A stretch of DNA of 59,283 nt, counting the filler. It is 7 parts of 7 records of this genome, joined end to end, with 100 filler letters (N's around TTAATTAATTAA, not from the genome) between each part and the next. Parts side by side here need not be neighbours in the genome. Positions count along the whole stretch, not along the records: positions 1 to 12,697 come from SRR31156797_53751; 6 more parts are not named here. The stretch is one strand, 5' to 3'. The notes under the pieces are model-generated. The model saw only the letters and a program-made list of their open reading frames with translations. It was not told the origin of the DNA and made no database searches. How positions within the stretch are numbered: position 1 is the first letter of the stretch; each line of letters opens with the position of its first letter. The translations under genes and the position numbers were made by a program. Shown piece by piece: positions 1 to 59,283 of the stretch.

Positions 1-831
1 CATCTGGTTCATGGAGACGGTGCCCCATTTCCTGAGCAGGATCTTGTAGAGCAGGCCGTCCTGGGTGAGAACCGTGGGCATGATCCGCATGAGGGCGCCC
101 ACCGGGGCGGTCAGGGGGCCGGGGATAAAGGGGGGCTGGAACTGGACCCAGCTGTTGCAGATCCGGCTGAGGCGTTTGATCTCGTCCCGGTTGTGGGGAA
201 CGATCCGCTTGGTGCCGGCAAGGACCACGGCCTTGAGGCGTTTTGCGCCCATGACGGCGCCCAGGCCGCAGCGGGCGGCCATTCTGCCCCGGTCCGTGGA
301 GATGCCCGACATCAGGGAGCGGTTCTCCCCGGCGGGGCCGATGCAGGCCACCTTGGTGTTGGGCCGGTTTACGGTGTTGATGAGGGCGTTCTCCGTATCT
401 ACCGTGTCCTGGCCCCAGAAGGGGGCGGCGTCCCGGATCTCCCTGACATGGTCGTCGCAATAGAGGTAGACCGGTGTTTTGCTTTCGCCCGTGACAAAGA
501 TGCCGTCAAAGCCGCAGCGCTTGATGGCGGGGGAGAAGTGGCCGCCGCAGTTGGCCTCGCCCCAGGCCCCGGTGAGGGGGGACTTGCCCACCACCATCCA
601 GCGGCCGGTGAAGAGGCTGCCGGTGCCGGTGAGAAGGCCGGACATGAATCCCAGCATGTTGTCGGGTCCCAGGGGATCGGCATTGGCCGGAATCCGGTTG
701 TAGAGCATCCACGCCCCAAGGCCCATGCCCGACAGATAGGACTCGTAGACCGTGTCGGGGATGATCTCCTCCCGGATTTTGCGGGTTGTGAGATCCACCA
801 TGAGCACCTTACCCATATATCCTTTTTTCAT
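1..831 (-). CDS. aor: Aldehyde:ferredoxin oxidoreductase (W/Mo-pterin AOR family), N-terminal part, runs off window start
   Basis: Not in ORF track. Manual translation from ATG 831 (RBS GAGGA): MKKGYMGKVLMVDLTTRKIREE...ADPLGPDNMLGF...KSPLTGAWGEANCGGHFSP, typical AOR N-terminal motifs. Confidence 0.92.
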   Translation of the reverse strand, partial: MKKGYMGKVLMVDLTTRKIREEIIPDTVYESYLSGMGLGAWMLYNRIPANADPLGPDNMLGFMSGLLTGTGSLFTGRWMVVGKSPLTGAWGEANCGGHFSPAIKRCGFDGIFVTGESKTPVYLYCDDHVREIRDAAPFWGQDTVDTENALINTVNRPNTKVACIGPAGENRSLMSGISTDRGRMAARCGLGAVMGAKRLKAVVLAGTKRIVPHNRDEIKRLSRICNSWVQFQPPFIPGPLTAPVGALMRIMPTVLTQDGLLYKILLRKWGTVSMNQM

Positions 832-856
832 AGGTTCCTCTCCGGAAGTTGTTTGT

Positions 857-2104
857 CTAACCTGTTTTGATTTTTGAGCGGTCCAGGGGCGTTCCGTCCC
901 AGGCGGCGGAAAGCACCATCATGCAGTCGTCGAAATCCAGGTCCTCGGGGTTGTAAAAGATGGTGCCGTCCCCCAGGGCCGTTGCCGCGATGGTTTCAAT
1001 GTCCGGGCCGGTTATGGCCTGGCGTCCCTGGGGATCCTTGACCTGGCTGAAGCAGGTAAAATGGCGTCCGTCCGTGGCGTCATACAGGTCCTGGTTCAGC
1101 TTGCGGATGGCGGCGATGGCGGCCGTGGCCCGGTCCCGGGGGCGGGTGGTGGCATAGGCTTCGCTGCCGGCCAGGGGAAAAAGCAGTTCCGCGACTTTCT
1201 CCTCGATCTTGTGCAGGTTGTACTCCAGGCCGTAGGGCAGGAGGATGGCCATGCAGGTGCCGTGGGGCACGTGGCAGACCGCCCCCACCGAGTGACCCAG
1301 GGTGTGGACCATGCCTACCGTTGAGTTGGAAAAGGCGATGCCGGCCAGGGTGGCGGCCGTTGCCAGGGCCAGGCGGCCTTCCCGGTCGTCCGGCTGCTTG
1401 ACCACGTTCACCAGATGGGTGCGGATCAGCTCGATGGCCTCCAGGGCGTGGGCGTCGCTCAGGGGGTTCTTGGACAGGCAGGTGTAGGCCTCCACCGCAT
1501 GGGCCATGGCGTCCATGGCCGTTGCCGCGGTGATATGGGGGGGCAGGGTCAGGGTCATCCGGGGGTCGACCACGGCGGCGTCCGGCAGCAGAAACGGGGA
1601 CCCAAAGAGCATTTTTCGCTTTGCTTCATGGTCGGCGATCACGGCGGCGACGGTGACCTCGGAGCCGGTGCCCGCAGTGGTGGGAACGGCGATCAGGGGC
1701 TTGAGCTTCTTTTTCAGGGCATTGGCCCCGGTGAAGGCCATGAGATCGTCGGAGTCTTCGGAGACGAGGATGTTGACGCCCTTGGCCGTGTCCAGGACGG
1801 AACCGCCGCCCACGGCGATGATGGCGTCGCATTTGTGCTCCCGGTAGACCGAGGCCAGGCGGTTCACCACCTTGACGTCGGAATCGGGGGGCACATCGTC
1901 CTCCACCGTTCCCGGGGTGATGCCGCCCTCCATGGCCGTTATCACGGTATCCACAAGCCCGGCTCCGCTCACGCCCTTGTCCGTGATGATCAGGGGCGTT
2001 CGGGAACCCATGTCCGAGAGCAGCGCCGGTATCCGCTCCAGGGTCCCATGGCCCGCGACTGTTTTCACTCCGCAGCAGAATTCATAGTATTCAGGTACGT
2101 ACAT
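857..2104 (-). CDS. Iron-containing (type III) alcohol dehydrogenase
   Basis: GGGSVLDTAK and PTTAGTGSEVT motifs; metal ligands intact (DAMAH, HTLGH, VPHG). Confidence 0.95.
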   Translation of the reverse strand: MYVPEYYEFCCGVKTVAGHGTLERIPALLSDMGSRTPLIITDKGVSGAGLVDTVITAMEGGITPGTVEDDVPPDSDVKVVNRLASVYREHKCDAIIAVGGGSVLDTAKGVNILVSEDSDDLMAFTGANALKKKLKPLIAVPTTAGTGSEVTVAAVIADHEAKRKMLFGSPFLLPDAAVVDPRMTLTLPPHITAATAMDAMAHAVEAYTCLSKNPLSDAHALEAIELIRTHLVNVVKQPDDREGRLALATAATLAGIAFSNSTVGMVHTLGHSVGAVCHVPHGTCMAILLPYGLEYNLHKIEEKVAELLFPLAGSEAYATTRPRDRATAAIAAIRKLNQDLYDATDGRHFTCFSQVKDPQGRQAITGPDIETIAATALGDGTIFYNPEDLDFDDCMMVLSAAWDGTPLDRSKIKTG

Positions 2105-3287
2105 GGCGGTCTCCTTTTTTCATGGGGGTTCCGGAATGGGCATGGGCCAGGATGGCCATGGGGCAATCCGTGGTCATCCGCTCCAGGGTGCTGCGGCTGA
2201 TGCCGGCATCGTCAAGGGTTCTGGGGATGGCGGTGTCGGAGCGCCGGAACAGGCCGTTGATCAGCTGCCGCAGGATCGATAGAACATGGTCGAACCGCTG
2301 TTCTTCGGGGGTTGCGCAGTAGCGGTCCAGGCCGGCCAGGGGCAGGAGCAGGCGTTCCATGGTTTCCGGGGCGTTGCCGGACCGGTACTCGAGCACGGCG
2401 GGCAGGAGAACACCCATGAGGACGCCGGGATTGACCGAGGAAAACTCCCCAAGGGTGCGGCCCATGGTCACCGTGATCAGGTCATCGCAGTTGGAGAACA
2501 CATAGCCGGAGATGGCGGCCGCCATTGAAAGTTTGGCAAAGGCCTTTTCATTGGTTGACCCCCTGGAGAAAAACCGTTTTTGCCTTGCGGGGGTGAAAAA
2601 GGGCTCAAGGCAGGCCTCGAGGTTCTCCATGATAAGGGAGATGGCCGTGGCCGCATAGGACCGGATTAGGGGATTGGCCGTGGTCCCGTGGGCCTCCGTG
2701 CAGCAGGCCAGGGCGGCCAGGGCTTCGCCGGCCACCGCTTCCAGGGAGTCCCGGGCCATGAGCCGGGGATCGATCACCACCTTGTCCGGCATGAGAAAGG
2801 GCGACGAATAGGAGAGGGCGTCCAGGGCGGCCTCGCCTGCGGTTTCAAACCCGGAGCTGGTCCCCGAGGGGATGTAGATGAGGGGGTTGAGGTGTTTTTT
2901 GATCTTGCCGTTTCCCGCCAGGGTCCTGAGGTTGCCCTGGGGCTCGGAAACCGCGATGTTCAGCACCTTTGCCACATGGGCCACCCGGTGGGTGCCCAGG
3001 GCCAGGATGGCGTCAAACCCCTTGTTCTGGTAGAGGGTGGTGAGCTCCCGCACGGTATCGATGCCGGAGGTGCCGTTGATGGAGTCAACCACGCCCAGGG
3101 TCATGCCCGATTCCCGGAAGGCATTGACCACATGGTCGGTTCCCTTTCTTTGGGTGATGGATTTGCTGGTGATCACCAGGGGTTTTTGGGCACCCAGGGC
3201 CGTAAGATCCGCAGGGAGGTGCTCCAGGGCGATTTTTCCGAAGCCGGTGGTGCACCGGCACAAAAATTCAATACTCGCTGGGTTCAT
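2091..3287 (-). CDS. Iron-containing alcohol dehydrogenase homolog with degenerate NAD- and metal-binding motifs
   Basis: Probable start MNPASIEFLC at 3287 (upstream extension in ORF track overlaps the next gene). Colinear with the neighbouring ADH but key motifs are replaced. Confidence 0.85.
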   Translation of the reverse strand: MNPASIEFLCRCTTGFGKIALEHLPADLTALGAQKPLVITSKSITQRKGTDHVVNAFRESGMTLGVVDSINGTSGIDTVRELTTLYQNKGFDAILALGTHRVAHVAKVLNIAVSEPQGNLRTLAGNGKIKKHLNPLIYIPSGTSSGFETAGEAALDALSYSSPFLMPDKVVIDPRLMARDSLEAVAGEALAALACCTEAHGTTANPLIRSYAATAISLIMENLEACLEPFFTPARQKRFFSRGSTNEKAFAKLSMAAAISGYVFSNCDDLITVTMGRTLGEFSSVNPGVLMGVLLPAVLEYRSGNAPETMERLLLPLAGLDRYCATPEEQRFDHVLSILRQLINGLFRRSDTAIPRTLDDAGISRSTLERMTTDCPMAILAHAHSGTPMKKGDRHVRT

Positions 3288-3304
3288 TCTCTTTGGGCTC
3301 CTTT

Positions 3305-3835
3305 TTAGTAACCGATGAGGGTCCGTGCGTTGACCAGGATGCGGTCGATGACATGCCGTTTCAGGGACCAGCGCGGATATCGCTTGATGGCGAGTTTGGC
3401 GATGAACTTGGGCAGCAGGTAGACCTGGACGATATCCAGGATCCTGACCACGGCACAGGCATGGGGCACATCGCCCTCCACAAAGAGGCGGCTCCGGGCG
3501 TTTGAAACCGGGGTGCTCTCCTGGAAGGTGAACAGCAGGAACAGGGCCTCGACGCTCTTGAGGGTCATCCAGAGGTCGATGGTCTTGTCCTTGACGGTGT
3601 GGCCCAGGTACTTGACCCGGCCGGCGTCGTCCTTTCCCACCACCATCCAGGGGCCGTTGGGAAAGGCGCCCAGGGCAAAGGAATACCCGTTGGGCAGCTC
3701 CTCGAACTCCTGCTTCACCCGTTTGTCCACCCGGGCCGATGCCTGGACCGCCCTGCCCACAAACCAGAGCATTAAGTTCAGGTAGATTCGCTTCAGGGGT
3801 TGCCCTTTGGGCGTGATTTCGACAAAATCCTCCAT
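3305..3835 (-). CDS. Hypothetical protein, possible SCP2/sterol-carrier-like fold
   Basis: 176 aa with RBS GAGGAGG; first gene of the ADH/AOR operon. SCP2-like pattern (RLFVEGD) is an inference. Confidence 0.7.
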   Translation of the reverse strand: MEDFVEITPKGQPLKRIYLNLMLWFVGRAVQASARVDKRVKQEFEELPNGYSFALGAFPNGPWMVVGKDDAGRVKYLGHTVKDKTIDLWMTLKSVEALFLLFTFQESTPVSNARSRLFVEGDVPHACAVVRILDIVQVYLLPKFIAKLAIKRYPRWSLKRHVIDRILVNARTLIGY

Positions 3836-3941
3836 TGCAGCCTCCTCTGTATTTGGATGAACTAACTATTGGTTCCGCTTGCCCTAGGATTGTTTTACAG
3901 CATCCGGGTCGCAACGCCGTGATCGGCCAGGTGACTGAATG

Positions 3942-3970
3942 AGAATAGAAATATCTTTGTGCAATGTCAA
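3942..3970 (-). promoter_or_regulatory. Sigma70-type promoter for the SCP2-like/ADH/ADH/AOR operon
   Basis: Minus strand TTGACA-N17-TATTCT about 105 nt upstream of ATG 3835. Confidence 0.6.
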
Positions 3971-4324
3971 GTCTAAAGAATGATGACTGTTTTTTTGTCG
4001 GGAACACCGTTCTATCGTCACAAGGATTGCCTTGAAAGATAACTTTTTTTCCACAGTGCATGATGGAGAGCGTGCATATTCGGGCGCAATGGGCCGGACC
4101 ATACGGGTATTTTTATTCCATTTTGATTTAATGTTACTGTTTTATCCCCTCCCGTCATCTTGTGCATGATTCTTGCCTTTTTATTTTGAATATCTGGTTT
4201 TTGACGCTGTTTCATCTCGAGCCGTAACGAAACAGCGTTTCTTGCATCATGACAATGGGTGATTTTATGAGTTGTTATGGTGCATTGGTTTTTTAACCAT
4301 TACCAAAAATAAGGAGGATGGAAA

Positions 4325-4885
4325 TTGAAGAACAAATTATTAATATTGTGCGTGTTTTTAGTTATGATTGTTTTCGGTTTTTTATCGACTGCCGGAGCGG
4401 TATCATTTTCAGGGGAGTATATGTTTACCGTGATTAAGTTTAAGAATGACAAACCTGCGAAAATGAGGAAGATGGAAAACCGGGCGGAAAGGTGGTTTTT
4501 TAAAAAAGGGATTTCCCGGGACGTTGATTTTGAATTTAACTCTAAAGTTGACGCGCCGGCTACTTCGGCCTCCGGAATGACGGTGACATATTACCGCGGG
4601 AAGAAGACAGGGGAATGGACAACCGATGTCCCCATCGAGTTTTATACGGTCAAGGGAAGCAGGCAGTTTGCGCTTTACTGGCTTGAAAGGGGGGCTCAAT
4701 GGGGCCTCTGGAGCACTGAACATTTAAAAAACAGGAGGGGAAAGCAGCCGAAAATATCCCACCTGTCCGGCTGGAATCCTGTTGCTCCCAAGCCTCTCCC
4801 TACCCCCGAGCCTTCTACCGTGGTCCTTCTTGGACTCGGCGTCATGGGACTTGTGGGCGTGGGCAGGAAGACGCTTCGTAAATAA
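4325..4885 (+). CDS. PEP-CTERM sorting domain-containing secreted protein
   Basis: TTG start after AAGGAGG; signal peptide; C-terminal PTPEPSTVVLLGLGVMGLVGVGRKTLRK (PEP motif, TM helix, basic tail). Confidence 0.9.
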   Translation: MKNKLLILCVFLVMIVFGFLSTAGAVSFSGEYMFTVIKFKNDKPAKMRKMENRAERWFFKKGISRDVDFEFNSKVDAPATSASGMTVTYYRGKKTGEWTTDVPIEFYTVKGSRQFALYWLERGAQWGLWSTEHLKNRRGKQPKISHLSGWNPVAPKPLPTPEPSTVVLLGLGVMGLVGVGRKTLRK

Positions 4886-4907
4886 TATTGGATCATTTAA
4901 GTGAGTC

Positions 4908-4950
4908 GTGACCTGCGGTGGAAATCCCTCCACCGCAGGTCACTTTTTTT
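4908..4950 (+). terminator. Intrinsic terminator between convergent PEP-CTERM and TonB receptor genes
   Basis: Perfect 15-bp stem GTGACCTGCGGTGGA/TCCACCGCAGGTCAC followed by T7. Confidence 0.85.
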
Positions 4951-4963
4951 ATGGGCTGAACGT

Positions 4964-7024
4964 TTAAAAGGCCAGGGTGCCGGAGATGCCGGCGGTCACG
5001 CCGGGCATGTCATACCCGTAGCGAAGCTGGTAATCCCGGTCGGTGACGTTGTTCACGTACCCCTTGAGGATGAACTCGCAGTCCCGGGGCAGCTTGAACC
5101 TATGTTCCGCGCCGATGTTGACGATGGTCACGTCATCCATGCGGTCGTCCTGCTTGGAGTAGCGGCGGCCCATGTAGTTGGCGTTGAGCTCCACCACCCC
5201 GTTTTCCCACAGCTTGTAGGCAAGGCCCAGCACCACCCGGTTCTTGGGCTGGTTCTGGAGCAGGTAGTGGGTCTCCTCGGTGTCCATGGGATGGCTGTCG
5301 GCATCCCAGTCCTGGAAGGTGTAGGATAGATATCCGCTCAAGTCGTTCCGGAAGTTCCGGGACAGCTCAAGCTCCAGGCCGTATACCACCATGTCGATGT
5401 TGTAGACAAGGGCTGCGGGCTCTGCCTGGATATAGTTGTGCTGCTGGTAATCGGTTATGTCCTGGTAAAACGCGGCGGCCCTGAACTTGGTGTCCTTCAC
5501 GATCTCCTTGACGCCGCCTATTTCATATGTCCATGAGGTTTCTGTTTTTAAATCGGGATTTGCCTTTGCGTACTCTTCGTTGGACCCGGCCCGGGCCCAT
5601 CTCCAGATGTCTCAGACTCAGGGGAGACGCATTTCACGGCTCACCGCCGCATAGAGGGCAAGGGTGTCATCCACACGATAGTCCAGCCGTGCCTTGGGGC
5701 ACCACTCCTCTTCCTTTCTCCGGTCTTTTTCCAGGGGGGTGGTCCCGAACACAAAGGAATCGCTCTCAAATTTGTACCACCGGGTGCCAAAGGTGAGGGT
5801 GAGCTTGGGGTTCAGGGTCCAGACATCCTGGAGATAGAGGGAGGTGATGGAATAAAAATCCTTGTTGTCCGTGGTGCCCTGGTCCCGGTAGTCCCCCCCG
5901 GCGGAAAGGGCGTGGTTTGGAAACAGGTCCACATCCAGGTAATCCAGGGAAAGGCCGCCGGTGTACTCCTTCTTGTAATTGCTGGTGTCGGAGCCATCGG
6001 CGAGATGGGCATACCGGGTGCGCTCGGAGATCTCCTTGTAGGCCATTGCCCGCACCACCCCCAGGCTCAGGGGCTGTTCAAAGAGCAGGCTCTGGGAGAG
6101 GTACTCCTTGTCCCATTCGCTCCTGCCGCCGTCATAGCATTTGCCCTCGAAGTCATGGGTGAAGGTGTCGATCTCGTCTTTTCGCACGATGGGATAGTCG
6201 GGATCGTAGTTGGAGGCGGGATCGTCCGGATCGTTGATCACCGCATACCCGGTCACGGTGTCGATATATTCGGCCCCATAGGTCAGGGTGCCGTTGGTGG
6301 GCAGGTAGAGGGAGATCCTGCCGGCGACATTATCGGTGTCATAGTCGTTGCCCCGCAGGTAACCGTCTCCCTCCCGGTGGCCGGCGGCAAAGGAGTAGCC
6401 GATGGTGTTGAAGGCGCCGCCGTTGACATTGGCGCTGTAACTCTGGTCTCCGTAAGCGCCCATGCCCACCTTGACCGATCCGTTGGGCCGTGGGTCATCG
6501 GTCTGTCTGCCTTTTTTGGTGATGATGTTGATGGCGCCGCCCATGGAAAAGGGGTAGAGCAGGGAGTGACTGCCCCGGATCACCTCGATGGTGTCCACGT
6601 TGTCGATGGGCAGGGTGGTCCAGTCCATCTTGAAATAGCCGTGGCTGCCATGGAGCCGCATGGGGCGGCCATCCATGAACACCTGGTACCGGGACTGGTC
6701 CATGCCCCGGATATAGACCCCCTCGGACTGGCTGGGGGTGGAAGAGGAGCGAAGCACGTTCACTCCCAGGGCCTGGTCCAGAAGATCCGTGATGTTCTCG
6801 ATCTTGCCCGGTTTTTTGAACTGATCCACATTGATCACCGTTACTTCGGGTGTCACCACCATGGATTCTTCCCGTAACGGATGATCCCGTACAATGACCT
6901 TGTCCAGTCGATAGGTTGATTGTTCCGTGTCCGGATCAACCCCGGCAAGGGCCTGGAACGGTATGGCACCGAGTAACAGGCATCCTGCGACAATGACAAG
7001 GCAGATGGTTTTAATGGCTCTCAC
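4964..7024 (-). CDS. TonB-dependent outer-membrane receptor (about 686 aa) with two in-frame TGA codons; probable selenoprotein (UxU)
   Basis: GTG start after AAGGAG; signal peptide; plug motifs (YIRG, IEVIRG, GGAINIITKK). ORFs 5618..7075 and 4964..5500 are in the same frame, joined by RLP-TGA-V-TGA-DIWRWARAGSNEEYAKANPDLKTETSWTYEIG. C-terminal Phe present. Confidence 0.88.
5581..5599 (-). promoter_or_regulatory. Candidate bacterial SECIS hairpin
   Basis: UGGGCCCG-GGC-CGGGUCCA: 8-bp stem with G at first loop position, starting after a 12-nt spacer following the second TGA (5612-5614). Confidence 0.7.
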
Positions 7025-7216
7025 AATACACATCTCCTTTCTCAAGTTAAAAGCATAGAATTCAAGGGTTGCCACATAAGAGAAAGGGTCCGGACAGGCC
7101 TTGTCCCGTCAGGGCGGGGGCGTTTATCCCCGCCACGCGATTGACGGCCCAAAGGCGCTGTGGTATTGGACAGAAGAATCCCCCCTTATCAAGGAGGGGC
7201 CATGGGGGAAGCAGCG

Positions 7217-7279
7217 TCAGTACTTTAGCGGGTGCCGGCTGCTTTCCCCAGCTCTTTCCTCTCTCTGTTTTTCATTCAC
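7217..7279 (-). CDS. Putative leader peptide/uORF (20 aa; 51 aa to TAA at 7124 if TGA is read through)
   Basis: Full SD AAGGAGGTGA (7290-7299) 10 nt before GTG; MNEKQREERAGESSRHPLKY-TGA-RC... Confidence 0.3.
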   Translation of the reverse strand: MNEKQREERAGESSRHPLKY

Positions 7280-7315
7280 TTCCTGTTTATCACCTCCTTG
7301 CAACGGGATTTACAC

Positions 7316-7369
7316 AAAAAAAAAGCCACAAAGACAACTCACCCGTTTTCGGGTGAAGGCCTTCATGGC
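7316..7369 (-). terminator. Terminator/attenuator hairpin in the TonB receptor leader
   Basis: GCCATGAAGGC..TCACCCG-AAAA-CGGGTGA..GTCTTTGTGGC followed by a T run; no same-strand gene lies upstream for it to terminate. Confidence 0.7.
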
Positions 7370-7663
7370 ATGATTCCAGGGTATTGCTCGATTTTTGCTT
7401 TACTACACATGCAACTTCTTGTCGCAATTCACGTTTCCTCTTACTAGGTTACCGCATTTGTGTCAACAGATAATTCGTGATTATCCGTTTGATAAGGGGG
7501 GAAAAAAGTGTTAAAGAAAATAGATCCTTTTTGCTCATTTCTTTTTAACATATTGCAGTGGCGAAAGTGGCAACGAGACCATGGTTCCCGGCATTGGGAC
7601 GTCCCCTGTTACGCATTCCCCAATCCAGGGCGAACCGACAATTCAAAATCAGGGAGGTTTGGA

Positions 7664-8776
7664 ATGCAGATCGATTTCCATCACGCAGTAACTTATGTTG
7701 CAGCACGGCTGGCACGGTTTTCAGTGGAGGATGCCAATCTTATCAGCTATTCGGCCCAGTATGTGGACGACGCGGTGAATTCGGGGACCATCCGATTCCG
7801 GAACAAGGCCATGTACAGCCGGATCAGTTCGGCCCACAAGATGCTGGATTACCGGAATTTTGAGGAGCTGGCCAACCATTTCACCTGGGTGCCCTTCCAT
7901 TTTCTGCCGGGCAACGGCGGAAAACAGGCGGGTGACAGCCCTGCCGGCGGTTTTGTCAACAAGCTGGTCTGTACCCCGGATTCACCCGTGGCAAAGGAAA
8001 TGGTGAACTCCTGCATCGCCTGCCATGACATGGATTACGGGTTGCACCGGCTGGGAATCACCATGCATGTGCTGGCGGACACCTTTGCCCACCAGGGATT
8101 TGCCGGCATCAATCACGAAATCAATGAGGTGGAAGACCTGGAGAAAGAGGACGGCGATCCCAGAAGTCTTATCGGGAAACTGGCGGACTATTTTGGTGAT
8201 GTTTTTGATACGGTGAAGAACAAGGTGGTCAGTGACGCCTTTCCCCTGGGCCATGGCGGCGCCCTGACCTGTCCGGACCTGCCCTTCCTGAAATGGAAGT
8301 ATAAAAATGGGGCAGGGAAGCCGGTGGTGCGGGATAACACGAAAATTTTCATGGATGCCGTTGAGAGAATCCATGAAGCCATGGTTTGCTTTCGGGAGAA
8401 GGATCCCGATTACATCCTGAAGGCGGAGGACCGGATCTCCCCCCGGGACCTGGCCAAGATCCGGGAGAATTTCCTCGATTTTGAAGATGAGGAGGGGGAA
8501 GACCGGCACAGGAAATGGGTGGATTCCATTGCAAACGGCGATTTCAGTTTTGCTGAAAAGGGCCAGGAAACCCTGTCCTATGTTCACAAGGGCATCAATT
8601 CCTGGAAGCATGAGGCCCTGGATACGAAAAAGGAAGTGGAAACAAAAAACGAGCTGTTCCGATTCTCCCCTGAATTCCTCGACAGTGACTGGAAGCAGTT
8701 CCACGACGCCCTGCAGATCCATCGGATCGATATCATCAGGAACATTCTCCCGAAATACGGCATCTGCGTGGCGTGA
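7664..8776 (+). CDS. Hypothetical protein, DUF6765-like, possible Zn-dependent phospholipase C/nuclease-like fold
   Basis: ATG 7664 after GGGAGG; MQIDFHHAVTYVAARLA, SAQYVDD, WVPFHFLPG, HRLGITMHVLADTFAHQGF. Family assignment from recall, not searched. Confidence 0.7.
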   Translation: MQIDFHHAVTYVAARLARFSVEDANLISYSAQYVDDAVNSGTIRFRNKAMYSRISSAHKMLDYRNFEELANHFTWVPFHFLPGNGGKQAGDSPAGGFVNKLVCTPDSPVAKEMVNSCIACHDMDYGLHRLGITMHVLADTFAHQGFAGINHEINEVEDLEKEDGDPRSLIGKLADYFGDVFDTVKNKVVSDAFPLGHGGALTCPDLPFLKWKYKNGAGKPVVRDNTKIFMDAVERIHEAMVCFREKDPDYILKAEDRISPRDLAKIRENFLDFEDEEGEDRHRKWVDSIANGDFSFAEKGQETLSYVHKGINSWKHEALDTKKEVETKNELFRFSPEFLDSDWKQFHDALQIHRIDIIRNILPKYGICVA

Positions 8777-8874
8777 CCCCATGGGCGACTAGAGCGTTTT
8801 ACCCGCAATATCCGGAAACACGGACGCTCTATTTCTCCCGGGGTTTAACTTTTTTTGCGGAAAAGAGGTGTGGC

Positions 8875-11343
8875 ATGTACGAAAAGACAGATGAAGTAAG
8901 AGACCAACTCAAGGCGTATACCCCCGGAAACATGAAAGAGAAGCTTCCGCTTCTGGACACCCTGCTGGGACTTCACCGTACTGAGAAAGCCGCCGTTGAT
9001 ATTGAAAGGGCCTGGCATATGACGGCCCATTTTAAGGAAACCGAAGATCGGGAGATCCCCATGCCGGTGAGAAGGGCCCAGGCCGTCAGCCGGTATCTCT
9101 CCCGGCGAAATATCTATTTTCATGACGACAACATGCTGGGGGGGGCCACCACCGATAAAGCCCTGGGTGCACCCCTGTATCCCGAGTTCTTCGGGTTGAG
9201 CATCTGGCCGGAGCTGGGCACGATCAGCACCCGGAAAGACAATCCTCAGTTCCTCAGCAGGGAAGATGCCGATCGTCTCAATTTCGAGGTGTTTCCCTAT
9301 TGGATGGAAAGATCCATATCCGAGGAGGTCCGAAAGGTGGACCCCTACCGGCAGGCGCTGCTGGAAAAGATGATCATCTATACCGTCTCCAAGGCCGCCA
9401 CCATTTCCCATACCACCCCCTGTTATGAGCTGGTCCTTCAGAAAGGGATCAAGGGCATCCTGGAAGAGGCCATTCAAAAGCAGGCGGAACACGGGGATGA
9501 CGATGAAAAGGCTGTTTTTTATCACTCTGTCCGGATCGCCATGCAGGGCATTCTGGATTATGCCGCTAATATCGCAAGGAAAGCGGCCCAAAAGGCGGAT
9601 GAAGAGACGGACCCGGAACGGAAAAAGAATTTCCGGCGCATTGCCGAAAGCTGTGAACGGGTGCCGGCCCACCCGGCAACGACCTATCATGAAGCCGTGA
9701 ATTCCCTGTGGATCTGCCAGGTCGCCGTGTTTGCGGAAAACTCCAACATGGCCATCAACCCCGGTCGCCTGGATCAGATCCTGTACCCCTATTTTATCCG
9801 GGAGTATGAATCCGGCGCCCTTTCCATCGAGGAGGCGTTGAATATCACCGGGTCCCTGTGGTTCAAGATCGCCGATAATGTGAACCTTGTGCCGGAAGCC
9901 GCGGAACGGCTGTTCGGAGGGGCGGGGGCTGTGCCCGCTGTCACCCTTGGCGGTGTGGACAGGGACGGCAACGATGCGGTCAATGAACTGACCTATCTTT
10001 TACTGAAAATCACGGAGCTGCTGCCCATCCGGGATCCCAATGTGAATGCCCGGTTTCACCCGGAAAAGAATCCCGTTGAATATCGCAATGAGGTGAGCCG
10101 GGTGATCCTGACCAACAAGGCGATACCCGCTTTTTTCAATGATGTCGAGAACATCAAAACCCTTGTCAACCAGGGGGAAACCCTGGCCCATGCCCGGGAC
10201 TATGCCGTGATCGGCTGTGTGGAGCTGGGCAGCCCGGGCAGGGATTACAGCGCCAGTTCCTCCATATTCATGATGATGTACACCATCCTTTACATGGCGC
10301 TCCATAACGGCCGTACCCTGGTGACAGGGGACTCGCCCCTCTGGAAGGCCACGGGCGATCCTGGAGACTTTACCGATTTTCAGCAGTTCTGGGCGGCCTA
10401 TGCCGAGCAGACACGGCTCATGGCGGAAAATGCGGTTGTCCTGAACAATACCTATGGCGAAAAGCACCAGGCGTTCCTGCCCACCCCGTTGTTGTCCGCC
10501 ATGTTCAAGGGCCCCATGGACAAGGGCAAAGACCTGATTGACGGCGGGGCGGTGTATAATTCTTCCGGGGTGACCCATATCGGTTTTTCCGATGTGTGCG
10601 ATTCCCTCTGCGCCATCAAGGATATCTGTTTCAATGAAGACAACACCGATATGCGCCTCACCCTTCCGGAGCTTGTGCAGGCGGTGGACAATGATTTCAA
10701 GGGGCATGAAAAGCTTGCCGCATACCTGAAAAACAAGGCGCCCAAGTACGGCACCGACCATCCCGTTGCCGTTGATATCTCCCAAAGATTGATTGAACTG
10801 GGATATGAGGTGTTCAACGGCCGGGAGAATTATCGCGGCGGCAATTACCGGGTCGCCTACTGGACCATGACCAACCATGCCGGGTACGGCAAAGTGACCG
10901 GGGCCCTGCCCAGCGGCAGAAAAGCCCATGTGCCGTTCTCAAGCGGCATCACCCCGGCGTCCCAGATCGACACCCCGTTGACAACGAGCCTGGATGCCGT
11001 TGCCGCCCTGAACAGCAAGCAGACCCCCGGGGCCTATGCCCTGAACATGAAATTTTCCCCCGTGACGTGTTCCCCGGAAAATGCGGACCGGTTCGGAAGC
11101 ATGGTTCAAGCCTATATGAACAACGGCGGCCAGCAGGTCCAGTTCAACATTCAGGATTATGAGACCTTGAAAGAGGCCAGGGATGACCCCGGCAGTCACC
11201 CCCACCTGCTGGTGAGGGTGTCCGGGTATTCCGCCTATTTCAAATCATTGAACCGGGCGATGCAGGACGAGCTGATCACGCGAAGCCAGTACAACCTGTC
11301 TTCCGGTGAATTTGTCCCCTTAATCATCCGGAAAGGAGTCTGA
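8875..11343 (+). CDS. Glycyl radical enzyme (PFL2/eliminase-like, substrate unknown)
   Basis: Cys loop YAVIGCVELG, Gly loop LLVRVSGYSAYF, GRLDQILYPY; ATG 8875 after GAGG. Confidence 0.93.
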   Translation: MYEKTDEVRDQLKAYTPGNMKEKLPLLDTLLGLHRTEKAAVDIERAWHMTAHFKETEDREIPMPVRRAQAVSRYLSRRNIYFHDDNMLGGATTDKALGAPLYPEFFGLSIWPELGTISTRKDNPQFLSREDADRLNFEVFPYWMERSISEEVRKVDPYRQALLEKMIIYTVSKAATISHTTPCYELVLQKGIKGILEEAIQKQAEHGDDDEKAVFYHSVRIAMQGILDYAANIARKAAQKADEETDPERKKNFRRIAESCERVPAHPATTYHEAVNSLWICQVAVFAENSNMAINPGRLDQILYPYFIREYESGALSIEEALNITGSLWFKIADNVNLVPEAAERLFGGAGAVPAVTLGGVDRDGNDAVNELTYLLLKITELLPIRDPNVNARFHPEKNPVEYRNEVSRVILTNKAIPAFFNDVENIKTLVNQGETLAHARDYAVIGCVELGSPGRDYSASSSIFMMMYTILYMALHNGRTLVTGDSPLWKATGDPGDFTDFQQFWAAYAEQTRLMAENAVVLNNTYGEKHQAFLPTPLLSAMFKGPMDKGKDLIDGGAVYNSSGVTHIGFSDVCDSLCAIKDICFNEDNTDMRLTLPELVQAVDNDFKGHEKLAAYLKNKAPKYGTDHPVAVDISQRLIELGYEVFNGRENYRGGNYRVAYWTMTNHAGYGKVTGALPSGRKAHVPFSSGITPASQIDTPLTTSLDAVAALNSKQTPGAYALNMKFSPVTCSPENADRFGSMVQAYMNNGGQQVQFNIQDYETLKEARDDPGSHPHLLVRVSGYSAYFKSLNRAMQDELITRSQYNLSSGEFVPLIIRKGV

Positions 11344-11344
11344 A

Positions 11345-11878
11345 ATGGATTTTGTAAAGTCAATTGAAGGGCTGTCGGGAAAGATGAGAGAATCGTTGAT
11401 TCAAAAAGAGCTGAAGGGGCTTAAGGCCGAGATAGAAACCGAAGTCGCCGGAGAAGCCCTGGATAAACTGCTCTATCTGCTGCTCAAGGCCATGGGCCTG
11501 CTGTTTATTGTGGATAAAGAGTATCGAAAGAACATCAAGGATTTTACCGCCACCTATGTGATCTGCAGCCAGGACAAAAAGATCGATGTCTCTGCCATAT
11601 TTAAAAAGATCAATGGGATATTTTCCGAAAAAGACGGCATGGAGGTCAAGGACACCATTGTTGAAAACCCTACCACCACCGTGACCTTCAGGGATGGCAA
11701 GGCAATGGCCGAGTTTCTGCTCTCCGGGAATCCCGATGTGATTGCCGGGATGCTCGACAACCAGTTGAGTGTGTCGGGCAATTTGAATTACCTGTTCAAG
11801 TTTGTCTACCTGCTGTGGCTCATCCCGGAATTGCTGGGAATCAATGATTTCAAGGAGCTGTTGAGTCATCAAACCTGA
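11345..11878 (+). CDS. Hypothetical protein with SCP2-like C-terminal region
   Basis: Starts 1 nt after GRE stop; TVTFRDGKAMAEFLLSGNPDVIAGMLDNQLSVSGNL resembles the SCP2 C-terminus (inference). Confidence 0.7.
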   Translation: MDFVKSIEGLSGKMRESLIQKELKGLKAEIETEVAGEALDKLLYLLLKAMGLLFIVDKEYRKNIKDFTATYVICSQDKKIDVSAIFKKINGIFSEKDGMEVKDTIVENPTTTVTFRDGKAMAEFLLSGNPDVIAGMLDNQLSVSGNLNYLFKFVYLLWLIPELLGINDFKELLSHQT

Positions 11879-11885
11879 CGTCACA

Positions 11886-12697
11886 ATGGAGATGCCGGAA
11901 CCACTGATTTTCGATATTGCCCGGGGATCTTTTGTTGACGGGCCGGGCATCAGGACCACGGTTTTTTTCAAGGGCTGTCCCCTGTCGTGTCCCTGGTGCC
12001 ATAATCCCGAATCCCAGGCTTACACCGCTGAAACCCTGTTTTTCCCGGAAGCGTGTATCCAATGCGGCAATTGTGACCAGGGCAAGGAGTGCTTCACCCT
12101 TGCCCGGCGCACCATCGGGAAACCCTTGCCACCGGAACAGTTGATCGAGATCCTCCTCCGGGACCGGGCCTATTATGAAAACTCCGGGGGCGGGGTGACC
12201 TTTTCCGGGGGGGAAGCCCTGGGCTTTCCCGGGTATCTCTCCCGGGTGATTCCGGCATTGAAGGCGGAAAAGATTCACGTTGCCGTTCAGACCTGCGGGT
12301 ATTTTGACTTCAACGCCCTGGACGCGACCATCCTGCCCCGGATCGATCTGTTCCACTTTGATCTCAAGATCATGGATGACGGGGACCATACCCGCCTGCT
12401 CGGCAAATCCAATCATATCATCCTTGAAAACTTCCGCCGGCTGCTTGACCAGGGGTGCCATGTGCAGCCTCGGATTCCCCTGATTCCCCGTTTTGTGGCC
12501 AACCGGAAAAACCTTGACGCCCTGGCCCGCTTTCTATCACAGCACCGGGTGGGCCGGTGCGAGTTCCTCTATTATAACCCCGCTGTCCGGGGAAAATTGA
12601 TCGGCCTCAATCGCGAACCGGTTGAGGGACTGCCTGAAGAACCGGTTCCCATGGCTGAGAACCGTGCCTGGATCGATTCCTTCAAGCAGCAGTTCAA
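11886..12697 (+). CDS. Glycyl-radical enzyme activating enzyme (radical SAM), truncated at contig end
   Basis: DGPGIRTTVFFKGCPLSCPWCHNPES, GGGVTFSGGE, ferredoxin-like insert CIQCGNC..C. Confidence 0.95.
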
Positions 12698-12797
12698 NNN
12701 NNNNNNNNNNNNNNNNNNNNNNNNNNNNNNNNNNNNNNNNNTTAATTAATTAANNNNNNNNNNNNNNNNNNNNNNNNNNNNNNNNNNNNNNNNNNNN
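12698..12797. other. Artificial contig spacer
   Basis: N44-TTAATTAATTAA-N44. Confidence 0.99.
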
Positions 12798-12943
12798 GGG
12801 CAAATTGGCCATTTGTGGATGGGCACTTACTATCACTCCTGTTCTTATTCCTCAATGGGCCATACCTTTTTCTTTTACGGTATTTCGGGAATACAACTGC
12901 CGGTTCTTACCGGCCGGTGGCGTTGCGAGCCCGCCGGGCCGGT

Positions 12944-14311
12944 TTATGATTTATTTTCAAGCTTTTTTAGGGCAAGCAGCGCACGTAGATCATGAAAGGA
13001 TAAGAATATTTTCAAAACGTCCTTTACACGCCAATCTTCAATCCGCTCTATTCCTTTAATGATATAGCAGAGCGGCAGCAAAATGAATAGAATAACGGCA
13101 AAAAATGTTCGGTAAATGGAAAGCCTGCCGAGATCAAAAGAATGTAACAATTCCAGTAATCCGCCGCCCAAAAATGTTCCCGCCATTCCCGCGGCAGCTC
13201 CGGAAATTATCAGATAAAACATGTTGGTTCCGACTCTTTCCGTCTCCGGTACTGCCGTTAAAAAATAATGAGACAGAGATGTGCTTATTCCGGCAAGGGC
13301 CATGCCATTTATAAAAAAAATGGCCGCCTGATAAAATGGAATAAATTGCTGGGGCGAAATTACCCATAGAAATGCATTTATAACCAGTCCAAAGCTGTAC
13401 AGTATGAGCATGGGTCTGGGACCGACCCGGCCGAGCAGAAGGATATTGAATGAGGAGGCGACAATTCCTCCAAAAAGCTGAATCAAAGCGAAAGACAAGG
13501 CTTTGTGATCTGATACGGCGTAACCGTTTTTTAGGGCCACCATGGAGAAAGGGATCATAAGCATATTTGCAGTGGTGGCGGCAGTCCATGAAAACAACAG
13601 TTTTCGGCATCGGATATTTCTCCACAAAAATGAAAATGACTGGGAAACGGGTCTGCGAGCCGAAATCCTCGGTCCCGTAGACTCAGGAATGTGATAAACA
13701 AGAATGGATGCAACAATTCCAAATACGCAACCACCCAGGATAATGAATTGGAAGGTTTGTATGCTATCATAATATTTGACAATAAGCATTAATACGAGCA
13801 AAGTTGCAAAATAGAACATATTAAAATGTAGCCACATTCTTGAGAGAAAATGTCCGTAATTGTTTTTGCCTGTAATGTCTCCAATGAGCGGCGTATTTGA
13901 CGTGAAACCGATACTGCGAAAAGCAAAAAAGAGGAATGCGCTAAGGACGAACAAATTCAGACCAAATGATTGATTCGAAATGCTAATGACCACGGGCGCC
14001 AAACCCATCAATGCTGCAAAAGCATTTCTGATGAGCCAACTCGTTCCAAAAGTGTGAGCTGCACCAAATTTGCCAATCATATGTTTACCTATAAACATCA
14101 AAGGCATGGTTAAATACAAGAAGGAAGCCATAAAACCGATGAAAAAATCATCAGCTCCAATTTTTATGGCATATAGAATGAGGATGGCGTCGGAGAGACA
14201 GCAGTATGAAATGGTGTTGATTCTGACGAACCACAAAAAATGATTTCTACCGATTTTCTGGAGTTCCGGACTCAGTTTTGTATTGTCGATGCTTGGGTCC
14301 AATCGGTCCAT
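12944..14311 (-). CDS. MFS-type transporter
   Basis: 455 aa, about 12 hydrophobic segments, loop motifs GKFGAA and LGRVGPRP. Confidence 0.85.
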   Translation of the reverse strand: MDRLDPSIDNTKLSPELQKIGRNHFLWFVRINTISYCCLSDAILILYAIKIGADDFFIGFMASFLYLTMPLMFIGKHMIGKFGAAHTFGTSWLIRNAFAALMGLAPVVISISNQSFGLNLFVLSAFLFFAFRSIGFTSNTPLIGDITGKNNYGHFLSRMWLHFNMFYFATLLVLMLIVKYYDSIQTFQFIILGGCVFGIVASILVYHIPESTGPRISARRPVSQSFSFLWRNIRCRKLLFSWTAATTANMLMIPFSMVALKNGYAVSDHKALSFALIQLFGGIVASSFNILLLGRVGPRPMLILYSFGLVINAFLWVISPQQFIPFYQAAIFFINGMALAGISTSLSHYFLTAVPETERVGTNMFYLIISGAAAGMAGTFLGGGLLELLHSFDLGRLSIYRTFFAVILFILLPLCYIIKGIERIEDWRVKDVLKIFLSFHDLRALLALKKLENKS

Positions 14312-14473
14312 TCCTTATCTGATGCAAAGAAAACAACAGCAAGGAAATATCGGCATAAGCCTTTTGTTTTTCCCATTCGGGGATGCCGGCATAGCCCGGC
14401 TAAGTTGAATGCCGCCATTGATCTGGAAAATGACCCCGGATGGTAACGCAATGGGACGTGACATCAGTCTTTT

Positions 14474-15049
14474 TTAGCCCGGGTTTGCGTTTGTTGCTTT
14501 CCAGGTCTTCAACCAATCCTCCACCGCATATCCGGTGCCGAAACGCCAGGGACGGAGTTTTTCCGGGCGAACGGCCTTTATTTCAGCGAGTTCTTCACCC
14601 ATGACGATTTTCCCTTCGGCCTTTACGTGGAAAACCAATATCAACTGGTTCATCTGGAAAAAAGAATAGCAGCCCACAAAATCGACAATTTCGGCTTCCA
14701 GCCCGAGTTCTTCTTTGACTTCCCGGAGGACGCCCGCTTCAGGGGTCTCTCCTTTCTCAAGAAACCCCGTAACAAGTCCGAATATTTTCTCCGGCCACTG
14801 CTTGTTGCGGACGAGAATGACGTCTCCATTCAGTTCTATTATTGCGCCAACAACGGGAATCGGATTGTTCCAGAATACGTAGCTGCAAGATTCGGATGGA
14901 CATTTCTGGCGTGGTTTTCCGTCTACCTCAGCAATTGACAATTTATTCCCACATTGGGGGCAGAATTTCATGGCCTCGTAAGTTTCGTCGCCTTTCAGTT
15001 TTTGAGCCGCGTCCGCCGGGGATTCTCCGTCCCTGTCAGATTTTTCCAT
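14474..15049 (-). CDS. NUDIX hydrolase with N-terminal zinc ribbon (start 15049 or 14971)
   Basis: MKFCPQCG...CPSESC; Nudix box GFLEKGETPEAGVLREVKEELG. Confidence 0.9.
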   Translation of the reverse strand: MEKSDRDGESPADAAQKLKGDETYEAMKFCPQCGNKLSIAEVDGKPRQKCPSESCSYVFWNNPIPVVGAIIELNGDVILVRNKQWPEKIFGLVTGFLEKGETPEAGVLREVKEELGLEAEIVDFVGCYSFFQMNQLILVFHVKAEGKIVMGEELAEIKAVRPEKLRPWRFGTGYAVEDWLKTWKATNANPG

Positions 15050-15053
15050 TACC

Positions 15054-16175
15054 TTAGTATCCCAATTCCTGAGCCACTCTTTCCCGATGAAAAACCGCGT
15101 CGCCAAAAAGGGCGCCCAGGCATTTGGCCCTCTTGAGATAGATGTGAAGTTCGTGTTCCCAGGAAAAACCGATGCCGCCCAATATCTGAAGAACTTCCTT
15201 GGTGACCTTCCCATACATGTCGCTTGAAAATGCCTTGGCCACGGATGCATTTAGCGTGGCTTCATTTTCTTCCTGTTCCTGTGCCCATGCCGCATAATAG
15301 ACAATGGATCGGGCACACTCCACTTCCATCAATAGTTCGGCGCATGTATGCTTTATGGCCTGAAAACCGCCGATGGCCTGGCCGAATTGAACCCTCGTCT
15401 TGGCGTACTCAACCCCCATGTCAAGGACCCTCCGGCCGCCGCCCGCCATGTCCATGGAATAGGCCACATTGACCTTGTTGAGAACTTGCCTTAAAACCGG
15501 AACGGCTACGCCGGCCTCCCCTAATAGGGCATCCTTGGGGACTTGGACGTTATTAAAAACGACCTCGCAAAGGTTCACGGTCCGGTCCATGGCGTCTAGA
15601 ACATTTATTTTAACCCCCGGATCTTCTTTTTCAACCAGGAAGAGCGCCAACCCTTTCTCGGTCCTGGCAACGCAGATGATAAAATCGGCCATGTCTGCAT
15701 CGGGGACAAAGATCTTTGTGCCGTTCAGGGTAAAGTATTCTCCGGCGTTATGGGCCGTGAGCGACATGTTTTCCAGACTGCTCAAATCGCCCGGTTCGGC
15801 CCAGGCCAGTGTTCCTCTAAGCTCTCCCGTAGCCATTTTCGTGAGGTAGCTCTCTTTCTGATGGGGACTTCCCGAAAGCCGTATGGCCTCGCCCGCCAGC
15901 ACAACCGACGATATAAAGGGGCCCGGCATGGGGCCCCTTCCCATTTCTTCAAGAATGACCGCAAGGTCCACAAATCCTAAACCCAAACCGCCGTATTCCT
16001 CGGGGATCAAGACTGCTGTCCAACCTAACTCGCCGATTTTCCGCCACATCTCCTCTGTGAAGGAGGCCTTGTTATCCACGAACTGTTTTATGACGTCAAC
16101 GCTGCATTCTTTCTCAACGAAACGTCTCGCCGAATCCCGCAGAATTTCCTGTTCCTGGCTGAAAGTGAAGTCCAT
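15054..16175 (-). CDS. Acyl-CoA dehydrogenase, short partner-subunit type
   Basis: MDFTFSQEQEILRDSARRF, RVQFGQAIGGFQAIKH, QILGGIGFSWE. Confidence 0.93.
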   Translation of the reverse strand: MDFTFSQEQEILRDSARRFVEKECSVDVIKQFVDNKASFTEEMWRKIGELGWTAVLIPEEYGGLGLGFVDLAVILEEMGRGPMPGPFISSVVLAGEAIRLSGSPHQKESYLTKMATGELRGTLAWAEPGDLSSLENMSLTAHNAGEYFTLNGTKIFVPDADMADFIICVARTEKGLALFLVEKEDPGVKINVLDAMDRTVNLCEVVFNNVQVPKDALLGEAGVAVPVLRQVLNKVNVAYSMDMAGGGRRVLDMGVEYAKTRVQFGQAIGGFQAIKHTCAELLMEVECARSIVYYAAWAQEQEENEATLNASVAKAFSSDMYGKVTKEVLQILGGIGFSWEHELHIYLKRAKCLGALFGDAVFHRERVAQELGY

Positions 16176-16205
16176 ATTCGGAATAATCCCCCCCTAATGG
16201 TTTTT

Positions 16206-17429
16206 TTATGTCCTGGCCGAATCCTTGGGCAGGCCTAAAACCCGTTCGCCGATAATGTTTTTCTGAATTTCGGAAGTTCCCTGTTCAATGGTATTTCCTT
16301 TGGCCCGAAGGAAATGAAATCCCCATTTCCCCTTGTCCATGGCGTATTTGCTGTGGGCGGTCAATTGGTGATAAGGACCTAACATGTCGATTGCCGTTTC
16401 CGTCATCCTCTGATGGAGTTGGCTCCAGAACAGCTTTCCCACGGAGCCTTCCGGCCCCGGCATTTCCCCCTTGGCAAGTTTGCTCATATTTCTGTAACCG
16501 TTGCACCGCATAACAGAGAGCTCAACATAAATCTGCGCCAGTTTCTGCCGAATTATCGGGTCTTCCGATGCGGCCCGCCCATTTAATTTCAGTTTCTTTG
16601 CCAATTGGACCAGTTCATCATATTCCTTCAAAAAAGTGGGAACCATGGCCACCTCGCCAAGATACCGTTCATGCCCCAATGTGGTCAGGGCCACCTTCCA
16701 TCCGTCCCCTTCATTGCCCACCCGCATGGTCTCGGGGACCCTCACATCTTGGAAAAAGACTTCGTTAAATTCGGGATCCCCCGCGATATTCATGATGGGA
16801 CGGACTTCTATCCCGGGGGATTTCATATCCACCAGGAAGTAGCTCAGGCCTTTGTGTTTGGCAACGGTCGGGTCTGTTCTGCAGACCAATATGCACCAAT
16901 CGGCCACCTGGGCGAAGCTGCTCCAGATTTTTTGCCCGTTAATAATATATTCATCCCCTTCTTTGACCGCCCGGGCGCCGAGAGCGGCCAGGTCGGAGCC
17001 TGCGTTGGGCTCTGAGAATCCCTGACTCCAGATGATCCGGCCGCTGAGAGTCTTTGGCAGAAATTCTTCCTTTTGCGCCTGGTTTCCCCAGGCGAGGATG
17101 GTCGGGGCCGCAAGACCCAGAGAAATGACGTGGCATCCGCCCATGGCATGGAAATATACGGGGCCGGTCAATTCCGATACCATTATATTTTCCATGACGC
17201 CGCCTTCAGCACCCCCATAGATTTTGGGAAAATTGATCCCGGCGTATCCGGCATCAAAGAGGTTGCCCTGAAAACGCCTGTATTCTCCGGCCATTTCTTC
17301 CCAAGTGCCTGGCGCTTCATACCCGGGTTTGTCAAAACCCTCCGGGGTGTGTGAATTCAGCCACGTTTCAAACTTGTCTCTGAATGCCTGCTCGCTTTCG
17401 GTATAACGAAAATCCATGCTCTTCTCCAA
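16206..17429 (-). CDS. Acyl-CoA dehydrogenase
   Basis: WSQGFSEPNAGSDLA, INGQKIWSS, LGHER, GTSEIQKNIIGERVLGLP. Confidence 0.95.
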   Translation of the reverse strand: MEKSMDFRYTESEQAFRDKFETWLNSHTPEGFDKPGYEAPGTWEEMAGEYRRFQGNLFDAGYAGINFPKIYGGAEGGVMENIMVSELTGPVYFHAMGGCHVISLGLAAPTILAWGNQAQKEEFLPKTLSGRIIWSQGFSEPNAGSDLAALGARAVKEGDEYIINGQKIWSSFAQVADWCILVCRTDPTVAKHKGLSYFLVDMKSPGIEVRPIMNIAGDPEFNEVFFQDVRVPETMRVGNEGDGWKVALTTLGHERYLGEVAMVPTFLKEYDELVQLAKKLKLNGRAASEDPIIRQKLAQIYVELSVMRCNGYRNMSKLAKGEMPGPEGSVGKLFWSQLHQRMTETAIDMLGPYHQLTAHSKYAMDKGKWGFHFLRAKGNTIEQGTSEIQKNIIGERVLGLPKDSART

Positions 17430-17466
17430 GATGATGTACGATGGCGTTAATGCGGTTTCTCCTGCC

Positions 17467-18225
17467 TCAAGGGATGGTCAGACCCCCGTCAATGATAACA
17501 TGCTCACCAACCATGTAATTAGACAGGTCTGAAGCCAAAAAGGCCACAAGGTTGGCGATTTCTTCGGGGGCGGCAAAGCGTCTGATGGGGATCCCCTTCA
17601 GCATGCGCTTTCGATTGCCGCCCTTGATGAACTGATCCACCAACGGAGTGTCCACCGTGCCGGGGCCGACGGCATTGACGTTGATATTGTGCCGGATCCA
17701 CTCAATGGCCACGGACCTGGTAAAATGGATAATGGCCGCCTTGCTGGCATGATAGGACGCATTATTAGGCCCGGCGATGACCCCTCCCGTGGAGGCCATG
17801 TTGATAACCTTTCCGTACTGTTGTTTTATCATATAATGGCCGGCTGACCGGGTGCACAAAAAGACCGCCTTGAGGTTGACGGCCATGACCTTGTCCCAGG
17901 CCTCTTCGGCCTGCTCCATTAACGGTCCCGGCGCCATAATTGCGGCATTGTTCACCAGGATATGCAGCCCGCCCATTTGGTCATGAGCCGCTGCCATGAG
18001 TTTTTCAACGGATGCTCTTTGTGTAACGTCCGTTTGAACCGGGAGCGCCCGCCTTCCCTTTGAACGTATCTGCCGGGCGGCTTCCTCAAGCTGGGAAACG
18101 GTCCTGGCCGCAAGGACCACATGGGCGCCCGCTTCAGCCAAAGCAACGGCCGTGGATTTTCCGATACCCCTTCCGGCGCCGGTCACTACCGCTACTTTTC
18201 CCTTTAGATCAATCTCAATGGCCAT
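17467..18225 (-). CDS. SDR family oxidoreductase
   Basis: VTGAGRGIG, NNAA, YHASK; start MAIEIDLKGK at 18225. Confidence 0.93.
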   Translation of the reverse strand: MAIEIDLKGKVAVVTGAGRGIGKSTAVALAEAGAHVVLAARTVSQLEEAARQIRSKGRRALPVQTDVTQRASVEKLMAAAHDQMGGLHILVNNAAIMAPGPLMEQAEEAWDKVMAVNLKAVFLCTRSAGHYMIKQQYGKVINMASTGGVIAGPNNASYHASKAAIIHFTRSVAIEWIRHNINVNAVGPGTVDTPLVDQFIKGGNRKRMLKGIPIRRFAAPEEIANLVAFLASDLSNYMVGEHVIIDGGLTIP

Positions 18226-18256
18226 ATTCCTGTTCCCCTGTTCTTTAGAGCCGGCT

Positions 18257-19000
18257 TTAAGCCATAAATGAACCGCCGTCACAATTGATGGTCTGCCCGG
18301 TGATATATGATGCTTCGTCTGAAGCAAGGAATACGGCGAGATGGGCCACCTCTGCCGGCTCGCCGAACCGTCCCAAGGGGATTCCGGCTTTAAGCCGTTC
18401 CTGGCCCTGTTCCGGAACCGCCTTCAGCATATCGGTCCAGATGGTCCCGGGCGAGATGCAATTGCAGGTAACGTTTTTTCGGCACAGTTCCTTGGCCGCC
18501 GTTCGGGTCATGGCCACAACGCCCCCTTTTGAAGCAGCATAGTTCAGTTGCCCCACGTTTCCGTATCTTGAGGTGGAGCTTATGTTGATAATGGTCCCTT
18601 TTCCCTGGGAGCGCATGTATACGGCAGCAGCCTGAATGCAGTTGAACGTGCCTTTCAGGTTGACGTCCATTACCTCTTCCCATTGCGCCTGGGTCATTTT
18701 GTGCAAAATGGCATCCCGGGTGATGGCGGCATTGTTTACCATCACATTCAACGTCCCGAACCCCTTTATTGTGTCGTCGACCATTTTACCCACAAAATCC
18801 CTGTCCGTAATATCGCCTACGGCAAGCAGGCACGCGCCATTCATTTCATCCACTCTTGATTTTACCGCTTCCAGAGCAGGTTTATCAACATCGCACAGGG
18901 TCACCTTGCCCCCGTTTTCAATGAAGCGATAAACAATTTCCTCTCCGATCCCTCTTCCAGCGCCCGTCACAATGGCTACCTTGTTGTCAAGTCTCATCAT
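18257..19000 (-). CDS. SDR family 3-oxoacyl reductase (FabG-like)
   Basis: VTGAGRGIG, NNAAITRD, GNVGQLNYAASK. Confidence 0.93.
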   Translation of the reverse strand: MMRLDNKVAIVTGAGRGIGEEIVYRFIENGGKVTLCDVDKPALEAVKSRVDEMNGACLLAVGDITDRDFVGKMVDDTIKGFGTLNVMVNNAAITRDAILHKMTQAQWEEVMDVNLKGTFNCIQAAAVYMRSQGKGTIINISSTSRYGNVGQLNYAASKGGVVAMTRTAAKELCRKNVTCNCISPGTIWTDMLKAVPEQGQERLKAGIPLGRFGEPAEVAHLAVFLASDEASYITGQTINCDGGSFMA

Positions 19001-19023
19001 TATCCTCCCAAAAATATAGAAAG

Positions 19024-19455
19024 TCAGGTGCCTTCTCCTGCAAACACCTCAAACTGTCCGGAAACCTTTGTCTCTCCGTTCTGGGCCTCAGCCACCATGT
19101 CGCACAGGACAAAAAAACCGGTTTTTGTTTCCTGCTTTTTCTTTACGGCCGCTTTGACGGTGATGACATCTCCGGGATAGGTTATGCCCATGAATCGAAC
19201 CTTGAATCGTTTCAGATGGCGCTTTTTTACCCATCCCGAGATGGCCTGTCCCATAAAGCCCATAATGAGAACCCCTTGGGCGATTACGCCTTTCATGCCG
19301 CCCTTTTGCGCCACACCGTCATCGGTATGAAGGGGGTTGAAATCGCCCGATGCCCCTGCATATCGAACCAGTTGAACCTTGGTAATGGGATCCTTTCTAA
19401 GGGGCGGCAGCGGATCTCCCACTTCCAAAACGTTGAAGTCCACATACTGTCTCAT
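19024..19455 (-). CDS. MaoC-family (R)-specific enoyl-CoA hydratase, catalytic subunit
   Basis: Hydratase-2 motif YAGASGDFNPLHTD. Confidence 0.92.
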   Translation of the reverse strand: MRQYVDFNVLEVGDPLPPLRKDPITKVQLVRYAGASGDFNPLHTDDGVAQKGGMKGVIAQGVLIMGFMGQAISGWVKKRHLKRFKVRFMGITYPGDVITVKAAVKKKQETKTGFFVLCDMVAEAQNGETKVSGQFEVFAGEGT

Positions 19456-19479
19456 TTCTTTATCTCCTCGTCTCTCCGG

Positions 19480-19935
19480 TCATTTTCTCTCTATGATGAG
19501 GGATTTTGCCCTCAAGACCTCTTCTCCCTTTTGATTGGTGAAAAGTGTGCGAAGCGTGATCAGAACCATCTGCCCCGATTTCGTCTCCTTTGGAACGATC
19601 GATTCGAACACCATGTCACATGTGAGCAGGTCCCCGGGGTAAATCTCCCTAAGATATTCATATTCTTCCTCCCCGTGCAGGACACTTTCCAGGGAAACGC
19701 CCAATGCCTCAAAGGCCTTCAGATAGCCACATGTAAATTCCTGAAAGGCCAGGGTGATAAAAGTAGGGGGGCACGGAGTGTCGGGGTAGCCTTCCGCGCG
19801 GGCTGTTTCATTCTCTATAAAAATGGGGTTGTCATCCCCTATGGCATCAACCAGTTCTTTAATCTTCACCCTGTCCACCTCAAAGATGAAAGGCGGCAAA
19901 CCCGTTCCCACCTTTGAAATATCGGCCATAATCAC
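19480..19935 (-). CDS. MaoC dehydratase N-terminal-domain hotdog protein (partner subunit)
   Basis: AIGDDNPIF, PPTF, VLHGEEEYEY. Confidence 0.88.
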   Translation of the reverse strand: MIMADISKVGTGLPPFIFEVDRVKIKELVDAIGDDNPIFIENETARAEGYPDTPCPPTFITLAFQEFTCGYLKAFEALGVSLESVLHGEEEYEYLREIYPGDLLTCDMVFESIVPKETKSGQMVLITLRTLFTNQKGEEVLRAKSLIIERK

Positions 19936-19953
19936 TTCCCTCCTTGTTCGCTT

Positions 19954-21183
19954 CTATACCTTCAATAATATGGATTCGCCCTGACCCAAGCCCCCGCAGA
20001 TAGCCGCCACACCGAGACCGCCGCCCTGCCGCATCAACTCATACATCAAGGTCATCGTAATCCTGGCGCCGCTGGCGCCCACCGGGTGCCCGATTGCAAT
20101 GGCTCCTCCATTGACATTGGTCTTATCTCGGAGGTCCTTAAATTTATCCGGATCCATCTCCGCCAGCATCTTCAAAGAGACCAATGTTACGGCGGCAAAG
20201 GCCTCGTTGATTTCAACCAGATTCATATCATCTATCCCCTTCCCGCACCGGTTCAAGACCTTCTCTATGGCCTTAGCGGGTAGCGTACCCATGTATCTCG
20301 GTTCACCCGCGGCCCATTCCATTGCTTGAATGGTTGCCAGCGGTTTCAGGCCTTTTGCGAGGGCCTTTTCCCTGCTCATGATGACCATGGCCGCGCCACC
20401 GGAATTCAAGCCGGGCGCGTTTCCAGCGGTCACCGTAGGGCTTCCATAAATCGGTTTTAGTTTGGCCAATCGTTCCATGGTTGTTTCTCGGGGGGGTTCA
20501 TCTTTGTCAAAAAGGATCGGCCCGCCTTTTCTTTGGGGGATTTCAAAAGACATGATTTCCTCACCTACCTTGAATTTTCCTTCCCGGTAGGCCTTCGACC
20601 AACGCTCCTGGCTTCGGTAACTCCATCTGTCCTGATCTTCCCTCGAAATATCATACTCCAACGCCACTTCACCTGAATCGAGCGCAACCGCATTGAACCC
20701 TTTTTTCGCGTAACCCAGCTCGAACAGAATATCGGTCATTTGCACATGGCCCAATCTCTGACCCCATCTGGCGTGTTTTGCCTCAACCAGATGGCATGCG
20801 TTCGCCATATTTTCCGCGCCACAGGCGATCACCGTATCCGCATCTCCGGATCGGATGGCCCGATACCCCAGGTGGATGGCCGTCATTGAAGAACAGCACG
20901 CCCTGTCCAGGGTCAGGGAAACGTTCTCCGCCGGAAGTCCGGCGAGAAGGGTAATTTGCCTGGCGGGTACATTCAGATAGGGCGCATATTCCGCCGGGAT
21001 ACACGTTCCGTAATACAGTTCATTGACTTCGGAAGGTTCAAGCCCGATGCGATCGATAACTTCCTTGACCACCATGACGCCGTAATCGATGCTCGAAATA
21101 TTGCTCGTTGCGCCTCCGAAACGGCCAAAGGGGGTTCTAACCGCACTGACGATTACCACATCCCTGCCATCATCCATTTTCAT
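19954..21183 (-). CDS. Thiolase (acetyl-CoA C-acyltransferase)
   Basis: RACCSSM, EINEAF, GHPVGASG, ICGGLGQG. Confidence 0.95.
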   Translation of the reverse strand: MKMDDGRDVVIVSAVRTPFGRFGGATSNISSIDYGVMVVKEVIDRIGLEPSEVNELYYGTCIPAEYAPYLNVPARQITLLAGLPAENVSLTLDRACCSSMTAIHLGYRAIRSGDADTVIACGAENMANACHLVEAKHARWGQRLGHVQMTDILFELGYAKKGFNAVALDSGEVALEYDISREDQDRWSYRSQERWSKAYREGKFKVGEEIMSFEIPQRKGGPILFDKDEPPRETTMERLAKLKPIYGSPTVTAGNAPGLNSGGAAMVIMSREKALAKGLKPLATIQAMEWAAGEPRYMGTLPAKAIEKVLNRCGKGIDDMNLVEINEAFAAVTLVSLKMLAEMDPDKFKDLRDKTNVNGGAIAIGHPVGASGARITMTLMYELMRQGGGLGVAAICGGLGQGESILLKV

Positions 21184-21292
21184 ATCTCCTTAAATTCAGC
21201 AATCGAACTTTTTTGTTTAGGCGCTATGTACGGTTTTCACATTCTTCGACCCAAGGTGCTCCCTTTCACCTCCCGCGTATTAGAGACGGGAT

Positions 21293-22843
21293 TCAAACCG
21301 GCATAATCCCATGTTTCTTCGGCAATCGGGGGTTGTCCTTCTTTTCCAGCATCTTGAGGGCCGATACGATCTTGAGCCTTGTTTCAGCGGGGTAGATCAC
21401 ATCATCTATCACCCTCAAGGCGCCTGCCAGGTAGGGGTTCGCAAAATGTGTGTCATATTCTTCCACGAATTTCTCTTTTGCGGCCGCAGGGTCCGGCGAG
21501 CTTTGAATCTCCTTTGCCCAGATCACTTCAGCAGCACCTTCGGGCCCCATGGAAGCACACTCGGCCGTGGGCCAGGCGTATACCAAATCAATCCCCAACT
21601 CTTTGGGCCCCATGGCCGACCACCCGCCGCCATAGGCCTTTCTGAGAATAATCGTGATCATGGGAACGGTGGCCGTCGAGTAGGCATAAAGCATCTTGGC
21701 CCCATGCCTTATGATCCCGCCATATTCCTGGTTGATGCCGGGCAGGAAAGCGGGGGTGTCCATCAGGGTCACAATGGGGATGTTGAAGGAATCCAGGATT
21801 TGTATGAATCGCGCCCCTTTGTCGGATGCATCGATATCGATGGCGCCGCCCAGGACCTTGGGTTGGTTGGCGATGAAGCCGATGCTCCGACCATCCATTC
21901 TGGCAAAGCCGATGACCATGTTTCGTGCGTAATCGGGCTTTATCTCGAAAAAGCTCTCCTTGTCTACGATTTCATTAATAACAAGGCGAACGTCGTAAAC
22001 CTTTCTCCTGTCTGCGGGAACGATCTCTTCCAGGTTTGGACAACGTCTGAAAGGATCATCCCCGGGTGTGGTTTTTTCGGGTTTTTCGAAACAGTTTGCA
22101 GGCAGGTAGGAAATGAGCCCCTTGATCTTTTCGATACAGTCTTCATCATTTTCAGATTCGAGATCCGCAACGCCGCTTTTTCGGGAGTGGACCCCGGAGC
22201 CCCCAAGGGCTGCATTATCGGTCTCCGCCCCGGTTACAGCCTTAATGGCGGCTGGACCCGTGATAAACATGAAGCTGGTCTTCTTCGTCATTATGATAAA
22301 ATCCATCAGAGCGGGTGAATATGCGGAGCCTCCCGCGGAGGGTCCCATGATAGCTGCGATTTGTGGGACGACTCCCGAACACCTTGCGTTTTGGTAAAAG
22401 AGGCGGGCAAAGGTAATATTCTCGGAGCCCTCCTGAAGCCTTGCGCCCGCGGAATCATAAAGGCCGATCAAGGGGGCCCTCGCTTCAAAGGCCATGGCGG
22501 CCGTATCGGCCATCTTCTTTTGGTGCACCGGCCCCACTGAACCCCCCATCACCGTAAAATCCTGGGAATATACAAATACGGTTCGACCCTTTATGTATCC
22601 GTAACCGGTCACAACGCCGTCTGCGGGAAGTTCCTTCTTATCCATGCCCAACCGGGTGCACCGATGTTTTGCAAAAAGGCCCAGTTCCACAAATGTTCCG
22701 GGATCTAGGAGCCTGTTAATCCTCTCGCGAGCCGTGAGTTTTCCCTTATTGTGTTGGGCTTCAATCTTGGCGGGTCCTCCGCCTGATGCCAAATTTGCCC
22801 GCCGTTCATTGAGTTCCTGGACTTTTTCTCTCATAAGACTCAT
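21293..22843 (-). CDS. Acyl-CoA carboxylase/decarboxylase carboxyltransferase subunit
   Basis: GKLTARERI, DFTVMGGS, DSAGARLQEG, RKAYGG, KKHGIMPV. Confidence 0.95.
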   Translation of the reverse strand: MSLMREKVQELNERRANLASGGGPAKIEAQHNKGKLTARERINRLLDPGTFVELGLFAKHRCTRLGMDKKELPADGVVTGYGYIKGRTVFVYSQDFTVMGGSVGPVHQKKMADTAAMAFEARAPLIGLYDSAGARLQEGSENITFARLFYQNARCSGVVPQIAAIMGPSAGGSAYSPALMDFIIMTKKTSFMFITGPAAIKAVTGAETDNAALGGSGVHSRKSGVADLESENDEDCIEKIKGLISYLPANCFEKPEKTTPGDDPFRRCPNLEEIVPADRRKVYDVRLVINEIVDKESFFEIKPDYARNMVIGFARMDGRSIGFIANQPKVLGGAIDIDASDKGARFIQILDSFNIPIVTLMDTPAFLPGINQEYGGIIRHGAKMLYAYSTATVPMITIILRKAYGGGWSAMGPKELGIDLVYAWPTAECASMGPEGAAEVIWAKEIQSSPDPAAAKEKFVEEYDTHFANPYLAGALRVIDDVIYPAETRLKIVSALKMLEKKDNPRLPKKHGIMPV

Positions 22844-22889
22844 ATGCGGTTCCTTGAAAAATTGCTTTTTTAACCCCTTAAATAAGGGA

Positions 22890-24107
22890 TCAAATCACTT
22901 TTTCCTCTCTCAGCGCCTGGATTTTTTGATCATCATAACCCAACAGCCCCTTCAGGATATCATCCGTATGCTCGCCAAGAAGTGGGGCCGCTGTCTCAAT
23001 TCGTCCCGGCGTTTTGGAGAGTTTGGCGGGTATGCCGGCAATTTTCAGCAGGCCTGCCATCGGATGCTCCGTCTCCACCAACATCTCTCTGGCTTCCACC
23101 TGTGGACAGTTAAAAATATCATCAACCGTGTTTACAGGCGCTGCCGGCACATCCCATTCGATAAGCATTCCGACAATTTCGTCTCGCTCCATCGATTTTG
23201 TCCACTCGGCAATGATCGATTTGAGATAATCATAGTGCTCTGACCGGCCCCACATGGTTTTGAACCGAGGATCTAAAAGGAGATCGTTTCTCTTCATGGC
23301 GCGGCACAGATTTTTCCACTGTTTTTCCCAATGTCCCGCAATTACCACATACTTCTCATCCTTAGTCTCAAAGCAGTCATAAGGCGCGTAAAGGGGGTGG
23401 GCATTCCCTTCACGACCGGAGACAATTCCGGCCATCGAGTACATCATAATCGCTCTCTCCGTCATATAGAGCATTGAGTCGTACATGGCGCAATCCACGT
23501 GCTGGCCCTGACCGGTCTTTTCCGCCGCGTGAAGGGCCGCCATGGTGGCGTATGCCGCAATTGCGGCGGCCCAGATATCGCCAATGCCGGGACCTGCTTT
23601 ATAAGGGGGGCCTCCCTTTGGCCCCGTCATGGCCATAACGCCTCCCATGGCCTGTGCAATGAGATCAAAAGAGGGCCTGTCCCGAAAGGGACCGGTGTGA
23701 CCAAATCCGGAAATGCTGGTGTAAACGATCTTTGGGTTGATTTTACTGAGAGTTTCGTATCCAAGGCCGAGGCGGTCCATGACGCCCGGTCGGAAATTTT
23801 CCATCACCACATGGGCGGTCTTTGTCAGTTCCCGTATGATTTCAATCCCCTTGGGGTGTTTCAGGTTTACGGTCATGCTTTTCTTGTTCCGGCTGATGGA
23901 AAGAAAAAAACCGCCGGTCTTGTGCTTGGAATCATGGTCTGCAAAGGGGCCGATATTTCGGGTATTGTCTCCTTTGACAGGCTGCTCGATCTTGATTATC
24001 TTTGCCCCATAATCTCCGAACATCATTGTGGCAAAAGGTCCGGCCAGCATTAAAGTAAAGTCCAGAATGCAGATGTCTTCCAGTGGTTGCGGAGACCATT
24101 GATTCAT
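22890..24107 (-). CDS. CaiB/BaiF family III CoA transferase
   Basis: LAGPFATMMFGDYGA, RNKKS, ENFRPG, SISGFGHTGP, catalytic-Asp region GIGD. Confidence 0.95.
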   Translation of the reverse strand: MNQWSPQPLEDICILDFTLMLAGPFATMMFGDYGAKIIKIEQPVKGDNTRNIGPFADHDSKHKTGGFFLSISRNKKSMTVNLKHPKGIEIIRELTKTAHVVMENFRPGVMDRLGLGYETLSKINPKIVYTSISGFGHTGPFRDRPSFDLIAQAMGGVMAMTGPKGGPPYKAGPGIGDIWAAAIAAYATMAALHAAEKTGQGQHVDCAMYDSMLYMTERAIMMYSMAGIVSGREGNAHPLYAPYDCFETKDEKYVVIAGHWEKQWKNLCRAMKRNDLLLDPRFKTMWGRSEHYDYLKSIIAEWTKSMERDEIVGMLIEWDVPAAPVNTVDDIFNCPQVEAREMLVETEHPMAGLLKIAGIPAKLSKTPGRIETAAPLLGEHTDDILKGLLGYDDQKIQALREEKVI

Positions 24108-24228
24108 GCTATATATTCTCTTTAGAAATAAGCGATTTATTTTTACCCCCATCATCCCATGGGGGGTATGTAAAAACTTTACTTTTTATCTTATCTGGAA
24201 TTTAATTAAATTTGAAATTATTTTAAAT

Positions 24229-24256
24229 ATTATACTTCCCTTGCTTGGCATGTCAA
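24229..24256 (-). promoter_or_regulatory. Sigma70 promoter for the acyl-CoA catabolic operon
   Basis: Minus strand TTGACA-N16-TATAAT in the AT-rich divergent intergenic region. Confidence 0.7.
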
Positions 24257-24435
24257 GGAAATTATCCCCTTGGCGCGCTGATAGCGATATGTAATTGATT
24301 ATGTATTATTTTTCGGAGTTCATTCGAACTGAATCCGGTAGATTCTCATGAGGTGGGTTGTTTTTTTGACGTATTTATTTTTAATATAATTAAAAGTAGA
24401 ATTAAATATAGCAACCCTAAGGAAGAAGGCAAGGT

Positions 24436-24837
24436 ATGGATGATAAAAAAAACACGAAGACCCTAATAGAAGATGCCTACCGGAAGATCAAGCAGATGAT
24501 CTTCCAGCAAAAAGTGATACCCGGACAGAGGCTTGTTTACAGTGATCTCAGCAACATGCTCGATATGTCCCGTACACCGATTATCAATGCACTCACCCGG
24601 CTTGAACAGGAAGGTTTCCTGGTTTCGGCGGCTTTTCGCGGGTTTCAGGTAAAACCCATCGATCTTCAGGAGGCCTGGGACCTTTTCGGTGTTCGAGAAG
24701 CCTTGGAAGTCTATGCCGTAGCCCAGGCCATTGAAAGAAGCGAGCCTAAAGATATAAAGGAGCTGGAGGAAAAGCGCCTAAATCATGAGCGCTATAGGCC
24801 GGATCGTTATGATAGGAAGAAATTTCTGGTGGATGCT
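24436..24837 (+). CDS. GntR family transcriptional regulator, truncated at contig end
   Basis: AYRKIKQMI...PGQRL...MSRTPIINALTRLEQEG wHTH, then start of FCD domain. Confidence 0.93.
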
Positions 24838-24937
24838 NNNNNNNNNNNNNNNNNNNNNNNNNNNNNNNNNNNNNNNNNNNNTTAATTAATTAANNNNNNN
24901 NNNNNNNNNNNNNNNNNNNNNNNNNNNNNNNNNNNNN
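24838..24937. other. Artificial contig spacer
   Basis: N44-TTAATTAATTAA-N44. Confidence 0.99.
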
Positions 24938-25726
24938 AAAATCGCTTCTCCTTCCATCATGAGCCGGGTTTTTCCCGATTATGTCAAAAACGGAGTGGAT
25001 ATGTCTTCCCTGGAAGGCGCGGCCCACATGATTTACAATCTTCCGAACCGTTTTGTGGAATACGTGTTGATGGACCTGCCAATTCCAGTAGGATTCTGGC
25101 GATCGGTGGGGTATACCATTAATGCCTTCACCGTGGAATCTTTCATGGATGAACTTGCCGTTGCCGCAGGCAAGGATCCGGTTGAATTTCGACTGGGGCT
25201 GCTAAAGAAAAATTCCCGGCCGCGTAGAATCCTGGAATTTTTGGCTGAAAAATCCGGCTGGGGCGGAACTGTTCCAAAAGGCCGCGGAAGAGGCGTCGCC
25301 GTGTGCACATCTTTTGGTTCTTCGGTCGCGCATACGGCTGAAGTTTCCGTGGACGAAAAAAGCGGCTCTGTTACCGTGCACAAAATTACCGGGGCCATAG
25401 ACTGCGGCCCGGCGGTATATCCGGACGCAATCAAGGCCCAATTTGAAGGCGCGGCGATTATGGCTTTGAGCGTCGCCTTCAAGGAGCGCATGAATTTTGA
25501 TGCCGGCGGCGTCTCGACCCTGAACTATGACGATTATCCGCTTTTGTCCATGACCGAAATCCCGGAAATAGAAGTGCACATCATGGAGACTCAAAACAAA
25601 ATTGGAGGGGTGGGCGAGCCTGGTTTTCCAACCGTCGCCCCGGCAACAGCCAATGCAATTTTCAATGCAACCGGGATCCGACTAAGAAATTTGCCCTTTG
25701 AAACGGAAAAACTGAAAAAGGCGTGA
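24938..25726 (+). CDS. Xanthine dehydrogenase family molybdopterin-binding subunit (IorB-like), C-terminal fragment
   Basis: WRSVG...ESFMDELA...DPVEFRL, GGVGEPG, ANAIFNATGIRLRNLP; frame open from contig start. Confidence 0.92.
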   Translation, partial: KIASPSIMSRVFPDYVKNGVDMSSLEGAAHMIYNLPNRFVEYVLMDLPIPVGFWRSVGYTINAFTVESFMDELAVAAGKDPVEFRLGLLKKNSRPRRILEFLAEKSGWGGTVPKGRGRGVAVCTSFGSSVAHTAEVSVDEKSGSVTVHKITGAIDCGPAVYPDAIKAQFEGAAIMALSVAFKERMNFDAGGVSTLNYDDYPLLSMTEIPEIEVHIMETQNKIGGVGEPGFPTVAPATANAIFNATGIRLRNLPFETEKLKKA

Positions 25727-25810
25727 ACTCGATTAAGTTCATGAAAACAGCCTTCCGGGAATCGATGATTTCCTAATCCTTGATTTCTGGTTGATTGTGT
25801 CAATAGGAGC

Positions 25811-25835
25811 GTAGCGGCGCCCCCCTGTGGGCGCC
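25811..25835 (+). repeat. GTAG-type REP-like palindrome
   Basis: GTAGC-GGCGCCC-CCCTGT-GGGCGCC between convergent genes. Confidence 0.55.
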
Positions 25836-25856
25836 GAATTATTTCCTTCTAACGAC

Positions 25857-26735
25857 TTAACTCTGTTTCCTCACCCCGCCGCCATTTACTACATTCAAAT
25901 CCGAAAAAGGATGACGTGAGCCATATTGGCCGGGCGTCTCCTCAACCAGCACGGTGTAAGTATTGATTGTCGGACCGTCTTGCCACCGGTCGGCGTAAAA
26001 ATGAAATAGAAACCCGGGGGGTTCAAGAAGAAAATTCGAAGGGGCCTGAATTTCAAGGTCAACAGGAATCTGCATCCCGACGCCGGGAGCGACCACGGCC
26101 GTCCTGCCGGCGAATTCCGCAACGATGCTCCGGTGAATGTGTCCGCAGGCGATTCGAACAACCTGGTGGTGACGGCGTAATATATCCGCCAGCTTGTCGC
26201 GATTGACAAACGGCTCCTTATCCATATGGCCTATACCGGAGGCAAAAGGAGGGTGATGCATAAAAACCAGTGCAGGGCGGTCCGGCTTTTCAGACAGTGT
26301 TTTATCCAGCCATTTCAATCGCTCCAAGCCCAGCCCGCCGCCATGCCTCCCCGGCGTAACCGTGTCCAGGCCTATCAGCCGGAGTTCATAATCATTTACC
26401 GCATAACACATGTACGGCCGCCCGTTTTCAAAAACGGCTTCCCTCAAATACAAATGGCGGTCAAAAACAAGAGCCAGGTTTTCCTTATTGTCGTGATTAC
26501 CGGGAATAACCAGGGCGGGCGCCCCCAGCTTTTCAAGACATAATTTCAACCGGTCGTAAGAATCCAGCGAACCGTCATCGGAAATATCTCCGGTTATAAT
26601 GTAAATATCCGGTTTTGATCCGCATCTCGAAATGTAGTCGATAGTTGATTCAAAACGAGCGGCTGTGTCAGCCGCGTTGTATGCAGGCGCTCCGCCTTTC
26701 TTTAAATGTAAATCTGATAGTTGCCCGATAAGCAT
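25857..26735 (-). CDS. Metallophosphoesterase (CpdA/GpdQ-like phosphodiesterase)
   Basis: SDLH, TGDISD, PGNHD, MHHPP, CGHIH. Confidence 0.93.
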   Translation of the reverse strand: MLIGQLSDLHLKKGGAPAYNAADTAARFESTIDYISRCGSKPDIYIITGDISDDGSLDSYDRLKLCLEKLGAPALVIPGNHDNKENLALVFDRHLYLREAVFENGRPYMCYAVNDYELRLIGLDTVTPGRHGGGLGLERLKWLDKTLSEKPDRPALVFMHHPPFASGIGHMDKEPFVNRDKLADILRRHHQVVRIACGHIHRSIVAEFAGRTAVVAPGVGMQIPVDLEIQAPSNFLLEPPGFLFHFYADRWQDGPTINTYTVLVEETPGQYGSRHPFSDLNVVNGGGVRKQS

Positions 26736-26744
26736 TATAGCCTC

Positions 26745-28691
26745 TTATTCATCAAGTGTAAAAATGGATTCCTGGTCAAGAAGAATGTCAATGTTCTGTC
26801 CGGGTTGATATTGCACATTGCCTTGAGATTCTATGCGTATGGGCTCATCCATGGTCCCGTTAACCAAAAGGCGAGTCCGGTCGCCAAGAAAGAGGGAGCT
26901 GATAACGACTCCGGAAAAATGGCCTTGCCCGGGGTCTACCACCCGGGCGATTTCCGGCCGGAAAAACAATTCGAATTCTTCACCGGGGCGCTGTCCCTTC
27001 ATTCCGTCTGGAATAGGGAGGCTGCCGCCTTGAAAAGTCAGACGGTTTTCTTCAAGCCTGCATTTCATCCGGTTGACCACGCCTATAAATTCAGCTACAA
27101 AGCGGTTGGCCGGGTTAAAGTAAATATCGCGAGGCGGCCCGGTCTGGGCGATTTTCCCCTTATCCATGACCACAATGCGGTTTCCCAGGGCCATGGCCTC
27201 GGATTGGTCGTGGGTGACATATATAGCCGTGATCCCGACAGATTTAAGAAGTAAATCTATTTCGATCCTCAAATTGTCTCTCAGCTTGGCGTCCAGTGCG
27301 GTCAAAGGCTCGTCCAGGAGAAGCACCCTGGGGCGTACTGCAATGGCCCTGGCCAGGGCAACGCGCTGTTTCTGGCCGCCTGACAATTGGTCAATGCGGC
27401 GGCTTCTCAGTTCCTCGATCTTCATCATTTCCAGCATTTCTTCGAGACGGCGGCGCATGGACCCCGGCTCCAGCCCCCTGACCTTCAGCCCGTAAACAAT
27501 ATTCTGCTCCACGTTCATATTAGGAAACAGGGCGTAATTTTGAAAGACCATGCCCACGTTACGTTTTTCAATGGAAATATCGGTTACGTCTTCCGACCCG
27601 AAAAAAACGCGCCCTCCGGGGTCCGGGGATTCCAGACCGGCTATCAGGCGCAAGGTGGTCGTCTTTCCGCATCCGGACGGCCCGAGAACGGCCACGGTTT
27701 CACCGGCGGCTATTTCCAGGCTTACCGGTTCCAGCGCCCTGGTTCCATCAGGAAAGGTTTTGGCGCACTGTTCCAATCGCACAGTCGTCCCTCGGTCTGC
27801 CGCCGGCTTTTCTTTGGTTGATGGAATGCTGCGACCGCTGTCCGCCGGCTTTTTGATAAAAGTATTATTGGCTTTGAACACTTTTTTTGTTCCTCGCGTC
27901 TTTTTATGGCTGCCTTGCCGTTTGGCCACATACTGCATGGCTGACAACAAGGGGATAATCATGAAAAAGAAAATAATGGTGTACGCGGAGCCGATTTCCA
28001 AACGCATGGATGCATAGCTGTCGGCCAACCCAACGGGCAGCGTTTTGGTCAACGGCGTGTGCAGCATCCAGGTGAGGTTGAATTCTCCGACCGACAATGT
28101 GAAAACCATTAACGAGCCGGCCAGGATTCCTCCTATCGAATTGGGGATGACCACTGAAAAAAACCGGCGGGCGAAGCCGGCCCCCAGGCTGGCCGCTCCT
28201 TCTTCATAATCATTCAAGGGTATGGAAGACAAAACCGCGATAACCGACCGGATCATGAAGGGCAAGGTAAAAATGACATGCCCGGCCAGAATAATGAGCC
28301 AGCTTTGACGGAAAGCGGTGAATTGCCCGTAGCTTATTATAATTGCCAGGGCAATGGCCAGCCCGGGCACGGCCAGTGGGATGACCAAAAATTCTTCCAG
28401 AAGGCGAACTATACGGCTTTTGCTTTTCATCATGGCGTAAGCCGCGGGCACTCCAATCAAAAGATCAAGAACCAGGCAGGCGGCGGCGATGAGCAGACTT
28501 CGAAAGATAGTATCCCGGTAAAGGTCCCAAACCTCGATGAACCACCTCAGAGTGACGCCGCTTTTGATGCCCTGGAAAAAATTGACCGTGATTCCGGCCA
28601 ATAGGGATTGTATCACCGGAACGATAAGAAATGTGCAAACCAATATGGTAAAAGCCAATTGACTATAGAATAAAATTGAGTTTCGCTTCAT
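26745..28691 (-). CDS. Fused ABC permease and ATP-binding protein (Pot/Fbp/Phn-type importer)
   Basis: N-terminal TM domain with EAA loop (YEEGAASLGA), basic linker, then GPSGCGKTT, LSGGQKQR, LLLDEP and TOBE-like end. Confidence 0.92.
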   Translation of the reverse strand: MKRNSILFYSQLAFTILVCTFLIVPVIQSLLAGITVNFFQGIKSGVTLRWFIEVWDLYRDTIFRSLLIAAACLVLDLLIGVPAAYAMMKSKSRIVRLLEEFLVIPLAVPGLAIALAIIISYGQFTAFRQSWLIILAGHVIFTLPFMIRSVIAVLSSIPLNDYEEGAASLGAGFARRFFSVVIPNSIGGILAGSLMVFTLSVGEFNLTWMLHTPLTKTLPVGLADSYASMRLEIGSAYTIIFFFMIIPLLSAMQYVAKRQGSHKKTRGTKKVFKANNTFIKKPADSGRSIPSTKEKPAADRGTTVRLEQCAKTFPDGTRALEPVSLEIAAGETVAVLGPSGCGKTTTLRLIAGLESPDPGGRVFFGSEDVTDISIEKRNVGMVFQNYALFPNMNVEQNIVYGLKVRGLEPGSMRRRLEEMLEMMKIEELRSRRIDQLSGGQKQRVALARAIAVRPRVLLLDEPLTALDAKLRDNLRIEIDLLLKSVGITAIYVTHDQSEAMALGNRIVVMDKGKIAQTGPPRDIYFNPANRFVAEFIGVVNRMKCRLEENRLTFQGGSLPIPDGMKGQRPGEEFELFFRPEIARVVDPGQGHFSGVVISSLFLGDRTRLLVNGTMDEPIRIESQGNVQYQPGQNIDILLDQESIFTLDE

Positions 28692-28696
28692 GGCTC

Positions 28697-29518
28697 TTAT
28701 CCCGACGCGGCCAGGGTTTCGCCCGCCGCGGTCCGGGCCAGTGACAACGCTCCCCATGTAATCAGACCCAAAAGGATGGACAGGGCCGAAGCCATGGCGA
28801 TGTTGGCAGAAAGAGTAAATTCCGTGTATATGACTATCGGCAGGACGTCAAAGTCCGTGGCCAGTGTGAAAGCAGTGCCGAAAGCGCCCATGGACGTGGC
28901 AAAACAGATGGCGCCCGATGATATTAAACCCGGCGTCAGGGCCGGAATGATCACGTCCCGGACGACCAATAAGGGAGACGCCCCCAGTGAGCGGGCCGCT
29001 TCTTCCAGGTTGCGGTCTATTTTTTCGGCAGCGGCCATAACCGTAGTTATAACCCGGGGTATGGAAAAGTACAGGTAGCCCAAAAACAGGCCGATAATTG
29101 AATAGGCCAATACGATTTTATTATTGAACAAATCCTTGGATATCTCCCCGATCAGCCCCTGCCTGCCCGCCAAAAGAATGATCATAAAACCGACCACCAC
29201 GCCGGGAAAGGCCAGGGGAAACGTTAACATGGCCACTAAAACGTCGCGGCCGAAAAAGTCGTTTCTGGTTAAAAATACACCGCTTATTCCGGAAATAACC
29301 AAAGTTACCAATGTTACGGCGCCCGATAGCAGGATAGTGTATAACAGGGCTTCCAGGTACCTGGCGGTGACGAGCATGTCCCAATAGATTTCAAGACCGG
29401 CCGGGCTCTGGGTCGAAACAAAAGCCAGTTTCAGCATCGGCAGGATAAAGAAAGCCATAAAAGTAACGGACACGGGGATAAAAAATATAAAAACTACCCG
29501 GCGTTGTCTTTTGTTCAT
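28697..29518 (-). CDS. ABC transporter permease
   Basis: EAA motif LEEAARSLGA; about 6 TM segments. Confidence 0.93.
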   Translation of the reverse strand: MNKRQRRVVFIFFIPVSVTFMAFFILPMLKLAFVSTQSPAGLEIYWDMLVTARYLEALLYTILLSGAVTLVTLVISGISGVFLTRNDFFGRDVLVAMLTFPLAFPGVVVGFMIILLAGRQGLIGEISKDLFNNKIVLAYSIIGLFLGYLYFSIPRVITTVMAAAEKIDRNLEEAARSLGASPLLVVRDVIIPALTPGLISSGAICFATSMGAFGTAFTLATDFDVLPIVIYTEFTLSANIAMASALSILLGLITWGALSLARTAAGETLAASG

Positions 29519-29575
29519 GCTTGCTCCAAAAGGGATTGAGGCCGCACCTCTATTATGGAAGTGCGGCCCGGATGC

Positions 29576-30066
29576 TTATCGAACTTCTTTTAAATAACGA
29601 TCGCGGAAATTATCCTGCACGGCCGCCATTTTGGCGTAATCAATCGGTTTGGCCCGTTCATAATCGGAAGCCGGCAAAAATTTGGCCGCTGCTTCCTTGG
29701 ATAGGGCGGACGGACGAATGGGACGTAAAAAGGCATTGGCCCAGACGGCCTGTCCCTTGTCGGACATGATAAAGTCGAGGATCTTTTTCCCTTTTTCAGG
29801 ATTAGGACTGTTTTTGACCAGGCTCATTACGTACGGCACTACAATCGAACCTTCTTTCGGAATGACGAAAACCACGTTGGCCTTGTCCTTGTACTTGGCC
29901 CGGTATGCGTTGAAGTCATAATCGAAAAGAATGGGAATTTCTCCTGACAGCACCCTGGCGTATGAAGTCTGCTTCGGAACAATCGGGTCGTTTTTCTTGA
30001 GTTTTTTGAAAAACTCGATGCCCGGGGTCACATCATCCAGGCTGCCGCCCATGGCCAGGTTGGCGG
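29576..30066 (-). CDS. ABC transporter substrate-binding protein, C-terminal fragment
   Basis: GEIPI, FVIPKEGS, KKILDFIMSDKGQ; truncated at spacer. Confidence 0.88.
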
Positions 30067-30166
30067 NNNNNNNNNNNNNNNNNNNNNNNNNNNNNNNNNN
30101 NNNNNNNNNNTTAATTAATTAANNNNNNNNNNNNNNNNNNNNNNNNNNNNNNNNNNNNNNNNNNNN
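30067..30166. other. Artificial contig spacer
   Basis: N44-TTAATTAATTAA-N44. Confidence 0.99.
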
Positions 30167-30200
30167 GCCGTAGCTTGCTGCGGGGAGCTTCATTTATAAA

Positions 30201-31736
30201 TTATTCATCACTTGAGCCGAATTGGGCGCGGAGGTCCTTTTTCAATATTTTGCCTGTCAGGGTCCTGGGCAGGGCGTCGATAAAAGCAACTTTTCGAGGG
30301 CGCTTATAACCAGCCAGTTTACCCCGGCAATATTCGATTATTTCTTCTTCGGTCAATTCCACGTCAGGCGCGGGCACGACTATGGCCATGCCGACCTCGC
30401 CCCATCTTTCATCAGGAATTCCAATCACGCCTACGTCTGCGACTTTTTCATGCCCCATGATCACGTCTTCGACTTCAGCGGGATAAACGTTTTCTCCGCC
30501 GCTTATATACATATCTTTTCTGCGGTCCACGAGGTACAGGTAGCCTTCTTCGTCAATATAACCCATGTCTCCGGAGTGAAGCCATCCGTCGACTATTGTT
30601 GCGGCTGTTGCGTCCGGATTTCTCCAGTATTCACGAATGACGGTCGGGCCCCTGACAATGACTTCGCCCATTTCTCCCTGGGGCAGGTCCTTGCTTTCCA
30701 TGTCAACTATCCGGATATCCGTATGGAAGAGCGGTTTTCCACAGGATCCCAGTTTGCGCAAGGCGTCTTCGGTGCGCAGGGCGGTGATGCCAGTGGCTGT
30801 TTCGGTCATACCGTACCCCTGGTTGAACATGACGCCGCGTTCCATGTAGGTTTCTATTAACGGTTTGGGGCATGGCGAACCGCCGGCGATAAAATACTTA
30901 ACCGATGAAAAATCCGTGTTCGCAAATTCGGGCATCTGGCTCATGAAGAGAAACATGACCGGGATCCCGAACATGGAATTAACTTTTTCTTCCTCAATAA
31001 TCTTAAGGACGCCGGAAGGATCGAAAAACCTTTGAATTATCAGTTTGGATCCCCCGTAGAAATTAGGCGTGGCCGAAGCATGCAGGGCGCCGATATGGAA
31101 CATCGGGGCGACGCAGGCAGAGACGTCGGTCCTGTCTATTCCGTACAGATGCAATGCGTTGACCGCATTCCATTGCGTGTTGCCCTGGCGGACCACGGCT
31201 CCCTTGGGGCGCCCGGTGGTGCCGGAGGTATACATGATGAAATGTGGATCGTCCAAAGTAACTTCAAATCCGAGGTCGGGATCGGCGTCCGATTTATCGG
31301 CCATCCAGTCCTCTATTAACTGGTCGTCGGGAGTTCCTCCGGCCATTTCGCAGATATACTGCTTAACAGAAGGAACATTACCCCTAAAAGCGTCGACTAC
31401 CGGGACGAATTCCGGCGAGTAAATGAGCATGGTCGGTTCGCAATTATTAATGATCCATTCCAGTTCCGGGGGGGCGAGCCTGAAATTCAAGGGCACCATC
31501 ACGCCGCCGATCCTGGAGAGAGCGAAAAGGATCTCCAGGAAGACGTTACTGTTGCCCATGAGGGCGGCAACACGGTCGCCCTTTTGCACGCCGGCTTGGA
31601 GAAAGGCGTTTGCCAACTGATTGACGCGCCTGCTGAATTCCAGCCGGTTAAGCTCCAGGTCGCCGTATTTCATGCATGGTTCATCAGGAAAACGCGCCGC
31701 CCACTTTGAAGGCCATTCACCAACGTTCATCTTCAT
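30201..31736 (-). CDS. Long-chain-fatty-acid/acyl-CoA ligase
   Basis: YTSGTTGRPKG, GYGMTE, HSGD, ISGGENVYPAEVE, GKILK. Confidence 0.95.
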   Translation of the reverse strand: MKMNVGEWPSKWAARFPDEPCMKYGDLELNRLEFSRRVNQLANAFLQAGVQKGDRVAALMGNSNVFLEILFALSRIGGVMVPLNFRLAPPELEWIINNCEPTMLIYSPEFVPVVDAFRGNVPSVKQYICEMAGGTPDDQLIEDWMADKSDADPDLGFEVTLDDPHFIMYTSGTTGRPKGAVVRQGNTQWNAVNALHLYGIDRTDVSACVAPMFHIGALHASATPNFYGGSKLIIQRFFDPSGVLKIIEEEKVNSMFGIPVMFLFMSQMPEFANTDFSSVKYFIAGGSPCPKPLIETYMERGVMFNQGYGMTETATGITALRTEDALRKLGSCGKPLFHTDIRIVDMESKDLPQGEMGEVIVRGPTVIREYWRNPDATAATIVDGWLHSGDMGYIDEEGYLYLVDRRKDMYISGGENVYPAEVEDVIMGHEKVADVGVIGIPDERWGEVGMAIVVPAPDVELTEEEIIEYCRGKLAGYKRPRKVAFIDALPRTLTGKILKKDLRAQFGSSDE

Positions 31737-32016
31737 CCTCCTTGTTATTAGTATTTACTAAACTGTTGCCAGGGGAAAAATATGATCCGAACCGGGCCGC
31801 GCTCCAGGCTTCTCTTAAGGAGTCCGACCGACTGCTCATAAACCCCGCCCGGAATTAAGACTGCGACTTCACAATACCCGGATTTAGCCGGCGAATTTTT
31901 TGCGATGGTTAAAGTATAAATAATAGCGGTGGATGTGTCAATTGATGTCTACGGGCGTGATAAGCGCCGCCCAAATCCGTGTTCTCGGGATTCGGGCGGC
32001 TTATGGCAGAACTATC

Positions 32017-33303
32017 CTATTTTTTTGGATTCAACCTGGCCGTATACTTTTTTAGCGACGCTCGGACCTTTGGCTCCAACTTGTTGGCCGCCTTATTATT
32101 CGCGGTCCAGGCAATATCCTCTTGCGTCGGCGTATAAGCCCTGTTTAGTTCAACTTTATTCCGCATGCGTTTTACTACGGAAAGATTTTTAGGGGGTCGT
32201 TCCCTATGGCTCGCTTTCACTGAAAAGACTTTTTTCCCCTTGGGGTCGACAAGTTTGCCCACGGCCGAAGAGGAGACGTCCCAACGGGCGGCCGCGTTTC
32301 CGCTTAAACCGGAAATTGAATACCTGCGTTTACGGCCGCGTTTGTTTTTAGCATCCACGGAAAATCTGTATGCAGGCAGGCCGACATCAACGTCAAAGAC
32401 TGTAAAGCCCCCTAATTGAAAGGTTGTTCTAAAAATATCCCGGCTGCCCTTGGCGTTAGCCACATATACCGGCAATATGCCTGTTTCCTTGTAAAATTTA
32501 TCAATCAGCCCCGGTTTGAACTTATGAATCTTGTGCAGCATTATCTGCAAATCAATTATTTCCTTTTTACGGTAGAATGCCAGGGCCTCATTATATGCAA
32601 AATCGGCAAGCTGCTTGCCGGCTTCGGCCGTCTTGGCGCCATTCGGAAATTTTTTAATAAAATTTTCCCAGTTGGCAAAAGACGGGTTATTAAGGGCGTA
32701 TTCGAATTCTACGCTTTCAATTGATTTTTCAACGTCTTTTCTGTACGCGCCTTTTGGATATTTTTCCAGATAATCATTTAATTGTGCAACCGATTTTGAA
32801 TCCCGGGCCTTTTCAAAGGTCAGCTTTTCCACTTCATCCCGGGCCTTTTGCGCATGGGCGCCGTCGGGCCTGTGCTTAAGATAGTCTTCATAGGCCTCGA
32901 TACTGTTTTTTTCCCCGGCCATTGAAAAATATAGACCGTCTATGGCCGCCTTGGCTTCCCCGGCTTTTTTACCCTTGGGGTAAATATCCAGGTATTTATT
33001 AAAAGCCTCAATCGTGTTTTCACCCCGCGCTCCTTCAAAGGTCAAAACATCAATAGCCTCCCTGGCTTCGGCGGCGCCTTTTCCATCCGGGAATTTATCC
33101 AAATATTCATTGTAGGCTGTGATGGATTTTCTTTCCCTGGCCTCGGCCAACAGCGATCTTTCAACGGTCTTGACATAATAATTCAGGACCGGTCCGGCCG
33201 TCTGTAAAGCAACATATAAAATGGTCGCTATCCCCAATAGAACCCAGAAATCGACTTTGCCTGATCGGGCGCCTAAAGACCGTTTCAAAAACACGGATTT
33301 CAC
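32017..33303 (-). CDS. Membrane-anchored hypothetical protein with five ~37-aa helical repeats
   Basis: N-terminal TM helix; repeat cores YLDKFPDG, YLDIYPKG, YLKHRPDG, YLEKYPKG, FIKKFPNG. Confidence 0.8.
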   Translation of the reverse strand: MKSVFLKRSLGARSGKVDFWVLLGIATILYVALQTAGPVLNYYVKTVERSLLAEARERKSITAYNEYLDKFPDGKGAAEAREAIDVLTFEGARGENTIEAFNKYLDIYPKGKKAGEAKAAIDGLYFSMAGEKNSIEAYEDYLKHRPDGAHAQKARDEVEKLTFEKARDSKSVAQLNDYLEKYPKGAYRKDVEKSIESVEFEYALNNPSFANWENFIKKFPNGAKTAEAGKQLADFAYNEALAFYRKKEIIDLQIMLHKIHKFKPGLIDKFYKETGILPVYVANAKGSRDIFRTTFQLGGFTVFDVDVGLPAYRFSVDAKNKRGRKRRYSISGLSGNAAARWDVSSSAVGKLVDPKGKKVFSVKASHRERPPKNLSVVKRMRNKVELNRAYTPTQEDIAWTANNKAANKLEPKVRASLKKYTARLNPKK

Positions 33304-33488
33304 CTTTCATGTTAGCTTGATTCTTACTAAATACCTTTTTAAATAAGCGTAACTAAATGACCATTGTCAATGAAAAACATGTTTGGGAGAGTTACGTTCA
33401 AAGAATTGAGTCGATAATGATAAAAAAAATAGGAGCCTCGACTGACGTGGTCCATGTTCCAAGGCCCCTTGAGCGGCGTTCTTATCAA

Positions 33489-34007
33489 TCAATCTTCAAC
33501 ATAAACCCTGATTTCGGATATACAGGTGTCTTTCCACTTTGTGCCCGGATATACGGACCCAATGAATATCATAACGCCGTCCGTTAATATGGGCGGGAAA
33601 GAAAATGTCTGGAATTTCTGTGAATCTTTGAGAACAATATTATAAGTCGTGTTGTCGTCGGAAAGTAGAATGGACGCTTTTTTTACACGGCTGTTCTTGT
33701 GAAATGAGCCGCCCGGTTTATTATATCCGTTCAAAATGCTGACCTTGGATACTTTCATGACCTTGGGAAGTTTTACTTCAATCCATTCATTCACGCCGTA
33801 TCCGGGAACCCCTTCAACCCAGCAGGTGCTGGTGTTGCCGTCGATTACATTTTCCGGTATATAAGTGGCGACCTTACTCGGCTTCAAAACCGACGAAGCT
33901 TCGGCGCGTAAATATTTGTGAGGAATCCACTCGCCCGCCATGGCCGGCAAGGCCGGCAGTAAAAGAGCCAGGACTGTAAGCGCGCAGATAATAGTTGTTT
34001 TTTTCAT
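33489..34007 (-). CDS. Secreted discoidin/F5-8-like glycan-binding-domain protein
   Basis: Signal peptide; ASSVL...ENVIDGNTSTCWVEG...GVNEWI...NGY...NSRVK...DTCISEI. Confidence 0.8.
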   Translation of the reverse strand: MKKTTIICALTVLALLLPALPAMAGEWIPHKYLRAEASSVLKPSKVATYIPENVIDGNTSTCWVEGVPGYGVNEWIEVKLPKVMKVSKVSILNGYNKPGGSFHKNSRVKKASILLSDDNTTYNIVLKDSQKFQTFSFPPILTDGVMIFIGSVYPGTKWKDTCISEIRVYVED

Positions 34008-34038
34008 GCCAATCTCCCTATACAGACTGATTGATTTA

Positions 34039-34869
34039 TTAAAAGGCTCGCATGAGCAATGTCGCCCAGCGCTCATCCCTTATTATATCAAATAATTTGT
34101 AATCTTCCTTTAATGAGGACAGCATGATTTCAGCCTGTTCGTGAAAGAGTCCGGACAAAAGAAGCCATTTCCTGTTTTTAAAGCCCTTTTTAGCCATTAT
34201 TGCTTCCTGAACCTGCAAATGAAGGTTGGAACAGACGAGATCGGCCTTACAATTAACGTGGTCTTCGGCCTGCCCCCTGATTACTTCAATAGTATCCTTG
34301 AATCCATTTAAAATCACGTTCTGCCGGGCCGTATCCGCGGCCATGTGTGAATATTCCACGGCTGTTATTTGATCAGCGCCCAATGCGGCCGCGGCCAGGG
34401 CCAGGACTCCCGTGCCCGCACCCAGGTCCAGCGCCTTTTGGGGACGATCTTCCTCGTAAATCCGAACCAGGGACTTCAGACAGGCCATAGTGGTTGGATG
34501 ACCTCCAAAACCGAAAGCCAGGCCGGGATCGATGCGAATTAAGATATGATCATCAAGGAGTGAATCACTCGGCAGGGATTGCCAGGCCGGTTGAATCAAA
34601 AGCCGGCCTACGGTGAAAGGAGCGAAGCCGGCCCCGTCCTGCCATTGAGAGTATTTCATCTTGTGGACGTACCTGAGCGACACGTCTTTTTTATTAACAA
34701 GATAGGTTTCAAAGCCATTTTGAAATGCGGCGTCAAAAAAGAAAAAAGTATAGTCGCTCTCGATCCAGAAGCCCAGGAAGCCCGGTCCCAGGCCGGACAG
34801 CTCCTCTTCCGGAATCACTCCCCGAACTTCATAAATTTCCAGATTTTCAGGCGGAGTTCTATTGATCAT
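34039..34869 (-). CDS. prmA: PrmA-like SAM-dependent methyltransferase
   Basis: IDPGLAFGFGGHPTT, LDLGAGTGVLA, LLSGL; divergent from canonical PrmA. Confidence 0.7.
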   Translation of the reverse strand: MINRTPPENLEIYEVRGVIPEEELSGLGPGFLGFWIESDYTFFFFDAAFQNGFETYLVNKKDVSLRYVHKMKYSQWQDGAGFAPFTVGRLLIQPAWQSLPSDSLLDDHILIRIDPGLAFGFGGHPTTMACLKSLVRIYEEDRPQKALDLGAGTGVLALAAAALGADQITAVEYSHMAADTARQNVILNGFKDTIEVIRGQAEDHVNCKADLVCSNLHLQVQEAIMAKKGFKNRKWLLLSGLFHEQAEIMLSSLKEDYKLFDIIRDERWATLLMRAF

Positions 34870-35510
34870 GTTCTCATACCCGGCGCGGCCGCGATCATGT
34901 CGTTAAGGCTTAACCCGCCGTCGCGAACAAGCCGGGGCGGGCCCAGGCTGACGTCGATTATGGTTGAAGGCAGGCCGCCGGGGCAAGTTCCGCCGTCAAG
35001 GATCAGGTCCACTTTATCGCCAAAATATTCTTCCACTTCACCGGCCGTACGGGCTGGAGGCTTGCCGGACGGATTGGCGCTGGTTCCGCTAACCGCCCTG
35101 TCCGAAGCCCTGACCAGCGTTCTGATGACCGGAAGGCCCTCGACCCGAAGGGCGATAGTGCGCGTCGGCCCGACCAGGGATTCATGAAGGCCCTGTTGCG
35201 CCCTGAGCAGCAAGGTCAGGGGGCCCGGCCAAAAACGTTCCACCAGGCCCATGGCCGATTCCGGCAATTCGCGGGCGTAGCATTCGGCGCGCGCAGTTCG
35301 ATCCAATAGCAGAAGCAAGGGCATTCTGTTGTCACGGCCCTTTATATCAAAGACCCGGTTAAGGGCGTCGGGACGATCCGCCGCGGCCATGAGACCGTAA
35401 AATGTCTGGGTCGGCCCGGCGACAATTCCTCCTTCAACAAGCACATTGACGGCGGGCAGTATTTGAATGTGATCGGCCGACATGGGGTCGATCTTTAAAA
35501 TTGAAGCCAT
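34866..35510 (-). CDS. tsaC: L-threonylcarbamoyladenylate synthase (TsaC/YrdC/Sua5 family)
   Basis: PTQTFYGL, KGR, FWPGPLT, TSANPSG, PSTIID. Confidence 0.92.
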   Translation of the reverse strand: MASILKIDPMSADHIQILPAVNVLVEGGIVAGPTQTFYGLMAAADRPDALNRVFDIKGRDNRMPLLLLLDRTARAECYARELPESAMGLVERFWPGPLTLLLRAQQGLHESLVGPTRTIALRVEGLPVIRTLVRASDRAVSGTSANPSGKPPARTAGEVEEYFGDKVDLILDGGTCPGGLPSTIIDVSLGPPRLVRDGGLSLNDMIAAAPGMRT

Positions 35511-35660
35511 AAGGCCGCGTTACCTCTTGGGCCGGTTCTAAAACCGGAATGTGTCTTTATGAAGACTCAAAACAGGTGGAAACCCGGCAGGCGCGCTACC
35601 ATCCAACCGTAGTAAAAAAAGGCGCAATCAATGAGCGGCGGCGGAACATCAAAGGTAATT

Positions 35661-35686
35661 GTTGGGTTACGCTTCGCTAACCCAAC
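35661..35686 (-). repeat. REP-like palindrome at contig end
   Basis: GTTGGGTTACGCTTCGCTAACCCAAC hairpin, same sequence as start of next contig. Confidence 0.8.
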
Positions 35687-35786
35687 NNNNNNNNNNNNNN
35701 NNNNNNNNNNNNNNNNNNNNNNNNNNNNNNTTAATTAATTAANNNNNNNNNNNNNNNNNNNNNNNNNNNNNNNNNNNNNNNNNNNN
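35687..35786. other. Artificial contig spacer
   Basis: N44-TTAATTAATTAA-N44. Confidence 0.99.
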
Positions 35787-35815
35787 TGGGTTACGCTTCG
35801 CTAACCCAACCTACA
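35787..35815 (-). repeat. GTAG-type REP palindrome at contig start
   Basis: Minus strand TGTAGGTTGGGTTAGCGAAGCGTAACCCA. Confidence 0.8.
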
Positions 35816-35885
35816 GTGATGCCTGTCCTGATTTACTATTTATTTTTAGAGCGCAACACTTGTTTTAACAAATCACTATTCAATG

Positions 35886-35933
35886 GCGGGCTGCCTGCTT
35901 GGTTGCGGCTTCTGCAGGCAGCCCGCTTTTTTT
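35886..35933 (+). terminator. Intrinsic terminator
   Basis: 13-bp stem GCGGGCTGCCTGC/GCAGGCAGCCCGC followed by T7. Confidence 0.8.
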
Positions 35934-35965
35934 GCCTTGATTTCATTCCTTCGTCCAGTTTCTTC

Positions 35966-36025
35966 TTGACAGGTTCGAATTATAAAATTAAATTCGATTT
36001 AGTTCCCGAATAAGATTCGATCAAT
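35966..36025 (+). promoter_or_regulatory. Sigma70 promoter with overlapping inverted repeats (candidate TetR operator)
   Basis: TTGACA-N17-TAAATT overlapped by TCGAATT-N9-AATTCGA (35975-35997); second IR CGAAT-AAG-ATTCG downstream. Confidence 0.55.
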
Positions 36026-36236
36026 AATTTCACACCTGCTGAGCAAAACGGCGGCGGGCCGGGCTCCGGTATTTTTGCCGGAGCCGATTGGCGGTCGCCT
36101 TAAACATATCCGAAATATGCCGGCGGTCCAGGCCGGTGAAATATATTGCCGGGCGCCTGTTGCTGGTCGACGGTGGCATATCTGCATGCCATTCTTACGG
36201 TTTAGGCCCGAAATCTTAACATTATGGTGTTTTAAA

Positions 36237-36872
36237 TTGGGGATACGCGAGCGTAGAGAGCGCGAGCGGGAACGCCGCAGGCGCGAAATTCAGGATGCGG
36301 CCAAGCAACTCTTTATGGAAAAGGGTTACAAGGCTGCCTCCATAGAGGATATCGCCCAGGCCGCGGAACTGGGGACTGCCACTATTTACCAGTACTTTTC
36401 CGGAAAAGAAGAATTATATGTTTCCCTTAATCTTATTACTCTTCGCTTCCTGGTCGATGAGTTGAATAAAATCCACATCAATGCGTCCCTGGCTTCGGAT
36501 AAGAAAATCAACCTGGTTGTTCAGGCTTTATACAACACGTTCCTGCACGACCCCCTTGCCTTGCAGATTATATTTCACGTTCAACTTCACGACAGCTTTC
36601 AGAGCATAAGCGATGATTTGATGGAACAGTTGAACGAGGTGGGTAAAGAGGGTTTGTCATTAATGGCGGCCATCTATGAACAAGGCGTTAGGGAGGGCTT
36701 TTTTGAACCGGACCCGGGCATGGTTCACGCCGATATAATGTGGTCAATATTTGCCGGACTCGTTTTATGGGAGGAGGCCAAAAAAAGGTTTGATTCAAAT
36801 AAAGATTTTTTGCAGCCGACGCTTTTCCGCGCTTTCGAAATATATTGCCGGGGCATTAGGAAAAATGCTTGA
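36237..36872 (+). CDS. TetR/AcrR family transcriptional regulator
   Basis: Probable TTG start (MGIRERRERE); HTH SIEDIAQAAELGTATIYQYFSGKEEL. Confidence 0.93.
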   Translation: MGIRERRERERERRRREIQDAAKQLFMEKGYKAASIEDIAQAAELGTATIYQYFSGKEELYVSLNLITLRFLVDELNKIHINASLASDKKINLVVQALYNTFLHDPLALQIIFHVQLHDSFQSISDDLMEQLNEVGKEGLSLMAAIYEQGVREGFFEPDPGMVHADIMWSIFAGLVLWEEAKKRFDSNKDFLQPTLFRAFEIYCRGIRKNA

Positions 36873-37022
36873 ACGATCTTGGCTGCTGATTATGCGGCAT
36901 CAGGCGAAAGCCAAATCCGCCGGCTTATAATCTGTGTTCATTTTGAAAAAATAATAAATCCGATTAATTCCCGTAGACGAAAGCGGGAGAGTTCTAATAA
37001 CAAATACAAAACGGGGAAATAA

Positions 37023-37826
37023 ATGACAACCGCTGCTCCACAACAAAACACGGCGGCTGCCGAAAGTGTAATCCTCTCCGTCCGGGGGCTGCATCTCAGT
37101 TTCGGTAAAGTCCAGGCATTATCGGGCGTTAATATCGAGGTTAGAGAAGGCGAGGTGCTGGCTCTGATCGGACCCAACGGCGCGGGCAAGACATCCTTGC
37201 TTAATTGCCTTAACGGATTTTATCGCTCGGATCGGGGCGCTATCAATTTTCTGGGCCGCGATATTACCGGATTGTCTCCGGACAAGCGCTGCAGGGTCGG
37301 CATTGGAAGAACTTTTCAGGGCATCCAGTTATTTCTGGGCATGAGCGTGTTGGATAACATCATGACCGGGCGACATATTCATATGAAGACCAACTTTATC
37401 CAGGGGGCTTTGCGCTGGCCGTGGTGCGCCAGGGAAGAAGTTGATCATCGTTTTATTGCCGAGGAAATAATTGATTTTTTAGAAATGGAGGCCATCCGGG
37501 ACGCCGTGGTCGGAGAGCTTGGTTACGGCCTCCGCAAGCGTGTGGACCTGGGGCGGGCCCTGGCTATGGAGCCGAAAATACTGATCATGGACGAACCCAT
37601 GGCCGGCATGAACGTGGAAGAAAAAGAGGACATGGCCAGGTTTATCCTGGACATTCAGGAGTATAGAAAAATCCCCGTAATTTTGGTGGAGCACGACATG
37701 GAAGTTGTCATGGACATTTCCAACCGGGTTTATGTTCTGGAATGGGGTCGTATTATTGCCGAGGGGCTGCCGGGGGAAATACGGGTTAATCCCAGGGTCA
37801 TCAAGGCCTACTTGGGCGAAGAATAA
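37023..37826 (+). CDS. Liv-type ABC ATP-binding protein (LivG-like)
   Basis: GPNGAGKTS, GRTFQ, MDEPMAG, VEHDM, VIKAYLG. Confidence 0.95.
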   Translation: MTTAAPQQNTAAAESVILSVRGLHLSFGKVQALSGVNIEVREGEVLALIGPNGAGKTSLLNCLNGFYRSDRGAINFLGRDITGLSPDKRCRVGIGRTFQGIQLFLGMSVLDNIMTGRHIHMKTNFIQGALRWPWCAREEVDHRFIAEEIIDFLEMEAIRDAVVGELGYGLRKRVDLGRALAMEPKILIMDEPMAGMNVEEKEDMARFILDIQEYRKIPVILVEHDMEVVMDISNRVYVLEWGRIIAEGLPGEIRVNPRVIKAYLGEE

Positions 37827-37847
37827 AAGGAAAGGGAGTATAAGGCC

Positions 37848-39794
37848 TTGCAGGATCATAACGGTTTTCCAAAACTTGAAGCCGACACCCTGCCCAAGTA
37901 TTTGAAGCTGGGAATGCAAAAGTGGGGGGATCGGATTTACATGAGGCGAAAAAACCTGGGCGTATGGCAGAAGTATACATGGAACGATGTGTACGGTCAT
38001 GTCCGGGATTTTTCCTTGGGCCTGATGAAGCTGGGTTTGAAAAGAGGGGACACGGTGGCCATAGCCGGAGAAAACGAGCCCGAGCTGTTTTGGGCGGAGT
38101 TCGCGGCTCTATGCGCCGGGGCCAAGGCTGTTTGCCTTTATCCGGATATGACGCCCCAGGAAATCCAGTATATTGTCGATCATTCGGAATCCGTGTTTTT
38201 TATCGCCGAGGACCAGGAGCAGGTCGACAAATTTCTGGAAGTCAGGGAGGAACTCCCGGCTGTCCGAAAGGTGATTTACTGGGACCCGAGAGGCATGTGG
38301 CAGTATGATGATCCTCTATTGATGGAATTCACGGACGTCCAGAACATGGGGCGTGAATACGGCGATCAGGCGCCTGATATGTTCGATAACAGCGTCGAGC
38401 AGGGCACAGGGGACGACGTCGCGCTTTTAAGCTACACTTCGGGAACCACGGGCCTGCCCAAGGGCGTCATCCTTACTCACAACTATCTTTTGGACAACGC
38501 TCTCCGGGTGATCATGGGCAACAGCTTCAAGCCTTTTTCTCATTATCTTTCTTATATTTCACCGGCCTGGGCCACGGAACATTTTTTCGTCGCCCTCGGG
38601 GTTTTGCTGCCGCTGACTTACAATTTTCCCGAGGAGCCCGAGACTGTTTTAGCGAACATTCGGGAGCTTGGGGCCGAGGTCCTGGTTTTCGGCCCCCGTC
38701 AGTGGGAGAGCCTGGCTTCGCTGGTTCAGGCCCGGATGCTCGATGCAGGGCCGATAAGGCGGCTTTTTTACCATGCAGGCATGAAGGTCGGATACAAGAT
38801 AGCCCATGAACGGACGGAGGGCCACAAAGCAGGATTTTTCTGGCATATTCTCCACCCGGCGGCCGAATTGTTGGTGCTGGGAGCCATCCGGGACAACCTG
38901 GGCTTGAAAAAGACCTACTTTGCGCTGACCGGAGGCGCACCTACGGCGCCGGATGTTTTCCGATTTTATCATGCCATGGGGGTGCCGCTCAGAAACGTTT
39001 ACGGAAGCACGGAAATGGGGCTTTTCACTCAGCACATGAGCGGTCGTTTCGATCCGGAGACCCTGGGATTGCAATATAAATCCCACCCCGCGTTCGGTCC
39101 TCCCCTGGAAAGTAAAGTGGATGAAAACGGAGGCCTTTTGATACGGGGCGCTTCAGGTTTTGGCGGGTATTTTAAAAATCCCGAAGCAACTACCAAGACC
39201 ATGAGCGGCGACTGGTTCGTCACCGGAGACGCGACACGGACAAACGAGAGCGGGGACCTGGTTTTTCTGGACCGGGTGTCTGACCTTAAAAGACTTTCCA
39301 CCGGCCATCTTTTTCCTCCGCAGTTTATTGAGACGCGACTCAGGTTCAGCCCCTTCATCAAGGACGCCATTGTTCTGGGAGATGAAGAAAAGCCATTTGT
39401 GGCCGCGCTGATTAACATCGACGCGGAAACAGTGGGACGCTGGGCGGAAAGGCAGGGCATAGCTTACACGACCTTTCCGGATTTGTCTCAGAAGCCCCAG
39501 GTATGCGGGCTGATTGAAAAGGAGATATTGCGTGTGAACCGGGCCCTGGACCAGTCTTCCAGGGTTAACCGATTCGCCAACCTGCCTAAGGAATTCGATC
39601 CTGATGAAGCTGAATTGACCAGGACCAGAAAGCTGAGGCGGGATTTTCTGGAGGACCGGTACGGGAAGCTGATCGGGGCGGTGTACGGAAACAAGGAAAC
39701 TTTTATAACGGAAGTCCCGGTCAAGTACAGGGACGGCCGGACCGGAATGGTAACAACGGAAACGCTTTTAAACACCATTAAAACCGAAGGGTAG
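37848..39794 (+). CDS. Long-chain acyl-CoA synthetase (AMP-binding)
   Basis: YTSGTTGLPKG, YGSTE, TGD, ELTRTRKLRR. Confidence 0.93.
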   Translation: MQDHNGFPKLEADTLPKYLKLGMQKWGDRIYMRRKNLGVWQKYTWNDVYGHVRDFSLGLMKLGLKRGDTVAIAGENEPELFWAEFAALCAGAKAVCLYPDMTPQEIQYIVDHSESVFFIAEDQEQVDKFLEVREELPAVRKVIYWDPRGMWQYDDPLLMEFTDVQNMGREYGDQAPDMFDNSVEQGTGDDVALLSYTSGTTGLPKGVILTHNYLLDNALRVIMGNSFKPFSHYLSYISPAWATEHFFVALGVLLPLTYNFPEEPETVLANIRELGAEVLVFGPRQWESLASLVQARMLDAGPIRRLFYHAGMKVGYKIAHERTEGHKAGFFWHILHPAAELLVLGAIRDNLGLKKTYFALTGGAPTAPDVFRFYHAMGVPLRNVYGSTEMGLFTQHMSGRFDPETLGLQYKSHPAFGPPLESKVDENGGLLIRGASGFGGYFKNPEATTKTMSGDWFVTGDATRTNESGDLVFLDRVSDLKRLSTGHLFPPQFIETRLRFSPFIKDAIVLGDEEKPFVAALINIDAETVGRWAERQGIAYTTFPDLSQKPQVCGLIEKEILRVNRALDQSSRVNRFANLPKEFDPDEAELTRTRKLRRDFLEDRYGKLIGAVYGNKETFITEVPVKYRDGRTGMVTTETLLNTIKTEG

Positions 39795-39795
39795 C

Positions 39796-40704
39796 GTGAG
39801 CATGGATTGGGAGTTTTTTTTCATAGACCTGGCTCAGTATTCGATCGAGGGCGCTTTAAAGGGCATGCTCTACGCCGTGATCGCGCTGGCCTTTATTGTC
39901 GTTTATCGCGCGGGCAGGATATTGAATTTTGCGCAGGGTGAAGTGGTTATCTTCATGGCCTATATTATATGGACACTGTTTTCCATCACCCACATGCCAT
40001 TCTGGGCGGCGATTATTTTGTCCTTACTCATAGCTTTTCTCCTTGGCCTGGTAATAGAGCGGGCTATCTTCCGACCCCTGATCGGACAGCCTATCTGGGC
40101 GATTGTCATGGTTACCATCGGCCTGATGATTTTGCTGCAGGGCGTCACCCAGGTGATTTGGGGCGGCCGTGAAAGGCCTTTTCCGGTTATCTTTCCGGAG
40201 AGTCCGGTCAAGATAGGCGAGTTGATTTTTACAAGTTCCATTTTTTGGGGCGGGGTTATCTCTCTTTTTATAGCTGTGGGGCTGTCATGGACTTTCGGCC
40301 GGACTCGTTGGGGGCTCAAACTGACGGCTGTGGCCGAGGAGCACCAAGTGGCCCAGTCCATGGGCATTTCGGTAAAAAGATCCATTGCCATAGCCTGGAT
40401 GATCGGTTGCGCTCTATCCACTTTCGCGGCTGTTGTATTTCTCAATGGACAGACCCTGACCTTTGCCGCGGCGGCCATCGGGCTGCACGCCCTTCCGGTT
40501 GTCCTTCTGGCAGGCCTTGAATCCATCGGAGGGGCCATATTGGCCGGGGTCATCGTGGGAGTCGGGGAAGCCTGGGCGTCCGCATACCTCGACCCTCATA
40601 CTGATGGGGCTATGTCCCAGGCCTTTCCTTATCTTCTTATGCTGGTCGTCCTTCTTTTCAGGCCTCAGGGGCTTTTCGGCTGGAAAATCATCGAAAGGGT
40701 GTGA
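39796..40704 (+). CDS. Liv-type ABC permease (LivH-like)
   Basis: LNFAQGE, RPQGLFG. Confidence 0.93.
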   Translation: MSMDWEFFFIDLAQYSIEGALKGMLYAVIALAFIVVYRAGRILNFAQGEVVIFMAYIIWTLFSITHMPFWAAIILSLLIAFLLGLVIERAIFRPLIGQPIWAIVMVTIGLMILLQGVTQVIWGGRERPFPVIFPESPVKIGELIFTSSIFWGGVISLFIAVGLSWTFGRTRWGLKLTAVAEEHQVAQSMGISVKRSIAIAWMIGCALSTFAAVVFLNGQTLTFAAAAIGLHALPVVLLAGLESIGGAILAGVIVGVGEAWASAYLDPHTDGAMSQAFPYLLMLVVLLFRPQGLFGWKIIERV

Positions 40705-40707
40705 TCA

Positions 40708-41772
40708 ATGGCCATTTTACCTTGCGGAATTCATTTTGAAACATACCGGCAGGACATGTCATACATCAGGACAAAATGGCAATGGGCCTTTTTGGCCGGT
40801 TTTCTTGTCCTTTTGATGGCGCTGCCCCTGTTTTTGAGCATCCGTTTTATCGCCATGATTAATATGGCCTCAATGATTTGCATCGCCGTGGTCGGACTGC
40901 AGATCACAACCGGGTACGCCGGCCAGTTGAACCTTGGCCAATCGGCTTTCATGGGCATGGGGGCTTTTGTTTGCGGGTCGCTTTCCATAAATTTCAACCT
41001 GCCTTTCTGGTTGGCCATCCCGGCCGGAGGGTTGGGCGGCGCCCTGCTTGGAGCGATCTTCGGCATTCCGGCTTTGCGAATAAAAGGGTTTTACCTGGCC
41101 ATGACCACTATTGCCGCCCAGGTGATTTTTCCCTTGCTCATTATGCATCTGCCGGACAGTTGGTTCGGCGGGGCTATCGGGCTCAACCTGGAGCCGGCCC
41201 AAATAGGCGGACTGGTGTTCGATACGGATGTTTCCTTGTATTACCTCATTATGGTCACAGCCATAATAATGATTTTTTTCGCTTTCAACCTGGTCCGTTG
41301 CAAAGTGGGGCGCGCGTTTATCGCCATTCGTGACAATGATAATGCCGCGGAGATGACGGGCATCAATGTTTTCCATTACAAAACCCTGGCTTTTGCCATC
41401 GGCGCCGGTTATGCGGGCGTGGCCGGGGGGCTCTGGGCGTATTATCTCAGGTACGTCGGGGCGGATCAGTTCACCTTGTACTTCTCGGTTTGGTACATGG
41501 GAATGCTGATTGTCGGCGGGTTGGGGAGTATTTTGGGCGCGATCTTCGGCACATTCTTTATCCGGGCCCTGCAGGAGATCATAACCGGTTTGGCGCCTGT
41601 TCTGGTGGAACACCTTCCCTGGGCCGGCAGCGCGGAAATCTGGTTCGCGGGCATGAACATACTCTTGGGCGGCGTTATCATCCTTTTTCTTGTTTTCGAA
41701 CCCCGAGGGCTTAATCATCGGTGGAATATCATGAAGACATCCTATCGCATATGGCCTTTTCCATATGTCTGA
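40708..41772 (+). CDS. Liv-type ABC permease (LivM-like)
   Basis: GYAGQLNLGQSAF, GRAFIAIRDN, EPRGL. Confidence 0.93.
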   Translation: MAILPCGIHFETYRQDMSYIRTKWQWAFLAGFLVLLMALPLFLSIRFIAMINMASMICIAVVGLQITTGYAGQLNLGQSAFMGMGAFVCGSLSINFNLPFWLAIPAGGLGGALLGAIFGIPALRIKGFYLAMTTIAAQVIFPLLIMHLPDSWFGGAIGLNLEPAQIGGLVFDTDVSLYYLIMVTAIIMIFFAFNLVRCKVGRAFIAIRDNDNAAEMTGINVFHYKTLAFAIGAGYAGVAGGLWAYYLRYVGADQFTLYFSVWYMGMLIVGGLGSILGAIFGTFFIRALQEIITGLAPVLVEHLPWAGSAEIWFAGMNILLGGVIILFLVFEPRGLNHRWNIMKTSYRIWPFPYV

Positions 41773-41939
41773 TGGGGACGGACAATAATTATTCATTCCA
41801 GTTTACATAGCGGGGCGATTCAGGCTTTTTAGCCCCGTTGCAGCATCTATAATTTTATTGAAAGGAGGTTTGGGAACATCTGGCGCCGGCCTTAGGGTCG
41901 TATTTAAAACGGACGACTTTAGCAATGGAGGTAATTACT

Positions 41940-43175
41940 TTGAGAAGAGTTATCAAAAAACTAACTATAGTGATCGGAGTTGCTCTGGCCGCCTTATTGC
42001 TGACCCAGGCAGTAATGGCCGCCGATTACAACGTTACCTGCTCCCTGGACTACACCGGGCCGTACGCCGTGATTATGCCGCCGTTTGAATCCGCACGGAA
42101 ATCCCTGTTTGCCTGGTGGAACGAGACCAAGGGCAAGGAACTTGGCATTAAGCTCAATGACAAAGGGTATGACATGCGTTACGACCCGAGCGTTGTGGCC
42201 AGCACGTGGCCGGGAATCCTGACCGGGGACAAGCCCATCGCTCACATGGGGCTCGGCGGGCCGGACGTGGCCGCGCTAATGAAACGCCTGCCCAAAGACA
42301 AGGTTCCCCTGATAATGTCCACGGGCACGTACGGGTTTATCTGGCTGCCCGGGACCTGGGTGATCCAGCCCCGGCCCACATACGCCCACGAGGCGGCCGG
42401 TTTCTTCAACTGGGTCCATATGAATAAAATCAAGGACCGGCCGATTAGAATCGGGGCCATCAATTCCAAGGTTTCGCCCGCTTATGTGGACATGATCAAC
42501 GGGGCTACCTCTTTCTGCGACGCCACGCCCTGGGCTGAACTGGTAGGTGTGGAATGGGTGCAAATGAAGCCTGTTTCCATGGTCAGCGAGGTTCGGAGAC
42601 TGGCGCGCAAGAAGCCTGACTTTATTTGGATAGCCACCAATACAACCCACGTGATCGGAACGATCAAGGCCATGAAGGAGCTGGACATACATATACCTCT
42701 GGTATTGGCTTCCCACTGCGGTATTCAGATGTCAGCCCTGGCTTCCAAGGACATAAAACTGTTGGAAGGCCATTACGACGCTTATTCGATGGACCCGGCC
42801 ATTGACAGAAGCGTTCCGGGCGCAAAGGCCGTTATCGACTATTCCAAAAAGCTGGGTATAAAAGACAACTGGAGCATTGTCGCGGTGCAGGCGTCTATTA
42901 TGCAGCTTCTAACCCTGAGGAGTATTGAACGGGCTGTTGAAAAAGTCGGGGCCGACAAAGTAACCGGTGAAGTGGTTTTCAATGCCATATTTGATAAACC
43001 GTTTACAGAGGAAGATCTGCTTGGTTTGGCGCCGACAATGACCTTTACCCGGGAGTCGCCATTCTCGGAAAAAGATTTGAAGGTGCGGGCCACTACGGTC
43101 AAGGATGGAAAACAGGTGTTGGTGACCGAGGAATGGATACCTGTTCCGCCGATTCCGAAATGGACTAAAAAGTAG
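41940..43175 (+). CDS. Liv-type ABC substrate-binding protein
   Basis: TTG start after GGAGG; signal peptide; DYTGPYA; position in operon. Confidence 0.85.
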   Translation: MRRVIKKLTIVIGVALAALLLTQAVMAADYNVTCSLDYTGPYAVIMPPFESARKSLFAWWNETKGKELGIKLNDKGYDMRYDPSVVASTWPGILTGDKPIAHMGLGGPDVAALMKRLPKDKVPLIMSTGTYGFIWLPGTWVIQPRPTYAHEAAGFFNWVHMNKIKDRPIRIGAINSKVSPAYVDMINGATSFCDATPWAELVGVEWVQMKPVSMVSEVRRLARKKPDFIWIATNTTHVIGTIKAMKELDIHIPLVLASHCGIQMSALASKDIKLLEGHYDAYSMDPAIDRSVPGAKAVIDYSKKLGIKDNWSIVAVQASIMQLLTLRSIERAVEKVGADKVTGEVVFNAIFDKPFTEEDLLGLAPTMTFTRESPFSEKDLKVRATTVKDGKQVLVTEEWIPVPPIPKWTKK

Positions 43176-43222
43176 AGGTCTGTCTCAATTTTTAATTTAA
43201 CAGCCGGGGAGGCCCGATTATT

Positions 43223-44017
43223 ATGCTGGAAATGACGAATGTGGAGATGATCTATAACAAGGTGATCATGGTCCTTAAAGGGGTCTCCCTGCAGGTCCCC
43301 GAGGGGGGGATAGTGGCCCTCCTCGGCGCCAACGGCGCCGGAAAAACGTCCACTCTCAAAAGTATATCCGGCCTGGAGCACACTGAAGAAGGCGAAGTTA
43401 CCCGCGGCCATATTGTGTTCCAGGGAAAAGAAATCGAGCATATGGATCCGACGGAAATCGTCCGCCTTGGAATAGTCCAGGTCATGGAGGGACGCAAGGT
43501 TCTGGAGCATCTGTCGGTGGAGCAGAACCTGCTGGTCGGGTCTCATCTTCGCCCTGACATGAAGGATGTCAGGAAGGACCTGGACCTGGTTTACCGGTAT
43601 TTCCCAAAACTGGTCGAACTCAAAAACAATACATCAGGATATCTTTCGGGCGGGGAACAGCAAATGCTGGTCGTGGGCCGCGCTCTAATGGCCAGGCCGA
43701 CGCTCATGCTGCTGGATGAACCTTCCCTTGGGCTTTCGCCTTTGCTTGTCCACGAAATCTACAAGGTTCTGGAAGAGTTAAACCGGGAAGAGAAAATTAC
43801 AATGCTCCTGGTAGAACAGAATGTCAAAATCGCTTTATCCATAGCGGATTATGGATACATCATGGAAAACGGCCGTATTGTCCTTGACGGGACATCGGAA
43901 GCCCTGATGGAAAACGAGGATATAAAAGAATTCTATTTGGGCCTGAGTCTGAAAGGAAAAAGAAAAAGCTATCGGGAAGCCAAGCATTACAAGCGGCGGA
44001 AACGCTGGCTGGGCTGA
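43223..44017 (+). CDS. Liv-type ABC ATP-binding protein (LivF-like)
   Basis: GANGAGKTS, LSGGEQQM, LDEPSLG, EFYLG. Confidence 0.95.
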   Translation: MLEMTNVEMIYNKVIMVLKGVSLQVPEGGIVALLGANGAGKTSTLKSISGLEHTEEGEVTRGHIVFQGKEIEHMDPTEIVRLGIVQVMEGRKVLEHLSVEQNLLVGSHLRPDMKDVRKDLDLVYRYFPKLVELKNNTSGYLSGGEQQMLVVGRALMARPTLMLLDEPSLGLSPLLVHEIYKVLEELNREEKITMLLVEQNVKIALSIADYGYIMENGRIVLDGTSEALMENEDIKEFYLGLSLKGKRKSYREAKHYKRRKRWLG

Positions 44018-44096
44018 AACGGATCTGAAACTCATATCCACAAACTTTCTGAAACTGGAAGTTCGCTTGTAAACCCATATAAGGAGGATTGCGAAA

Positions 44097-44879
44097 ATGG
44101 CATACGAAACCATTCTTTATAATAAGGAAGATGGAATAGGCATCATTACACTTAACCGCCCTAAAAGTTTGAATGCATTGAATTCACAACTGATCAGGGA
44201 ATTGAATGAAGTCCTGGACGAGATAGAGAAAGATGACGGCGTCGGCGTAGTGATTGTTACAGGCCATGAAAAGTTCTTCGCGGCCGGCGCCGATATTACC
44301 GAAATAAGCACGCTTGCCTCGCCTGTGGATGCGTACGGTTTTGTGGCCGGGGCCCAGGCTGTTTTCAACCGTTTTGAAGACCTTCCCAAGCCGGTCATTG
44401 CGGCGGTTGGCGGTTTGGCCCTTGGCGGAGGCTGCGAACTGGCTCTGGCTTGCGATGTGCGCCTGGCCGCGGATAACGCCAGGTTCGGGCAACCTGAAAT
44501 CAAGATCGGCGTGATTCCCGGAGGCGGCGGTACGCAAAGATTGCCCCGCATTGTCGGATTGGGCCGGGCCAAGGACATGCTTTTTCACGGCGACCCTATT
44601 GATGCGCAGGAAGCGTTCCGCATCGGTTTGGTCAACAAGGTTGTCGAAGCCCCGATGTTATTGGATGAAGCAAAAAAGACTGCTGAAAAATATCTGAAAC
44701 AGCCGCCATTTGTTTTGAAGATAACGAAAATGGTCGTCAATGAAGGCGTCAATATGGATCTGAAATCCGCATTGGCCCACGAAGCAAGATGTTTCGCCCT
44801 GTTGTTCGGAACCGAGGATCAACAAGAGGGAATGAAAGCATTTTTGGAAAAGAGAAAGCCCGAGTTCAAGGGGAGATAG
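44097..44879 (+). CDS. Enoyl-CoA hydratase (crotonase family)
   Basis: FAAGADI, ALGGGCE, GQPEIKIGVIPGGGGTQRL; both catalytic Glu present. Confidence 0.95.
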   Translation: MAYETILYNKEDGIGIITLNRPKSLNALNSQLIRELNEVLDEIEKDDGVGVVIVTGHEKFFAAGADITEISTLASPVDAYGFVAGAQAVFNRFEDLPKPVIAAVGGLALGGGCELALACDVRLAADNARFGQPEIKIGVIPGGGGTQRLPRIVGLGRAKDMLFHGDPIDAQEAFRIGLVNKVVEAPMLLDEAKKTAEKYLKQPPFVLKITKMVVNEGVNMDLKSALAHEARCFALLFGTEDQQEGMKAFLEKRKPEFKGR

Positions 44880-44892
44880 CAGCGGAGGCTCT

Positions 44893-45418
44893 ATGCGCGA
44901 AATAGTTATTTTAGGGGTGGGCATGACAAAATTCGGAGTGTCGCCCTTTACCATGAAAGAAATGTTTGTCCAGGCGGCCATGGAAGCCCTAAACGAATCC
45001 GGCGTGGAAGGCAGGGATATGGAAGCCCTGTTCATCGGCAACGTTCTGGGCGGATTCGAGGAAGGGCAAATAAACATCGCCCCGTTTTTGGGGAGCGAAA
45101 TCGGACTGCCCAACCACGCTCCCGCAACCAGGTTTGAAGGCGCCTGCGCATCGGCCACCGTGGCCATTCGACACGCCGCCCTGATGGTGGCTTCGGGCGT
45201 GCATGACATTGTTATGGCCGGCGGCGTGGAACGGACCACGGTCATGGGAACGCCCTTGGCCACCAAGACTTTTGCCATGGGCAGCCATTCCGAATACGAA
45301 AGCTTTGCCGGTATTACTTTCCCCGGCGTGTTCGGCATGGTCGCTCACCAATACGCGGCCAAGTATGAAATGCCGTTGAGCGACCTGAAAAGGTGCATGG
45401 CCCGCGTATCGGTCAAGA
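44893..45418 (+). CDS. Thiolase family protein (SCP-x-like), truncated
   Basis: GVGMTKFG, FEGACASAT, AGGVE. Confidence 0.9.
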
Positions 45419-45518
45419 NNNNNNNNNNNNNNNNNNNNNNNNNNNNNNNNNNNNNNNNNNNNTTAATTAATTAANNNNNNNNNNNNNNNNNNNNNNNNNN
45501 NNNNNNNNNNNNNNNNNN
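45419..45518. other. Artificial contig spacer
   Basis: N44-TTAATTAATTAA-N44. Confidence 0.99.
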
Positions 45519-46485
45519 GGTTCGGGGGGGGGGATCTGTGAGGTGTGAGCGACGTTTTGCCCATATGTGGTTCTTTCTACTGCCCGGTGTATTGTTTCTG
45601 TTGACCTTCAAGGGGCTTGTGTGGAAGCATCAATACTGGCAGGCTCCTCTGGCTCTCTTTGTGGCAATTGGCGCAGCTCAAGCCATATCTCTAATCGGAG
45701 ATGTCTTCACGAGAATCCACCGACATCTCGGCACATCGATTGTTGTGGTCCTGGTGTTTCTGCTCATCCTGTCGTGCAACCAGGGACTTGCGGATTATCG
45801 TTCCGTGCGATGGCAATCTCCTCGCACGTTGGAGTTGTTCAAGTATCTGAATCACAAGATTCCTCCAGACAAGGCTCTTCTGACCTTTCGAGATTTCGTG
45901 ATCCAACAATCGGAGGCGAAAGCTCCTTTCTATCGCCCGGAGTATGCTTGGTATCTTGATCGGGATATGATTGTGGCCAATGCGTGGCAGGGGGATGGGG
46001 CTTGGGTCGTCTCTGTTTCGATAGATGATATGGTGAATAGGACGATTGATGAAATTGAGCAACAGGCAAAGACGGGCCGTTTTGCGTGTTACCTAATTCC
46101 GGCTAATGAACTTCCTGATCGTGACCCACTGGGTCAGCGATATCGAAGCAAGCAGTTTCAGGTGGCATTGCAGAGGATGGGGGTATCGTACGATCCAAAC
46201 CAGAAGATCATTGGCGAAGAATTGGAGGAAGCATCATCTTTGCCTTCGCTTGCAATGCTAGAGTTGCAGGAACTTGAACGTCGGCTCAAGGATCTGAATT
46301 GGGAAGATGATAGGTTTCTTGGTTGGGAAAAGCACCGCCGTTATCGCGAAGCGGTGATTGTCAGACTCAAGGAGCTATATGCATATGAGTACTATGCGAA
46401 CTCTGCTGTCCCTGGTGATCGCAGTTTCGATGTTCGTGGAATTACTCCATGTTATCTATTCGATTTGACTAACCCGAGGAACTGA
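45519..46485 (+). CDS. Membrane protein, C-terminal fragment (possible GT-C glycosyltransferase)
   Basis: Three TM segments (including VWKHQYWQAP) followed by a soluble domain; function is inference. Confidence 0.55.
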
Positions 46486-46911
46486 GCGATCATTAATCAT
46501 TTTGTCCATAGGCCCCGCCGCAATCCAGAAAAGGCACCGATCAGTCTGTGTTTCAGACACGATTGGAGGCAAGGAATACTGAAACGACCCAAAAACTACT
46601 ACCCAGAGTGACAACGATTTAGTGGGGCCAAGTGAAGTGCGTTGGGGCCTCGATGACTCTGATATGGGCGGTCATGTCCGTGTACGAGGCGTCACCGTGT
46701 ATCCAGGGACACCGTCGAACTCACACTATGATGGGATCCCGAGAAACCCAGTCGTGCCTACTTAGAGGAAGGCTTGCAGGGACAGTCCAACAGAAAGGGG
46801 AACAATTATTTCCTGCATGCGTCTTCACTGTGTCACAGATGGGCATCAAGGCAGACAGTTGGCAAGGTGGATGTACTCCTAGCCAAAGGCACACGATCGA
46901 AAGCGAGAGGT

Positions 46912-48486
46912 ATGGGTAAGAAGGCAATCATTATTGGGGCTGGGCCAGCCGGCCTAACGGCGGCCTATGAGATGCTGAAGCAAACCGATATTCAGCCCAT
47001 TGTCTTCGAGATGACCGATGTTATCGGGGGCATTTCCAGGACCGTCCACTACAAGGGCAACCGAATCGATATCGGCGGCCACCGCTTCTTCTCGAAGTCC
47101 GACAAGGTTATGGATTGGTGGCGCCACATTCTGCCCCTACAGGGATTACCTGCTCGCGACGATCGCCTATTGGGTCGGGAGGTACTGTTGTCTGAGAGCT
47201 CTGATGCCCCTGATCCAGAGCGGGTGGATCGAGTGATGCTCAACCGCACCCGTGTGTCTCGCGTTCTCTTCGAGCGACGGTTCTACGATTATCCTATCTC
47301 CCTGAGTGTCCGTACGATCGCTAACCTGGGCTTGCTGCGCACTGCTAGAATCGGTGTCAGTTATCTCAGGGTCAAAGCTACCCCGATTTGCTGCGAGCAA
47401 TCGCTGGAAGACTTTCTTATCAACCGTTTCGGCAGAGAACTCTATCTGACGTTCTTCCGAGATTACACTGAGAAGGTCTGGGGTGTTCCCCCAGACCAAA
47501 TCAATCCAGAATGGGGTGCGCAACGAGTTAGAGGACTGTCTATTGCAAGGGCCCTGGCCGATGCGATCAAAAGTCCATTCACCAAGAATGTGTCCACGGC
47601 CCAGAAGAACGTGGAGACGTCATTAATCAAACGATTCATGTACCCCAAGTTTGGCCCAGGGCAGATGTGGGAAGAGGTGGCGCGGATAGTCAGTGCCGAA
47701 CATGGTGAAATCCGTCGTCGGCAACGTGTCGTTGGCTTGCGGGCAGAGAAGAACCGAATCATCGAGATCCTCGTTGAGGACGTTGACACTGGTCGCGTGA
47801 TGGGGCACTCGGCCGACTATTTCGTCTCAACCATGCCGGTCAGGGAACTCGTACAGAATTTCGAACCGGCTGTTCCTTCGGAGGTCCGTCGTCTGGCTGA
47901 TGGACTGGTTTATCGAGACTTCATCACCGTGGGCGTGCTGGCAAAGCGACTGAAGACTGGCAACAAGACCGTGTGCGGGACGCATAGTGATGTGATTCGT
48001 GATAACTGGATCTACGTCCAGGAGAGCGATGTCAAGGTGGGGCGCATTCAGATCTTCAATAACTGGAGCCCGTACATGGTTAAGGACGAGAGCACGGTGT
48101 GGATGGGGCTCGAGTACTTCTGCAATCGGTCTGATCCTCTTTGGATTCTCCCCAACGCCGAGCTTAGGACGTTGGCGGTGAGGGAATTGGCCAGGATAGG
48201 GTTGGTTGATCCCCAAGATGTCCTCGACTGGGTGGTGATTCGGATGCCTTGCGTATATCCTGCCTACCTCGGTACCTATGACTGCTTTGACGAGATACGG
48301 GGTTTTCTGGACCGCTTTGAGAACCTCTTCCTCGTGGGTCGGAATGGAATGCACCGCTACAACAACCAGGACCATTCTATGCTGACTGCGATGATTGCAG
48401 TGGGCAATATCATCATAGGACGAACTGACAAGGCGAACATATGGAGCGTAAACACCGAGCAGGATTACCATGAGGAAACCGAGTAG
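46912..48486 (+). CDS. FAD-dependent oxidoreductase (UDP-galactopyranose mutase/protoporphyrinogen oxidase-like)
   Basis: [47 protein letters not shown] 46912 after GAGG. Confidence 0.9.
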
Positions 48487-48647
48487 TATGCAACCATTTC
48501 CCCTATGCTACGTAAGGACGCGAGTCAGTTCCAAGTGTCACCGTCAGAGTCACGCTATAGAAAGACCCTTTCACACGTTGTTGTGGTTGTCATTCTGCTT
48601 GGCGGTTTCATGTCATCCCCCCTAAGGGGGCGGCTCGTTGTTCATGC

Positions 48648-50682
48648 TCACCACCTCTTTTTCATGGCAACTGAATTTCTCTCTGCGAGATATCTGGTGC
48701 CTAACTTGGCAAGGATTTCAGCCTGTTTGATATCACCCTGTATTCGAGCCATTTCCTCCAGATGAATCACGGCCAGGCGGGCGGCGTTCAGCCGGAGGTT
48801 GTAGCCGTCATGTCCGGCGTGTTGCGCCTTGTTCTCTTCGAACTCGGCGGCGTATTCCATACACACTTGGTCGATCCGTGGTTTCAGCTCAGGGGAGTAC
48901 CTGGCCGAAAGCAAAAGCGTATGCATGAGCACGGGCGATGGATCGCGACGAAAGCCCCTGATGATCAGATCGAGCCCCGTTCGTTTCCGAGACTTGCTGC
49001 GGAAGAGCAGGAGGTTATGGCCCATGGCCAGATCCGCGCGGAACTCGTCCGGATACACGACCTTGCCGGTGAACATGCCATCGTATAGTCTCTTGCCTCG
49101 CGCCGTCTTGACATTGACGAGGAGCTTCTGCCTGCTGTCGAGAAAGGCGACACGCCAGTCCAGGTTTCCTTCAAGGGCCTGAGCGAGCGGGCTGTCGAAC
49201 TCGGCGCCCGGCATGAGGGTCAGCCAGACGTCATGTTTCTGCAACTCGTCAGTCAGCCATCGTCCCGACTCGGTGTACTCCTGCGTGGTCAGGTCGCGTC
49301 CAGCCAACGCCGCTTCCCTCCAGATGGGTCCGCCGGACATCAGTTCCGTCCAGCGGTCAAACGCGGCGCGGTCGTAGGCGGCCTGTGCCCGACCATCCAT
49401 GAATAGTCTCAGTGGTGTTCTGCCCGTGTTGGGATCGGGCTGCTGGCCCCAGGCCAGGAAGCCACCCTCAGTCCAGTGGTTTAGCATGTTGCCATCCAGT
49501 TTGTTGGCCCGGATGAACCGGCAGGCTTCGAAGGGCTTGGCAGCGGAGGCTGTCATGCGCATGAAGATCGAGTTGCGCTGGGCGTCTGACGGCCAGTAGT
49601 CGAGATAGACCCGCTTGAACTTCAGACCCCAGACTGTTCCCAGAACCAGCACGACGACGGCGCCGGCAATGATACAGATCGTCCTGAGAGCGGCCGGTAC
49701 CTCCGGCCTGCCTTCCCGACGGTAGCTAAGGACGGCGGCAGCGTTGCGGACAGCCTGCTGGGCGAAGAGCGCTATCAATGGGCAAGCGGCAAAGGCGGCG
49801 ATCGGGATGAATCGGCGGGACTTGATCGCCATGAAGATGGTCATACTGGCAATCACAAGGAGGGTCAGGTCTAATCTGGGCCATACGAAGCCCGTGGCGC
49901 TTTTCGCCTCCTTCCTCTTCGCGATGGCATGATCGACGATGCGGGCGGTGCGAAGGAGACTGACAGTCCAAACCAGGAGGCATAGCCAGGCGAGGATATA
50001 CATGACCAGGAACGGCTTGGCGGTGCCGACGGGATTGGACCAGTCGAAGGCCCGGTGCCACTCTTGGATGTTCCGCCATCGCTCGGCGTGCTTGCTGACG
50101 CTGATGACGAGAGTGTGGGTCAGGTTCGTCAGGTGGAAGGGATTGAACACCACCATGGCGACGAAGGCAGTGGCACCAGCCGCTACCGTGTGAATGATGC
50201 CCTTCGTCTCCATCGCACGGACGACCCTGTCCCTCAGGGCGACGACGATCACAGCCAGGACCAGAGCGAAGAACGATATGCCCAGGTGCACGAGACGCGC
50301 ACCGGCCGCATAGTCTTCCAGCCTCTGCCGGCCCAGCGTGTTCAGTTCAGCGGGGATCGCCGGCAGGTAACGTGCGAATAGGACGAGGAACAGGAGCCCA
50401 GAGACGATCCCATGGAGAGCTGCCAGGACGCCGTAACCGAATTTCTTGTTGAGCATCATTGCGATACTGGCGGCGATGGCCACCAGTCCGAGGTAGAGCA
50501 CCCAGTCGCGGCAGGCAGGTATGGCCTGGAGCCATTCATGGTTGAGGAACCGATGGGCCCTGAGACAGAGGACCGACCATGTCAGCATGCTGTAGGCCGC
50601 GATGGTCCAGCGCTTGGGCAGTCGCATGAGTAGATGCCAGCCGACGAAGGGGACGAGCATCATGAAGGCGTAGATGTAGCCG
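48648..50682 (-). CDS. Large integral membrane protein (GT-C-like), N-terminally truncated
   Basis: Many TM segments; FNPF, IQEW, SRRFIP, NHWTEGGFLAW, LFMDGRAQ motifs. Confidence 0.7.
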
Positions 50683-50782
50683 NNNNNNNNNNNNNNNNNN
50701 NNNNNNNNNNNNNNNNNNNNNNNNNNTTAATTAATTAANNNNNNNNNNNNNNNNNNNNNNNNNNNNNNNNNNNNNNNNNNNN
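50683..50782. other. Artificial contig spacer
   Basis: N44-TTAATTAATTAA-N44. Confidence 0.99.
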
Positions 50783-50783
50783 G

Positions 50784-51155
50784 GCCGCCTATGAAGAGGC
50801 CCTGGCCCATGCAAAGGGGAGAATCCAGGGCGGAAAATCCCTGTTCGAGCACCAGACCATCCAGCACAAGCTGTTCAAGATGTTCATGAAGATCGAGGCG
50901 GCCCGGGCCCTGTCCCGTGCCGCCATGATCTACAACTATAACAACACGCCGCCCCTGATCCAGTACTCCATCGCTGCCAAGGTGTTCTGCACCGATGTCG
51001 CCTTTGAGGTGACCAACGATGCCGTCCAGATCTTCGGGGGCAGCGGCGTGAGCCGGGAATACCCGGTGGAGAAATTCTTCAGGGACGCCAGGGCCGGCCT
51101 CATCGAGGACGGCGCCAACGACAGCCTCATGGTCACGGCGGCCCATCACCTGTGA
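50784..51155 (+). CDS. Acyl-CoA dehydrogenase, C-terminal fragment
   Basis: RIQGGKSLFEHQ, AVQIFGGSG, EKFFRDAR, IEDGAN. Confidence 0.92.
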   Translation, partial: AAYEEALAHAKGRIQGGKSLFEHQTIQHKLFKMFMKIEAARALSRAAMIYNYNNTPPLIQYSIAAKVFCTDVAFEVTNDAVQIFGGSGVSREYPVEKFFRDARAGLIEDGANDSLMVTAAHHL

Positions 51156-51192
51156 TGCCCATGATAACCCGCTTTCAGCAAAGGATACGCAA

Positions 51193-52431
51193 ATGAACGA
51201 CGTATACGTAATCGGGCTTGGCATGATTCGGTTCAACAAATATCCGGACCGGGATGTCAGGGATATGGCCCATGAAGTCACCAATCTGGCCCTCAGGGAC
51301 GCGGCCCTGGAAAAGAATGCCCTCCAGGCCGCCTATTTCTCCAACACCTTTTGGGGCATGTTTTCCAACCAGCACTCCATCCGGGGCCAGGTGGTGCTTC
51401 GCTCCATGGGCATCGAGGCCATCCCGGTCACCAACGTGGAAAACGCTTGCGCCGGGGCTTCCACCGCCCTTCATCTGGCCTATGCCGGCATCCGGGCGGG
51501 CATCCATGACGTGGCCCTGGTCCTGGGATCGGAGAAGATTTCCAATCCCAACAAGGCGCTTTCCCTTGGTGCCTATGCCTCCTGCATGGATGTGGAGAAT
51601 TTCGGGGCCCACATGGAGATGATGGAAAAGATCAGCACCACCCTGAAAGTGACCCTGCCCCCGGGCCAGACACCGCCGGGCAAGGACCGCAGCGTGTTCA
51701 TGGACGCTTATGCCATGGGCGCAAGGTGGCACATGGACCGGTTCGGCACCACCCAGCGGCAGCTGGCGGCCATCTGCGCAAAGAATCACTGGCACGGCTC
51801 CCTCAACCCCCAGTCCCAGTACCAGCAGACCATGGATGTGGACGCGGTGCTCAAGGACAAGGCCGTGGCCTATCCCTTGACCCGGGCCATGTGCGCTCCG
51901 GTGGGGGACGGGGCGGCGGCCGCCATCGTCTGTTCCGGGTCGTACCTCAAACGGCTGGCCCATGCACGGCCCGTGCGAATTCGGGCCTCGGTCCTGGGCA
52001 CCGGCACGGACAGGGACCTTGACGGGGAGGATATCGGCGAGCGCCTGGTGAAACAGGCCTATGGGGCCGCAGGGGTTGGTCCTGAAGATATCAGCCTTGC
52101 CGAACTCCATGACGCCACTGCCTACGGAGAGCTTCACCAGACCGAGGCCATGGGGTTCTGCCCCATGGGAGAGGGGGGGGCCTATGCCGAATCCGGGGCC
52201 ACCACCCTGGGCGGGAAACAGCCGGTCAACACCAGCGGCGGCCTGGAATGCCGGGGACATCCCATCGGCGCCTCGGGGCTGGCACAGATCTATGAGATCG
52301 GGCTCCAGCTCAGGGGAGAGGCGGGCCCGCGCCAGGTGGAAGGCGCGCGCCTCGGCCTTGCCGAGAACGGCGGGGGAAACATCGGGGTGGAAGAGGCGGC
52401 CATGTGCATCCACATCCTGGAGAAGGTGTGA
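51193..52431 (+). CDS. Thiolase family protein (SCP-x type)
   Basis: VENACAGAS, ELHDA, GHPIGASG, ENGGG. Confidence 0.93.
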   Translation: MNDVYVIGLGMIRFNKYPDRDVRDMAHEVTNLALRDAALEKNALQAAYFSNTFWGMFSNQHSIRGQVVLRSMGIEAIPVTNVENACAGASTALHLAYAGIRAGIHDVALVLGSEKISNPNKALSLGAYASCMDVENFGAHMEMMEKISTTLKVTLPPGQTPPGKDRSVFMDAYAMGARWHMDRFGTTQRQLAAICAKNHWHGSLNPQSQYQQTMDVDAVLKDKAVAYPLTRAMCAPVGDGAAAAIVCSGSYLKRLAHARPVRIRASVLGTGTDRDLDGEDIGERLVKQAYGAAGVGPEDISLAELHDATAYGELHQTEAMGFCPMGEGGAYAESGATTLGGKQPVNTSGGLECRGHPIGASGLAQIYEIGLQLRGEAGPRQVEGARLGLAENGGGNIGVEEAAMCIHILEKV

Positions 52432-53213
52432 TGAAAAAGAGCATCTTCATCACCGGCGCCGCCTCGGGCATCGGCCGCGCCACGGCCCTTCTCTTTGCCA
52501 AGAAAGGCTGGTTCGTGGGGCTGTTCGACCTGAACGAGCCAGCCCTTGAATCCCTTGCCCGTGAGATCGGGGAAGGGAACGCTTGCTTCATGAAAACCGA
52601 TGTCACCTCCCGGGAGAGCCTGGGGGGGGCTGCGGCCATGATGGCGAAAGCCGCCGAAGGCCGGCTGGATCTCTTGTTCAACTGTGCGGGCGTCCTGTTC
52701 ATGGGCCCCAACGAGACCATTGATATCGCCGACCAGAAACGATGTGTGGATATCAATCTCACCGGGGTGCTCAACGCCATTGACGCCTGCCTGCCCCTGC
52801 TGAAAAACACCCCCTCATCCGGGATCATCACCATGTCTTCTGCTTCTGCCGTGTACGGCATTCCCGAGCTGTCGGTCTATTCCGCCACCAAGCATGCCGT
52901 ATCCGGCCTCACCGAAGCCCTGAACATCGAGCTTGAGCCCCAGGATATCCATGTGTGCGATATCCTGGCCCCCTATGTGAAAACCCCCATGATCCTTGGG
53001 GCCGAAACCCGTGCCACCAGCGTCTCCCGCCTCGAGGTCCGTCTGACCCCGGAAGCGGTCGCCGCCATGGTGTGGCGGGCCTGCCATGGAAAACGGGTGC
53101 ACTGGCGGCTGGGGTGGCAGCTGAGGCTGCTTTCCCTGCTGGCCTGGGCCCTGCCCTTTGCGAAACGTCCCCTGGTAAAGGCGTTGGCCTTTTCCCGCAA
53201 ACCCGCATCATAG
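52431..53213 (+). CDS. SDR family oxidoreductase
   Basis: ITGAASGIG, NCAG, YSATK; TGATG overlap with thiolase. Confidence 0.93.
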   Translation: MKKSIFITGAASGIGRATALLFAKKGWFVGLFDLNEPALESLAREIGEGNACFMKTDVTSRESLGGAAAMMAKAAEGRLDLLFNCAGVLFMGPNETIDIADQKRCVDINLTGVLNAIDACLPLLKNTPSSGIITMSSASAVYGIPELSVYSATKHAVSGLTEALNIELEPQDIHVCDILAPYVKTPMILGAETRATSVSRLEVRLTPEAVAAMVWRACHGKRVHWRLGWQLRLLSLLAWALPFAKRPLVKALAFSRKPAS

Positions 53214-53547
53214 AACACGCCGCCGCGCTACGGCCCTGCGCCCTGGCGCGGCGGTTAACAACACGGGAAAATGGCCGGTTCGACTTCAGGATTTCAAAAA
53301 AAACAAAAATGTGGTACCCATGATGAATGTAAAAGGGTTGTGGGAATCAGCTCTTTCCAAACTCTCCCCATGACAGGTTATTCCCCCTGCTTTGGTTCTT
53401 TTCCGCAGGCATCTTTTCTGAGCGGCAAATCGCTTTTCCCAGTGAGCAACGGTGTGGCTGTTTGATCGCGACAAAAGGTCATTCGTTCAAAGGACCCTCT
53501 GTGCCTTAATCTTTATACCCCTGCCCGGGGAAAACAAGGAGGTTGTC

Positions 53548-55554
53548 ATGACACCAGAGATCAAAACCGGGATGAATAAAAGCGGGCACCCCATGCTGTC
53601 CGCTCTTTCCCCGGCCAGGATGAAAAAGGGTAAAATCATCTCCAGCGAAGAGGCGATCCAGCTGATCCGGGACGGTGACACCGTTGCTACGGGCGGGTTT
53701 GTCGGCATTGGATTTGCCGAGCAGATCGCCGTTGACCTGGAGTCCTATTTCCTGCGAACCGGAACCCCCCGGAACCTCACCCTGGTCTATGCCGCGGGTC
53801 AGGGGGACGGACAAACCAAAGGGTTGAACCACCTGGGCCATGAAGGCCTTGTCAAGAGAGTGATCGGCGGCCATTGGGGACTTGTGCCGACCCTCCAGAA
53901 ACTGGCCATGGGGAACAAGATTACCGCCTATAACCTGCCCCAGGGGGTGATCTCTCACATGTTCCGGGACATTGCCGGGGGCAAGCCTAGAACCATCACC
54001 ACCGTGGGCCTCGGCACCTTTGTGGATCCCCGCCACGGCGGTGGCAAAATCAATGGGATGACCACGGAAGAGATCGTGGAACTGGTTGAATTCGACGGTA
54101 AGGAGTACCTGGCCTACAAAACCCTGCCCATTGATATTGCTTTGCTGCGGGGCACCACGGCGGACACCGACGGTAACATCACCATGGAGAAAGAGGCGCT
54201 GACCCTGGAGTCCCTGGCCATTGCCACCGCGGCCCGGAATTCCGGAGGGCTGGTTATTGTCCAGGTGGAGCGGATCGCCGAGCGGGGCTCCCTGGACCCC
54301 CGCCAGGTCAAGATCCCGGGCATCCTGGTGGACAGTGTGGTGGTGGCGAAGCCCGAATATCACTGGCAGACCTTTGCCGAAACTTACAACCCCGCCTTCA
54401 GCAGCGAAGTCAAGGTGCCCATGCAGTTCGTCAAGCCCATGGCCATGGACGAGCGAAAAATCATTGCCCGCCGGGCCGCCATGGAATTCAAGGCCAACAG
54501 CGTGGTCAACCTGGGTATTGGTATGCCCGAGGGCCTGGCCAGTGTGGCCAACGAAGAGAAGATTCTTGATCTTCTTACCTTGACCGCGGAACCGGGGGTC
54601 ATCGGCGGCCTGCCGGCAGGGGGGCTCAATTTTGGCGCGGCAACCAATACGGATGCCCTCATTGACCAGCCCTACCAGTTTGATTTCTATGACGGCGGCG
54701 GCCTGGACCTGGCCTTTCTGGGACTTGCCCAGGCCGACGGCCAGGGCAACCTGAACGTCAGTAAATTCGGCCCCCGGCTGGCCGGGGCGGGCGGGTTTAT
54801 CAACATCAGCCAGAATGCCAAGAAAGTGATCTATGTGGGCACCTTTACGGCCCGGGGATTAAAGGTCACCGTCCATGGCGGCAAGCTTTTCATCAACACC
54901 GAGGGAGATGTGAAAAAGTTTGTCAGCCAGGTGGAGCAGGTGAGCTTCAGCGGCAGGTATGCGGTGGAGCAGCGCCAGCCTGTTTTATACGTCACCGAGC
55001 GGTGTGTGTTTTCGCTGACGGAAAAGGGGATGGCGCTTGTGGAGGTGGCCCCGGGCATCGATATTGAGAAGCATATCCTGTCTCAAATGGCGTTCAAACC
55101 CATCATGGACACGCCGCCCTGTGAGATGGATCCGCGGATTTTCAGGGAAGAGCCCATGGGGCTCAGGGACGACATGCTGGAGCTCTCCCTGGAAGACCGG
55201 CTCACCTACAATGCCGGGGAAAACCTCTTTTTTGTCAACTTTGAGGGATTCGCCATCCGAAGCCGGGCCGACATCACCCAGGTCCGGCAATCCATCGAGA
55301 TTCTTTTGGGGCCCCTGGGAAAACAGGTCTACGCCATTGTCAATTATGACAACTTCACCATCCATGACGAACTCCTGGAGGAGTATACGGGGATGGTCAA
55401 GGATATTGTGGATCGGTTTTACTCCGGGGTGACCCGGTACACCACCTCGGCCTTTTATCGCATGAAAATCGGTGATGCCCTGAAAAAGCGTAATGTCGCC
55501 CCCCATATCTATGAAACCAAGGAGGAGGCGAGCAACGCCCTGAAAAGACTCTGA
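53548..55554 (+). CDS. Family I acyl-CoA:acetate/3-ketoacid CoA transferase (YdiF/Pct-like) with extra C-terminal domain
   Basis: [23 protein letters not shown] (catalytic Glu), [18 protein letters not shown]. Confidence 0.92.
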
Positions 55555-55687
55555 TTCAGCCAGGTTAGACCACGTTCGGGGAGCGCTCCGGGAACCAGGG
55601 GGAAGACCCGCGACCTTGAAATGGGAAAAAGGAGCGTTCCTGCCGCCACAGCCGATCTCTCAGCACTGTAAAACGCCGGGCTTGGAA

Positions 55688-55716
55688 AATAATGCGTAAA
55701 TTTTTCACGCATTATT
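55688..55716. promoter_or_regulatory. Perfect 10-bp inverted repeat, candidate operator
   Basis: AATAATGCGT-N9-ACGCATTATT about 150 nt upstream of the PEP-binding gene. Confidence 0.55.
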
Positions 55717-55865
55717 GCCATGGTTTTATCGTGTTGCCTAAAGCAGGAAATTACAATACAAAGAATCCCACGTGAATGCGTAAGAGAGTATCGCATTCTT
55801 ATTGTGGTCAATGCCCAAGCCCGGGATTGACGCCACGTTCGATCAACCCTTACGGCAGAACAAAC

Positions 55866-58853
55866 ATGGACGGACACAAGAGAGTATCAAAAACGGAACT
55901 GCATGTGAAGCCTGAAATCTTCAGGGAGCTGATGCCCCTGCAGGTCCGGGAGATCCTCCTCATTTCCAGTCTTTATAATATCTACAACATGGAGGAGGAC
56001 GGCAGCCTCACCTCCAAGATTGTGAACGAGTACAGGGGGCTGAGCCTCTCCCATCCCCCGCGGATCACCGGGGTTTCCTCGGTAAAGGGGGCGCTCACCC
56101 TTCTTCGGGAGAAGAAGTTCGACCTGGTCTTCCTGGTGCCCCACCTGGAGGGGATGGACCCCGTGACCCTGGGGAAACAGATCAAGACGATCCGCCCCGA
56201 TCTTCCGGTCATCCTGCTCTCCCCCAGCACCCGGGGCATTTTCCCCGAGCTGAGGCTCAACCAGGTTGAGGGCATCGACCGGACCTTTATCTGGTCGGGT
56301 AATCCGGATATGCTCCTTGCCATGGTGAAGAGCACCGAGGATCATCTCAACGTCCGCCACGATACCCGGTCCGGCAATGTCCGGGTGGTGATCCTGGTGG
56401 AGGACTCCCCGGAGTATGCCTCCTATTTTCTGCCCATCATCTACAAGGAGATCGTCTCCCAGACCCAGGCTTTGCTGGAGATCGGATGCAATGACACCCT
56501 CAAGCTTCTGACCATGCGGGCACGGCCCAAGATCCTCCTGGCCGCCACCTATGAAGAGGCCATGGCGTTCTACGAGCAATACCGCTCCTATCTTCTCTGC
56601 GTGATTGCGGACACCCGGCTGTCAAGGGACGGGAAAGAGGAGCCGGAGGCCGGGATCTCCATCCTTTCCCGGATACGGCAGGAGGTCCCGGAAATTCCCC
56701 TGCTGCTCATGAGTTCCGAGGAGGAGAACCGGGAGCGGGCCGAAAAAATCCCGGCGGTTTTCCTGGATAAAAACGTCTCGGACCTGTACGGGGAGCTTCA
56801 CAATTTCTTTCTGAACCACCTGGGATTCGGCGATTTTGTCTTTTGCTCGGCCCATGGTGAGGAGATCGACCGGGCTTCCAACCTCATGAAGCTCGAGGAA
56901 AAGCTTGCCGCCATTCCGGACGAGTCCCTCATGTACCATGCGGACCGGGACCATTTTTCAAACTGGCTCATGGCACGGTCTGAGATCGGCCTGGGACTCC
57001 AGTTCCGGGCCGTGAAAAGCGCCGACTTCAAAGACGCGGATGAGCTTCGCGCCTACATCATCACCAATGTCCACGAGCTCAGGATACAGCGCTACCGGGG
57101 CATCATCCTTCAGTTCGACCGGAACCTGTTCGATGCCGAGGTGATGGCGTTCGTCAAGATCGGCCGGGGCTCCCTCGGGGGCAAGGCCCGGGGACTGGCC
57201 TTCATGGCGGGCCTTCTTCGCCAGCACTCCGAGATTCAGGAACGCTATCCCGATATCAACGTCAGGATTCCAAAGACCCTGGTGATCTGTACGGACATCT
57301 TTGACCGGTTCGTCAGTGAAAATAACCTCCAGGGGTATCTCGAGCCGGGGTTCAAGGTGAGGGAGATCGTCCAGGCATTCATCGACGCCCCCCTGCCCGA
57401 CCATGTGACCCAAAAGCTTGCCGTTTTCCTTGAACAGGTGACCGTGCCCCTGGCGGTGCGCTCCTCGAGCCAGCTGGAGGATGCCCATTTCCAGCCCTAT
57501 GCCGGGCTCTACAAGACCTACAAGATCCCCAACAACCACCCGGATCCGTTGATCCGGCTGGACCATCTTGCCACGGCCATCAAACTTGTGTACGCATCCA
57601 CCTATTACGAGGATGCCAAGGCCTTTTACCGGAGCACCTCCACCCAGCCCTTCAACGACTCCATGGCCGTTATTATCCAGGAGGTGGGCGGGGACCAGTA
57701 CGACGATTACTTTTACCCGGCCATCTCAGGGGTGGCCCAGTCCTACAACTTCTACCCGTTTTCCCACATGAAGGCCGAGGACGGGGTGCTGCATCTTGCC
57801 CTGGGGCTGGGCAAGACCGTGGTAGAGGGGGAGCAAAGCTTCAGGGTTTCGCCCAGATATCCCCATATCACCCCCCAGTTCGCAACGGCCGGGGATTTTC
57901 TGGACAACACCCAGCGCTCGTTTTACGCGTTAAAGACCAAAGGCTACCCGGAAGGGCTTCATTTTCCGATCCTGTCGAACCTGGAGCGCAGGGAGGTTGC
58001 GGACGCCCTGGAGGCGTTTCCCGTGAAGGCGCTTGCCAGCACCTATGTCGCGGATGAGGATCGCATCCGGGATACCTGGTACTGCCCGGGCCCGAAGGTC
58101 CTCACCTTTGCCCAGGTCTTGAAATACGACACGCCCCCCATCACCGGATTGATCAACGATCTTCTGGACCTGGGGAGGGAAGGGCTCGGGGCGCCGGTGG
58201 AGATCGAATTCTCGGCAAACCTCTACCCCGAAAAGGACAAGCCCTGCGATTTTTTCTTTCTCCAGATCCGGCCCATGGTGACAGGCGGAGACCGGGCCTG
58301 CGTGACCATCTCCCAGGAGGAGATCGACGCTGCCATGTGCTTCTCCGCCAAGGCCCTCGGCAACGGCATCATCGATACCATGGCGGACATCGTCTATGTC
58401 AAGCCCGGTGACTTCAAGGGGAACAAGACCCGGGAGATGGCACGGGAGATCAACACCATCAATGCAGGGCTCGTCAATGAAAACCGGCGGTACCTTCTGG
58501 CCGGTCCCGGCCGGTGGGGGGCCTCCGATCCCTGGCTCGGCATTCCGGTCAAGTGGCGTCACATTTCGGGCGCGGGCGCCATCCTGGAAACCAGAAGCAC
58601 GGCCATCAATGCCGATCCTTCCCAGGGGTCCCATTTTTTTCACAACATTACTTCCCTGGGGATTCCCTACATCACGGTGAACGAGACCCTGGCATCTTCC
58701 CAGGACCGTATTGACTGGCAGTGGCTGGAGAAGTTGCCGGCGGTCAATGAGACCCCATTTTTACGCCATGTGCGGCTGCCTGGGCCGCTGATGGTCAAGA
58801 TCGACGGAAAGCAATCATGGTGCGTCATTCTCGCGCCTGATAATAGAACTTGA
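55866..58853 (+). CDS. PEP/pyruvate-binding-domain protein with N-terminal receiver-like domains
   Basis: GSLGGKARGL, AVRSSSQLED...AGLY, GLGKTVV, FLQIRP, QGSHFFHN. Confidence 0.88.
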   Translation: MDGHKRVSKTELHVKPEIFRELMPLQVREILLISSLYNIYNMEEDGSLTSKIVNEYRGLSLSHPPRITGVSSVKGALTLLREKKFDLVFLVPHLEGMDPVTLGKQIKTIRPDLPVILLSPSTRGIFPELRLNQVEGIDRTFIWSGNPDMLLAMVKSTEDHLNVRHDTRSGNVRVVILVEDSPEYASYFLPIIYKEIVSQTQALLEIGCNDTLKLLTMRARPKILLAATYEEAMAFYEQYRSYLLCVIADTRLSRDGKEEPEAGISILSRIRQEVPEIPLLLMSSEEENRERAEKIPAVFLDKNVSDLYGELHNFFLNHLGFGDFVFCSAHGEEIDRASNLMKLEEKLAAIPDESLMYHADRDHFSNWLMARSEIGLGLQFRAVKSADFKDADELRAYIITNVHELRIQRYRGIILQFDRNLFDAEVMAFVKIGRGSLGGKARGLAFMAGLLRQHSEIQERYPDINVRIPKTLVICTDIFDRFVSENNLQGYLEPGFKVREIVQAFIDAPLPDHVTQKLAVFLEQVTVPLAVRSSSQLEDAHFQPYAGLYKTYKIPNNHPDPLIRLDHLATAIKLVYASTYYEDAKAFYRSTSTQPFNDSMAVIIQEVGGDQYDDYFYPAISGVAQSYNFYPFSHMKAEDGVLHLALGLGKTVVEGEQSFRVSPRYPHITPQFATAGDFLDNTQRSFYALKTKGYPEGLHFPILSNLERREVADALEAFPVKALASTYVADEDRIRDTWYCPGPKVLTFAQVLKYDTPPITGLINDLLDLGREGLGAPVEIEFSANLYPEKDKPCDFFFLQIRPMVTGGDRACVTISQEEIDAAMCFSAKALGNGIIDTMADIVYVKPGDFKGNKTREMAREINTINAGLVNENRRYLLAGPGRWGASDPWLGIPVKWRHISGAGAILETRSTAINADPSQGSHFFHNITSLGIPYITVNETLASSQDRIDWQWLEKLPAVNETPFLRHVRLPGPLMVKIDGKQSWCVILAPDNRT

Positions 58854-58916
58854 ATATTAGAACATTAATTACGATCGGCCTGGCCGATCCTTACACCCTT
58901 TTAAGGAGGTTACAAC

Positions 58917-59283
58917 ATGTCAGACGAATTAACACGTATCATCAATAAGGATCCCGAGCAGAAAGAGTTTCATCAGGCGGTTCAGGAAGTGGTGGAGACC
59001 GTTCAGCCGGTCCTGGACCGCAATCCCGAATACCGGCAGTCAAGGATCCTGGAGCGGATCGCCGAGCCCGAGCGTATGATCATGTTCAGGGTACCCTGGA
59101 TGGACGATGCGGGCCAGGTCCAGGTGAACCGTGGTTTCAGGATCGAGATGAACAGCGCCATCGGCCCCTACAAAGGCGGGCTGCGTTTCCATCCTTCCGT
59201 AAACCTGAGTATCCTCAAGTTCCTGGCCTTTGAGCAGGTGTTCAAGAACGCTTTGACCACCCTGCCCATGGGCGGCGGAAAGG
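58917..59283 (+). CDS. gdhA: NADP-specific glutamate dehydrogenase, runs off window end
   Basis: Not in ORF track. After AAGGAGG: MSDELTRIINKDPEQKEFHQAVQEV...GPYKGGLRFHPSVNLSILKFLAFEQVFKNALTTLPMGGGK. Confidence 0.96.
   Translation, partial: MSDELTRIINKDPEQKEFHQAVQEVVETVQPVLDRNPEYRQSRILERIAEPERMIMFRVPWMDDAGQVQVNRGFRIEMNSAIGPYKGGLRFHPSVNLSILKFLAFEQVFKNALTTLPMGGGK

Follow-up and report, generated by a model that had tools for sequence, protein, structure and literature searches.

Does a TonB-dependent receptor gene interrupted by two TGA codons, one codon apart, represent a damaged gene or a selenoprotein, and what could two neighbouring selenocysteines (Sec) do in an outer-membrane transporter? 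The question is raised by a locus in a window of 59,283 nt (the whole stretch of DNA analysed, made of 7 parts of 7 records of one genome joined with filler), where the minus strand of the receptor frame reads ATG CGT CTC CCC TGA GTC TGA GAC ATC TGG. Most bacterial selenoproteins are redox enzymes, and it is unusual for one to reside in the outer membrane and to carry two Sec residues in a surface loop. The evidence assembled below makes it very probable that the gene encodes a functional transporter of family NF049944, in which both UGAs are read as Sec by means of one hairpin and the motif P-U-V-U-D opens extracellular loop L7. The role of the Sec pair can be proposed only with much less assurance.

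The receptor gene and its conservation

The run TGA-GTC-TGA (5620..5612) is the sole interruption of the receptor frame 7024..4964 on the minus strand. With TGA read as U, the stretch 7075..4964 (minus strand) translates as one frame with zero other stops and zero frameshifts, and ends in ...GTLAF followed by TAA. ORF calling with translation table 11 splits the receptor gene into two ORFs (5618..7075 and 4964..5500) that lie in the same frame. The N-terminus, MRAIKTICLVIVAGCLLLGAIPFQALA, resembles a signal peptide by eye; Pfam recognizes a TonB beta-barrel (142 bits) besides the Plug domain (Table 1), and the NCBIfam model NF049944 starts three residues past the GTG start at 7024. The sequence-only reading, which had described the two fragments as one frame free of frameshifts and other stops, with signal peptide, plug and terminal Phe intact, is confirmed on these points. 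A segment Y-R-L-D-K-V-I-V-R, conserved in the receptor alignment, resembles a TonB box, by eye only.

The surroundings of the gene offer few regulatory landmarks. The GC-rich hairpin that separates the receptor gene from its convergent neighbour matches a terminator on the plus strand only, and the minus-strand receptor gene presumably uses it as well. Rfam at gathering score gives 0 matches in the whole window. At E up to 1, the region 6950-7560 yields only a chance match to mir-207, and no riboswitch was recognized upstream; no metal-responsive element was identified upstream of the receptor gene either, and ARAGORN finds no tRNA in the window. A scan for further read-through TGA frames in the window listed candidates, none of which is put forward here as another selenoprotein gene. 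A conserved upstream element (7316-7466) is present, according to blastn of all loci, only in three close relatives.

Table 1. Coordinates of the features of the receptor locus, counted from the first nucleotide of the window
Feature	Position	Strand	Basis or remark
Coding sequence of the predicted TonB-dependent receptor selenoprotein	4964..7024	-	686 aa, GTG start, TAA stop, C-terminal Phe
First in-frame TGA, predicted Sec469	5618..5620	-	Read-through translation and locus alignment
Second in-frame TGA, predicted Sec471	5612..5614	-	Read-through translation and locus alignment
Shine-Dalgarno-like AAGGAG	7034..7039	-	9 nt ahead of the GTG start; read from the sequence
Signal-peptide-like N-terminus, 27 aa to ...QALA	6944..7024	-	Judged by eye from the translation
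Plug domain, residues 60-163	6536..6847	-	Pfam PF07715, 62.9 bits
Predicted extracellular loop L7, residues 466-495, from MRLP box to NPDL box	5540..5629	-	Strand count in the model
SECIS-like hairpin	5581..5599	-	UGGGCCCG-GGC-CGGGUCCA; also encodes W-A-R-A-G-S
15-bp GC-rich hairpin with T-run on the plus strand	4908..4943	+	Between the convergent receptor and PEP-CTERM genes

A scan with one genome per species found 22 related loci, all titled Desulfobacterales, Desulfobacteraceae, Desulfosarcina or similar, among them the complete chromosomes of Desulfosarcina widdelii (strain PP31, locus L004) and D. variabilis. TGA-x-TGA occupies the homologous site in 20 of the 22, down to ~56-60% identity, and the two TGAs are thus far beyond chance. 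Two loci were left out of the motif count, one being masked exactly at the site (L020) and the other a fragment covering residues 529-643 (L022). In 18 loci the whole match is read through with just the two TGAs as in-frame stops; the same holds for L015 and L019 (712 and 700 aa) when each is read in its correct single frame. The motif P-U-[VI]-U-D-[IL]-W-R-W-A is found in 20/20 informative loci, with flanks that are invariant or nearly so. Between the two Sec positions stands a Val in the window and its three closest relatives (L001-L003), and an Ile in the other 17 loci. Identity to the window receptor after the TGAs (residues 472-686) equals or exceeds identity before them (residues 30-468) in 11 of 15 comparisons.

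Protein collections present a different picture of the same genes. With residues 380-703 of the window receptor as query, 28 proteins were returned. The nearest 18, at 51-92% identity, have lengths of 467-477 aa and each stops at the first TGA. The remaining 10 share 23-33% identity and measure 505-794 aa, and no full-length close homologue of the receptor is among the proteins returned. Unless a gene caller reads TGA as Sec, such genes are cut to ~470 aa, as the sequence-only reading had anticipated for standard pipelines. Contigs from three further public runs cover the site. Separately, a contig from run X8, an RNA library, spans the TGA site at ~93% identity; it shows neither transcription nor source organism.

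The split in table-11 ORF calling and the truncated homologues in public calls would suggest a pseudogene, a pair of separate genes or an error in sequencing. The probability of these explanations is negligible in view of 20 independent assemblies that share both TGAs and no other defect. The sequence-only reading had left room for a decaying downstream half and for TGAs that raw reads would fail to support; in fact, conservation of the C-terminal part matches that of the N-terminal part, and no change at 5612-5620 is among the differences listed for the contigs of the three runs, although 27 further differences stand outside that list. Moreover, in the structural model presented below, the 22-strand barrel cannot close without its last 9 strands. 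As far as sequence goes, the three explanations are refuted, and the receptor gene is intact and very probably functional.

Decoding of the two UGAs

The SECIS-like hairpin begins 12 nt past the second TGA and 18 nt past the first, distances that we take to be within the accepted bacterial range from UGA to loop. It consists of 8 bp closed by a triloop whose first base is an invariant G. In an alignment of 21 sequences by 8 pairs (168 cells), pairing is maintained in 99.4% of the cells, and falls to 17-51% when the partner is slid by 1-3 columns as a control. Two of the eight pairs vary on both sides (CG 13 / GC 8 and GC 11 / AU 8 / GU 2), giving a covariation score of 0.317 versus a shuffle mean of 0.166, a value reached by 0/500 shuffles. 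The 8 sequences with the alternative pairs may belong to one clade, and the covariation would then represent one or two events. The 101-nt fold of the window sequence alone is unexceptional (z -1.27), and Rfam has no family matching the hairpin.

The genomes of three relatives were searched for the Sec machinery, and selA, selB, selD and tRNA-Sec are present in 3/3. The selA matches reach ~530 bits, the SelB wing domain lies inside a frame of 652-678 aa, and tRNA-Sec scores ~75.5 bits versus a gathering score of 47. In these genomes, selD contains one in-frame TGA of its own. The relative genome G001 encodes a receptor ~93% identical to that of the window. From the three relatives, the host of the window gene probably possesses the same machinery.

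Collectively, the conserved TGAs, the conserved downstream third, the compensatory hairpin, the Sec machinery of relatives and a curated selenoprotein family (see below) strongly support the assignment of both TGAs as selenocysteine. The 20 informative orthologous loci keep both TGAs, and five lines of sequence evidence now favour the view, already taken from the isolated sequence, that two TGAs one codon apart mean Sec and not two nonsense mutations. In the proposed mechanism, SelB and tRNA-Sec would decode both UGAs as selenocysteine, and one hairpin, at its two distances, would serve both.

Family membership and position of the motif

Model NF049944.1 (TonB-dependent receptor, PUIUD motif-type, equivalog) matches the window receptor over model positions 4-686 of 686 with 1268.2 bits versus a cut-off of 850. 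Scores with the models of three other motif types stay below their cut-offs, namely 506.8 bits versus 800 for NF049947 (PCPU motif-type), 412.1 versus 700 for NF049946 (CU motif-type) and 271 versus 825 for NF049945 (FCYXU motif-type). Given the score with the PUIUD-type model, the window receptor is, judged by sequence, an ordinary member of NF049944, and the family with its U-x-U hallmark is already curated. Motif position and both Sec residues are common to the family and the window receptor; in contrast, the motif Ile is replaced by Val in the window and its three closest relatives, which also do not have the operon neighbours of most other members.

The literature covers this group of receptors unevenly. 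A TonB-dependent receptor selenoprotein has been reported in Desulfosarcina sp. BuS5 by the deep-Sep paper (PMC12013277), and in the accessible part of its supplement the term ‘TonB’ has a single occurrence, in the Table S2 row for BuS5. In the accessible list of predicted selenoproteins per test genome from the same paper, D. widdelii PP31 included, ‘TonB’ is absent; the D. widdelii genome nonetheless carries the receptor gene. In the portions available of a 2026 review (PMC13188914), the sole TonB type listed is FCYXU (NF049945; C-x-x-U, one Sec), and its table contains no U-x-U motif. A full-text literature search for ‘PUIUD’ retrieved author names only. The di-Sec type is therefore curated, yet was not found in the available text of either the deep-Sep paper or the 2026 review.

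The location of the motif was examined in an AlphaFold2 model of the receptor built from 16 sequences (mean pLDDT 65.9, pTM 0.69). The model has 22 strands after the plug. The U-x-U motif stands after strand 13 (residues 455-465), at the start of a 30-residue loop that leads to strand 14 (residues 496-509). Strand counting from either end identifies this loop as extracellular L7, in a region where block mean pLDDT is 55-67. The model thus places P-U-V-U-D, with medium confidence, at the start of L7 and directly after the RxP box. The top Foldseek matches of the model, Fiu, PqqU, YncD, BtuB and FecA (TM 0.58-0.67), are all TonB-dependent receptors. In a profile alignment to solved chains, P-U-I-U-D-L pairs with A-P-S-L-L-Q-L in Cir, the colicin I receptor, and with T-P-T-I-N-E-L in YncD, which indicates that the Sec residues replace a Ser/Thr and a variable residue within a motif that both of these receptors have.

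The sequence-only reading had assigned the motif to the FRAP/NPNL loop. Its position between the two boxes holds in the modelled loop, but the boxes do not mark a haem receptor: Cir, a catecholate (non-haem) receptor, carries both RxP and NPxL, which are therefore not haem-specific. ShuA/HemR-type haem receptors have in common with the window receptor the RxP and NPxL boxes that flank the loop. They differ from it in the coordinating His; in haem receptors, as stated in the available part of PMC3792355, a haem-coordinating His is located in the region between the FRAP and NPNL boxes, whereas the window receptor has no His there (U-V-U-D-I-W-R-W-A-R-A-G-S-N-E-E-Y-A-K-A). Scores with the haem models fall below both cut-offs (110.7 bits versus 316.85 for TIGR01785 and 102.8 versus 323.75 for TIGR01786).

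The survey of sister families drew on 201 sampled genomes of the order. A PUIUD-type gene above cut-off occurs in 4/201, in all cases with 2 TGAs, and relatives with 1 TGA occur in 6/201; when scanned, the latter are three PCPU-type (1208-1287 bits) and three CU-type (979-1115 bits) receptors. In the alignment, the columns of U-V-U contain C-P-U in the PCPU type, G-C-U in the CU type and T-A-M in a stop-free generic paralogue. The second Sec column is thus common to the PUIUD, PCPU and CU types; NF049947 and NF049946 have a Cys partner at i-2 or i-1, and one Sec each versus two in the window receptor. The FCYXU type (NF049945), to which the BuS5 receptor belongs, is also a Desulfobacterales TonB-dependent receptor selenoprotein with its motif in L7. 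It differs in having one Sec, in a C-x-x-U located ~ten residues deeper into the loop (example L027, 970 bits), and a Cys homologue exists (L029, with C-E-V-C). Closely spaced Sec-Sec or Cys-Sec pairs are likewise known from the C-terminal tail of vertebrate selenoprotein P, which contains U-x-U pairs, and from the GCUG end of thioredoxin reductase, but those proteins are eukaryotic, depend on a 3′-UTR SECIS and have unrelated folds and roles.

A search for Cys homologues finds Cys at the first Sec position in the PCPU type, where an equivalent hairpin lies 12 nt past the single UGA. The equivalent hairpin and the shared Sec column are compatible with, but do not prove, a scenario in which U-x-U evolved out of C-x-U; a single substitution (TGY to TGA) would suffice, and the hairpin already in place would come to serve another UGA 18 nt upstream.

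Gene neighbourhood and possible roles of the selenocysteine pair

In the window, the receptor gene stands alone beside a convergent PEP-CTERM protein gene and a divergent DUF6765 gene. Genes for two Fe-alcohol dehydrogenases, an aldehyde:ferredoxin oxidoreductase and a glycyl-radical enzyme with its activase are found further out, and the surroundings are similar in the three closest relatives. Neighbours with a tetrapyrrole-methylase (TP_methylase) fold or a DUF4198 domain are absent from these four loci. Across the family, a TP_methylase-fold protein is encoded within 3 kb in 16/20 loci, as the next same-strand gene in 14, and a DUF4198 protein in 10/20; ExbB, ExbD and TonB, or TonB alone, occur in 4/20 loci, and a nucleoside hydrolase in 4/20. 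The methylase-fold and DUF4198 neighbours that were inspected have signal-peptide-like N-termini (by eye), and in 6/6 DUF4198 proteins inspected a His stands just past the likely cleavage site. DUF4198 proteins bind Ni (Kd 18 nM), Zn and Co and adjoin TonB receptors, according to the available parts of PMC12537917 and PMC12663993.

More precise assignments of these neighbours gave little. Hits of the methylase-fold neighbours to the NCBIfam corrin methyltransferase models are far below all cut-offs, an ESM Atlas search with one of them returned generic TP_methylase clusters only, and in the genomes G001 and G002 no such protein was found with the query used. NCBIfam has no family for the DUF4198 neighbour, and a literature search on periplasmic tetrapyrrole methylases and TonB retrieved one unrelated paper only. 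A cobalamin riboswitch is present in 1/15 loci, where it lies downstream of the receptor gene at a distance of 2.3 kb. Among three PCPU-type loci, methylase-fold, DUF4198 and nucleoside-hydrolase neighbours recur at L042; L043 combines methylase-fold and DUF4198 neighbours with FecCD, Peripla_BP_2 and ABC_tran, and L044 has Peripla_BP_2 and ABC_tran only; parts of a FecCD-type ABC importer are thus found at 2/3 (L043 and L044). CU-type loci differ.

The methylase-fold and DUF4198 neighbours in more distant members suggest the capture of a thiophilic metal or metal-tetrapyrrole. The sequence-only reading had proposed that a surface UxU might bind a soft metal or act as a redox gate, and the neighbours seen in other genomes are compatible with that proposal. 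The Sec pair may accordingly be a soft ligand site for such cargo, a reading whose probability we place a little short of even. In an extended segment, two selenolates at i and i+2 would point to one face, where they would make up a soft bidentate site. From sulfidic water, this site would take up a thiophilic metal centre, be it an ion of the Ni/Co/Zn type or the metal bound in a tetrapyrrole or corrinoid, and TonB-driven plug movement would hand the cargo to periplasmic binders. It is tempting to go further and to see in the L7 selenolates a surface clamp that strips thiophilic metals or metal-tetrapyrroles (Ni, Co, corrinoid-like) from sulfidic water, a tentative proposal with perhaps one chance in three of being right.

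The main rival to the metal-ligand reading is a redox-active diselenide/diselenol engaged in thiol/selenol exchange at the cell surface, for reductive cargo release or for polysulfide or selenium handling. Sister families with C-P-U, G-C-U and C-x-x-U in the same loop speak for it, and the adjacent C-U of the CU type resembles the GCUG end of thioredoxin reductase. Paired-chalcogen motifs are, in addition, listed for many prokaryotic selenoproteins in the available part of the 2026 review (PMC13188914). However, no electron donor or oxidoreductase is found among the conserved neighbours, the commonest of which have metal-binding or tetrapyrrole-binding folds, and a redox role is considered unlikely. 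Redox and metal roles are not mutually exclusive and can coexist.

Two further explanations account less well for the conservation pattern. A structural diselenide cross-link in L7 would make sense in a sulfidic, reducing habitat where a disulfide would fail, as diselenides have lower reduction potentials than disulfides, and the part of L7 that aligns in Cir contains two Cys. Yet a link between i and i+2 forms a very small ring, which could not hold together a loop of 30 residues, the conserved RxP box comes immediately before the motif, and the partner position shifts between i-2 and i-1 in the sister families while the Sec position is fixed; such a cross-link is improbable. More improbable still is that the UGAs act mainly as a selenium-dependent switch, giving the full-length receptor only when selenium is supplied and a truncated one otherwise, with Sec chemistry secondary. 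Two UGAs would presumably steepen the dependence on the supply of Sec-tRNA. Against a switch, the flanks P-U-[IV]-U-D-[IL]-W-R-W-A are as good as invariant in 20 loci, and the sister families that have a Cys partner keep Sec at the same position; together these facts point to selection on the residues themselves.

The receptor raises the questions of which cargo needs selenolates at the cell surface, how one hairpin serves two UGAs and whether C-x-U became U-x-U by a single change. If the surface clamp proposed above is real, it would serve sulfate reducers in sulfidic water, where sulfide would outcompete ligands of the thiol or imidazole type. The single SECIS hairpin would then have to recruit SelB twice, for UGAs 6 nt apart, and the family would represent a ligand-binding, non-enzymatic and extracellular use of bacterial selenocysteine.

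Surroundings of the receptor gene

Beside the two-Sec TonB-dependent receptor gene, the window encodes a DUF6765 protein, an 856-aa glycyl-radical enzyme resembling pyruvate formate-lyase, a 177-aa protein that matches no family and a radical-SAM activase; the DUF6765 and pyruvate-formate-lyase-like pair likewise adjoins the receptor in two close relatives (L002 and L003). In the 656-aa ORF, the Fe-alcohol-dehydrogenase domain begins only at residue 274, and the counterpart in a third close relative (L001) has 398 aa. Translation therefore probably does not cover the long stretch ahead of the domain.

The region upstream of the receptor gene, ∼290 nt from its start, holds an element that could be a small RNA or a leader attenuator, with a fold z-score of −3.87. 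No gene lies upstream of it on the minus strand, it matched no family in Rfam, and its conservation is limited to the three close relatives.

Coordinates of the features in the window, related loci and relatives' genomes
Feature	Source	Position	Strand
Upstream element (TTGACA, long hairpin, U run)	window	7316-7466	minus
TTGACA	window	7466..7461	minus
Long hairpin, ∼90 nt past TTGACA	window	7369..7325	minus
Run of nine U after hairpin	window	7324..7316	minus
Four genes: DUF6765, PFL-like, no-family, activase	window	7508-12749	plus
656-aa ORF with Fe-alcohol-dehydrogenase domain	window	2091-4061	minus
CU-type receptor with Cys-rich stretch	L034	41-2155	
CU-type receptor with Cys-rich stretch	L035	51-2159	
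CU-type receptor with Cys-rich stretch	L036	183-2255	
Second receptor ORF, upstream	L015	1544-3058	
Isolated receptor fragment, matching residues 529-643	L022	3001-3345	
Tetrapyrrole-methylase-fold protein beside Sec-containing TonB receptor	L004	5033-6007	
Tetrapyrrole-methylase-fold protein beside Sec-containing TonB receptor	L007	5174-6070	
Tetrapyrrole-methylase-fold protein beside Sec-containing TonB receptor	L021	5260-6174	
selD, one in-frame TGA	G001	C1124:21989-22912	
selD, one in-frame TGA	G002	C33:156-1079	
selD, one in-frame TGA	G003	C1:4839442-4840368	

Sister, tandem and fragmentary receptors

In the sister CU-type receptors, the signal peptide is immediately followed, before the plug, by a stretch rich in Cys (C-P-D-C-P or C-D-C-P-T-C-P). 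Sec-type receptors also occur in tandem: on the reverse strand of L043, a PCPU-type receptor is adjoined by a C-E-V-U receptor, and the second receptor ORF of L015 (505 aa) ends mid-barrel. The isolated fragment L022, found within a longer contig of the assembly that also holds L016, may be a gene remnant.

SelD and putatively secreted neighbours

Because selD contains a single in-frame TGA in all three relatives' genomes searched, SelD is itself presumably a selenoprotein there. Tetrapyrrole-methylase-fold proteins adjoin Sec-containing TonB receptors at the three loci tabulated and at 13 others. These proteins have signal-peptide-like N-termini, and every corrin methyltransferase model scores them far under its cut-off. 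If secreted, such a protein would be without SAM, and may therefore be a binding protein.

Follow-up and report, generated by a model that had tools for sequence, protein, structure and literature searches.

The Escherichia coli fdhF SECIS is a coding-region hairpin located just 3′ of the single UGA that it serves; its minimal upper stem-loop begins 11 nt after that UGA, the upper stem carries a bulged U17, the loop bears G23 and U24, and the loop G is essential (PMC8659212). The consensus model of bacterial SECIS elements set out in PMC13188914 (the bSECIS model) specifies i) a loop of 3 to 9 nt on an upper stem of 4 to 16 bp; ii) at least one G in loop positions 1 and 2, mostly in the form G[G|U]N; iii) a codon-to-loop spacing of 16 to 37 nt; and iv) a free energy of −7.5 kcal/mol or lower. 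Closely spaced selenocysteine (Sec) pairs (UxxU, UxxxxU) are on record for several bacterial families, and for the UXXU/CXXU hydrogenases a single SECIS has been proposed to serve both UGAs: a single SECIS is predicted behind the two close UGAs, this element is conserved in the CXXU relatives, and the additional UGA is on its 5′ side (PMC13582414, 2026). Among TonB-dependent receptors, NCBIfam distinguishes a PCPU motif-type (NF049947), a "CU" motif-type (NF049946) and a "FCYXU" motif-type (NF049945), the last of which was reported by deep-Sep in Desulfosarcina sp. BuS5; each has one Sec, placed in the same short motif after a conserved Arg-x-Pro. A fourth model, NF049944 (TonB-dependent receptor, PUIUD motif-type, equivalog), represents an NCBI-curated family with two selenocysteines, and it is to this family that the gene described here belongs, to judge from its sequence. 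No publication on the PUIUD motif-type was found among the 20 best-ranked of 110 matches in a literature search, which dealt with genome assemblies and bioinformatics tools and not with selenoproteins, and a 2026 review of the field does not mention NF049944.

The DNA analysed (the window) is a stretch of 59,283 nucleotides consisting of seven joined contigs, not a whole genome; the receptor gene lies on a 12.7-kb piece of it, at positions 4964..7033 of the minus strand, and is complete, with 689 codons and a TAA stop, provided that translation passes both in-frame TGAs. The ATG at 7033 agrees with the start of the gene at an orthologous locus (L001), while a GTG at 7075, further upstream, is the earliest possible start and the one used for numbering the window protein (P0001). 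Translation continues in frame through both TGAs to a C-terminal ...TLAF, and the plug and barrel domains span the TGAs (Pfam Plug, E = 4.5e-17; TonB_dep_Rec_b-barrel, E = 6.6e-41). The predicted protein has the architecture of a TonB-dependent receptor, with an N-terminal plug, a 22-strand β-barrel and a C-terminal aromatic residue (Phe); the AF2 model has 22 strands at a pLDDT of 89.3, and its best fold matches in the PDB are all TonB-dependent transporters. The TonB-dependent copper transporter OprC of Pseudomonas aeruginosa (PDB 6fok, 6z8q and others) has the same fold (TM-score about 0.71–0.77) and is also matched by sequence profile (E = 1e-38). Following the signal peptide of the window receptor is a DKVIVRD stretch which, by eye, resembles the TonB box consensus.

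NF049944 matches the window protein end to end (model positions 4–686 of 686) with 1268.2 bits against a cutoff of 850, whereas the scores for the three one-Sec models stay below their cutoffs (NF049947, 506.8 versus 800; NF049946, 412.1 versus 700; NF049945, 271 versus 825); these types have the same receptor fold. The two TGAs together give the motif ...RLP-U-V-U-DIW, a Pro-Sec-x-Sec-Asp in the same place as in NF049944, with Val where the family name has Ile. UGA1 is located at 5618..5620 on the minus strand (codon 486 in P0001 numbering, residue 472 when the ATG at 7033 is taken as the start) and UGA2 at 5612..5614 on the same strand (codon 488, residue 474), with a GUC (Val) codon between them at 5617–5615. 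Phylogenetically, the PUxU and PCPU clades are sisters (SH-aLRT 98). The PCPU type is represented at the DNA level by a gene of Desulfobacca sp. 4484_104 (L002), whose protein is 32% identical to that of the window and scores 1122.8 bits with NF049947 (cutoff 800); its motif reads Cys-Pro-UGA, so that it has no UGA1.

The candidate SECIS hairpin begins 12 nt after UGA2 and 18 nt after UGA1, at 5581..5599 of the minus strand. Behind the spacer GACAUCUGGAGA (5600..5611) comes the 5′ arm UGGGCCCG (5599–5592), then the loop GGC (5591–5589), and then the 3′ arm CGGGUCCA (5588–5581). A preliminary description of this DNA had reported UGA-GUC-UGA and, after a spacer of 12 nt, a hairpin of 8 bp whose loop begins with G, the loop starting about 21 nt after UGA2 and 27 nt after UGA1; the minus strand bears this out to the nucleotide, the loop starting at the 21st and 27th positions respectively. 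With regard to the bSECIS model, the hairpin conforms in all four respects for both UGAs: i) the loop is 3 nt and the stem 8 bp, one pair being G-U; ii) the first letter of the loop is G; iii) the loop is separated from UGA2 by 20 nt and from UGA1 by 26 nt; and iv) the hairpin evaluated alone has a free energy of −12.5 kcal/mol. The hairpin is identical in L001, and its counterpart in L002 (7 bp, 3-nt loop GUG, 20 nt from its UGA, −8.4 kcal/mol) also conforms. The earlier proposal of a SECIS-like structure is supported by this agreement and by the conservation of the UGAs in a curated two-selenocysteine family. Rfam at its gathering score gave no match in the window, L001 or L002 (Rfam may hold no bacterial SECIS model), and at E values up to 10 it gave four weak matches in 4800–7600, none of them over the UGA/hairpin region. 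Like the E. coli fdhF element, the window hairpin lies in a coding region just 3′ of a UGA, and the distance of 12 nt from UGA2 is close to the 11 nt of fdhF; it differs from the fdhF type in having no bulge, in its GGC loop, in its spacers of 12 and 18 nt, and in facing two UGAs rather than one, and the 18-nt spacer of UGA1, which exceeds the 11-nt spacer of fdhF (PMC8659212), counts against shared use.

How the two UGAs are read can be judged from their relatives. Gene callers give only a 470-aa N-terminal piece as the annotated product in 68 of 68 close homologs, as if the gene were a broken pseudogene, or coded for a product truncated at UGA1; we consider this, together with the idea that TGA is a sense codon genome-wide, to be highly improbable. 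The stop position is kept among these 68 homologs, which range from 32% to 90% identity: 57 of 75 homologs stop at the residue aligned with P485, just before UGA1 (55 Pro, one Ala, one Glu), and 11 terminate in "...RLPCP", with Cys at the first position and the stop at the position of UGA2, the other seven being full-length generic receptors of 23–30% identity. All three DNA sequences compared (window, L001 and L002) have TGA at these motif positions, UGA2 being TGA in both L001 and L002. The downstream frame is intact and completes the 22-strand barrel; in the comparison of the window with L001, dN/dS comes to 0.176 for the part before UGA1 and 0.129 for the part after UGA2, with no differences in the first 39 nt following UGA2. 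The portion after the UGAs is thus under purifying selection (dN/dS 0.13), and pseudogene decay and true termination are rejected on the basis of the conserved stop position, the intact downstream frame and the low dN/dS, in a family curated as selenoproteins. Genome-wide reassignment of TGA (codes 4 or 25) is rejected as well, since half of the window's long ORFs (25 of 50) end in TGA, the commonest stop there and therefore a normal stop in the source genome. On the evidence of conservation, both UGAs are in-frame sense codons that are translated through. The amino acid inserted could nonetheless be cysteine: with a working SECIS, one or both UGAs might be read by a SelB-dependent tRNA of the tRNA(ReC) type, giving Cys-x-Sec, Sec-x-Cys or Cys-x-Cys. 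According to PMC13582414, tRNA(ReC)-like tRNAs decode UGA as Cys given a downstream SECIS and are commoner in UXXU-motif genomes (about 56% versus about 2.3%; two of six Desulfobacterota), and in the PCPU sister clade the first position is a Cys encoded in the genome. Cys homologs do align with the Sec positions, as expected for a selenoprotein, at both places (the 11 PCPU-type matches and L002 at UGA1; the full-length relatives P0077, "PGCCD", and P0085, "PNCCD", at UGA2), but no full-length Cys-only close homolog appeared among the 68 relatives of at least 32% identity, which suggests that UGA has been retained for more than encoding Cys, and we regard Cys decoding as rather unlikely. A crude search of the window for TGAs lying in frame, with open sequence on either side, gave no other convincing selenoprotein gene; no tRNA genes were found in the window, and selA, selB and selD domains are absent from Pfam scans of 46 ORFs.

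A different doubt concerns the hairpin, which is GC-rich and might simply follow from the peptide encoded there (Trp-Ala-Arg-Ala-Gly-Ser), the true signal lying elsewhere or belonging to a non-canonical class; some bacterial SECIS do deviate from the consensus model (PMC13188914). Trp-Ala-Arg is conserved as protein in the window, L001, L002 and the homolog P0101, and this by itself fixes much of the 5′ arm. Folding of 5560–5625, as recommended in the preliminary description, returns the large hairpin in the minimum-free-energy structure, but this 66-nt segment does not stand out from its shuffles in stability (z = −0.09; 87 of 200 fold as well or better). Counting both strands of the window, 18 of 2004 TGA trinucleotides precede a model-conforming hairpin of −12.5 kcal/mol or lower, and without the two focal UGAs the figure is 16 of 2002, about 0.8%. 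The recommended covariation analysis covered three DNA sequences (window, L001 and L002), two of them identical in the hairpin: one pair is altered on both sides and one pair on one side, and pairing is kept in 23 of 24 cells. As many as 163 of 500 shuffles do equally well, so that the covariation is not significant. The by-product explanation fares less well when the peptide is held fixed and codons are drawn according to local usage: of 5000 draws made for the window, 2.4% attain −12.5 kcal/mol and 3.2% contain a same-geometry hairpin, the latter share being 0.44% among 5000 draws for L002. The hairpin of L002, a distant homolog, keeps the same register relative to the second UGA and the same 12-nt spacer length; where Gly is replaced by Ala, one pair has switched from C-G to G-C and so remains paired, and the loop keeps G followed by G or U, although the terminal U-A pair of the window stem is missing. 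Nor does the window offer any other hairpin of −7.5 kcal/mol or better within range of UGA1 or UGA2. Taken alone, the large hairpin is only weakly beyond chance; that it merely reflects coding we nevertheless think unlikely. Less likely again is a division of labor in which the large hairpin serves UGA2, and UGA1 depends on an alternative fold or on the smaller hairpin CAUC-UGGA-GAUG (5598..5609, minus strand). This smaller hairpin does exist, overlapping the large one and nearer the codons as had been noted; it lies nearer UGA1 and has a G at the second loop position, and L002, which is without UGA1, also has no counterpart of it (a single case). At −1.0 kcal/mol against the limit of −7.5, and at 12 nt from UGA1 (6 nt from UGA2) against a range of 16–37 nt, it fails as a second SECIS, and the suggestion of two alternative folds fails with it; because the two hairpins share 2 nt they cannot fully coexist, and since the small hairpin is identical in L001 that comparison provides no test of its conservation. 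It is probably not functional, and we hold a two-element arrangement to be very unlikely.

The DNA comparison was confined to three sequences: a search of genome contigs with generic plug motifs yielded 2 family members among the 80 loci listed, and tblastn found no further family DNA in plasmids. Two other structures were considered and set aside. A lower stem long enough to take in the UGA, like that of E. coli, can be drawn by eye for L002 (UGAGAC/GUCUCA), where it competes with the upper stem, and has no window counterpart; the 90-nt minimum-free-energy folds of window, L001 and L002 differ. A distal hairpin in L002 (UCCGGU-GUUAAG-ACCGGA, −9.2 kcal/mol) lies 44 nt after the UGA, which is out of range, has no equivalent in the window, and is taken as chance.

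The explanation we prefer, and consider probable, is that the hairpin at 5599–5581 is the bacterial SECIS of a TonB-dependent receptor encoding Pro-Sec-Val-Sec-Asp, and that this one hairpin is reused for both UGAs. We infer SelB binding, the insertion of Sec rather than Cys at each codon, and the reuse itself. In the general SelB pathway, SelB-GTP-Sec-tRNA(Sec) would dock on the G-first apical loop ahead of the ribosome; the SelB ternary complex is described as binding the SECIS before the ribosome arrives and as blocking RF2 (PMC5311926). The hairpin would begin 18 nt downstream with UGA1 in the A site and 12 nt downstream with UGA2 there, and could be used twice in succession because both codons fall in the 16–37 nt range of known bacterial SECIS elements; a second ternary complex would have to load while the intervening Val codon is being read. 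The hairpin is probably set for UGA2, the Sec position common to the PCPU and CU motif-types, and UGA1, lying upstream, would require no change to the hairpin.

The locus adds a clean example to a kind already known. Its value is that of a well-defined example and not of a discovery, because the family is already curated by NCBI and the single-SECIS idea has been published for the UXXU hydrogenases. The preliminary description was fair in speaking of an unusual decoding problem, but the problem is not new, Sec pairs being known and a single SECIS for two UGAs being in print for those hydrogenases. The two cases do differ: there are two codons between the UGAs of the hydrogenases and one codon in the window, and the UXXU hydrogenase is a metal-site enzyme of the cytoplasm or membrane whereas the window protein is an outer-membrane transporter. 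The receptor gene provides a compact natural test of whether one SECIS, a single docking site for SelB, can decode two UGAs six nucleotides apart, and the sister PCPU clade, whose hairpin keeps the register but follows a single UGA, is a ready-made control. In E. coli, altered UGA-SECIS spacing reduces efficiency, and the locus also bears on how much spacing slack SelB tolerates.

An extracellular loop of an outer-membrane transporter is an unusual place for Sec; redox explanations are least obvious there, and ligand or metal binding is more plausible. OprC, itself without Sec, is a precedent for a metal-importing TonB-dependent transporter, and binds metal through a Cys/Met/His site; a metal role for the U-x-U motif of the window protein may be taken as a lead only. 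One possible, though doubtful, elaboration is that the twice-used SECIS and the Sec-x-Sec at the base of extracellular loop 7 would create a selenolate site that captures, in sulfidic habitats, a thiophilic metal (possibly nickel or cobalt), an extracytoplasmic and non-redox use of Sec. Nickel or cobalt is suggested because a CbiM/NikL/CbiQ/ATPase transporter lies beside the receptor gene in L002. The neighbors of the window copy give no hint of the receptor's substrate; they encode a DUF6765 protein, a glycyl-radical enzyme with its activase, Fe-type alcohol dehydrogenases and a PEP-CTERM protein.

The minus-strand sequence is ...CGU CUC CCC UGA GUC UGA GAC AUC UGG AGA UGG GCC CGG GCC GGG UCC AAC..., and both UGAs (UGA1, 5620-5618; UGA2, 5614-5612) are in frame within a single long reading frame whose readthrough product ends ...GISGTLAF and has 703 residues when counted from 7075, the earliest possible start, or 689 when counted from the ATG at 7033, the position that agrees with the start of the ortholog. 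Its Pfam matches are a Plug domain (E = 4.5e-17) and, over residues 351-677, a TonB-dependent receptor barrel (E = 6.6e-41) whose match includes both UGAs; an AlphaFold2 model built on a 70-row alignment (mean pLDDT 89.3, pTM 0.87) has a plug and 22 strands, and the PDB structures it matches best are TonB-dependent transporters throughout (PqqU, PfeA, FhuE, YncD, BtuB, OprC, and FecA).

Several lines of evidence show the two UGAs to be sense codons of a conserved family. Specifically, i) a search of 5.8 billion proteins returned 75 matches, 57 of which (P0002-P0058, 51-90% identity), each of about 470 residues, terminate opposite Pro485, directly before UGA1 (last residue Pro in 55, Ala in 1, Glu in 1), while 11 (P0059-P0069, 32-37% identity) end "...RLPCP", where the first position is Cys and the second a stop, and 7 are full-length generic receptors (23-30% identity); no full-length Cys-only close homolog was among these 75; ii) a genome scan found 2 family loci among the 80 loci listed, one in Desulfobacterium sp. 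MAG9 (L001, 88% identity, motif codons CCC TGA GTG TGA GAC) and one in Desulfobacca sp. 4484_104 (L002, 32% identity, CCT TGC CCC TGA GAC), and in both the frame continues past the TGA into conserved receptor sequence; iii) for the window against L001, dN/dS is 0.176 upstream of UGA1 and 0.129 downstream of UGA2, so that the distal third of the gene is translated and constrained like the remainder; and iv) apart from this gene, TGA is the stop used most often in the window (25 of 50 long ORFs), which excludes a reassigned genetic code. An exhaustive profile-free search (9496 matches at E <= 0.001) added P0077 ("...HLPGCCD") and P0085 ("...YPNCCD"), relatives of full length whose second position is Cys, as well as truncated "...PGC" forms; ordinary receptors carry the familiar Arg-x-Pro-Thr-x-x-Glu-x-Tyr-Trp at this site. 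Since Cys occupies the first position in PCPU forms and the second in P0077 and P0085, Sec/Cys pairs exist at both. Elsewhere in the window protein, Cys459 ("...EWCPK...", strand 12; about 5699-5701, minus strand) is kept in nearly all PUxU-type homologs; the PCPU type has Tyr-Pro-Ser or Phe-Pro-Ser there, and a genomic Cys in the motif itself.

The family is already curated at NCBI, and the window gene is a further member of its two-Sec receptor class: the protein scores 1268.2 bits against NCBIfam NF049944 ("TonB-dependent receptor, PUIUD motif-type"; cutoff 850), and the L002 protein scores 1122.8 bits against NF049947 ("PCPU motif-type"; cutoff 800), with sister models for the CU (NF049946) and FCYXU (NF049945) types. 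Of the four motif-types, we found only FCYXU in print, as a Sec TonB-dependent receptor reported by deep-Sep in Desulfosarcina sp. BuS5 (PMC12013277); a full-text search for "PUIUD" gave, among the 20 matches listed of 110, genome-assembly and bioinformatics-tool papers and none on selenoproteins. A quick maximum-likelihood tree of 51 rows (P0059-P0069 in full, one in three of P0002-P0058, and 20 relatives from the 9496-match search), restricted to residues up to the motif and midpoint-rooted for drawing only, places 20 PUxU rows in one group and 12 PCPU rows in another (SH-aLRT 100 each), as sisters (SH-aLRT 98) with a CU/CC group next. The Sec before Asp is thus common to three motif-types, and the first Sec peculiar to the PUxU clade; sister clades cannot tell in which direction the first position changed between Cys and Sec.

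The preliminary description had proposed that UGA-GUC-UGA is followed, after a 12-nt spacer, by an 8-bp hairpin with a G-first loop, and had called for folding the reverse complement of 5560-5625. The hairpin is indeed present on the minus strand at 5599-5581 (UGGGCCCG / loop GGC / CGGGUCCA; 8 pairs including one G-U), 12 nt after UGA2 and with its loop 20 nt from UGA2 and 26 nt from UGA1, and it lies within the minimum-free-energy fold of that segment; on its own it evaluates to -12.5 kcal/mol. The consensus bacterial SECIS model, as given in a review (PMC13188914, Fig. 2 legend), calls for a stem of 4-16 bp topped by a loop of 3-9 nt, a G at loop position 1 or 2 (mostly G[G|U]N), a UGA-to-loop distance of 16-37 nt, and a free energy <= -7.5 kcal/mol; the large hairpin agrees on all four points, for UGA1 and UGA2 alike. 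It is thus a candidate SECIS that conforms to the model, in a receptor family already curated as two-Sec.

By itself the large hairpin is unremarkable: the 66-nt segment has z = -0.09 against shuffles, 87 of 200 of which fold at least as well, and a conforming hairpin of equal or greater stability follows 18 of the window's 2004 TGA trinucleotides, two of the 18 being the focal UGAs themselves. When the peptide was fixed and codons were redrawn from local usage (5000 draws), the same geometry (20 nt, 3-nt loop, at least 7 bp) arose in 3.2% of draws for the window and 0.44% for L002. The 39 nt after UGA2 show no differences between window and L001, a small sample, with dS elsewhere at 0.34-0.39. 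L002 has a hairpin (GGGCGCG / GUG / CGCGUCU, -8.4 kcal/mol) in a register identical to the window's (12-nt spacer, 20 nt to the loop), over a peptide Trp-Ala-Arg-Cys-Ala-Ser versus Trp-Ala-Arg-Ala-Gly-Ser in the window and at 32% protein identity; the Gly-to-Ala replacement, which changes the middle base of a 3′-arm codon from G to C, is compensated by a synonymous GCC-to-GCG change in the 5′ arm. In the alignment of window, L001, and L002, 23 of 24 cells pair, with one two-sided and one one-sided pair change, and the terminal pair is lost in L002. This covariation is suggestive rather than established, because the comparison has three sequences, of which two share the same hairpin, and 163 of 500 shuffles perform no worse. 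Taking all the evidence jointly, we consider it probable that the large hairpin is the SECIS of the receptor gene. L002 has a second hairpin at 7475-7492 (UCCGGU-GUUAAG-ACCGGA, -9.2 kcal/mol, loop starting GU), 44 nt after the UGA in codons for Asn-Pro-Val-Leu-Arg-Pro-Glu; as a SECIS it was rejected, being beyond the model's range and having no equivalent in the window.

How might two UGAs one codon apart be served? A smaller hairpin, CAUC-UGGA-GAUG, does exist at 5609-5598 (minus strand) as had been described, and could in principle have provided a second, alternative fold; at -1.0 kcal/mol it fails the consensus model on both energy and spacing, and we regard the two-fold scheme as very improbable. 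For a single element, the stem begins 12 nt from UGA2 and 18 nt from UGA1; the first of these spacings is nearly that of E. coli, whose minimal element is an upper stem-loop of 17 nt placed 11 nt downstream of the UGA (PMC8659212, PMC11431864). Since the one-Sec PCPU relative L002 keeps this register relative to its only UGA, the large hairpin is set for UGA2, with UGA1 upstream of the element. E. coli SECIS spacing mutants lose efficiency, so UGA1 decoding may be less efficient than that of UGA2. In the general pathway, SelB-GTP-Sec-tRNA binds the SECIS ahead of the ribosome, remains anchored by domain 4, and keeps RF2 off the UGA (PMC5311926); a first complex would deliver Sec at UGA1 with 6 nt of slack, and a second, loading on the still-folded hairpin during Val decoding, would then serve UGA2. 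Such sequential reuse is the simplest reading we can infer, and one hairpin is likely reused for both UGAs; the same single-SECIS argument is already published for UXXU and CXXU Group 4 hydrogenases (PMC13582414), with the warning that UGAs linked to a SECIS can be read as Cys by tRNA(ReC)-type tRNAs, which are overrepresented in UXXU-bearing genomes. Further close Sec pairs are tabulated (PMC13188914) as UxxU in Prx-like, metal-binding NF041115, and FmdB-family proteins and as UxxxxU in TsoB.

In the AlphaFold2 model, whose strands number 22 counted from both ends, strands 13 (472-482) and 14 are joined by a 30-residue stretch (483-512) that includes a short helix (487-496); residues 486 and 488 fall where this helix begins, 4-6 residues after strand 13 ends. 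Loops after odd strands of this fold are extracellular, so the stretch is predicted to be extracellular loop 7. A selenolate metal site at U-x-U is a lead rather than a finding; OprC, to judge from PDB entry titles, illustrates that the fold can import a metal ion. The L002 gene adjoins CbiM (279.5 bits, cutoff 173), a NikL-family subunit (189.8, cutoff 100), CbiQ (151.1, cutoff 111.8), and an ECF-type ATPase, together with two DUF4198 proteins and two tetrapyrrole-methylase-like proteins that fall below all curated cutoffs. This single locus is a nickel/cobalt uptake neighborhood and a possible substrate hint; we found none in the gene contexts of the window and L001. At this locus (L002 644-11302), the CbiM/NikL/CbiQ/ATPase nickel-cobalt ECF transporter that flanks the one-Sec PCPU-type receptor is divergent.

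In six identical linkers (44 N, TTAATTAATTAA, 44 N; 12698-12797, 24838-24937, 30067-30166, 35687-35786, 45419-45518, and 50683-50782), each of the six frames is interrupted by stop codons. The linkers mark the joins between the seven contigs that make up the window, and apparent synteny across them is not real. The receptor belongs to the first piece (12.7 kb), no gene past position 12,697 is its neighbor, and the lack of sel genes and tRNAs within the window is for this reason uninformative for the genome. Three fragments that abut linkers, the C-terminal end of a molybdopterin-binding subunit (24959-25726), the C-terminal half of a solute-binding protein (29576-30052), and the N-terminal half of a thiolase (44893-45474), are contig-end truncations rather than pseudogenes. 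Convergent with the receptor gene is a small secreted protein with a PEP-CTERM sorting signal (4325-4885, plus strand) and no NCBIfam match. A 656-aa ORF at 2091-4061 (minus strand) is an artefact, its Fe-type alcohol dehydrogenase match being limited to the last ~386 codons (2091-3251); its Pro/Gly/Arg-rich first part overlaps a better-looking 176-aa ORF in another frame (3305-3835). The first piece (1-12697) is collinear, inverted, with L001 1-14091, sharing two Fe-type alcohol dehydrogenase paralogs, a 176-aa ORF without family, the receptor, DUF6765, and a glycyl-radical enzyme with its radical-SAM activase; L001 extends further into an aldehyde:ferredoxin oxidoreductase.
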